A DNA stretch of 63,774 nt, filler included, from Octopus bimaculoides (taxonomy: Eukaryota), in the NCBI RefSeq assembly GCF_001194135.2. It is 6 parts of 6 records of this genome, joined end to end, with 100 filler letters (N's around TTAATTAATTAA, not from the genome) between each part and the next. Parts side by side here need not be neighbours in the genome. Positions count along the whole stretch, not along the records: positions 1 to 29,006 come from NC_068984.1; positions 29,107 to 34,819 come from NC_068981.1; 4 more parts are not named here. The stretch is one strand, 5' to 3'. Below the pieces are notes generated by a model that saw only the letters and a list, made by a program, of their open reading frames with translations, was not told the origin of the DNA and did not search any database. Positions 1 through 63,774 of this stretch are shown here, piece by piece. The position numbers and the translations under genes are program-made. Position 1 is the stretch's first letter. Each line of letters opens with the position of its first letter.

Positions 1-12751: not shown

Positions 12752-12955
12752 CTTACTCTTTTACTTGTTTCAGTCATTTCACTGCGGCCATGCTGGAGCA
12801 CCGCCTTTAGTCGAGCAAATCGACCCCAGGACTTATTCTTTGTAAGCCTAATATTTATTCTATCGGCCCCTTTTGCCGAACCGCTAAGTTACGAGGACGT
12901 AAACACACCAACATCGGTTGTCAAGCGATGATGAGTACAAACACAGACACACAAA
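12752..12955 (-). mobile_element. Family B SINE 3' half
   Basis: TTACTTGTTTCAGTCATT..GCCATGCTGGAGCACCGCCTTTAGTCGAGCAAATCGACCCCAGG. Confidence 0.9.
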
Positions 12956-13010
12956 ATTGCTCTTTCTTAAAATGTTCACATTTAGGCTCAGCATAAATCA
13001 TTAGCTATGG

Positions 13011-14662
13011 TCTTCTTTAAACATTTTCATGCGATGGTACTATGACCCTTGAAATTTAAACATGTTTCCATCATACTGCTGAAGGGCATCCTAGTTTACT
13101 TGCTAATCCTTTCTAGAATTTTCTTTCATCCGGAGCCAACTAATAGGTGTTTTATTAAAATCCAACTTTCAGCTTCGGCTACCATTTTCTTGTTCTCTTC
13201 GTTCTTTGCTTTTCCAGTTTTAATTTGAAATATTATCACGCTCATGCCAAAATTTTTCCTGCTAGTTCATTCTTTATACGCGAAAAGTCTTTTACAAAAA
13301 AGAAAATATTATTATTGTTGGAAACAAAACTAAGAAAGCCAAAACAAAGCTAAACACATCAATACTTTATCAAAAAGTTTAAAGTATGGTATAAAACTGA
13401 ATTTTACAAATTGGCAAAAAATATACGCAAAAGACATTTAAAAACTCCATCGTATGTTATATGATAGTTAACTGAAAATTCAAAATTGTTTATTTCCTCT
13501 AATTAAAAGTTTAAGTAAGGTTCTAAATGAAGAAAATTTCTTAGGATAAAAATATAAATTGAAAACATGTTTTAGATAATAAAACAAGACGATCCACCAC
13601 CGAATGAAATAAAATAAGTTATAAGAAATTTTAATGAAGATAACTATAACACAGAACATCTGTTACATCTTTAGATTCTTAATGCATACACACTTACACA
13701 ATAGTTAGCTAGAGACCAACACGCCGATACAAGGTTTACTTTTGGTTATTAAAGAAAAGAAAATGAGTATCTAGAAAGAAAAAGAACGGAGATATTTGAC
13801 AAATACCAAAAATAAGACGAGAATATGAATAAAAAATTATACTCAGAAGTGAACAAAAAATCTTGAAGTAAAATGCTCCAGAAATGGCTGACAGATTTCA
13901 TGTAAATGCATGATTGTACTCGGCAATGCAATTTACTGCACCTGATAATACACGAGAGAAAGAGATGAGGTATTTGTTGCTGGAATGCTTTTGATCAACT
14001 AGAATCAGTTTGAGGTTAAATAACAAGAACAATAACCATAGCAACATCAGCAATTTCAACAACAGATGTTGGTACACTAGACTGGGCAGTGAGCAAGTAC
14101 AAGGTGTCGCGACGACGGCCACCCTCCACTTCGCACGACCCGGCACCATATCTCTGGTCGATCGAACCTAGCCCGCGGCAATTCAAAAACTGAAATAATA
14201 ACACTAATCTTCAAAGAAATTTTTGTCAGAAATGTTAGACTTCTTCGACTTGCTCTCAGCAAATGAATTTCTACTTTTGAACTGTTTACATTCATTAATT
14301 GATTACTTTTTGACTCTATCAGTTTTCGTTTCTTTCTCTACTCTGCCAAGCATTGACTTTAGAGTTAGATTTCTCGCAATTAGATCTTTTAAGACAGCCT
14401 AACTATGCTATTTTGTTTTCATATTGTATTTGGTTTGCAAGATTGTTGATGAGAACTCGTGTATTGAAACAAATTTCATTGTATCTGAGGAGGGGCGTTA
14501 TTCCGATAATAACCACACGCATTGATTGTGTTTTACTTCTTTTATTTTTGTATTATTTATTTAAATAATTGGGTTTGATCTTCTTTAGACATGCTCATGC
14601 GATGATACTATGACCCTTGAAATTTAAACATGTTACCATCATATTCCTGAAGGGCATCCTAG
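13011..14662. repeat. Pair of 84-bp direct repeats (13011-13094, 14579-14662) bracketing about 1.5 kb
   Basis: Ungapped manual alignment: 77 of 84 positions identical. Confidence 0.85.
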
Positions 14663-14804
14663 CACGGAATTTTGTCAGTGAACAGGTCACGGTTTCAAAG
14701 CGACGGAAATATTTTGACAAATTAAATTTAAATATTGAAGTGAATCTAACGGTTTATGTGTGTTTTTAAATGGCTTATAAACACCTTACACGCTGCAATT
14801 TTCT

Positions 14805-14847
14805 TTTATTATTATTATCATCATCATCATCATCATCATCATTATTA

Positions 14848-14922
<75 letters not shown>
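14805..14922. repeat. (TTA)n/(TCA)n microsatellite
   Basis: Direct reading. Confidence 0.95.
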
Positions 14923-14923
<1 letters not shown>

Positions 14924-16412
14924 CTAATTCGTTGACATTTATCCAATTAACTAAACGATTGTTGAATTAATCGTTCGTTGAATCAATTAATCAGCCATGT
15001 TTTCAAAATCCTTTCGTCGCCGTTCATACCTTCTCATCAACAACATATTCCCTCTATTCCAAGTCTGATTCCGATCTATCTGGAATAAAAGGTGTATGTC
15101 ATTGATGAACTGGTGAATGGTGACGAAAGCATCTTGATAAACCTAGCAAATTATTTTGATTGATTGACCGAAAGATTTGTTAACCAATCGATTACCTAAT
15201 TGATTAAATTTTAACGAATTGACTAGTAATAATAAATTATGTGAAATTGAACCACTGAGTGTGTCTGCTATTGCCATAATGACTCCTCCGTGATACAACG
15301 AAATATACTATACTAATATTTTCTACAATAACAAATATGATGGTATAAAGATGATATCAGGTGTTTCTTCCCTTTCGATGAGACGACATTTTGCCACATG
15401 TTTTTTTTTTTTTACTCTTGCATCAGTTTTGAAGAGATGTACAGAATTATATTCCTCTCATTGAGATGCTTTGGTGTATAGTTAAAAAAAAATGATTAAG
15501 AAATAATGAAATTTTATTATTTACAATTTGCATCACATTTTTCTGAGCTTTTCTGAGCAGTTCTTGAACGCTTGATTTAATTTACTTTCTATTGTCATGT
15601 TTTCTTATTGTGGACCTTACAAGCTTTAACAGTTTGAAAACGTGGATAATTTTTCTTCCGCCCCAAGCCTTTTTAAAACATCGCATTCAATATCCAAATG
15701 TCTTTATTTTCCGATTCCTTTTCTCACTACTGCCTTCAGTCTCACTTTATGACTTCTTTCTAAACATCTTGAATGGAAAGTAAGTCCAAAAGCAGCGGCC
15801 AGAAAAAAATTATCCACAATAAAGTGTTCAGAAAAAGAGCGAATGGAAATACTGTTTTGTGAGTGTAGAATATTGCTGACTTACCATTGTGAGTGTAAGA
15901 TTGGAAATGTGAAGAGGAGAATGAAGGACTGATGTGGGAAGGAAGTAATGTATGATTACAGTTAGTTAAAGGTTTACTCGATACATGGGATTTAACCGGT
16001 TGCATCTCTAGCTTAAGCTATATAAACTGTACTGTATCTCTCCTCTCTCTCTCCCTCTCTCTCCTTTCCTCTTTTTCCCCGCTCTTTCCCTCTCTGCCTT
16101 CCCCTCCCCTTCCACATCTCTCTCTCTTTCTGTGCCTGTCTGACTCTCTCTCTTTCTTTCATACACATTATGTTGTGCTGATATACAACATATGTAGTTA
16201 CAGACATTGCTGTCATGCTGATATTATTATTGCCAATTAGATTTTCAACAACAGTCGGAGGTTGTTAGTGACGATCTTGTTGATTGTATGGCCATCGGTG
16301 TTTATTTATTTATTTCCTTGTGTACTATCCATCATGACATCAATTTGACGAAAAATGGTTCATGGCTATAAACAGATATTAACGGTAATTTATTACCGGG
16401 TACCTTAGCTAG

Positions 16413-16453
<41 letters not shown>

Positions 16454-17269
16454 NNNNNNNNNNNNNNNNNNNNNNNNNNNNNNNNNNNNNNNNNNNNNNN
16501 NNNNNNNNNNNNNNNNNNNNNNNNNNNNNNNNNNNNNNNNNNNNNNNNNNNNNNNNNNNNNNNNNNNNNNNNNNNNNNNNNNNNNNNNNNNNNNNNNNNN
16601 NNNNNNNNNNNNNNNNNNNNNNNGGTATTTAGGGAGGAAATCTTATGACCACTTCTATCGTAAATCAACTTGTCAAATGGGGCATTTATTATACACTATT
16701 TTAGTATTAAATTTGTTGTTTCTGTAGTGTAATAACTGAATGTTTATTGCAATTGCATTTAAACAACCATTAATTCTGTATATGTCTATTAATTTAGCCA
16801 AAGAAGTAAATTTATTAAACTCAATGATACATTGTAAATATAATTATGAAATATCAGTAAAGTTGATGGGACTAATGGATTTAGAAATGTTTCTGTTTAT
16901 TGTGGTGCTTTAAACAAACAGAACTAAAAAGCAAGTACGAAAAATATCTTAAAAGTCTAAGTTCTGCATCGTGCTTTTTGAATTAATGATTCCAAGAACT
17001 GTTGCCAACCAACTACACACATACAAATACACTCACACGCACGCACGCATACAGACCAATCATTTTCTACTACACTTATGCACACACAAATTTAGATATG
17101 TGCATATGCAATATGTATTAATATGTGTATGTGGGTTTCGGATTAAAAGTTGACTATGAAAATGTTCATCTAAATGGAAATTCTAAGGAGTCCCAACTGA
17201 AATGTGACTGGTCAGTCACCGTGATAATTTGAACCACTTTTTTTTTTCAATAATAATAGTTATAATAAT

Positions 17270-17482
17270 CGTTTCTAATAACGACACAAGGCCTGAAATT
17301 TGTGGGTAGAAGATGAGTGGATTACATTACCCCAGTGTTTCACTGGTACTTAATTCATCGACCCAAAAGAAAAAGCAACGTCGACTTCGGCGGCAATTGA
17401 ACTCAGAGCGTTGCGACGGGCAAAGTTCCGCTAAACATGTTGTCTAGCATGCTAACGATTCTTCCAGCTCGCTGCCTTTAAG

Positions 17483-17538
<56 letters not shown>

Positions 17539-17690
17539 CTCTTCTATTATAGGCACAATGCCTGAACTTTTGGTGGGAAGGGACTAGCTGATTTAATCGA
17601 AACCAGTGTTTCACTGGTACTTTATTTATCGACCCCGAAAGAATGAAAGACAAAGTCGAGCTCGGAGGAATTTGAAATCAAAACGTAACT
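17270..17690 (-). mobile_element. Two family A SINE copies separated by (AAT)n
   Basis: Reverse-complement matches at 17270-17480 (full) and 17540-17690 (5'-truncated). Confidence 0.8.
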
Positions 17691-18148
17691 CCAGTAAACA
17701 CAGTTGTAAATGGTTAAACTCTGCGATGGACCGGCATTCCGATCAGGAGGAATATTGGCCTTCACCCTTAGCCAGCGAGGAAGCATCATTCGACAGCTTA
17801 AACGAAGCAAAGCTCATTGAGACCAGAGATTGATGACAACAACCGATTTTCTGATTTGTCATACATTCACGTGATGTTACATAATATTCGTCAGTCTGTT
17901 TTCTATTGTGCAATAGCAACTACGCTACACGTAACTAAAAGACGTGAGAAAAAATTCATTCAAGTACCACTTGAGGAAAACATTGTCAAATGAAGCAAAA
18001 GAAGAACCGTCTTGTAAGTTTAATGGATGGTGGATTTGCTTTTCTAACAGCATTTCAATGTTATTTTCGCAAACAAAATGGAAGACATTCGCCTTGAGCA
18101 TTCCACAAATTCCACAAATTCTTAAACACATTAATTATTAGATGCATT

Positions 18149-18367
18149 AAGGCGGCGAGCTGGCAGAAACATTAGCACGCTGGACGAAATGCTTAATGGT
18201 ATTTCGTCTGCCGCTACGTTCTGAGTTCAAATTCCGCCGAGGTCGACTTTGCCTTTCATCCTTTCGACGTCGATAAATTAAGAACCAGTTGCGTACTGGG
18301 GACGATCTAATCGACTGGCCCCCTGCCCCAAAACTTCGAGCTTTCTTCCTACAGTACAAAAGAATAT
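18149..18367 (+). mobile_element. Family A SINE, full length
   Basis: AAGGCGGCGAGCTGGCAGAAACATTAGCACGC..GTTCTGAGTTCAAATTCCGCCGAGGTCGACTTTGCCTTTCATCC..ACAGTACAAAAGAATAT. Confidence 0.9.
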
Positions 18368-19027
18368 ATCGTTTTTCATTATTCACGAGCTCTTACCAAC
18401 GTTCTACACAGCCTGTCAGTGCCTTGGCGTTAAATATCAAATGCCCTAAATCCTAAGATTTCATCAAACCAGATTTTCTATAGAAACGTGGTTCATTTGT
18501 TTGTTAGCAGAGAATGGACATCACATATATGAAATAAGGTATTTTACCATTAGGAACCGAAACCGGATAGCAGACTCACCCTCATAACATTCTAATTTTT
18601 TCTACATTACTCTCTGAAGTTGTATGAGTTTCTTTTCATTCATTTTATAGATTCCAAAAGTTTTCGAAAATATTTTCAATATTCATTTTATTTTCTTTAA
18701 AATTACAGTAATTCAAATCGAAAATATTTTCCTACGTTTTTTCAAATATATATATAAAAAAAATGCTATCCAGGGTGTGAGTGGTTAAAATGTTATATAG
18801 TATATTCTCATATTGAAAAACCAAAATATTCTAAAAAGAAGTCTAAATATAAATGGAACTATATTAAATTATCACAATGTGTACAACGTTATATATCGTC
18901 TTACAGCTATGATGTAAACGACAGTGTTAATAAAACATCATAGTATTGTGATAAAAAAAAAACATGTACGTTTCGTTAAGTAGCTTGCTGAAAGAACTAG
19001 GAATCAACTATCTTCTTTTTTTAGCTT

Positions 19028-19238
19028 TATTACTTGTTTCAGTCATTTGACTGCAGCCATGCTGGAGCACCGCCTTTAGTCGAGCAAATCGACCCCGGGA
19101 CTTATTCTTCGTAAGCCTAGTACTTATTCCAACGGTATCTCCTTTGCCGAACCGCTAAGTCACGATGACATAAACACACCAGCATTGGATGTCAAGCAAT
19201 GCTACGGGGACAAACACAGACACACAAACACACACACA

Positions 19239-19297
<59 letters not shown>

Positions 19298-20357
19298 NNN
19301 NNNNNNNNNNNNNNNNNNNNNNNNNNNNNNNNNNNNNNNNNNNNNNNNNNNNNNNNNNNNNNNNNNNNNNNNNNNNNNNNNNNNNNNNNNNNNNNNNNNN
19401 NNNNNNNNNNNNNNNNNNNNNNNNNNNNNNNNNNNNNNNNNNNNNNNNNNNNNNNNNNNNNNNNNNNNNNNNNNNNNNNNNNNNNNNNNNNNNNNNNNNN
19501 NNNNNNNNNNNNNNNNNNNNNNNNNNNNNNNNNNNNNNNNNNNNNNNNNNNNNNNNNNNNNNNNNNNNNNNNNNNNNNNNNNNNNNNNNNNNNNNNNNNN
19601 NNNNNNNNNNNNNNNNNNNNNNNNNNNNNNNNNNNNNNNNNNNNNNNNNNNNNNNNNNNNNNNNNNNNNNNNNNNNNNNNNNNNNNNNNNNNNNNNNNNN
19701 NNNNNNNNNNNNNNNNNNNNNNNNNNNNNNNNNNNNNNNNNNNNNNNNNNNNNNNNNNNNNNNNNNNNNNNNNNNNNNNNNNNNNNNNNNNNNNNNNNNN
19801 NNNNNNNNNNNNNNNNNNNNNNNNNNNNNNNNNNNNNNNNNNNNNNNNNNNNNNNNNNNNNNNNNNNNNNNNNNNNNNNNNNNNNNNNNNNNNNNNNNNN
19901 NNNNNNNNNNNNNNNNNNNNNNNNNNNNNNNNNNNNNNNNNNNNNNNNNNNNNNNNNNNNNNNNNNNNNNNNNNNNNNNNNNNNNNNNNNNNNNNNNNNN
20001 NNNNNNNNNNNNNNNNNNNNNNNNNNNNNNNNNNNNNNNNNNNNNNNNNNNNNNNNNNNNNNNNNNNNNNNNNNNNNNNNNNNNNNNNNNNNNNNNNNNN
20101 NNNNNNNNNNNNNNNNNNNNNNNNNNNNNNNNNNNNNNNNNNNNNNNNNNNNNNNNNNNNNNNNNNNNNNNNNNNNNNATATATATATATACGACGGGCT
20201 TCTTTCAGTTTCCGTCTACCATATGCACTCACAAGGCTTTGGTCGGCCCGAGGCTATAGCAGGAGACACTTGCCCAAGGTGCCACGCAGTGGGACTGAAC
20301 CCGGAAGCATGTGGCTGGTAAGTAAGCTACTTACCACACAGTCACTTCTGCGCCTAT
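19028..20357 (-). mobile_element. Family B SINE; tail and head flank a gap in its central microsatellite
   Basis: Tail at 19028-19240 and head at 20190-20357, same orientation, on either side of the N run. Confidence 0.8.
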
Positions 20358-20814
20358 ATATCTGGTAATGTAATAGTTAAGGTATTGCTTTAACTTCAAT
20401 TTGCTTTAACTTCTCAAAGTTCAGGTATTTTTGTGTTGTTAGTCATACGCTCTTTCGTTCTGGTGACAGCGGTATCTTACAGACGAATTTAATGATACCA
20501 TTAAATGTTACCGTAGGACAGTTGGAAGTGAATAAATATTCTTTAATTAAATCTGGAAATAATTTAACCTTACCTTGCGCATAAGCTTGAATCGAACAAA
20601 TTAACTCTTATTAGTTTGGTCGTAATTGGTCTTAAATTTAATAGTCGTTATTTCTACACTGTATTGTATTGTAGATATTTCACTTTGTGTCCTGAATCAC
20701 ACACGTATACCCACATGCTCACAGATTATCACCAATCTATCTCTCTTTCGTGTGTTTGTGTGTGTATGAATGTGTACGTGTATGTATGCATATGCATATG
20801 TGTTCGTATTCTTT

Positions 20815-21110
20815 TATTCTTTTGGCTGCGGCCATGCTGGAGCACCGCCTTTAGTCGAACAAATCGATCCCAGGACTTATTCTATGTAAGCCTAGTACTT
20901 ATCCTATCGTTCTCTTTTGCCGAACCGTTAAGTTACGAGGACGTAAACACCAACATCGGTTGTCATATTCCGTCTACCAAATCCACACACAAGGCTTTGG
21001 TCGGTCCGAGGCTATAGTAGAAGATACTTGCCCGAAGTGCCACGCAGAGGGACCGAACCCGGAGCCATGTGTTTGGGAAGCAAGCTACTCAGCACAAACC
21101 CACGCCTGCG
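20815..21110 (-). mobile_element. Family B SINE lacking the central microsatellite
   Basis: Tail joins the head part directly at ..CGGTTGTCA|TATTCCGTCTACCAAATCC. Confidence 0.85.
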
Positions 21111-21118
21111 GTATATAT

Positions 21119-21191
<73 letters not shown>

Positions 21192-21253
21192 TACCTCTCT
21201 CTCACTATATAGATAGTAAGTAGATAGATAGATAGATAGATATACATGAGTGT

Positions 21254-21300
<47 letters not shown>

Positions 21301-21666
21301 GAGAGAGAGAAACAGGTATAGAGAAAGAGACAGTGGGAGAGATCTATTAATGTAGAGTAGATAAAGATGGCTCGTATTCCATTACTCCAAGTTTCATGGC
21401 GACAGAAGCAATTATCAAATGGATTTTCAGCTAGTTTCTTTAGTTCTTTTTTCTTTTCCTTCGGTATCCGGTAGCGATACTAAAAGCTTACAAACGCCAG
21501 TTAGATCTGAGCGCAATGCAAAGTCGGGAAGGAAAATAACTAACGCCTTTGTTGATATGAAACCTAAAGTCATGGTACACTAGTCATCCTTACCAACTAT
21601 GCATTATAATATAGATGGTCTATAATAACGTATTGAATATACTATGCTGTGCCTGTCGTTTCTTTC

Positions 21667-21703
<37 letters not shown>

Positions 21704-21889
21704 CGCGTGCGCAAACTGAAACAGGATATAATTTTGCTATACTCTTTGTTATACATCATAGATTACATAATTTTTACATGTGTTTCACTAGCGTCATGCA
21801 GTAATCATTATAGTGATGATTACATAATTCACTTAGAATGCCAGATCGTCAGATGAAAAAATTCATTTAATCCATTGTTAATTACTAAG

Positions 21890-22020
21890 CTCAGTTTGTA
21901 TTCAACGTGAAATGAATTGTCTTACTCATGAACACAACGCGCAGCCGGTCTGGGAATCGAAACTACAATTTCACGATCGTGAGAGCTACAAACCTAAGCA
22001 TTCGGCCATGCATTTTCACT
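21890..22020 (-). mobile_element. Family E SINE head fragment
   Basis: Reverse complement GCATGGCCGAATGCTTAGG..GTTTCGATTCCCAGACCGG..TGTGTTCATGAGTAAGACA, with A/B-box-like motifs. Confidence 0.65.
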
Positions 22021-22622
22021 TCACAAGTAATTATATATATGTAAGTGTATATGAACCTGTCAGTGTATGCATGTACATATATTTGTCTTTGTCGAGTTAC
22101 TTTACAAGTTTCTACCTTCAAAATTACACTGCCAGAGCATTGGTCGGCTCAGAGTTGTGACAGGATAACATTTCTCAGTGGAGAAATGGGAGTCGGCTTC
22201 CAAAACCTGTTTCTAAAACGTATATCTCATTAGCAGTGTACCTTGCTTATACCTTTAATGAAACAATAAATGTTCAAACATTTTTACTTGATTTATATTG
22301 AATCATAGTCCAACATATATCTGTGTAAAGAATAGACTAATTATGTACGTCCGTGGCCATTTGGTTCAAACGGTGTACATGTATATATAAACTATAAAAA
22401 GTCAGGGGATATGAGAGGTGAATATATTTATTTAATCACTTGTTATCCTTAGGATTACGGCCGGATCTCCTGGATTTTAGCTGCATAGAATTCTGCATTA
22501 TACTCCTCCGTATTGGATTACTATGTAGTATGATAGCCGGATCAACCAACCAGATGAGCTTACTGTGAAGGAGTCATAGAAAAACATACTGTGATACTAT
22601 GAACCCATGTATTGCACTACAA

Positions 22623-22671
<49 letters not shown>

Positions 22672-23479
22672 TTTATAGAGATTCGAAGAAACGGTAAAGG
22701 CATATTCAATTAAAAATAATGATTTCTTCTATTTACTTTGGTGATATATACATACATAAATATACACGCATTTAAAAATGCAGGTGTTCCGTGACAGAAT
22801 TGTCTTTGAGGAAATGTAGGTTTCAAACCTGATCCCAGATCTTGATACTAAGGTTTGCTTAAATTTATGTACATTACTTCATAACTCATGGTAGACTACA
22901 AATTAAATTACCAATTCTATATCTTTCTGAATTGGATGTTCTAGAATCTGTTCTTTAGTTTTATCGAATATAAATTTTAGAGCGAGTTTCTTTTTATATT
23001 TTGTTCCCTGAGTTCATTTGTTCGATTCAAGAATATGTGCAATTCAGAAAGATAATCCATAATTTGCATATATCTAGCAATATCATATATATATATATAT
23101 ATACACGATGGGCTTCTGTTAGTTTCTGTCTACCAAATCCACTCACAAGGCTTTGGTTACCCTGAGGCTATAGCACAGCCATGCTATACTACACAGCTAT
23201 GCCTATAATCTATATCTAACTCTTTTAAAAAAAATACACCTCAAAACGAGTAGCGGAAGACAGAAATATTGAAAGGAATGGTAGTCAAGTTAGTGTCATG
23301 GTCGTTTCTGCCGTGTAGTCCCAGAATTTATAGGGCCAGTCACCTGGTTTCCGTGGCTGCTAAGCAACAGAAGCGATATGCCCCCTATTCTGAACGTGAC
23401 GCAGTTCCATCGCAGGGTTACATATTTACAGCTGACTGAAATTTAGCAACAAGAAATAAAGTGTTTTGCTCATTAGGTC

Positions 23480-24121
23480 GGCCCCAGTACGAAACTGGTA
23501 CTTAATATATCGACCCCGACTGGATGAAAGGCAAAGTCGACCTCGGCGGAATTTGAACTCAGAACGTAAAGACAGACGAAATAACGCTAAGTATTTCGCC
23601 CGGCGTGCTAACGTTTCTGCCAGCTCACCACCTTAAATTATCGATTATATTATTGATAGCAGTGCTACAGTATGACTACAAGCTCAAATATGTAAACCAA
23701 TAAAAACTGTGGGGTAGGGGAGAAGTCGATTACACCGACCTCAGTTTTCAACTGTTGCTTATTTAATCAACCCCCGAAAGGATGAAAGGCAAAGTTGAAC
23801 TCAGCGGCGGAATTTGAACTCAGAACGTAAAGACAGACAAAATACTGCTAAGCATTTCGTCCGGCTTGCTAACGTTTCTGCCAGCTCGCCGCCTTATAGA
23901 TATGCTTTTCTACTCTCGGCACAAGGCCCGAAATCTTTGGAGAGTGGGGTGGGGTGGGGTGGGGTGGGGGCAGTCGATTAGATCGACCCCGGTACGCAAT
24001 TGGTACTTAATTTATGGCAAAGTCGTCCTGGGCGGAATTTGAACTCAGAATGTAAAGACAGCCAAAATACCGCTAAGCATTTTGCCCTGCGTGCTAACGT
24101 CTCTGCCAGCTAGCCACCTCA
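23480..24121 (-). mobile_element. Three head-to-tail family A SINE copies
   Basis: Copies at about 23480-23636, 23700-23896 and 23903-24121; the third carries a (GGGGT)n expansion. Confidence 0.85.
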
Positions 24122-25380
24122 GCGTCACTCATAATTGAATTTCAGTGTATTCTGGCAACTCAGATATTATTCTCAGGAAATATTGAAAAATAATTTAGTT
24201 ATGTTTATTCATTGAAATGATTAATTATTTGATCGATTGTCTTCGTTTAATTATGTTTGCAAACGTGACTTTCTATCTGTTTTTCTTGTCTTGCTGTGCA
24301 TTAGGTAATTTTTCCTTTTCTTTTTCCGGAAACCTTTAATTTATCAATCATAATAGTCAAGGGATCATAGTATTTTTTTAAAGGATCAGCTCTAAATTAC
24401 ACATAATTCACCCCAGTCGCAATATTTCCCGGAAAACTTAATGCATATGGCGTCACATGCTGGTGTAATATACGTTATCAATCTTTCAAATGATAAAACT
24501 GTCATTCTATCTACTTCCTATTGATCAATTTATTTACGCGCCTGCTTTGACTATACAACACAGAAAAAAATTATCTATTTCTCACTCACTCTCTGTATGT
24601 CTGTATATGTACATGTGTAAATGTATACGTGTGTGCTACCGTGAGTGTGTGTGAAAGAGACAGAGAGAGTGAGATTGTTTGTGTGAGAGAGAGAGAGAGA
24701 GAGAGTGGTTGTGTGTGTTTATTTTACTAGTTGTCATTATATGACGAGTAGTAACCTAAAACTTCAAGTCACAGTGAAATTTTTTTCTTGAAAATCTTAA
24801 ATATGAAGTCTACTAAAAAGTCAATAACAATCTCTCGTAGTAAAGTACTTTCATATATATATAACTTTACATTAACAAAACATTTCTACACACAAACACA
24901 CACACACACACAAACACAAACACACACACACACAAACACATAATNNNNNNNNNNNNNNNNNNNNNNNNNNNNNNNNNNNNNNNNNNNNNNNNNNNNNNNN
25001 NNNNNNNNNNNNNNNNNNNNNNNNNNNNNNNNNNNNNNNNNNNNNNNNNNNNNNNNNNNNNNNNNNNNNNNNNNNNNNNNNNNNNNNNNNNNNNNNNNNN
25101 NNNNNNNNNNNNNNNNNNNNNNNNNNNNNNNNNNNNNNNNNNNNNNNNNNNNNNNNNNNNNNNNNNNNNNNNNNNNNNNNNNNNNNNNNNNNNNNNNNNN
25201 NNNNNNNNNNNNNNNNNNNNNNNNNNNNNNNNNNNNNNNNNNNNNNNNNNNNNNNNNNNNNNNNNNNNNNNNNNNNNNNNNNNNNNNNNNNNNNNNNNNN
25301 NNNNNNNNNNNNNNNNNNNNNNNNNNNNNNNNNNNNNNNNNNNNNNNNNNNNNNNNNNNNNNNNNNNNNNNTGCATGATA

Positions 25381-25602
25381 AGGCGGCGAGCTGGCAGAAT
25401 CGTTTGCACGTAGGGTGAAATACTTAGCAGTATTTCGTTTGCCGCTACGGTCTGAGTTCAAATTCCACCAAGGTCGACTTTACCTTTCATCGTTTCGGGG
25501 TCGATAAATTAAATACCAGTTACACACTGGGTTCGATGTAATCGACTTATTCCCTTTGTTTGTCCCCTCTGTGTTTAGCCCTCTGTGGGCAATAAAGAAA
25601 GA
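25381..25602 (+). mobile_element. Family A SINE, alternative-tail subfamily
   Basis: Family A head and body, then ..TTTGTCCCCTCTGTGTTTAGCCCTCTGTGGGCAATAAAGAAA; same tail at 26920-26970 and, reverse-complemented, at 56381-56430. Confidence 0.85.
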
Positions 25603-26738
25603 TATATATAACCCACCTAAGGGATATTGAACGTCGTTTCTTTCTACCAACTACCCCTACAAGGCTCTGATAGGCCGGAGGCCTGAATGCTGGAGTAGAA
25701 GACATTTTTCCAAGGTAGGGCTGAACCCGGAATCATGTGGCTGGAAAGCAAACTTCTGTATATATGCGTCTGACTAATATGCTCGTCTTCCCTCAATGTA
25801 CACCTGTTTATTTGGGGTAACATTTTATTTGGCATCAAACGTTCTAATATAAATTAAATTAACTTTAATTCCGAACGAACGTCTCCAGCGGGAAATACAT
25901 ATTGCATTCAAATCACCTTCGTCTGTCAATCATTAGATATTCATTAACTCAATTTAGAAACGAGAAGTGGGAGTTTTTTTTTTATTTAATATCTTAATTA
26001 TAGTATTTTACTCTTTCCAACCCCGTTTCAAATGACTGACAACTGTTGTGAAAATTGCTTTTATTCTTTCGCAATAATATAGTTCTTTTTCTTTTATTTC
26101 CACGCTATACGATATAATTTCAAGTTCAATTAAGAGTTAGAGAAAATTAACTAAAGTTATTGGCAAGAAAAGAGCAGAAACGAATGTAAAATATCCATTT
26201 GTTGATGACTCATTATTGCCAAAAATGTAAAAAGAGGAAAAAATACAGAAAAATATAAAACGTATCTGAGCCTCTAGCTAGTCACAAACCCCAGCAAAGT
26301 CAGTGCTAACTGGTTGTCTTGTATGTGCTTGTTTTCAACCTCGATGTCAAAGTTATGAGTATTGCCACAAATTACTGCTGTGGAAAAAATCAGTGAAAAC
26401 GTGAAATATTTTGATTGCAGACATATTTTCCCCCTCTGGAAAGATTCAAACACAGAATTGCACTATTGGAACTGTCTTTTATAATGTCACTTTTGTGTGC
26501 CATAAAATTGGGTTTTTTTTATTTACGTTTGCTACATTTCAATAAGTAATTCCATTTAATTCCTCTCCAGTGGTGGTTATAGTTGGTAACACAACAAACT
26601 ATATTTTGCTGCAATAAGAAATTACAGGATAACGGTGTCAAACAATTTGAACTAGTCAAGTAGACACAGCAGTAAAGTAAAACTGGATGATCGTGACTAA
26701 TTTGTGAATATGTGTACGTTTAATAAAAAGGGGAAGGA

Positions 26739-26996
26739 AAGGCGGCGGGCCGGCAGAAACGTTAGCACGCCGGGCGAAATGCTTAGTAATATTTCGTCTG
26801 TTTTTACGCTCTGAGTTCAAATTCCACCGATGTCGACTTTGTTTTTCATTTTTTCGGGGTCGATAAAATAAGTACCAGTTACGCACTGAAGTCTATGTAA
26901 TCGACTTAATCTCTTTGTCTGTTCTTGTTTGTCGTCTCTATGTTTAGCTCTCTGTGGGCAATACAGAAATAGGAAACCTTAGCACGCCGGGCGAAA
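26739..26996 (+). mobile_element. Family A SINE, alternative tail, followed by a restart of the head
   Basis: GAAACGTTAGCACGCCGGGCGAAA (26756-26779) recurs with one mismatch at 26973-26996, right after the tail. Confidence 0.85.
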
Positions 26997-27284
26997 GGAT
27001 AAACGGCAAAATCGAAAAAATTTTGGTTTACAGCAATTTATGAAAACTGCGATGAAGACCAGGCACTGATTTTGCTAATTTGCATATCAGTATATCCATT
27101 GGCATCATAGAAAAATTAACTAATGTGCTAAGGCAGCATGACTGTGGATAAATAATAAATACGTTGAAAAACGTACATCTCTCACTTCTTTCTATCATCG
27201 GATTGCGGCCGTGTTGGGGCATTGTCTTCAACTTTGGTCAAACAAATCAACAACAGAAACAGGAAGGAAGAGTGATAGAAAGTT

Positions 27285-27553
27285 CATTATTTAAATTATT
27301 TATATTTGACAGATATTTGTCCTCATCTATTTTGTTGTTAACACAATATTTCGGCTGATATACCCCCCAGCCTTCATCAGGTATCTCGGGGAAATTTCGA
27401 ACCTGGGTCCTCATTCCTAAGGTATTTTTCGGTGCTATTATTATTATTATCATTATTCAGGTCACTGCTTGCAATCGAACTCGGAATTTTGGAGTTAGTA
27501 GCCCGCGCTCTTAACCACATGTACATAATTCCTCATCTCTTAAGTATGGAACT
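27285..27553 (-). mobile_element. Family D: tRNA-headed SINE with hammerhead motif and inverted terminal tail; 7-bp TSD GAAAGTT
   Basis: Minus strand: inverted tail piece (27521-27553), head TGTGGTTAAGAGCGCGGGCTACTAACTCCAAAATTCCGAGTTCGATTGC, (AAT)n, linker, HHR, tail. Second copy at 29818-30212. Confidence 0.85.
27340..27385 (-). ncRNA. Minimal type I hammerhead ribozyme motif (core intact)
   Basis: GATAC-CTGATGA-A-GGCTG-gggggtatat-CAGCC-GAAA-TA-TT-GTGTT. Conserved CUGAUGA/GAAA core, 5-bp stem II, palindromic AATATT stem III, stem I ATAC/GTGT. Activity not shown. Confidence 0.7.
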
Positions 27554-28525
27554 GAAAGTTTTTGTGAAAGAATACAACAGAGTGCGCCACCACCCCTTGC
27601 CGGAGACTCGTGGAGATTTAGGTGTTTTCGCTCAATAAACATTCAAAACGCCAGGCCTGGGAATCGAAACCGCGATCCTATGACAGCGAGTCCGCTGCCC
27701 TAACCGCTGGGCCATTGCGCCTCCACAAACTGCGATATATGTATTCTTTGTATACAAATTTACTTACGGCTTTTTTATCTACACTGTTATTAAGACGCAT
27801 TTGCTTCATGCATTAAGATACCTAGGGTTTGTATGTGCTTTAACTGACTTTTTGTAAGTGTTAGTTATATCAGTAGGGTTGGATTTGTTATTGTGTTCTA
27901 TAGCTTCCTCTGTTGAGAATCTGTCTATAGATGGTGTCTTTTTTGTAAAATCATTATCTCATAAAGGTCTTTATTAATAACATTCTGAAGATGTATGCAC
28001 AAATATTTTATATCTAGTATTATAATCAATATGCCAGTACTTGTATATGGATGTGTTGCTGGATTTGGGTACATGGATCTGCTATAAGAGGCCTTCATTG
28101 TTTTCTTCAAATCTTGCATAAATCCGAACGGCTCCACTAAAACACTTATTAACACAGGGATAAGTAGAAATTGATAAAGGATATTGGAATGCATGCTTTT
28201 AGAATAAGGAGACATTACACAATATTACAATGCAGACGACGAAGAAATCCTCGGTAAAAAACTTAGAGCTCCTTATAGTAATGTCATCGTATATGATAGT
28301 ATTATAGAATTTTCTCGCTTTTTTTTTTTGCTTTCGTTAATACACCCGAAATCTCTCTTTCTCGCTCTCTCCCACTCTCTCTCTCTCTCTCTCACTCGCT
28401 CGCGCGCTCTCTCTGTCTCTGTCTCTCTCTCTCTCTCTCTCACAGAAACACACACACAAACAGAAATACACATATATGTAGGTAGATAAACAAAGTAAAT
28501 AGGTGTACAGTTATTTAAATAGACG

Positions 28526-28585
<60 letters not shown>

Positions 28586-28689
28586 CATTTCTTTTATTAG
28601 CCACACAGTGTGTTGGAAATATTGGTTGTTGGTTCGTTGTGTGCTTGTTACTGCCGCTGTTTCTATCTTGTAATTAAGAGGGCGTTAAC

Positions 28690-29006
28690 AGGAGCCATCG
28701 TTAACAACCGCTGGTGGTTTGCCGTGAAAATGGCAATCAAATCGGAATCTATTAGGTTTAGTAAAGAACTAGCGATAGATCGAAATAGAGTAGAGGGAGA
28801 CTTAGTTAAGAAACTAGAAGAGGCACTTACAACTGGCAGCGCAACCAACGTTTTGGCTGCGAGGATGGCCCTCGACCAACACCTCAACGCCAAACACGAA
28901 GGTTGCGTCGTCAGAGCTAAAATACGTGCCTTAAGGAACGAAGGGATCGAAGCTGCGCGAGAAGCCCGGGTGGCGGAGGCGCAACGCGGTAACAGAGCCA
29001 CCATTC
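28690..29006 (+). mobile_element. L1/Tx1-clade LINE ORF2 fragment (endonuclease-RT linker), open into a gap
   Basis: NNRWWFAVKMAIKSESIRFSK..EGDLVKKLEE..HEGCVVRAKIRALRNEG fits the WW..K..IK...I.(Y/F)SK ... G..IRSR linker pattern of L1/Tx1 ORF2. Confidence 0.7.
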
Positions 29007-29106
29007 NNNNNNNNNNNNNNNNNNNNNNNNNNNNNNNNNNNNNNNNNNNNTTAATTAATTAANNNNNNNNNNNNNNNNNNNNNNNNNNNNNNNNNNNNNN
29101 NNNNNN
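29007..29106. other. Artificial 100-bp scaffold linker (44 N + TTAATTAATTAA + 44 N); also at 34820-34919, 57957-58056, 60222-60321 and 62188-62287
   Basis: The same 12-mer with stop codons in all six frames sits at 29051, 34864, 58001, 60266 and 62232, centred in an N run. Confidence 0.95.
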
Positions 29107-29148
29107 AAAAGGCTTCACACAGAGACACAACTTCAGATTTATATATTA

Positions 29149-29152
<4 letters not shown>
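29107..29152 (-). mobile_element. Possible Helitron/Helentron-type 5' terminus
   Basis: Reverse complement ATCTTAATATATAAATCTGAAGTTGTGTCTCTGTGTG resembles the A|TCTATATATATAAA..TGTGTGTCTG starts of non-autonomous rolling-circle elements; cut by a gap. Confidence 0.35.
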
Positions 29153-29185
<33 letters not shown>

Positions 29186-29545
29186 CTTATAATGGGAACT
29201 TTTGGATGGAAATTTGTAAATCCTTTAATGCATTGCTGCATATGTTTCCACAAAGCACATTTTTTTTTGCTGCATTCCCCATCCATAGGACATTATAAAT
29301 AGGATTTGCAATATCCATCCATTTTATGGGGAGCCATTATTATATGTATTCATTTCTTGAGGCAAAAATTGCATTAGTATTCTGGTTACATTGACCGTTT
29401 TGCTGAGGGATGTTTACCAATTTACACCAATCAGAAGGTTCTGTGAAGTTAATGCTTGTGTGTGTGTATGTATATATATGTGTGATTTTTTTATTGCCCA
29501 GAAGGGGCCAACACAGAGGGGACAATACAACATTGTTTATATATG

Positions 29546-29588
<43 letters not shown>

Positions 29589-29817
29589 ATGCGTGCATGT
29601 GCATGTGTATGTGTGTGTGTGTATTTACATATTATATACATGCATATAAATATATATTTGTATGTATGTAAATATGTACATTCTTAAATCTGTTTATATA
29701 AACTCCAATTATGGTCTATTTCATGAAGGTAACTACATGGTAACAAAAAGCAGACTCAATTCATACAGCTGGATATATACAACTACTACCCTTGCAATAG
29801 TTGTGAACAAAGCACTT

Positions 29818-30212
29818 CTCCAGTTCTATATTTAAGAGATGAGGAATTATGTACATTATTTACATTATTTATATTTGATGGATATTTGTCCTCATCTTGT
29901 GTGTTGTTAACACAATGTTTTGGCTGATACACCCTCCAGCCTTCATCAGGTGTCCCCAAGACACCCGATGAAGGAGTCCCCAAGGTATATGATGTAGTGG
30001 TTAAGAGCGCGGCTACTAACCCCAAGATTTCGAGTTCAATTTCAGGCAGTGACCTTAATAATAATAATAACATCATTAATACCTTAGGAATGAGAACCCA
30101 GGTTCAAATTTTCCCCAAGACACCTGATGAAGGCTAGAGGGTATATCAGCCAAAACGTGTTAACAACAAACAAGATGAGGACAAATATCAGTCAATTATA
30201 AATAATGTAAAT
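29818..30212 (+). mobile_element. Family D SINE with a long inverted 5' copy; 9-bp TSD AAAGCACTT
   Basis: Antisense tail plus HHR (29821-29954), junction fragments, tRNA-like head (29991-30054), (AAT)n, sense HHR-like motif (30119-30161), tail. TSD at 29809-29817 and 30213-30221. Confidence 0.85.
29909..29954 (-). ncRNA. Degenerate hammerhead motif (G12 lost)
   Basis: GACAC-CTGATGA-A-GGCTG-gagggtgtat-CAGCC-AAAA-CATT-GTGTT. GAAA reads AAAA, consistent with CpG decay. The sense copy at 30119-30161 is also degenerate. Confidence 0.6.
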
Positions 30213-32621
30213 AAAGCACTTTATTTGCAAAAAGTAACTCTAACCTAACTAGAGAAGAAATAGACATAATATCAGCAGTTTGTAGCACCATAACAGAATA
30301 AAGGAGGCAAACTTTGGACTCGAATGGATATGGAAGAATATTTTTGACTTAACTATGGAGTCAAGTGATTCAACACAAGTAATGAATATAATAATAGGAA
30401 TACATTTACTATCCCAGATACAATCTTGGTTCCCAAATTTAGGGGTGGTGGGATTACATAGAGATGACTCACTATTTGTACTAAGAAGTAGGAGAGGTGT
30501 AAGAAGTAGGAGTGGAGAAGTGAAGAAAAAACTTTTTAAATTCCTTAAAAATTTTGGTCTAGAAATAGCAATTGACAAAATCATAGAGTAGTAAACTTCC
30601 TAGACATGAAACTTAACCTCAATGAAGAGAAATTCAAGGCTTTCCATAAACAAAATGAAAACTTGAAATATGTGAGTAGTGGATCTAATCATCGAGAGCC
30701 TGTGCCGATAAACATCCCAAAAAGTATCTATCAATATCCAAACTCCCCGCTGATGGAGGGATGTTCAAAGAACACACCAAATATTATAACTCTGTATTAG
30801 CTAGGGCTGGATATAAGGATTAAATAAAATATGTATGAAATAGTGTACCACTACATCAGTATCCCATCTGAGATAAAAATATAAGAGGATGTGTTAGAAA
30901 TAATCCAGGAATAAAGAACCCCTAAAAAAACAATGAACAAGATAGAGACTGAAATAGGAAAATACAAAGACAACACTAAGGAAAGTGGGAGTCAAACAGG
31001 ATGCATAAAGCAGTATGGAAAGGAAAAATAGAAGGGACAGATAAATGCAAATAGAAAGAGCAGCCATGTAGTATTAATAGAGACAGAACTAATATATAAT
31101 AACAAACCATATAGATACATTAAAAGAAATGGGAAAATATTAAATAATGAAATTATCTAGTTTAACCCAATCTTCGGATTGCAAATAAAATGTAAGGCTG
31201 GACAGCAATTCTTCTTTGCACTGGACAGGCATTTTCCTAGATTGAGTAAATATTGCAAAATCTTTAATAGGCATATTGTGAAATTAGCATTTGCAACATC
31301 TCATAACCTAGAATATAATACACATAAATTAAATAACAAAAATCTTAATAAAATAAAACTAGAACATGGAAATGGACAAATGGTAGATCAAAATAGAATA
31401 ATCAGTGAGAGAATGGATAAGAAGTTGAATAATAAATATTCTATAAAAACAGACTTGAGTCCAAATAATCATATATGCTTAACAGCGAAGTCCAAACCCA
31501 GGATAACTGAGACCATAATAGTAGAAGAAAGACAAAAAGTAAATTGTAATAATAAATCTGATAGCAACCAAAACACGCAGTTAAACACCAACGCAGTTAA
31601 ACACCAATCTGCACAACATAAGTGAAGATGTGGAACATGAAAACAACAAAGCCAGAAACAACACAACAATATATAACTGTAGAGGAGAAACGGATGCAAT
31701 TTTGGAAACAACTGCTTGAGGAGGAGTGTGATTAATAAATGTGAAGTGAAGGAAGGTCCACTAAAATATGTGTACATCAGTGGAACATTGGACATGATGA
31801 AAATCCATCTGATAAACCATCTTCTATCATTTTCTGATGAAAACAAAGTCACTGCACATCTTTACCTAACCTAAAACAGAAATGGAGTGGAACACACAAC
31901 TAAGTGGTCTATACTAAGAAATACCAAACCATATGATGTAACATCACTGGTCTGCAACCTATGTCTGGAGTAAATTCTGGAGACTATTATCTCCAAGAAA
32001 TGCATAATTAACAGACATAAAAGAAAAAAAAATCCTTTGCCAGACTGGAACAAAGCATTATAACACAAATAAACACTAACCATTATTTGCGTCAAACCAA
32101 ACAATAGACGGACCTCCTAAATGAAGTAAACAAAAAAAGAGCTTATATACAGCATAGGAAATTATAAAGAAATTTTTGCATAACAGAGCGTAAATATCAA
32201 GGACCCTAGCATAAACCACATGCATAATATTGTGTTATTTATTGTTATATAATGAACATACAAAGAAAATAATACTAGATGGAATATATTGGCTGTACAG
32301 TAAAATAAGACTATCATTGAATGTATAGTACCATCACTAACAAATAACACACCCATTTAAGGAACAACATTTGACAGAACAGTAGGGGACCATGTGAAAT
32401 ACTTAATGATACCAAGGTAATCCCATTTCCTGTCTTGACTGGCACTTGAGCAGAAATCACAAACTGATAAACAAAAAGTTGCTCCCTTCCCCTTATGGTT
32501 TGTAAAATCATTAATGTGGCACCCTGCTAAGGTTGGTTAAATCAAACACTCAGTGCCCCCACATCACAGTGCATATACACTGAAATCAAAACAGGATATG
32601 TATATCAAAAAAGGATATGTA

Positions 32622-33760
32622 TATCAGGGTGTTTCAAAAGTAATTGCATTTTACCAGAAAGGATATAAAAACGAATGTAAACTGTTTATCTGAATAGTTT
32701 TCATCAAGAATGTAATCACCATCACTTTCAATGACTGCAGTCAACAGGAAAGTAACTTTTTTGTGCCATGTACAAAGAAACTTACTTCTTTTTTTGAAAA
32801 AAGTCTGAAAGACTGTTTTCAACTTCCTTTGTTTCTGAATATTTTGTCTGTTATAAAATGTTCTAGTGATCAGAACAGATAGAAATCCGTAGGTGCTAAG
32901 TCAAGTGAGTATGGAGGATGTGGAAGAACTTCCCATCCTAATGATCTTATTTTTTCTTGGGTTTGTTTTGAAGAGTGTAGCTGTGCATTGTCATGCTGGA
33001 GAATAACACCTTTTCTGTTTGCCAGAGCTGGCCACTTACGGTGTAATTTTTTAAGTACACAATCAAGTTGTTGGCAATAGCCATCTGCATTGGTGGTCCT
33101 TCCATGTTTCAGTAGCTCATAATGGATGATACCTTTCATATTCCACCAAACACAGTGTAAGGATTTTTGTGGATGGAATTCTGGTTTTGATGTTGGCACT
33201 GGCATCTCATTGCATGATAACTGTTGTCCTTTTCATTTTCTGTTGTGATGCAAAACCCATTTTTCATCACCTGTAATAATGCACTGCAGAAATGACAAGT
33301 TAATTTTGATTATAAGACTGCTGTAGATGGTGGACTGTTGTTTTCGGTTCTCAGGCGTAAGCTCATGTGGAACCCAAGTTCCCTCTTTGCATGTTTTCCC
33401 AATTTGCTTGAAATGTTCATAGATAGTTGAAGATGACACATTAAACTTTGTGCCAAATCTCTGGTGCTTTGACATGGACCCGATACAGTAGTTTCATTTA
33501 AAAGGTCATCATTCAGAGTGGGTCATCTTCTAGAGTGAGGCTTGTTATATATATCACAATTACCATCTTTAAACCTTTTAAACCACAGCTGACATGTATG
33601 AGCTTTCACTGCATCTGGATACATTTCATAAAGGATTTTCATTGCTTCTGTAGTGGTACTTTTCTTTTGAAATTCATATAGTAAGCAATAGCAAATATGT
33701 TGTCTCATAAAGTTCTTATCCTCTATGGGGTTAATTACCGAAATAACTATGAATGACACA
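32622..33760 (-). pseudogene. Decayed mariner (Tc1/mariner, DD34D type) transposase with one recognisable TIR
   Basis: Three frameshifted ORFs: LLYEF..EA..WFKRFKDG (HTH), WVPHEL..ITGDEKW, CVWWNMKG..LQHDNA..H..LPHPPYSLDLAPTDFYLF. TIR-like TATCAGGGTGTTTCAAAAGTAATTGC at 32622-32647; the other TIR was not found. Confidence 0.92.
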
Positions 33761-34271
33761 CTACCAGATAGAAGAGGTGATATACTATTTCTAGACAGCT
33801 CCTACCCATTCGACCTTGGCTCTGATGTGATTGGTTGATTCATATTTCATGTTACTGGTTCTGGAAATCCGCATGTTTTTCTACTAGCACCCTGTGAATT
33901 TTGTAAGAAAATCATGTGAGCTTTCAAAACCCATACCGTGAAAGATTAATTTAATTTATTTCAGTTTATTTTCTCTTCTCATACAGTATGATTAAATCAT
34001 TATATAATACAATAGAAACTAGTAGTATATTCAGATAAAAAATGTAAACATTTTCTTTTTGTTAATGATAACACTCTCAAATCACTTTTGCTTTTGTTTA
34101 TTTAGTATGAATTTGTTCATAGGAAACCTCTCAATCTTTTCAATATATATATGTATAGATGTGTATGTGTGTATAGTTATATATATATACATATATATAT
34201 ATATACACACACACACACATGTATATATATATATATACATATACGTACAGATAATTACATACTATACAAAT

Positions 34272-34819
34272 AATTACAGAGGCATCATGCTGTTAGATCA
34301 GGTTATGAAAGTTATGGAGAGGGTCATAGCCCAACTAATTAGGGAGCGAATCAATTTAGATGAAATGCAGTTTGGGTTCGTGCCAGGTAAAAGCACCACT
34401 GATGCCATATTTCTAGTAAGACAGCTGCAGGAGAAATACCTAGCCAAGGATAAACCTTTGTACCAGGCTTTCGTTGACATGGAGAAAGCCTTTGACAGGG
34501 TCCCCCTTTCCCTTATCTGGTGGTCAATGAGGAAACTTGGGATAGAAGAATGGTCAGTGAGAGCTGTGCAAGCCATGTACAGAGATGCTGCCAGTAAGGT
34601 GAGAGTTGGAAATGAGTACAGTAATGAATTCCGGGTAGAGGTAGGGGTCCACCAAGGTTCCGTCCTCAGCCCCCTCCTATTTATCATAGTCCTCCAGGTG
34701 ATCATAGAGGAATTCAAGACAGGTTGCCCCTGGGAGCTCCTCTATGCTGATGACCTTGCACTAATTGCGGAGTCACTATCAGAACTAGAGAAGTTTCAGG
34801 TGTGGAAGCAAGGACTAGA
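34272..34819 (+). mobile_element. RTE-clade LINE reverse transcriptase fragment, no stops up to the gap
   Basis: NYRGIMLL..QFGFVPGKSTTDAIF..FVDMEKAFDRVP..GVHQGSVLSPLLF..LLYADDLAL; fused 5' to an (AT/AC)n tract. Confidence 0.95.
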
Positions 34820-37513
34820 NNNNNNNNNNNNNNNNNNNNNNNNNNNNNNNNNNNNNNNNNNNNTTAATTAATTAANNNNNNNNNNNNNNNNNNNNNNNNN
34901 NNNNNNNNNNNNNNNNNNNTATATATATATATATATATATTCAGGGAGGTAGAGGGGGTGAAATAGTGAAAGTGAGCGTGATAAATACTTCTGTACTAGG
35001 TCTGGAATTATTTCCAGTAGAACAGAGTGGAGGAACATCAAATGATGTATCTAGCTCCAGAATGAAAAGACAGAAATTAAGCCAACGTTGCATATTTATG
35101 CTGCAACTTTCTATAATTGAACGCATGCTTTTGACGATTATATAAACTGATATATTCTGATGTCACAAGTAAGTTTAGCAGAAAGGAGATGACTTGGAGC
35201 AAATTAATTTAAATATTGTTGTCGTTGTTACACACTGAATATTCACTATCAATTATTTCTCCTGCATATGTTATGCTAAAATGTAATCTGTTGGAGCAAC
35301 ATTTCTTTTCTTCCTAGGTGTCACAACGTTGTTTAAAATTCTAATGGTTTAACAATTGCATATGGCATTTTAATTTGCTGCCTTATAAACAGTATTAGAA
35401 TTGAGAAACATAATGCGGTTGCTGTACATTGTAGCATTATACGTGTGTTAGTGAATATGTGTGAAAGACTGTATATGTATTTGAGTGCTGTTTGACAACA
35501 TACATATTAATATTCATATACATATACTTTTGCTTGTATATATATATATATAAAATAGTATTTGTGCTATGGCGCGGTCACTGATGAAAAATTCGCCTAG
35601 CAAATTATTTTATTTGCTAAAAAAATTTAAAAGCCTAGGTCTGGCCGGAATAAAAATAACTAACAGGGTAAAAGTTTTATTTTTCATTCCTTTTGAAGAT
35701 TGCTCTTAAACGTTGTTTTGGTCGTTTTGGCTACTTCTAGCGTGTAAAAACTGCCCGTTGAAGGCAGTTTCCTCTTGTGTACACTATTTTATATTGAGAA
35801 CATGTTGTCTATTGACTTTTTATACATGCTAGGCCACTGGTAGTGAAATTTCTAAAATAATCACTAGCCTATATTATATATATATAAATGTACATACATA
35901 TTTTTATATGCGTATANNNNNNNNNNNNNNNNNNNNNNNNNNNNNNNNNNNNNNNNNNNNNNNNNNNNNNNNNNNNNNNNNNNNNNNNNNNNNNNNNNNN
36001 NNNNNNNNNNNNNNNNNNNNNNNNNNNNNNNNNNNNNNNNNNNNNNNNNNNNNNNNNNNNNNNNNNNNNNNNNNNNNNNNNNNNNNNNNNNNNNNNNNNN
36101 NNNNNNNNNNNNNNNNNNNNNNNNNNNNNNNNNNNNNNNNNNNNNNNNNNNNNNNNNNNNNNNNNNNNNNNNNNNNNNNNNNNNNNAATTATAATAAATG
36201 TGTTGTTTAAATTTCACTCCTTTATTGGCATTCAACTGGATAGTTAACCAAAAAACTATCTACTCTACTGCTTGGTTAATTTGTTGTTTAAACAATCAAT
36301 CAGTTTTTTTTTTATGTCAAAGTCCTTTGGTCCCTATTCGCGCCCATTCAATGTCATACCTCTTTCTTCCATGTCTGCTCCGATATTGACGCGGACTATG
36401 AGAGGCTTCAATTATGATGCTAAGAACAATTAACTATCACGATCAGTGGAATATAGAAGTGAATTCACGTGGGTGACAATGGCAGAACCCACAATTATAG
36501 TAGAATAATTGGTTACCTATGATTGAGCATTAAAATAGAAGTATTGCCACGACTGAAGGCAGAGGGCACGATACACGCATGACAAACTTGGAAACAGAAT
36601 AGGAAGCTAAAAGCTTCAGAGACTACAAAAAATTTTAGCAATTTATGCAAAATTTCTGAATCCAACTACTTAGTTCCAAGTAAAACATATATATAACTTA
36701 TTATCTTCTTAGTCGTGAAAAGAAAAAAAAAATAAAGGATATTAATTTGAACAAAGATGAGAGTTATTATTCGCCTTGTTTAACCCATTAACAGCCAATT
36801 TTTTTTATTCTTATTTTTTGGATTTGCCAGATGTCTCAGGAGTTAAAATAACATATAGTATTTAAATGTTTTTTTCATATGTGAATTATTCTGGAAATTA
36901 TGCTAAATTTTTTGAAAAGTCACAAATGGGGATCGCTGAAAAAAATAGGTATATTCATTCTTTTGTATTCAATTGCAATAACAAGCATTTCACTATTTTT
37001 GAAACTCTAGAATCAAATGCGAATGTGTATGAAATAATGGATGATATAGATGATATAGATGCAAAAAAAAAAAAGAAGAAACAAAGCCGTTTTGAAAACA
37101 GTCGATATTTTTATAGATCAAAAATTGCGATTTATGACATAAAATTCCTTTGGAAGTAGCCAGAGCTAATACTGACAAATTTTAACTACTAAGCATTTTT
37201 AAACACACCTCTGCAAATGCAATGTACATAGGCAAGTCACTTTAAATACAATGAACAACCGGCAATGAGACTGTTTTTAGCAGATCACCAAATGGGGCTC
37301 ACGAGAGGTAAAGAAGGATACGAAATATTACTCAGAAAGCAGGATACTATAGTTGAGTAAAACTATGAGCTTATCTGAATATTAGGTTGCATTTCTTTAT
37401 CCGAACTCATTTCTCGTACTCGGAGATTTCACGTACTACACATTAAAACATCAGATTATCGAAACAGAAGTGCATTTAAATTGGATGCGTTACTGCTGTT
37501 AAATGAAATGGAA

Positions 37514-37831
37514 GAAGGTACGTGGCTTAATGTTAGGATATTTGTCTCAAGATTATACGGTCAACAGTTCGATTCTTAAAGGCGTGTTGAACTCTAGAGC
37601 AAAACACTTTATTTCTTATTGTTGAAGTTCACTTAGCTGGCAAAAATGAGCTGTACCTATAATTAAATGAACTCACGTTCTCATATTCTGTGTGTCACGT
37701 TGAAGCTCCTTGAAGACTACGGTAATGGTACGCATGTCTATTCAGTAGCTCACCTACATACGCGCTAATTTGAGGAGCGGGTTGTTCCATTGATGATATC
37801 AACTGGAATAATCGTCGACATAACTGACGGA
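37514..37831 (+). mobile_element. Family E SINE (CORE-like head; tail shared with family C), diverged
   Basis: GTACGTGGCTTAATGTTAGG..CAGTTCGATTC..GAGCAAAACACTTTATTTC..AGCTGGCAAAAATGAG, ending ..AACTGGAATAATCGTCG..AACTGACGGAG like the family C tail. Confidence 0.7.
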
Positions 37832-38168
37832 GATCCACACCAAATTAAAGGGCAGTGTCATCATGAAAATACAGCTTTTATATAACGGAAGTTGATATTG
37901 TATCATGTGATAATTCAATATATATATAATGTGCTCTAACGGAAAATCTAACAACAGGTGTCTTCTTAAACGAGAATTTATGAGAACAGCATCTGACAAA
38001 CAAGGAAGCAAGGAACTACAAGTTTAGTTGTTAAATATAGGAATACTGAGTATTACACGTACTCATATACAGACGCGATGCAAGCCACGATATAATAAAA
38101 CGTATCATATGAATAATTGGCTGGTGTTGCATTACAATACATTTCCGCTTTTGTAACAAGTTTCCCGT

Positions 38169-38224
<56 letters not shown>

Positions 38225-38494
38225 TATATATACATATATATATGTATGTATATATGAATATACTCACTCGCATTCGCATATATTTTATGCACGCATGTGT
38301 GTGTGTATGAGTGTGGGGGGTGTAATGTATAGATTGCATTGCACGTGAGCGTGTTTGCTTTACACGCACTTATAATGCTGTGATTGCGCTGACTTAAATT
38401 CCGGCTACAGTGGTGTATTTAAATAAGTTAACAAACAATTAACCAGTGGACTTTAAGAACGGAAAAGAAACGTGCGTAATAAAGAAAATAATGA

Positions 38495-38830
38495 CGTTCC
38501 GTCGGTTACAACGATGATTGTTCCAGTATATCAGCGGTTGAGTATTCCACAGATACTTGTACCCTTAACGCAGTTCTCAGGGACATAGTCATATTCGCTG
38601 ACGTAGTCCGAAGGAGAGCAGAGCATTACCTTTGCCACCAGCTTGGTTGCAGGAGCTGTCGGAAGAGTGTCGTGTCGAACACTATACCGCCTACGGGGCT
38701 CCACTCCGGATTTCTTTGGAGGCTGTCTCCTTTCCGTAATTCTGGATAGGGGCCCATACCGGGTACTATCAGCCGGAGCCAGCTGAGCCCGGGACTCGTG
38801 TCAAGCAGGGTCGTCACTCCATGTAGTAGT
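38495..38830 (-). mobile_element. Chimera: GC-rich RTE-like 5'UTR fragment joined to a family C tail
   Basis: 38495-38585 matches the family C tail in-window. The reverse complement of 38590-38830 (GGAGTGGAGCCCC..CAGCTCCTGCAACCAAGCTGGTGGCAAA..GCTCTGC..CCTT) resembles RTE/BovB-type 5'UTRs from memory only. Confidence 0.45.
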
Positions 38831-39293
38831 GAAGAAAATCACTAGTAACTACCCAACGACACAACACATAATGATTACTTAATTGAACACAAGAGTCCAA
38901 GTCCGTTTCTGAATGGCTAATGCGGGTCATGTACAATCGTTTTAGTTTCAACATGTGACCTCAGATCAATTTACGTACCTGCGAAGTACACCTTCGAAAT
39001 ACCGATAGCTTCTGTGAGGCTATTACAGATATGAGGGAAACTGTCACTTGTTGCTTGCAGAATACAACAAATATGGCAGAACATTTCATAAAACAATGCA
39101 TTGCATTTAGAAATAAGATTCTAATTTCCGGTTCTGCTTACGAAACTGTAAACGTGTGAATAGCGGCTAACAATAGAATTGTAAACAAGACATACAGTAT
39201 AATGAGCATTGCCCTGTAAGTAGTTGAAGATGCGATCGTAGCTACAGACGTGTTAGATGTTAGAATTCGGTTTCATCAAGTTGAATGCATTAG

Positions 39294-39665
39294 CGTGGAA
39301 CTCCGTCAGTTACCACGACGAGAGTTCAAGTTGATCCGATCAACGGAACAGTCTGCTCGTGAAATTAGCCTGCAGGTGGATGAACACTCCACGGACACGG
39401 GTACCCTTAACGTAGTTCTCGGGGAGATTCAGCGTGACACAGTGTGTGACAAGGCTAGCCCTTTGAAATACAGGTACAACAGAAACGGTAAGATAGAGTG
39501 AGAGAAAGTTCTGGTGAAAGAGTACAGCAGGGTTCGCCACCACCCCTCGTGGAGCATTAGGTGTTTTCGCTCAATAAACACTCACAACGCCCGGTATGGG
39601 AATCGAAACCACGATCCTACAACCGCATCTTGCCTGCCCTAAACACTGGGCCATTGCGCCCACAC
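39294..39665 (-). mobile_element. Family C SINE, near full length
   Basis: Colinear with 3681-4042. Confidence 0.9.
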
Positions 39666-40000
39666 CGAATTCATTAGTGATCTGTGGATGCCACTGTGAG
39701 TACGGATGTGGGTTCCATCAGCTGCTGCAGTAATATAACATCTTATGTACAAACGCTGATAAATCACACAAGAATCGTGCAACTAACGATAAAGAGAATA
39801 TCGAAACGGAGAATTATGAGGGAGAACTAACAATGAGATACCTACAGTCTTTTCTGGGCCCGTCTTACATATTACAATTAGTACACACATTCACACACCC
39901 ATTAATTCATATATATATACACCCAAACACTTAGGCCCGCGCTCACATACAGAAACACAATCATATTTTGTATTAATCTCTATGCGTGTGTGTGTGTATT

Positions 40001-40043
<43 letters not shown>

Positions 40044-40059
40044 GTATGTNNNNNNNNNN

Positions 40060-40105
<46 letters not shown>

Positions 40106-40149
40106 ATCAGTTGTTCTGTCACGGCTGCTCTGCTGTATGCTGTCCTTGG

Positions 40150-40540
40150 CGCTGCTTTTCGTGTACTCTTGTTGTATGGGTTGACGCCAGCAGTGAATAT
40201 CTTCTTGCCGGTTTTGTGCAGGTCTTTAGATGAACTATGACACCAAACGTGTGTTCCTAGGCCATCCCCCCGCCCAGTGTCATGAACATTTTGGTGCCAT
40301 ATGGCAGCCTGCTTTTGTGAAGAACGGCTTTCAAGTTCTTTTGATCCGTTTAGATTAAATCTCTCATTCCTTTCCCTCCCAATGTCTCCTTGCGCAACTC
40401 TTATACTTAGTGGATGACAAAACTTGCCTCAATGTTTGCTAGGACGTCCACTAGAAACGATGAGGATTTCACAAGATTACTTTGGGAGCATGCAAGATAT
40501 TTCAAAAGCACCCACCTCGTAGAGCACCAAGTCTTTACTT
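40150..40540 (-). mobile_element. Probable decayed L1-clade ORF2 fragment (post-RT region)
   Basis: Minus frame LLKYLACSQSNLVKSSSFLVDVLANIEASF..*V*ELRKETLGGKGMRDL resembles the ..IE...F.W...V.W..L...K..GGLG.RDL motif; several stops. Confidence 0.45.
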
Positions 40541-40817
40541 GCAAATTTAATCATCGATGAGCCGCTCACGAACAAGTAGAACAAGTAATTATTTTAATAA
40601 TTTAGGCAAATGATCTGATGCCCATGCATACGTACATAAAGACATGAATATGTATTTATGTATGTATGAATATATGTATGTATATGAGTATATTGTGCGT
40701 GGGCGTGGCGATATTCATAACCTGGTGTGGAACTCAATTTACATATCGTTCATATCGAAGAGTTAGTCGAGAACAGACTGGTAATAAGGAAAGAAGCTGA
40801 GAAAAGAATAAACAATT

Positions 40818-40885
40818 ATCTTACAGTAGTTTCTGCTATTAAAAGCAGAGTGCCTAAGTAACGCCTTTCAGCTTCATCAGAGTCT
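40818..40885 (-). ncRNA. Degenerate hammerhead-like motif with extended stem II
   Basis: GACT-CTGATGA-A-GCT..(AAAGG/CTTTT inner pairing)..AGC-A-GAAA-CTACTG-TA-AGAT; same layout as 58215-58262 but stems I and III are damaged. Confidence 0.5.
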
Positions 40886-40895
40886 CAAGTACGAA

Positions 40896-40959
<64 letters not shown>

Positions 40960-41280
40960 TATCTATTACCTGTTCCAGTCATTTGACATCGGTCATGCTA
41001 GAGCATCTACGCATAATATTTACGTGTATGCGTATGTGTGTCTGCATATTTATGCGCGCGCACACACACATATATATAGATTTTTATATGAATTAGGATA
41101 AAATCGTTATTTAAAATAACGATCATATCAAGTGGCCAGCATGCGATGACAAAAACCTTATAGTTAATAACTATTCTTAAAATTATAATTAGGGTTTGAA
41201 CGTCAGGATTTGACTGCTATCTCTAGCACGGTGGTATCTTTTAGATGGCTTTAATTATAATTTTTAACATAAATATATTC

Positions 41281-41412
41281 TTTTACTCCTTTCCATCAGC
41301 TCATTGCGGCCATGCTGGAGCATACCCTTTAGTCGAAGAAATCGACCCAAGGGCTTATTCTTTGTAAGCCGAGTACTTATTCTATCAATTGCTTATGCCG
41401 AACCGTTCAGTT
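41281..41412 (-). mobile_element. Family B SINE tail
   Basis: GCGGCCATGCTGGAGCA..TTTAGTCGAAGAAATCGACCC..TTATTCTTTGTAAGCC. Confidence 0.8.
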
Positions 41413-41498
41413 ATTATATTACTTACGCTGTGTGGTGAGGCATAAAGCTAACCCTTTGCTATTGTTATGTATATTATTATAAAAATGTTTTATACACA

Positions 41499-41589
<91 letters not shown>

Positions 41590-42357
41590 NNNNNNNNNNN
41601 NNNNNNNNNNNNNNNNNNNNNNNNNNNNNNNNNNNNNNNNNNNNNNNNNNNNNNNNNNNNNNNNNNNNNNNNNNNNNNNNNNNNNNNNNNNNNNNNNNNN
41701 NNNNNNNNNNNNNNNNNNNNNNNNNNNNNNNNNNNNNNNNNNNNNNNNNNNNNNNNNNNNNNNNNNNNNNNNNNNNNNNNNNNNNNNNNNNNNNNNNNNN
41801 NNNNNNNNNNNNNNNNNNNNNNNNNNNNNNNNNNNNNNNNNNNNNNNNNNNNNNNNNNNNNNNNNNNNNNNNNNNNNNNNNNNNNNNNNNNNNNNNNNNN
41901 NNNNNNNNNNNNNNNNNNNNNNNNNNNNNNNNNNNNNNNNNNNNNNNNNNNNNNNNNNNNNNNNNNNNNNNNNNNNNNNNNNNNNNNNNNNNNNNNNNNN
42001 NNNNNNNNNNNNNNNNNNNNNNNNNNNNNNNNNNNNNNNNNNNNNNNNNNNNNNNNNNNNNNNNNNNNNNNNNNNNNNNNNNNNNNNNNNNNNNNNNNNN
42101 NNNNNNNNNNNNNNNNNNNNNNNNNNNNNNNNNNNNNNNNNNNNNNNNNNNNNNNNNNNNNNNNNNNNNNNNNNNNNNNNNNNNNNNNNNNNNNNNNNNN
42201 NNNNNNNNNNNNNNNNNNNNNNNNNNNNNNNNNNNNNNNNNNNNNNNNNNNNNNNNNNNNNNNNNNNNNNNNNNNNNNNNNNNNNNNNNNNNNNNNNNNN
42301 NNNNNNNNNNNNNNNNNNNNNNNNNNNNNNNNNNNNNNTATATATATAGATGCATAC

Positions 42358-42420
<63 letters not shown>

Positions 42421-42794
42421 CGTATTATATAGATGCATATACATGTATGTTTGTGTACTCATAAACATACATTTATACACACACGCTTATGCGTATATGC
42501 GTGCGTGTGCGCTCAAGAGTAGCTACGTAAGTGAGTCTTTGCACCACTCCCGTTCTTACAACTCTTACTATTCCTCCCACGCTTCTAATTGTATGAATTT
42601 ATCTTTTTGTCGCTAGCATTCCTTTCTCTTCTTGCGTTTCTAGCCTTCTTCCTGCCTATCTCTCACATTCCTATCTCTTTGCTCTGCCATTGTGTCCTTA
42701 TGTATTACATAAACTTTCTCTCGCACACTCACTCACAAGCGCCACACCGACTCTTTGTCTCACAATATATATATATATGTGCCCATATAATAAT

Positions 42795-43085
42795 GTTTTC
42801 TACTAAAGGCACAACGCCTGAAATTTTGGGGGAGGTGATAAATTTGATTGCATTGGTCCCTCCGAAGATTCACTGGTACTTAATTTACCGACCCCTAAAG
42901 GTTGAAAGACGAAGTCGACTTTGGCGAAATTTGAACTGAGAACGTATCATTTTCTACTTAAAACACAAGGCCCGAAACTTTTCGGGGGAGGGTCAGTCAA
43001 ATAGATAGACCACAGTACGCAACTGGTTCTTAATTTATCGACACGAAAAGGATGAAAGGCAAAGTGGATTTCTGCCCTCTGCGAA
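42795..43085 (-). mobile_element. Two partial family A SINE copies
   Basis: Two reverse-complement tails (TTTTCTACT..CACAA..CCTGAAA) with ACTTAATTTA(C/T)CGAC bodies. Confidence 0.75.
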
Positions 43086-43091
43086 ATGTGA

Positions 43092-43130
<39 letters not shown>

Positions 43131-43927
43131 NNNNNNNNNNNNNNNNNNNNNNNNNNNNNNNNNNNNNNNNNNNNNNNNNNNNNNNNNNNNNNNNNNNNNN
43201 NNNNNNNNNNNNNNNNNNNNNNNNNNNNNNNNNNNNNNNNNNNNNNNNNNNNNNNNNNNNNNNNNNNNNNNNNNNNNNNNNNNNNNNNNNNNNNNNNNNN
43301 NNNNNNNNNNNNNNNNNNNNNNNNNNNNNNNNNNNNNNNNNNNNNNNNNNNNNNNNNNNNNNNNNNNNNNNNNNNNNNNNNNNNNNNNNNNNNNNNNNNN
43401 NNNNNNNNNNNNNNNNNNNNNNNNNNNNNNNNNNNNNNNNNNNNNNNNNNNNNNNNNNNNNNNNNNNNNNNNNNNNNNNNNNNNNNNNNNNNNNNNNNNN
43501 NNNNNNNNNNNNNNNNNNNNNNNNNNNNNNNNNNNNNNNNNNNNNNNNNNNNNNNNNNNNNNNNNNNNNNNNNNNNNNNNNNNNNNNNNNNNNNNNNNNN
43601 NNNNNNATATATATATATATATACACGTACTTATCTATATATTTACATTTATATGTATAAATATAACAGACTTACATCTGCATGTATGCATATAAACATA
43701 TGCTTATGGGGTTAATCACACCTGTATACGTATGTAAATATATATCTGTATACATAACTAATCGGCCGAATACACAGTAAGATGGACCGGCCGACACCCG
43801 GGCAGACAAACCGATACAGAGACCAGGCAGTGAGAGAAACAGAGAGATTGATGTATGAATGTATAGATCAACAGATAGATTGATAAATATATAGATGTCC
43901 GTGTGTGTGTGTGTGTGTGTGTGTGTA

Positions 43928-44082
43928 GCCGAAATTTTAAAGATAACCTGGATCTCGCCTGAAGAGAACAACCCCGAATGATATGTCCCTGTTTTCTTTG
44001 TATCGTCTATCTGTATGTTTTGTCCCTTTCTTGTATCACCTAAACTGTCTGGATGTTTTGTGTTCTTGTTTCCATTCTGTAT

Positions 44083-44085
<3 letters not shown>
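43928..44085 (+). mobile_element. Family F fragment (3' part shared with 46330-46475)
   Basis: GCCGAAA..CTGGA.CTC.CCTGA..AAC.CCGAATGAT..GTCC.TGTTTT..TATCGTCTA..GTTCTTGTT.CCATT parallels 46330-46475. Confidence 0.55.
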
Positions 44086-44142
<57 letters not shown>

Positions 44143-44476
44143 CAAAATGGAGATAACGTATTATCAACAATCAAACAAATTGAACCACATCGGTTGATTA
44201 TTTATACAAAAATATGACATAACATTTTTTACAGCCGTTTTGCCCTACCAGTGTTAATCGGTGTTTACGGAAGTAATTCCAAAAATAATATTCGTCGTCT
44301 TCATAACTCATTCGATCTAGAGTGAATATAAAGAGTGAATATAAAGACGTAAAATAAAATAAAGAAAGGGAAGATGGAATAAGACAGCACGGGCAATTGT
44401 GACCGATAGTATATACGGATACTGTTATCCCTTAATCGGTTACTACAACCGCTAAATCTGCTTACNNNNNNNNNNA

Positions 44477-45903
44477 TAGATAGATAGATAGATAGAAAAT
44501 CAGTGATACACAATGAGCGTTTGCCGGTGTTAAGGGTATATACGAATATGTCTCTCGAATTTTCCTTATTATATATTACATTTGTTTCAATTATTATACA
44601 ATATATGACAATGTTGCCTAAGTCTGCGTAGACAAGTTGAACATTAAGATCAATAATCCTCGTAGCATTTCGAATAATACGTGTTTGAACATTTTATTAT
44701 CAAGTGCAATAAATCCGCTGAACTTGTACGGTTTCCGTCTATCATATTTTGTTTACGTGTTTATTATCATCGAATGCAAGGTGAATGAAACTTGTTGAAA
44801 TTGAAAGAGAGGACATTTGGCAGTAAAAGTACCTCTTAATCTCTCGACCCTTATTGTGTCGATATACGCATAGGTAGACACACACGCAGCACACTCTTAC
44901 ACTCCCGTCAGTAAATAGTGGGGTTGTGTTAACCGCACGTGGAGAAATAATAGGAAAATGAAAAAAAGCCAGAATGTTGAACTGGAAGCATAATTTAATA
45001 AAGATTTTTTCTAACCGGTTTTCATTGCGATGAAGCAAATTATCAAGAAGAAGGAGAATGAAAATTAATTTTTTACAAAGAAGTACAAAAATGTACAAAA
45101 TGAAGAAAATAATATATAAAAAAATAATATAGAAAAAAAATAAATATACCCATACATTATATTGTCTTTGAGCTTTTGTAGTTCAATAGTAGTTCATGTA
45201 TAAATTAGTAGGAAAAATAAGGATGCATGAGAGTTGAGAGTTTTGTTAGGTTTNNNNNNNNNNNNNNNNNNNNNNNNNNNNNNNNNNNNNNNNNNNNNNN
45301 NNNNNNNNNNNNNNNNNNNNNNNNNNNNNNNNNNNNNNNNNNNNNNNNNNNNNNNNNNNNNNNNNNNNNNNNNNNNNNNNNNNNNNNNNNNNNNNNNNNN
45401 NNNNNNNNNNNNNNNNNNNNNNNNNNNNNNNNNNNNNNNNNNNNNNNNNNNNNNNNNNNNNNNNNNNNNNNNNNNNNNNNNNNNNNNNNNNNNNNNNNNN
45501 NNNNNNNNNNNNNNNNNNNNNNNNNNNNNNNNNNNNNNNNNNNNNNNNNNNNNNNNNNNNNNNNNNNNNNNNNNNNNNNNNNNNNNNNNNNNNNNNNNNN
45601 NNNNNNNNNNNNNNNNNNNNNNNNNNNNNNNNNNNNNNNNNNNNNNNNNNNNNNNNNNNNNNNNNNNNNNNNNNNNNNNNNNNNNNNNNNNNNNNNNNNN
45701 NNNNNNNNNNNNNNNNNNNNNNNNNNNNNNNNNNNNNNNNNNNNNNNNNNNNNNNNNNNNNNNNNNNNNNNNNNNNNNNNNNNNNNNNNNNNNNNNNNNN
45801 NNNNNNNNNNNNNNNNNNNNNNNNNNNNNNNNNNNNNNNNNNNNNNNNNNNNNNNNNNNNNNNNNNNNNNNNNNNNNNNNNNNNNNNNNNNNNNNNNNNN
45901 NNN

Positions 45904-45944
<41 letters not shown>

Positions 45945-46015
45945 AAATCAGTGATACACAATGAGCGTTTGCCTGGATTGATAGTATATACAAATATGTC
46001 TCTCGGAATTTCCTC

Positions 46016-46025
<10 letters not shown>
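44477..46025. repeat. Diverged direct repeats of about 90 bp after (GATA)n (44477-44580, 45904-46025)
   Basis: GAAAATCAGTGATACACAATGAGCGTTTGCC is identical over 31 bp, then similar with mismatches; each copy follows an N gap. Confidence 0.8.
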
Positions 46026-46052
<27 letters not shown>

Positions 46053-46089
46053 TCACATACGGGAGACCAATGTCTAGTACGCCGCTATA

Positions 46090-46475
46090 CAAGAACGTAA
46101 CATTTAGACAGTTAAACAATACAAAGTAGGACAGGAAAAAACGAGGATGGGTAATTCGGAGCTTTCCATCGCCTGTCGAGTTAAGGCTTCATTCCACACA
46201 TGCCAGCTTAATTGAATTCGCCTTTAGTCGAACGACACCTGTTGCTGATGTCCTGCTATTTGTATTTGCAATTGTGTAAAATTTAACTTAGGTTTTCTTG
46301 GTGCTGACCAGATTGGAGCAGCCGAAACCAGCCGAAACTGAGGGACCATCTGGAACTCAGCTGACAATAGAAAACTCTGAATGATCCGTCCTTGTTTTTA
46401 CCTGTCCTTCCTTTTATCGTCTAACTTACGGATCTTTTGTTATCGCTTGTTACGTTCTTGTTCCATTTTTTGTTT
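46090..46475 (+). mobile_element. Family F short element with an inverted copy of its tail at the 5' end
   Basis: 46090-46150 is a diverged reverse complement of 46386-46470; weak hammerhead-like CTGACCA..GCCGAAAC at 46304-46338. Confidence 0.55.
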
Positions 46476-46510
46476 CATATATATACGTGTCTGGAGAAAG
46501 GCATACGTAT

Positions 46511-46586
<76 letters not shown>

Positions 46587-46651
46587 CTCTNNNNNNNNNN
46601 TGTATATATGTATGTGTGTGTATATATATACACACATGCACACACATATAC

Positions 46652-46693
<42 letters not shown>

Positions 46694-47619
46694 GTAGATA
46701 GATAGATAGATAGATAGATAGATTGATTGATTGATAGAGATAGATATATACGTATACCTTTCTGCAGTCACGCATAGGGCCCTCTCATTCAACATGCATA
46801 TATACACATTTCTATGCATATAAGTATGCACGCAAATATGTTTTTGTTATATGCGTGCGTGCACATATTGGAGTCATACTTGTAACCGTATCATCACACG
46901 AACAACGCTTCTCAGTGACAATTACTTGTTAATATTCTTACTTATTACACGTTTGTATGCATAATGTCGAGAAACACACAGACGAACACGTACCCAAAAT
47001 ACGTACCCGAAGCGTACAAAATGACGAAGGTACCCCAAATCATGCTCGCAGCTCCACCACATACATGTTCAACTACTCGGATAGAGTGCCATTCACTCAC
47101 ATACACACATCAAAAATACATGCATAGAATTACATCAACATACATATACACGAACATACATTCATATACATCCCAACATATGGACAAAAAACAAACATTG
47201 GTGTGTAGCACCCGCCTACATAGGCATAGCAACACATGTATAGTGTCATACACACATACATATAAGCATTACTAGCATGTCCACCCACATTACGAAGATA
47301 AACAAAGGGAAGCACGCACGCACGCACGTAGGCTTATATTTGTGCGTGCGTGCGTGCGTGCGTGCGCGTGTGTATGTGTATATGCATGTATGTGAGCGTG
47401 TGTGTGTGCACAAAACAGCACCCGTGCAAAATTGAGATTTTAAGAAACAAACGCAAATGCACATCTCAGACCACATGCAAATGCACGTATTCTTACTAGT
47501 ATAGCCACAGCGCAAGCGCACACTCGCCAGTTCTCGCACATCGGGAATGAACCCAACTCAGTAACACGCCAAAGCTAAACCACCGCCTGAATCTCATTCA
47601 AATTCTATGATATTCCTAT

Positions 47620-47992
47620 GTCTATCTCTTTTGGCTTCTACTTTGCCACTTCTCTTCCTACATTCCACACCCTCACATTTTACGTATATATTTATACAAA
47701 ATCTACTTGCTCCCATTTTTCTCTTACTTTATCCGTTCTTCTCATTCCCACTAATCATTTCCCTCTTCGTCTCGGCATCGTACCCGTTCGTTCTTCACTC
47801 ATTCATACACACATCTCTCCCACTCCCTTTTTTTTCTCCCCTTTGGCCTACTTCATCATACGTTTTTTTTTTCCCCCTACCTCCAGCTTCTCTCTCTATC
47901 TCCTGCACATATACACACACTCAAATGCACTTACACGCATTCACATCAATTCACACTCTATCTTCACCTCTATCCATGAGCTCCATCCACTC

Positions 47993-48030
<38 letters not shown>

Positions 48031-48165
48031 ATCTCTCTCTCTCTTTCTCTCNNNNNNNNNNNNNNNNNNNNNNNNNNNNNNNNNNNNNNNNNNNNNNNNN
48101 NNNNNNNNNNNNNNNNNNNNNNNNNNNNNNNNNNNNNNNNNNNNNNNNNNNNNNNNNNNNNNNNN

Positions 48166-48218
<53 letters not shown>

Positions 48219-48800
48219 TATCTCTCGCCAAATCACTTGTGGTGCCTATCTAATATATACATCGTTACGTTTAAGTCTATCCTTTTTGTAGATTTGTCTA
48301 CCCGTCTCCCTTGTTTTCTCTTTTAATCTATCTTTTATTCATTCTTCTCTCATTCTTCTCTGTTTATATCTCATAGCCTTCATGTACCTCTGTGCATCTC
48401 CTTCTCAATTTCCCTTTCTCCTTCGTGTGATTCTTCCCTTTACTTTTCCTATTCTTATACTCACCTCTGCCCATTAAAATTCCTTTCTCTCTTTCTCTCT
48501 CTCTCTGATCAACTCTCGCTTATATCTGGACTCCAACGTTTGGTCTCCCTCTCTCCCATTCTTAAACTCATTCGTTTCTACGCTAAACTCCTCTTTTCCT
48601 TCTTTCACATTAACATATAATTCTGCTTTCCCGCTTTCACTCTCTTTCTCTTTTCAATTCTTTGTTTCCTTTTCTTTTTAAGTCAAATCTCCATTTACTT
48701 TCTTTTCGTTATTTCGGCCTTATTGTCTTCGGCTTCCTCTCTCTTTTCTCTCTCACTCTTTCTGACCTCTACCTCATGTTACCTTCTTTCCAATCATAAA
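47620..48800 (+). repeat. Polypyrimidine (T/C-rich) low-complexity tract of about 1.2 kb with (CT)n core
   Basis: Strong + strand T/C bias; (CT)n at 47990-48215 with an internal gap. Confidence 0.85.
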
Positions 48801-49309
48801 ACCTATCTAGCCTATTGAGCACATTTTTCTCCCAAGAAGTCACATGATTCTTATGTACTGGCGTTACAATTTACTATGTCGTTCTTTCTTTCCTAACACC
48901 TGTTCCATACTTTTGTTGTATGACATATAACTGTGTATTTTACTTTACGTAAGCGTTGTATCTCACTTCCTCTTTAAAAATCTTCTTATATTATTAAATT
49001 CAATCTCAGATTTATATAAAAGTCACCACCTCAATAGGTGTACACTTTGAATAGTCACGCTTCCTGCTACAAGTATCAAAGTCGTGTTCATTAATTTTAC
49101 ACATTATCCGCTTTTAAATGGGCTGAAACAGTGAACGTTTTACTACGTTAATAATTCACCCCGAATGAAATAATTATATGGCTATTGCCACAATGAAATC
49201 TCTTAGAACACAAATCTGTCCCATAGCATAGTACTGTGTACAATAAGCAACGGTTAAAAGATCAATGACAATAAAGGATATTTTCTTTTTCCATAAGACC
49301 AGTATATTT

Positions 49310-49490
49310 TACTAGAGTAGTCGATGTAACAGACTTACCCAGGAAAGAGAGTAAATGGTTACATCCACCCCAGTGTTCAGTTGGTACTTATTTTATCAAC
49401 CACTAATATGACGAAAGGCAAAGTCGACCTCGATGTAATTTGAACCCATAACAATGCAACGGACGAAATGCCGCTGTAATAACAGCTAGT
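49310..49490 (-). mobile_element. Old family A SINE
   Basis: TTGGTACTTATTTTATC..GAAAGGCAAAGTCGACCTCG..ATTTGAAC..GGACGAAATGCCGCT. Confidence 0.7.
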
Positions 49491-49639
49491 ATACCCACAG
49501 CAGGTCTTCGTGGTCCATCTTGCGTGTGTAGCAGCTCTGTGTTGATTTTGGCTTATATGCAAATATACGTTTCACCATTTCAAAGTTGACTCAGTCGAAT
49601 TTGTGTGGTTATCGCTTTCAGTAGTCTGTAAGTGGGCCT

Positions 49640-49980
49640 GGTAGTTGAGCATGCGACGCTTGGATAAATTAAATCTTCTTCCGGTACGGACGGTTGGTTG
49701 GTCAAAAACGAAACAACGTGGAGGCAACGGCAGCGCTAATAGTGTGCGCGGGAATACTTCCAAGAAGGCCACATTGTTTGTTTAGTCTGTTGGTTGATCA
49801 AGAGAACTTGCTGTGCAGCCAATGTTGACGTAGGTTAAAGAACTACATGCCGAGAGAGTTCTAAAGCGAAGGAAGAAAAACTCTCTAGTGAGAAATGGCG
49901 ACTGTCAGGCTTTATACAAATGCCAAACCGGAAGCAGAACGAAACGTTCTATTCTAACCAATTACAGAGAGCGACACAAA
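49640..49980. promoter_or_regulatory. Candidate promoter-like motif cluster (CpG-rich, not matched to in-window repeats)
   Basis: ETS-like CTTCCGG 49678-49684 and CCGGAAG 49928-49934; CCAAT 49819 and 49958; TGACGT 49826; YY1-like AAATGGCG 49893-49900. No adjacent exon identified. Confidence 0.3.
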
Positions 49981-51322
49981 AGGTGTCAATTGTTAAATGG
50001 AAAAATGTTTATTTGCATGTAAGCCGATATCGAGAACAGAACTGCTACATATGTCTTAGCTAGACATGCAAAATAAAGCAAATGAGCTTATTTTCAAACT
50101 TAACAAATTTCTAATAGTCTGAGTAGCTCATTATCACTGACGGTTTAAAAAGTATTTTTCACAACCACGAAGCTCTGTGATTGATGCTACTTCGTGACAG
50201 CTTGGCTAAATATAATTTTATACTGACTTAGATTGATCCATCACTTTTAAGTCAAATTGGATGAAGGTAAACTGTGTATCATCCTATGTTTGAAAGAACC
50301 TGTGACGCCAATGGTACGGCCTTATCACAAATTGTACACTCACAGGTCAACCAATGAAATGCAGATTAGATACAGTAAATAAATAAATTCACAGTTTTAT
50401 CTACATTACCGAACGACAGAGATTCACCCCCACTCCCCACCACTATCACCACCAATACCAAATATTCAGAAACAGAAAGAAGTCCTTTAGAAACTACAAA
50501 TATAATTTTGTGTAACGAAAGTATCACCAAGATATAAGCTGTCACACCATAACAATACATGGACGCATGTTACAGAGCAGGCCTCAAGGTGGTCGAATTA
50601 ACCTACTCGAATTAACGACCAAATTTCCATCATGGCTCACTGTGCCATCTTTTAAAATGTAATGATGTACTTAACGAAACCGTCCTAAAATAAGAAATTT
50701 TCGTGTTTGGAATGAGGTGATTATCGGTCTACTCAATCAGGATTAACGCAACATAAGCCGATAGCAATAACTTTAAGTCTACATTTCCGTACAGTTTCCT
50801 ATGTCTTCTCAGAAAATTCCTGCATCGTCATACGTAGATGAAAATGTTGGCACCCCTTTCAATTAATTTCATAAACTAAAAAGAAGATCAAAACTTCTCT
50901 AAACGCTACATCAATCACCAAGAAATAGAAAGGCGAAATATAAGACTTTATATAGCACTTACCGAATCCAATATTAACATTTTTAACAGTAAATTAAAGA
51001 AGACGAGTACATTAGTGAAAATAGTCAATTAGAAAAAATACAATTGATATTTATGCTGAATGTATTTCAACATACTCAAAATAGAAATGCACACCTTGTA
51101 GTCATATGTTATGTTAATGAGCCAGACTTAATCCACTACCATCAATGTCACTGTGTTGTTCTTCAGCTACCAGCCACAGGGTATCTGTGGCATCATGGAT
51201 GTCTTCTGCCTTACGCCGAAAAACGCATTGAGAATGGATTTGTTGAACAGAAACTGAAGGCAACCTGTCGAAATCTCTGCTTGTATATGAGTATATGTTT
51301 GTGTATGTGTTTGTGTGTGTGT

Positions 51323-51367
<45 letters not shown>

Positions 51368-53100
51368 TGTCTATGCTACAGTCTATTTGCTATGATATCG
51401 TGTTATAGCTGTAAAAAAGTGATATCACCATATACGCTGTGCTCATTTTCAATCTTCTGCGAAAACATGCCTAGTCCCTGGGGAGATATTACATTGCTTG
51501 GATAGAAAATAGAAAATGAAGGCAATAAGTATATGACCATCTATAAACACACACAAACCCACATAAAAATTAACAATAACCTAAAGTTTAAAAAATGTAT
51601 AACTCATAAAATTTAGTTCCGATACTAATAGTGTTATTAGTTTTAAAGTTGTTATGGTCAGTTTGAATAATGTTAAATGCATGGAATAAGAGCTGATATT
51701 TCCTAATTATCTTTCGCTGCCTACATTTTGATTGCAATAAAATCCAACAAACAATTACAAACATACTAATTTGTGAAGAGAGCACAATGTAACCAAACTT
51801 CCAAAAGCACTGCAAATTTCTTTCAACTAAATATCTCTAGTTAGTTTAGTTGAGTCTTGACCTCATATATCTGTGTAGCATGCATAATGACAATGACCAC
51901 CGATGTTGGAGCTGAGCGATCACATGTTTTTCCAAACAAGTAAAAAACCTTAGAAAAGTACAACACATTGGTTATGTGTTATTAGAATCGTTGATATGAA
52001 AGCTGAAAAGTCATTACCTATTCATGCTTAAAAACTTTGATCTGGGTCGACTTATGATTTGACAATGGCATACAGAGGATCTAAGTTCTTTCAATTGAAA
52101 ATTCACCGCAGTACATACTGTAAAATATCGATTAAACTAGATAAACATTTGCTGTTGTCCATATTGGACAAAACTGGAATGTTTGTATTTCTTTCCCTCT
52201 GGAAGGACTCGGTCATTTTCTGAGGTTCCTCCTTAGCAAGAATTGCAACCGTCGTCTGTCTTCTCATACGCAAATGCATCGAAACCTCGTCATTTTTTTT
52301 AAAAAAATGTATGTTTGTGATATAAGTCATTGCTTTCTATTAATGATTAGCAGTAGGTCGAGTGAACATGCTTCTTATATTATATTCGTCGATGAGAAAA
52401 GCATAAACAGAGCCCTGATGTTAGCTGTTGAACATATATTTCAATTCGATGATGATGTATAACTACCGGACGTGTTTTCTCGTCAAAGAACAATATCTGT
52501 AATTCGTCATTTAACGTTGTTGAGTATGCTTTAATAACTTATAAACAATCATTGTTCCATCAGTCGGTTGCTTGTTAATTTCACTCTCTGATTATTAGAC
52601 ATAATGTATAAGAGAAGTGAAGAAGTCGAAAATCTGGAAACTGTGTGCATTTAAACTGTTTCAATAATTTACCGTTGAAATTTACGTTTGATTTGTCCAG
52701 ACTTCAATATTTTTTCTTCAATGTTATTATTTTCTAGTTTGAGATGTTTACAATAAGCATTCTTGAATTCAGTTAACGCATCGGGGAGGAAAAAAAAACT
52801 GTGTTAGGGGCTTTTTATCTGGCTCTCTATCAAGTGTCCAAATTTCACTGAGGTCAAGTTTGCCTTTCATCCTTTCCGGACCGATAAAATAAGTACCAAC
52901 TGAGGATCAACAGTAATGTAATTAAGCAAAACACCATAATTAATGACGCATCAAGCACATCGTAAGGTGAAAATGCTTCCAACACATCGCTATCTGGGAA
53001 CAACGCAGGCGCGGTCTACATTGCCTTTCATTTTGATGAAATACGATTGTATGTATATATCTCTCTATATATCACTTTAAACACACACACACACACACAT

Positions 53101-53292
53101 AGAGTAATCCCTCGACTATCGCGGGTGTTACGTTCCAAAATCCCCCGTGATGTAGAAACAGTACTGTACTGTATATTTTTGTAATTTGCATATATCTAAT
53201 TTATTATAAAAGCAAAACAACACCACAGAGAAATCGACGCAAGCTTAAATAATAAACCACGATAGGTGAACCGCAATATGGTGAGGGACTTT
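53101..53292. mobile_element. pogo/Tigger-type MITE
   Basis: Left end AGTAATCCCTCGACTATCGCGG and right end CCGCAATATGGTGAGGGACTT form imperfect TIRs of the CAGTAATCCCTCG type, with subterminal TCCCCCGTGAT/CCACGATAGG. Confidence 0.65.
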
Positions 53293-53293
53293 A

Positions 53294-53324
<31 letters not shown>

Positions 53325-53987
53325 AGTGTGTGTGTACAGAGAGTCCGGGCGTGAGACAGGAGAGAGAGGGATAGTTGAACACAAACACATACACACACGC
53401 ACATACACACACAAGGAATTTCCCAAGGAAGTACGAATGTAGAAGAATGCGGTATCACGCTTTCAGGCGCAATAAACAACAGAATATGCGTAGAGATATC
53501 GGATAATCATTAGGAAGGCTTATATTTCAGCGATCCACAAGGCGTGGGCTATCGTCATCACTTGCCAAGTATAACACACGAGATACGCACCAAATATTTT
53601 GAAAGCTTCAACCATGATCAACAGATGAAGGAAGGATAACGGAAGCATAATTAGCGAAATTAGGTGCCTGATTGATAAACGTGGGCGTCGGATTTAATTA
53701 TAGTTATTTCACTTGCATTATAGCGCGTTTTCACACACACTTTATGTAAATGTTGTTCTTAATGTTATAAGTTCTACTTGAGGGCTGAATTGTACACACG
53801 GCGACCAAAGTGATTAGTAGCTTTTCTTCCGAAAGTTTAAGATTTTTAGTTCAAATCCAGCTGATGTCATTGCCTTTTGTTTTTTTTATTACATTTTGTG
53901 GCGATAACATTAGCACCAGTCGGGCACTGGGGTAGATATAATCTCCTAATGACAAGTATTATTATTATTGTTGTTGTTGTTGTTGTT

Positions 53988-54690
53988 AAGGCGGTTTAAG
54001 TCAGCGAGCTGGCAGAAACGTTACCACGCCGGATTAAATGTTTAGCGGTATTTCGCCCGTCGCTACGTTGTAAGTTCAAATTCTACCGAGGTTGACTTTG
54101 CCTTTCATTTTCTCGGGGTCGATAAATTAAGTACAAGCGAAACACTGGAAGAGATATAGTCCACACATTCCTTCTCCCAAAGTTTCTACCCTTGTGGCAA
54201 AATTTGAAACTATTAAAATTGACGAGCCGGCAGAATCGTTAGCACGGTGGGAGAAATGCTTAGCGGCATTTCGTCTGTCTTTTAGTTCTGTGTTCAAATT
54301 CCGCCGAGGTCGACTTTGCCTTTTATCTTTTCAGGGTCGATAAATTAAGTATGAGTGAAACGATGCGGTCGATCTAACAGGCTGGCCTCCTCCCCAAAGT
54401 TTTCGAGCCTTGTGCTTAGAGTAGAAAAGAATCGTTAGCACGCTGGATGAAAAGCTAAGCGGTATTTCGCTTGTCGCTACGTTCTGAGTTCAAATTCCGC
54501 CGAGGTCGACTTTGCATTTCTTCCTTTCGAGGGCGATAGAATAAGTACCAGTTACACACTGGAGTCGACTGTAATCGACTCGTCCTCACTTTCCGCAAGC
54601 CGCCCTAGTAACCAAATTTTGAAATAATTGTTATTAAGTGGCGAGCTTGCAGAATCGATAGCACGCTGGGCGAAATGCTTAGCGGTTTTG
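53988..54690 (+). mobile_element. Four head-to-tail family A SINE copies
   Basis: Copies start at about 53988, 54221, 54429 (5'-truncated, fused to the previous tail) and 54636 (head only), after a (TTA/TTG)n tract. Confidence 0.85.
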
Positions 54691-54945
54691 TTACATGTGA
54701 TTAATTATGTGGTGTATTCTTTGCTTGAAGGTTAGTGTTGTTGAAATTGTTGTTGCTGAATTCTTTTCTTTGTGTTGTTAGTGGTACCGTTCTGCGTGTG
54801 GCAGACGGAGTGAACTTTTATTTCCCTCTCTGAGGGGGAGAATTATCCATTTTCTGGTGGCGTTTTTCCACAAATTTATTTTGTTGAAAATGAATACTTC
54901 CTCTGCAGAGGAAAAAAAAACTGTGAAGAAAATTGTGAAATATTA

Positions 54946-55185
54946 AGTAATTTCAACCAATCAATGAAGTCTATTGAAGTGAAAAAAAATTACTGCTGTG
55001 GTTTGTCAACAAGACGTTCTGGCGGTGTAAATTTACTTTGTTACTGTTAATTCTGTTATCTCAAATGTAAATATATCAGAAATAACAGTGACAAAATAAA
55101 TGTATACCGCCAGAACGTCTTGTTGACAAATCACAGCAGTAATTGTTTTCACCTCAATAGACGTCATTGATTGGTTGAAATTACT
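54946..55185. repeat. Inverted repeat, arms about 110 bp, 21-bp spacer
   Basis: 54946-55055 vs 55077-55185, about 10 differences by manual alignment. The right arm continues (55186-55320) into sequence related to the duplicated unit at 7765-8124. Confidence 0.9.
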
Positions 55186-55764
55186 GAAATACAACTTTAA
55201 CACAAATAACTTCGAAAATAAAGAATTTTCTTAAAAACAACAAGAGTAAATGATGTTTTAAATGCCACATTCTACCAGTATACGAAATTTGAAAGTGTTT
55301 AATTACAAACAAATATTTTTCTATGTGCCTGCCAAAAGGAAATGATCCCAGAATAGATGCATGCTAGTTCGAGCGTTTCTTTAATTTTCGAATGTACCGT
55401 AATTATTGCATCATATGAATGTGTATAATTTCCTGTTAGTTGATACATTTATAAGAATATGTTGAGAAAATATCTTCAGCGTTCTCTTCAGATATGATAT
55501 GTCTGTTTTATATATTCTTAAAGATAATAATGCTGTGTCTTGGGAGGCTCATTGCGTAATTAGTAACACACACATGTTTCATGATTACTATAGGCATAAC
55601 TACCCTCTCAAGTCACAAGATTTGTTTAAACACGTGATTTCTCACCAAGAATCTCACAAGTCAAATAAAAAAAAAATTCGAAGTAATGAAGATCAGTTTT
55701 CCTATTACATTTGCTTTGCAATAGATTTTTTCATATTTATCGGTTCTTTTTTTTTATTCTTTTA

Positions 55765-56128
55765 TCTGTTTCTGTCATTTCACTGCAGTCATGCTGGAGC
55801 ACCGTCATTTAGTGAAGCAAATTGCCCCCCTTTGTAAGACTAGCATTCTATCAATCACTTTTACTGAACCACTAAGTTACGAGAACATAAACACACCAAC
55901 ATCGGCAGTAAGCATATTGGTGGGGCAAATGCATGCACACACACATATACACACTGATACATATACACGACGGGCTTCTTTCAGTTTCCGTCCAACAAAT
56001 CCACTCACAAGGCTTTGGTCGGCCCGAGCCTATGTTAAAAGACACTTTCTTAAGTTGTAACGCAGGGGGACTGAATCCAGAACGATGTGGTTGGTGAGCA
56101 AGATACTTACCACACAGCCACGCCTATA
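55765..56128 (-). mobile_element. Family B SINE, full length, diverged
   Basis: Tail, central AC-rich tract and head (CTTACCACACAGCCACGCCTATA) all present. Confidence 0.85.
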
Positions 56129-56135
56129 TGTCTAA

Positions 56136-56540
56136 TATTCTTTTCTACTCTAAACACAAGGCCCGAAAATTTGGGGGAGGGTCCAGTCGATTAGATCGAC
56201 CCCAGTGCGCAACTGATTCTTAATTTATCGACCCTGAAATGATGAAAGGCAAAGTCGACCTCGGCAGAATTTGAACTCAGAACGTTAAGACAGATGAAAT
56301 ACTGCTAAGCATTTCGCCCAGCGTGCTAACGATTGTGCCAGGTCGCCGCCTTCTTATGTGTTTAATATGAAGCATTCTATTCTTATTTCTTTATTGCCCA
56401 CAAGAGGCTAAACATAGAGGGGACAAACAAAGGGCTTAAGTCGATTATATCGACTCAAGTACGTAACTGGTACTTAATTTATCCACCCCGAAAGGATGAA
56501 AGGCAAAGTCGACCTCGGCGGAATTTGAACTCAGAACGTA
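56136..56540 (-). mobile_element. Two family A SINE copies (one of each tail type)
   Basis: 56136-56352 is full length with the standard tail; 56381-56540 has the alternative tail and is 5'-truncated. Confidence 0.85.
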
Positions 56541-56636
56541 CGCGTGGACATTTGGTTTTATGATGTGAACACTCACACTCACTAATGCAAGCACACATAG
56601 ACACACATAAATATTTATGTATATATGTGTCTTTAT

Positions 56637-56907
56637 GTGGAGGCACATGCATAGTGGTTAGAGCAACGGACTCACAGTCGAAGGATCGCGGGTTCGAATT
56701 TCATACCGAGCGATGTGTGTGTTTATGAGCGAAACCCCGAAGTTCCACGCGGTTCCCTTAGTAGGTAATGGCGAACTTGTGCTGACTCTTTCGTCACAAC
56801 TTTCTCTCACTCTTTCCTCCTGCATCTAGCAGCTCACCTGCGATACGCCAATGAAACTAGGAAACCACCCTTATGAGCCGGGCATGGCACGAGAAGGAAC
56901 AAACACG
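56637..56907 (+). mobile_element. SINE with a family C-like head and a different tail
   Basis: GGAGGCACATGCATAGTGGTTAGAGCAACGGACTCACAGTCG..GGTTCGAATTTC..TTTATGAGCGAAAC, then CACAACTTTCTCTCACTCT as in family C, then a distinct 3' end. Confidence 0.65.
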
Positions 56908-57801
56908 TGTGTGTTTATATAGCGGCATGATACAACATTCATTGTTTCAAAAAAAAAAAAGAAATTTCGATTCTTTACCAATCGATGCCAACACTCGAAA
57001 AATTCTTAGTGATTTACACTTGGTAGAATATCTTCCAAAGAAAGAATGTGAAACGTATATCGGATAAATAGAACCATCTAGAGTCATTCATATGCTTGGC
57101 ATCTAAATCAGATTTCTAAAAGGAGATGATGAAACAACAATGAATTATAAGAAAGACAGCTGTAGAGATCTGATCCTTCATTGAGCATTAACACCACATA
57201 AGATTGTTAAAGCCGCGTATATAAAACGAATATTCCTAAAGGTAAGTAATTTTAAATAAATCTATATAAGAAGTTACATACTCGTAATTTTATAATAGAA
57301 TTCAATTTATGTTTATATAATCCAAATTGTTATGTTGACAGGAGCTGCATTATACAAGCAAAATTCAGGGAATAATGACAAATGACATTCAACTATTTTA
57401 GTTTAGAAGTGTAAAATAAAGTCAAATAGATTACGAGACGTTGATGTCATTGAGATAGTTACTCACACGAGAATGATTTAAGCAAAATAATCAAACAGTG
57501 ACTGCAGTGTTAGATGTTTTCTTCGTAGTACAGTAATAAAGCTACGAGAATTTGAACAGATGAGCATGTGTTTCAAAACTACCGATGGTTATTTGGAGAC
57601 TTTACTAACATGAACAAAATAACAATTAAAACCAATATATAATAAAATGGCTTAAAATAAATGTCAGAAAATTTGCTATTAAACATAATTGTCAGATTCA
57701 AGATATATACTAAACTGTGCTTATAATAAAGTAAATACATCCGCAGACGTAAAATTGCAGGTGACTGAACATATTTATCACATAAGTCGTAATAATAGTA
57801 A

Positions 57802-57913
57802 AGGCGCGTGACTTAGTGATTGCAGTGTCTGGCTCGCAATCATGAGTTTGTGAGTTCGGCCCCGGACTGGGCTGTGTGTTGTGCAATGTTCTTGAGCAAG
57901 ACACTTTATTTCC

Positions 57914-57914
<1 letters not shown>
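57802..57914 (+). mobile_element. Family E SINE head
   Basis: AGGCGCGTGACTTAGTG..GAGTTCGGCCCC..GTTCTTGAGCAAGACACTTTATTTC. Confidence 0.7.
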
Positions 57915-57956
<42 letters not shown>

Positions 57957-58139
57957 NNNNNNNNNNNNNNNNNNNNNNNNNNNNNNNNNNNNNNNNNNNN
58001 TTAATTAATTAANNNNNNNNNNNNNNNNNNNNNNNNNNNNNNNNNNNNNNNNNNNNTGGACAGACTATAGTTAAGCTCCAGGTTCGGTGATTATGCGAAT
58101 GAGGAGACCAACGTAGGTCATATATCAGCATGTGTATAT

Positions 58140-58643
58140 ATATAAAAAAAAAATTAACAGAATGAGATAAGAATCCAAATATGTGAAAGATTTAAGAACA
58201 TTTATAAATAGAAGGTCTTACAGCTGTTTCCGGGATATTTTATATATCCCTTCATCAGAAACGGTGTGAGAAAATGGTTAAGAAATAATTATCTTAGATG
58301 AGGTATGAAATAGATAGTGAAGTGGAAGAATGAAAACAGACGTGAGATATTCAGGGATATTGTATCTTCAGTTCCATTACTTAGGTAGAATGGTATACAC
58401 TTAAGATTCTTGTATCTTGTGAGTAAGTTCCAATAGTATTTAAAATATCATTTGAAATAGTATTTATAATATTTAAAATAGTATTTATAATACTTAAATA
58501 CTATTGGAACTTACTCACAAGATACAAGAATCTTAAGTGTATACCATTCTGCCTAAATAATAGAGTTGAAGATACAATATCCCTGCATATCTCACATCTG
58601 TTTTCATTCCTCACTTCACTATCTATTTCATATTTTATCTAGA
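58140..58643 (-). mobile_element. Penelope-like terminal fragment with a hammerhead motif and an inverted duplicate (family G)
   Basis: Inverted arms 58292-58443 and 58494-58643 (right arm cut by a gap); HHR and T-rich tail lie beyond the left arm on the minus strand. Confidence 0.65.
58215..58262 (-). ncRNA. Minimal type I hammerhead ribozyme motif
   Basis: GTTT-CTGATGA-A-GGGATAT-ataaa-ATATCCC-G-GAAA-CAGCTG-TA-AGAC. Intact core, 7-bp stem II, palindromic ACAGCTGT stem III, GUA triplet, 4-bp stem I; one extra nucleotide on each side of stem II. Confidence 0.7.
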
Positions 58644-59787
58644 NNNNNNNNNNNNNNNNNNNNNNNNNNNNNNNNNNNNNNNNNNNNNNNNNNNNNNNNN
58701 NNNNNNNNNNNNNNNNNNNNNNNNNNNNNNNNNNNNNNNNNNNNNNNNNNNNNNNNNNNNNNNNNNNNNNNNNNNNNNNNNNNNNNNNNNNNNNNNNNNN
58801 NNNNNNNNNNNNNNNNNNNNNNNNNNNNNNNNNNNNNNNNNNNNNNNNNNNNNNNNNNNNNNNNNNNNNNNNNNNNNNNNNNNNNNNNNNNNNNNNNNNN
58901 NNNNNNNNNNNNNNNNNNNNNNNNNNNNNNNNNNNNNNNNNNNNNNNNNNNNNNNNNNNNNNNNNNNNNNNNNNNNNNNNNNNNNNNNNNNNNNNNNNNN
59001 NNNNNNNNNNNNNNNNNNNNNNNNNNNNNNNNNNNNNNNNNNNNNNNNNNNNNNNNNNNNNNNNNNNNNNNNNNNNNNNNNNNNNNNNNNNNNNNNNNNN
59101 NNNNNNNNNNNNNNNNNNNNNNNNNNNNNNNNNNNNNNNNNNNNNNNNNNNNNNNNNNNNNNNNNNNNNNNNNNNNNNNNNNNNNNNNNNNNNNNNNNNN
59201 NNNNNNNNNNNNNNNNNNNNNNNNNNNNNNNNNNNNNNNNNNNNNNNNNNTGAGTGTGTATATGTATGTGTGTATATGCATGTGAAACGCTTGTTGGCAT
59301 TTTTGTCAGAGTTATTTTTTAGCGTGTCCGATGAGATATCTGTTAGGGCTCTTTGTGCTTTGACGGCAACACATGCAACTGCAAAAGTGCCAGGCAGGAC
59401 GTGCATTGCCATTTCCTTGGACAACAATCGCTGGTGGGGTGAGGCAGGCTTTCATGCAGCTGCTAGTATTCCGAAATAAATCTTAGCTATACATACGGCA
59501 TAGAAGTTAATTTTAGGTGCAGATACAACGTCTAACAAGTTCTGTCTGTCTTTCTGTCTCCCCATCTCTCTGTATCTCTCTCAATACATACATACATACA
59601 TACCTACATACATACATACATACATATATATACGTATATATATATATACATATGTAGATTATATAATGTTATATAATATATAAATATGTATATATATAAA
59701 CACATTCATATAGTCATACATATGTTTATATATATACGTGCACAGACCCAGACGAGCAAACACACATGCATACACTGACAAACACAT

Positions 59788-59821
<34 letters not shown>

Positions 59822-59985
59822 ACATATATATATATATATATGTATACATAAATCTACATATATTTATGCACATGTATATATGCAATACATACAGTTATTT
59901 TTCATTATTGCTATTAGTTTTCCTATGCGTGTGTACATATGAATATTCGTATAAATAACTTATCTATTTATCTATATTTAAACAA

Positions 59986-60029
<44 letters not shown>

Positions 60030-60626
60030 CACACACACACACACACACATATATATATAATTATATATGCACGCACACGCACGCACACATACACAAACAC
60101 ATATATATAATCATATGTATTTATATAACCAGATATATTAATATAATCATATATTTATTTATTTATATAATCATACACAAATATTTATACAAAGTATCAT
60201 ATATATACGCGCATTTATGCANNNNNNNNNNNNNNNNNNNNNNNNNNNNNNNNNNNNNNNNNNNNTTAATTAATTAANNNNNNNNNNNNNNNNNNNNNNN
60301 NNNNNNNNNNNNNNNNNNNNNACACACACACACATATAAGAACAGCATAAGTATGAAAACACATACATGCACACCCGTGAATATAGATAGACATATGCAT
60401 ATACCCATAAATACACACGTAAAGCCACGAATGTGAGCATTATGGATGTTAGCACACACATGTAAAGTAGTTACACTAGTAATATAGAGTTTATGCGGAA
60501 ACAGCACGCAGACACATACATACATGCGCGTGCACAGACACACGCAAACACACACATATACATATAAATATATGTATGAAAATATGGAAGTCTATATATG
60601 TGTGTGTGTGTATGATATATATATAT

Positions 60627-60669
<43 letters not shown>

Positions 60670-61282
60670 TATATGCATATACATGCATGTATATATATAT
60701 ATATANNNNNNNNNNNNNNNNNNNNNNNNNNNNNNNNNNNNNNNNNNNNNNNNNNNNNNNNNNNNNNNNNNNNNNNNNNNNNNNNNNNNNNNNNNNNNNN
60801 NNNNNNNNNNNNNNNNNNNNNNNNNNNNNNNNNNNNNNNNNNNNNNNNNNNNNNNNNNNNNNNNNNNNNNNNNNNNNNNNNNNNNNNNNNNNNNNNNNNN
60901 NNNNNNNNNNNNNNNNNNNNNNNNNNNNNNNNNNNNNNNNNNNNNNNNNNNNNNNNNNNNNNNNNNNNNNNNNNNNNNNNNNNNNNNNNNNNNNNNNNNN
61001 NNNNNNNNNNNNNNNNNNNNNNNNNNNNNNNNNNNNNNNNNNNNNNNNNNNNNNNNNNNNNNNNNNNNNNNNNNNNNNNNNNNNNNNNNNNNNNNNNNNN
61101 NNNNNNNNNNNNNNNNNNNNNNNNNNNNNNNNNNNNNNNNNNNNNNNNNNNNNNNNNNNNNNNNNNNNNNNNNNNNNNNNNNNNNNNNNNNNNNNNNNNN
61201 NNNNNNNNNNNNNNNNNNNNNNNNNNNNNNNNNNNNNNNNNNNNNNNNNNNNNNNNNNNNNNNNNNNNNNNNNNNNNNNNNN

Positions 61283-61532
61283 GATGTTACTGTTGCTTTT
61301 AGCCCCAGGAGGACATCTCCTCCAGCTGGCTTATCGACACACGACTGTGTCCTGTTTGCCAAGGGAGTTATCCCTCTCACCACGACCAGCAGCACGAACG
61401 TATCCGGATTTCAGGGTTATTTCCCTTCGTCGGCGTTCGACAGCTGATGACCTTGGCAAACAGGACACAGTCGTGTGTCGATAAGCCAGCTGGAGGAGAT
61501 GTCCTCCTGGGGCTAAAAGCAACAGTAACATC
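61283..61532. repeat. Perfect 82-bp inverted repeat with an 86-bp GC-rich spacer
   Basis: 61283-61364 is the exact reverse complement of 61451-61532; the left arm abuts a gap. Confidence 0.9.
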
Positions 61533-61703
61533 CACCCCTAGGGGTCAGCCACACTTAAGTGGCAATATACTACACTTTATCGTGCAGTTACTGTTAATAC
61601 TTCATTTAGAGAATTAACATTGCTTATATATATATGTATATATTTATATATGCATTTACTTAGACACATGCATGTGTGTGTATAGATATATGATTTAATT
61701 CTG

Positions 61704-61757
<54 letters not shown>

Positions 61758-61768
61758 CATCTATCTAC

Positions 61769-61872
<104 letters not shown>

Positions 61873-62287
61873 AAGTTATTTTTCTTATATTATAAATCAA
61901 TCATATAAACGAAATTACTTGGCAAATTTTACAACTTTTCTACTATATAGGAACAATCTATCAACTACTCCATTGAAACTTCACTATTCACTGCGCAACT
62001 TTTCAATTATAGAACATTTCAGCGAATTTGAACGCAATTTCTCACCCCAAGACTCTGACACACATACATGCAGACACACCTATTTGTATATACAGTGGTT
62101 ATATACAAATTGTACGATTATATATATATGTATGTGTGTGTGTATGTGCGTGCGTGTTTGTGTGTGTATATACATATATATACATACNNNNNNNNNNNNN
62201 NNNNNNNNNNNNNNNNNNNNNNNNNNNNNNNTTAATTAATTAANNNNNNNNNNNNNNNNNNNNNNNNNNNNNNNNNNNNNNNNNNNN

Positions 62288-62352
62288 AATCGAAACCGTG
62301 ATCCTCCGACCGCGAGTCCGCTGCCCTAACCACTAGGTCATTGCGCCTCCAA
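62288..62352 (-). mobile_element. Family C SINE head
   Basis: AATCGAAACCGTGATCCTCCGACCGCGAGTCCGCTGCCCTAACCACTAGGTCATTGCGCCTCC. Confidence 0.85.
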
Positions 62353-62579
62353 ATGTATGTATATAATAGCCTTAATATTGTTTATAAGGCTGTGTGTATG
62401 TGTATTTGCATGGATGCATGTACACATACATAAACACAGAAAAACGTATATACACACAGCGTCACACTACACACATATATGTATGTATATTTGTATGTAT
62501 GTATGTATGTATGTATGTGTGTATGTATGTATGTATGTATGTATGTTTGTGTGTGTGTATGTATGTATGTATGAATATC

Positions 62580-62930
62580 GTTATTCAGTTTTGTTTCAAG
62601 ATTTCATAGCAATAAAGAACTGGCTTGTAACCTAGATCCAAGGCTCTTCATTGGAATTTCAACATCAACAGGGTATGTATGTATGTATGTATGTATGTAT
62701 GTATGTATGTATGTATGTATGTGTATGTGTATGTGTAGCTTTGTATGTTTTGTTTCATGTGTGTATTCTCACACATAAAGCTGCATGTCTAGACATGCTC
62801 ATACATGCTTAAATAATAAACTTCTGGAAAGTTTTACAGATCCTCACAGTTCCAGTGATGGCTTGGAGTTGTAGTCTCCTTTCTAGTTTTGAGAAGCCTA
62901 ATTTCTCAAGATTGGTATATTCAGGCAGTA
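62580..62930 (-). mobile_element. 3' end of a restriction-like-endonuclease LINE (R4/Dong, NeSL or Hero type) embedded in (CATA)n
   Basis: Minus frame LPEYTNLEKLGFSKLERRLQLQAITGTVRICKTFQKFII* resembles the L..LG....I..LQ..A..GT..I C-terminus of RLE LINEs; (TATG)n tracts flank it and split the presumed 3'UTR. Confidence 0.55.
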
Positions 62931-63734
62931 TGTGTGTATGCATGCATGCATGTATGCATGTATGTATGTATGTATGTATGTATGTATGTATGTATGTATG
63001 TATGTATGTATGTATGTATGTACTACGTACGTACGTATTTATGTATGTATATATACACATATGCGTATGTTTATATTTATACACACTTACACACGCACAC
63101 ATGTGTGCGTGTGCATACATACATACATATATGTATGCTTGTGTATGTGTGTATTACACACGCGTGCGCGCGTATGCATTGTTGACGCCATAAGAATTTA
63201 GAAAATTCGAGAGAATATGAAGTCATTCTTTTATTCGAATGGTAAAGATTTACATGCTATAATGTATAGCTTTATCTGCTCCTATGCTTCGAACTAAACC
63301 GTTCCAGAAAACAAAAAAGAACTATATATATTGTGTATGTATGTATGTGTGTATGTATGTATGTATGTATGTATGCACACACACTCACACAGACACACAT
63401 ACACACACAAGCATATGCATATGTGTGTGTGTATGTATGCATGTATATATTGACTTGGCTTGATTGTATGGTCGTGTAAATAATCCAGCCATTGTTCTTT
63501 GGGAAACTATTGTTCTGAATCAATTTGTTTTTTCCCTCTCAGCACGGTGAGAACTGTACTTTTAGAAGGAACAGTCATGAGATGTCCGGGTATATTACCT
63601 GTACTCAGAGAAAATTACTTCTCAGTACAGTGTCTCTGAGACAAAATTTATGCTACAAAACCATAATTTGTTTGTCTGTAATTAAATAGAAAAGGCTACA
63701 AGTAATCTGGATATGTTAACTGTGAGAAACTATT

Positions 63735-63735
63735 A

Positions 63736-63774
<39 letters not shown>
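63735..63774. repeat. (TTA)n microsatellite
   Basis: Direct reading. Confidence 0.95.

Follow-up and report, generated by a model that had tools for sequence, protein, structure and literature searches.

How does a short, non-coding retroposon that begins like a tRNA gene and carries a hammerhead ribozyme come to be copied into a genome? The question is raised by two insertions of such an element, here called family D, in the 63,774-nucleotide stretch of Octopus bimaculoides DNA that we analyzed (the window, filler included). Our reading, to which we give a probability of roughly 80%, is that family D is a high-copy non-coding octopus retroposon whose tRNA-derived head has been joined onto that end of a Penelope-like element (PLE) which bears the hammerhead, with Pol III as its likely polymerase and the reverse transcriptase-endonuclease of a PLE as the enzyme that likely copies it in trans.

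Two insertions and their parts

Both insertions have the same order of parts: a tRNA-like head, an (AAT)n spacer, a linker, a minimal type I hammerhead and a 3′ body, in all about 300 bp in which every ORF is short and spurious. A preliminary description made from the sequence had proposed that they are independent, and this holds, their flanks being unrelated; their bodies are 83.6% alike over 232 columns. The target site duplications (TSDs) of 7 and 9 bp that it gave are also present, namely GAAAGTT for copy 1 (left 27278..27284, right 27554-27560, the first base being common to the element end) and AAAGCACTT for copy 2 (left 29809..29817, right 30213-30221). A repeat of this kind would turn up by chance at two boundaries, if 4 bases of slack are allowed, with a probability of about 0.009 for copy 1 and 0.002 for copy 2. 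The flanks are not richer in AT (57-73%) than the window (64%).

Copy 1 lies on the minus strand (27285..27518) and stops where the tail would start. Its head (27458..27518) is 5′-truncated and consists of the second half of the A box, an anticodon-arm-like part and the B box (27473-27480); the missing A-box half is present in reads. The spacer (27436..27457) and the linker lead to an intact hammerhead (27340..27385), with a predicted cut between 27345 and 27344, and then to the 3′ body. The next 36 bp (27519..27554, plus strand) are a PLE-type tail, that is, the 3′ extension of the family placed in inverted orientation at the 5′ end, with joints that recur in RNA reads and DNA contigs. The AT-rich 3′ tail of the preliminary description thus turned out to be something more specific, a fixed 36-bp extension that is inverted at the 5′ end in both insertions. 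The single layout that it assigned to them stands as regards the order of the modules, but copy 2 adds an inverted second arm and a rearranged junction.

In copy 2, the inverted 5′-truncated arm (29821..29954, minus strand) has a hammerhead with G12 changed to A, followed by the 3′ body and the tail in their natural order, and a 9-bp stem (29889-29897 with 29837-29845) flanks the boundary between body and tail. The junction (29953..29989) joins a short stretch from the 5′ part of the hammerhead, in forward orientation, to an inverted piece of the linker behind it, and likely arose from template switches. The forward arm (29990..30212, plus strand) has head, spacer, linker, a dead hammerhead and a 3′ body without tail. 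Its A box is decayed (29990-30000) and its B box lies at 30034-30041; the hammerhead has CUGAUGA at 30124-30130, G12 changed to A at 30152, and 3 bases missing near 30156, at the cleavage site. The two arms are 90.7% alike, a figure that would fit their age and that does not prove a single template.

The head, the hammerhead and their joining across the family

To see beyond the window we used two unstranded RNA runs of the same species label (X23 and X24), and DNA-type runs that include X1, X2, X5, X11 and X13. Family D occurs in thousands of contigs across five DNA-type runs, and gene models of O. bimaculoides contain relatives of it. Among the best-supported joints, those that connect 27285-27297 to 27519-27522 on opposite strands are found in 53, 38, 197 and 140 reads of X23 and in 59, 37, 157 and 86 reads of X24, and X1 and X2 have 1-4 contigs for each of the tail junctions at 27285, 27286, 27288 and 27296. 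Also among the best supported, 945 and 876 RNA reads have the 3′ end of the body directly before 27519; in 956 and 475, what follows 27295 is unrelated flank. The 36-bp tail is the natural 3′ extension of the family D body; some arms have it after the body, others lack it. Further opposite-strand joints are present in the reads besides those of the two window insertions.

The tRNA-like head of the preliminary description is borne out in the window by the B box, but both heads are 5′-truncated, and copy 1 is without the first half of the A box. The perfect A box (TGGCGTAGTGG) and B box can be recovered from the majority letters of the reads, and in four organisms the 5′ end of the family lies seven bases upstream of the perfect A box, at the position where a tRNA starts. 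A degenerate pattern of the head, whose free positions were guided by what we take to be features of tRNA-Ile, matches 13 of 13 tRNA-Ile(AAU) genes in viral contigs. Alignments of the head to tRNA-Ile(AAU) genes have z scores of 5-8, and those to Gly and Gln tRNAs at most 5.5; in a biased set with a single Gln tRNA, the head's score is higher against Ile than against Gln. Because the free positions were picked with tRNA-Ile in mind, the Ile isotype is tentative. ARAGORN reports no tRNA for the window, a distant blastn search of the head against phages gave chance matches only, and exact-pattern scans of viral contigs and metagenome contigs gave no copy of family D.

The A and B boxes suggest transcription by Pol III, and neither copy 1 nor the inverted arm of copy 2 has a run of four T. 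In these unstranded runs, the RNA reads are equally distributed over the two strands and begin at no defined point; they may be read-through from host transcripts.

Are the head and the ribozyme part really one element? They are joined in the reads, and contigs from three more organisms (C, D and E; records 9, 17 and 1) link the head to the linker or the hammerhead, so that this is hardly a chance chimera and the preliminary claim of a composite element is upheld. Read depth per strand is about 530 over the head, 350-490 over (AAT)n, about 1000-1140 over the linker and about 1600 over the hammerhead, a gradient of 5′ truncation. The head is absent from about two thirds of the hammerhead depth, a proportion compatible with 5′ truncation, but with headless sub-families as well. 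Upstream of the linker, 492 and 266 reads have loose ends, which correspond to (AAT)n and the head's end. Loose ends past the head make up a palindrome, arranged head to head, in 639 and 446 RNA reads among those best supported; DNA contigs support about 4-5 letters past the palindrome centre, and what the RNA reads display may partly be fold-back from library making. A sister family has the same letters in hammerhead, stem and tail and a different upstream part, for which no tRNA likeness could be demonstrated, and it forms tandems of about 129 nt (13 of 150 hits).

A strict descriptor of the minimal hammerhead finds exactly one site in the window, that of copy 1 at 27380 on the minus strand, and none in 100 shuffles. 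The minimum-energy structure of the 49-nt region is hammerhead-shaped, with a stem I of 5 bp, CUGAUGA (27374-27380), an extra A, a stem II of 6 bp, GAAA and a palindromic 2-nt insert. The minimal hammerheads of PLE type are characterized by their core, an extra base between positions 9 and 10.1, a G10.1-C11.1 pair, a long stem II, a short stem I and a palindromic 15.2-16.2 (PMC4209133). Copy 1 has all of these features, and both arms of copy 2 are broken, so two of the three hammerheads in the window are dead. Thus, of the ribozymes that had been assigned to both insertions, the one in copy 1 is intact, but in copy 2 both arms have lost G12. In the majority letters of reads and contigs, the hammerhead is intact, with a palindromic ACGU. 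The free core position N7 varies in DNA contigs (A at 13-14% in X13 and X5, C at 37% in X11), variation at U4 is 0.3-1.5%, and none is found at C3, G5, A6, G8 or A9 among the variants listed.

A search with the Rfam hammerhead models, suggested by the preliminary description, gave no hammerhead or tRNA match, either for the window (among the best 150 of 229 matches) or for four sub-regions, and single copies, when folded, gave no significant z-scores. Neither stem I nor stem II has a visible compensatory change within family D. One candidate, a stem II pair that is U-A in one family and C-G in the other when family D is compared to its sister (read from protein letters), we set aside, because CpG decay yields the same pattern. 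The expected RNA 5′ ends at the predicted cut site did not appear: the two unstranded runs have no pile-up of read starts or ends there, which is still compatible with cleavage, and copy depth has no step at the site. Minimal hammerheads of the PLE kind did not cleave as monomers, and as dimers they cleaved only weakly (PMC4209133). Self-cleavage of family D RNA, as judged from sequence and reads, is not supported yet.

A Penelope-like footprint and its rivals

Insertions of endonuclease-bearing (EN+) PLEs have an inverted 5′-truncated copy and a one-sided tail of 30-40 bp (PMC8557442), with TSDs of 8-10 bp and palindromes at the junctions (PMC3846280). For the anole Poseidon in vitro, there are two internal start sites of reverse transcription, both strands are primed, and cleavage is not required (PMC11167929). 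Family D resembles these elements (Penelope/Poseidon, Neptune and Nematis; Pen2a_Av, PAc) in its minimal hammerhead near the 3′ end (in copy 1 and in the majority letters), its one-sided tail of 36 bp (two of two insertions, with joints family-wide), a tail end about 120 nt past the point at which stem II begins, and its inverted 5′-truncated arm, head-to-head junctions and short TSD (PMC8557442, PMC3846280, PMC11167929); in copy 2 the arm is 29821-29954, and in copy 1 it is the tail only. It differs in having no RT-endonuclease ORF, in its size, and in the tRNA-derived head with Pol III boxes and the (AAT)n spacer. One-sided tail, inverted arm, minimal hammerhead and TSD together are the footprint of a PLE, and therefore family D likely uses PLE rather than LINE enzymes. 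The proposal of a tRNA-headed, non-autonomous element that inserts in the manner of a PLE comes out stronger than it was first argued, since the inverted tail and arm are PLE hallmarks and are found family-wide.

The partner itself did not turn up. An autonomous PLE with a matching end was looked for by weak protein searches with two reading frames of the 3′ module; the best 150 of 204 hits were all at most 238 aa, a scan of 17 of them revealed no PLE domain. When longer proteins were sought, one search gave 0 hits and another a single hit, which is an 84-aa gene model. In O. vulgaris, PLEs make up 6.83% of the genome, in 190 families (supplement of PMC13282606).

Family D can also be set beside tRNA-derived SINEs (SINEBase, PMC3531059), which it resembles in being short (<700 bp), non-coding, dispersed and highly repeated, with TSDs and a Pol III RNA-derived head with internal A and B boxes. 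Unlike them it has no simple-repeat 3′ tail of variable length, and ends at fixed points, either at the body end or after the unique tail; nor did the protein searches bring up a LINE partner. The TSDs and the 5′ truncation, which LINE-type priming also produces, would be compatible with an ordinary LINE-dependent SINE in which the inverted pieces and the likeness to a hammerhead are incidental, or with a chimera formed locally by chance. We find this hardly credible, given the missing simple-repeat tail, the fixed tail inverted at one end in both insertions and family-wide, the absence of the strict hammerhead from the shuffles, and a head-body join shared by four organisms. A closer rival is a non-autonomous PLE derivative that captured a tRNA-like passenger and is transcribed passively or by Pol II (by read-through or from a pLTR promoter), being functionally no SINE. 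The equal coverage of both strands without a defined start points that way, as do the sister family, which has the same 3′ module under an upstream part not demonstrably tRNA-like, and the ability of a pLTR to suffice in cis for mobilizing unrelated sequence (PMC3846280). The start of the family seven bases before a perfect A box in four organisms, the A and B boxes intact in the majority letters, and the lack of a T4 terminator in copy 1 and the inverted arm make it unlikely.

The Schistosoma elements Sm-alpha and Sj-alpha, as far as the parts of the sources drawn on here go (PMC2770079, PMC6765202, PMC8490949), begin with a Pol III head derived from a tRNA, have a type I hammerhead behind it and are dispersed in high copy, so that Sm-alpha stands as the precedent that the preliminary description took it for. 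In the same parts, Sm-alpha is tRNA-Gln-related, often tandem, and has a canonical and demonstrably active hammerhead, and no PLE tail, inverted arm or partner is mentioned; family D has a PLE-type minimal hammerhead, a tentatively Ile-like head and inverted arms. Metazoan non-LTR retrozymes, in the portions used of PMC7229834 and bioRxiv 10.64898/2026.07.22.740005, are likewise short and non-coding with a type I hammerhead, and are proposed to be non-autonomous derivatives of PLE pLTRs; they are defined there by head-to-tail tandems and circular RNA, with no mention of a tRNA head, in contrast to the dispersed family D insertions with inverted arms. Could family D then be a tRNA-headed retrozyme like Sm-alpha, in which the hammerhead cuts tandem or paired transcripts and RNA circles are the template? 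These precedents (PMC6765202, PMC7229834, as far as drawn on) lend the idea something, together with tandem units in the sister family and a core intact in the majority letters, N7 alone being variable among the positions listed. We regard it as very improbable: neither window insertion is a direct tandem, tandems being seen only in sister-family hits; the inverted arms have their two ribozymes on opposite strands; neither depth nor read ends mark the cleavage site; cutting would separate the promoter from the 3′ module; and minimal hammerheads are nearly inactive alone (PMC4209133).

How family D may spread, and what it would mean

If family D is indeed a Pol III-transcribed PLE parasite, Pol III would start at the internal A and B boxes and read through body and tail, there being no T4 run to stop it in copy 1 or the inverted arm. 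A PLE protein would bind the 3′ module, where the 9-bp stem brackets the body/tail boundary, cut the target strands 7-9 bp apart, and use both ends as primers for cDNA, of which one would start at the end of the tail and the other at its beginning, in keeping with what is reported for the anole Poseidon in vitro. Once the two cDNAs had joined head to head, one side would have the tail and an inverted arm, short or long, and the opposite side an arm without tail. In this series, copy 1 would be the shortest (tail only), copy 2 intermediate, and full head-to-head dimers the longest, and only an arm with both head and tail could become a new source copy. The template would likely be uncut RNA, and the hammerhead would have come with the PLE end; any cutting by it would need a dimer or the help of a protein.

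We found no description of a PLE-mobilized tRNA-SINE, or of octopus family D, in the open-licence literature. Judged on that literature, what is new in family D is a tRNA-SINE with a PLE footprint; Sm-alpha and the retrozymes, proposed PLE parasites, are known precedents. Ohshima and Okada are said to have described three octopus SINEs in 1994, and family D is possibly one of them. In octopus repeat libraries it is probably filed as "unclassified SINE" or "Penelope".

We know of no explanation for PLE integration, with its tail, its inverted arm and the role of its hammerhead. The abundance and short length of family D, with its defined 5′ end, make the model of two start sites testable by junction counts and with a 300-nt RNA in vitro. 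A bolder version of our reading, which we hold at about even odds and under which family D would offer a 300-nt minimal substrate, natural and fixed at its 5′ end, for studying both the integration and the hammerhead, is that there is a true class of SINEs that parasitize PLEs and not LINEs, in which a Pol III tRNA head drives a PLE end module to very high copy across octopus species by target priming from two ends, the tail-bearing arms of head-to-head dimers act as source genes, and the hammerhead core is under selection in the Pol III transcript. SINEs are defined as parasites of LINEs, and the SINEBase paper (PMC3531059) nowhere contains the word Penelope; a tRNA-headed family with the whole PLE footprint would be evidence of a third class of helper, after LINEs and the helpers of LTR-dependent small-RNA elements. 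For the octopus itself, family D would, if the bolder version is true, be a large source of dsRNA for A-to-I editing.

Two insertions and their tRNA-like head

Family D, an octopus repeat that reads 5′ to 3′ as a tRNA-like head, (AAT)n, a linker, a minimal type I hammerhead and a 3′ body, is inserted twice in the window: as copy 1 (27285-27554, minus strand) and as copy 2 (29818-30212, plus strand), which has a forward and an inverted arm. Their flanks are unrelated, and the bodies agree at 83.6% of 232 alignment columns. A repeat search at the boundaries gives as target site duplications (TSDs) GAAAGTT at 27278 and 27554 for copy 1, and AAAGCACTT at 29809 and 30213 for copy 2; in chance trials the rate of equally long repeats at two boundaries is about 0.9% and 0.2%, respectively. 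The common layout of the preliminary description holds for the order of head, (AAT)n, linker and hammerhead and for the TSDs, but both heads are 5′-truncated and copy 2 has its hammerheads broken.

At 27303 and its counterparts in copy 2, all three arms carry a letter that is a minority variant in the family (about 3-8% of reads or contig depth), which may reflect a common minor sub-family, or local hopping or conversion. The left flank of copy 1 (27250-27284) has a 35-base match to a further repeat of very high abundance, with about 4400 reads in the RNA run X23; judged by eye, a different tRNA-headed repeat adjoins copy 1 at 27572-27730 (minus strand).

Could the head have met the hammerhead by chance, the doubt raised in the preliminary description? 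Reads join it to the body, as do contigs of three further sources (organisms C, D and E), which span from head to linker or ribozyme, and we consider the family-wide join well founded. Per-strand X23 depth along the forward arm of copy 2 is about 530 in the head, 350-490 in (AAT)n, about 1000-1140 in the linker and about 1600 in the hammerhead, a gradient that fits 5′ truncation and to which headless sub-families could contribute; loose ends ahead of the linker consist of (AAT)n and the head end (492 and 266 reads). Family D sequences appear under six organism codes, of which four were compared in detail, and the best named protein-level matches are Octopus bimaculoides gene models, which places family D in octopuses. 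One such model, P0154, takes its first 25 or so codons from family D, starting at an AUG inside the hammerhead core, either by exonisation or by mis-annotation.

With letters restored from the reads, the A and B boxes are perfect, and in four of four runs the family's start lies seven bases upstream of the A box. Past the head, 639 and 446 RNA reads go on into its mirror image, possibly through library fold-back; DNA contigs support such a head-to-head palindrome for its centre only. ARAGORN detects no tRNA in the window, and Rfam gives no tRNA among the matches listed for the window (the best 150 of 229) and for four sub-regions. A degenerate head pattern matches 13 of 13 tRNA-Ile(AAU) genes in viral contigs, and alignment z-scores are 5-8 against tRNA-Ile(AAU) genes and at most 5.5 against Gly and Gln tRNAs. 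A tRNA origin is well supported; the Ile isotype is tentative, because the free positions of the pattern were picked with tRNA-Ile in mind.

The hammerhead and its variation

Scanning the window with a strict minimal-hammerhead descriptor yields a single site, at 27380 in copy 1, against zero in 100 shuffles; the 49-nt stretch there folds by itself into the hammerhead shape. It has an extra base after A9, G10.1-C11.1, a long stem II, a short stem I and a palindromic insert, traits listed as marks of minimal hammerheads of Penelope-like elements (PLEs) in the available part of PMC4209133. The preliminary description placed a hammerhead in both insertions: that of copy 1 is intact, but in copy 2 G12 has become A in both arms, and the forward arm also lacks three bases at the cut site. 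The suggested Rfam scan gave no hammerhead among the matches listed for the window (the best 150 of 229) or for four sub-regions. The loss of three bases at the cleavage site of copy 2 (27345 / 30156) is found again in RNA reads, in 392 of 3578 and 328 of 2749, and may be a ribozyme-dead variant or repeated slippage.

In the family's majority letters the core is intact, with a palindromic ACGU. Among the variants listed (threshold 8% in DNA contigs), none falls at C3, G5, A6, G8 or A9, and U4 changes in 1.5% at most; N7, the one free core position, is A in two runs at 13-14% depth, possibly from a sister family, and C in a third at 37%, and there is CpG-type decay at G12 and the CG insert. This pattern suggests constraint on source copies, short of proof; no compensatory base pair is visible within family D. 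Hammerhead-like motifs of other families, at 58258, 40880 and 55479 (all minus strand), fail the strict descriptor; the first adjoins a palindrome whose centre falls near 58468 (117 of 160 pairs); near the last is one at 54962-55171.

Inverted arms place two ribozymes on opposite strands. In 27370-27430 and 30080-30150, RNA reads (X23 and X24) show more A>G and T>C substitutions than DNA contigs, from unmatched samples and with contig depths that under-count rare variants. The change at 30148 is in 15% of RNA versus about 0.1% of DNA contigs, and 336 reads form a loose end before 30110 that consists of linker with some seven A>G changes. The pattern resembles A-to-I editing of the inverted arms, although DNA may hold edited copies too.

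A 36-bp tail, an inverted arm and the search for a partner

Both insertions start with a 36-bp block (27519-27554 and 29821-29856, 94% alike) overlooked when the preliminary description spoke of an AT-rich tail. In copy 2 it terminates the inverted arm, where the natural order is hammerhead, body, block. Among the best junction rows, the body ends directly before the block in 945 (X23) and 876 (X24) reads, and 956 and 475 reads go from 27295 into unrelated flank; therefore some arms carry the tail and others stop at its start. Opposite-strand joints of 27285-27297 to 27519-27522 have 428 X23 and 339 X24 reads in the four best rows, and the best rows of DNA-type contigs carry them too. We confirm the block as the element's own 3′ extension. 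Its 9-bp stem with the body brackets the body/tail boundary (7 of 500 shuffles fold equally well).

In the portions available, endonuclease-bearing PLE insertions are described as having a 5′-truncated inverted copy and, on one side only, a 30-40-bp tail (PMC8557442); rotifer PLEs have 8-10-bp TSDs, junction palindromes and a terminal repeat (pLTR) that alone suffices to mobilise unrelated DNA (PMC3846280). In an anole element, the tail is traced to two internal reverse-transcription starts within a stem-loop, and both target strands are cut and extended (PMC11167929). The one-sided tail, inverted arm and TSDs match this footprint, so that the suggestion of Penelope-like insertion is well founded.

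A profile of one reading frame of the 3′ module matches 204 proteins, the best 150 being short, spurious ORFs no longer than 238 aa; 17 scanned among these lack a PLE domain. Of two longer-protein searches, one gave nothing and the other one 84-aa model. Since no PLE with the matching end sought in the preliminary description emerged from these searches, the autonomous partner is one we infer. Window fragments at 34233-34820 (plus strand, Pfam RVT_1 reverse transcriptase), 32873-33232 (minus strand, mariner-type Transposase_1) and 28601-29005 (plus strand, an ORF without Pfam match, presumably LINE-like) show no likeness to a PLE partner. In the O. vulgaris genome, PLEs make up 6.83%, in 190 families (PMC13282606, supplement table), and that supplement does not mention ribozymes. 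The sister family has the hammerhead, stem and tail letters of family D and a different upstream part; a rough split by motif assigns it 118 of 169 matched stretches, and 13 of the 150 best matches have tandems of about 43-codon (129-nt) units. The block shared despite the different upstream part makes hammerhead-to-tail a shared cis module.

Weighing the explanations

A tRNA head joined to a hammerhead, as in family D, has precedents in the schistosome elements Sm-alpha and Sj-alpha (parts of PMC2770079, PMC6765202 and PMC8490949). We found no report of a tRNA-SINE with a PLE footprint, or of family D, in the literature searched, nor a like element in the available parts of PMC6962438, PMC10886601 and PMC4758252; our comparison being made without Repbase, Dfam, the Zenodo O. 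vulgaris library and Ohshima and Okada 1994, family D itself may already be named.

The available part of SINEBase (PMC3531059) describes SINEs as dependent on LINEs and ending in simple repeats, and Penelope does not appear in it. Family D works like a SINE but lacks the simple tail, and that it is a LINE-dependent SINE or a chance chimera is scarcely credible. It has all the structure of a non-autonomous PLE derivative, but the partner was not found; such derivatives, known or proposed, include non-autonomous Chlamys (part of PMC8557442) and retrozymes (parts of PMC7229834 and bioRxiv 10.64898/2026.07.22.740005). A retrozyme circle cycle is very improbable here, and no sign of self-cleavage emerges: the RNA-seq check for ends at the predicted cut shows no read-end pile-up in the unstranded X23 and X24, nor a depth step at 27345/27344. 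The minimal hammerheads of PMC4209133 (part) lacked activity as monomers and had little as dimers; in the anole element ribozyme cleavage was not needed, and cleavage required protein (PMC11167929). Passive transcription, with the head a passenger, seems unlikely.

Most likely, with a probability of roughly 0.8, is a Pol III transcript inserted by PLE two-end priming. The anatomy and junctions are observed; the polymerase, the enzyme and the order of steps we infer by analogy. Pol III would transcribe a whole arm, tail included; a PLE protein would bind the 3′ module and cut the target with a 7-9-bp stagger; and priming from both target ends, at tail end and tail start, would yield two cDNAs meeting head to head. 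Copy 1 would then consist of a single arm and the tail; copy 2, its inverted arm longer and its junction scarred by switching, would come next, with full dimers as the limit of the series. Cleavage, if any, would part the promoter from the 3′ module, and only arms with both head and tail would seed new copies.
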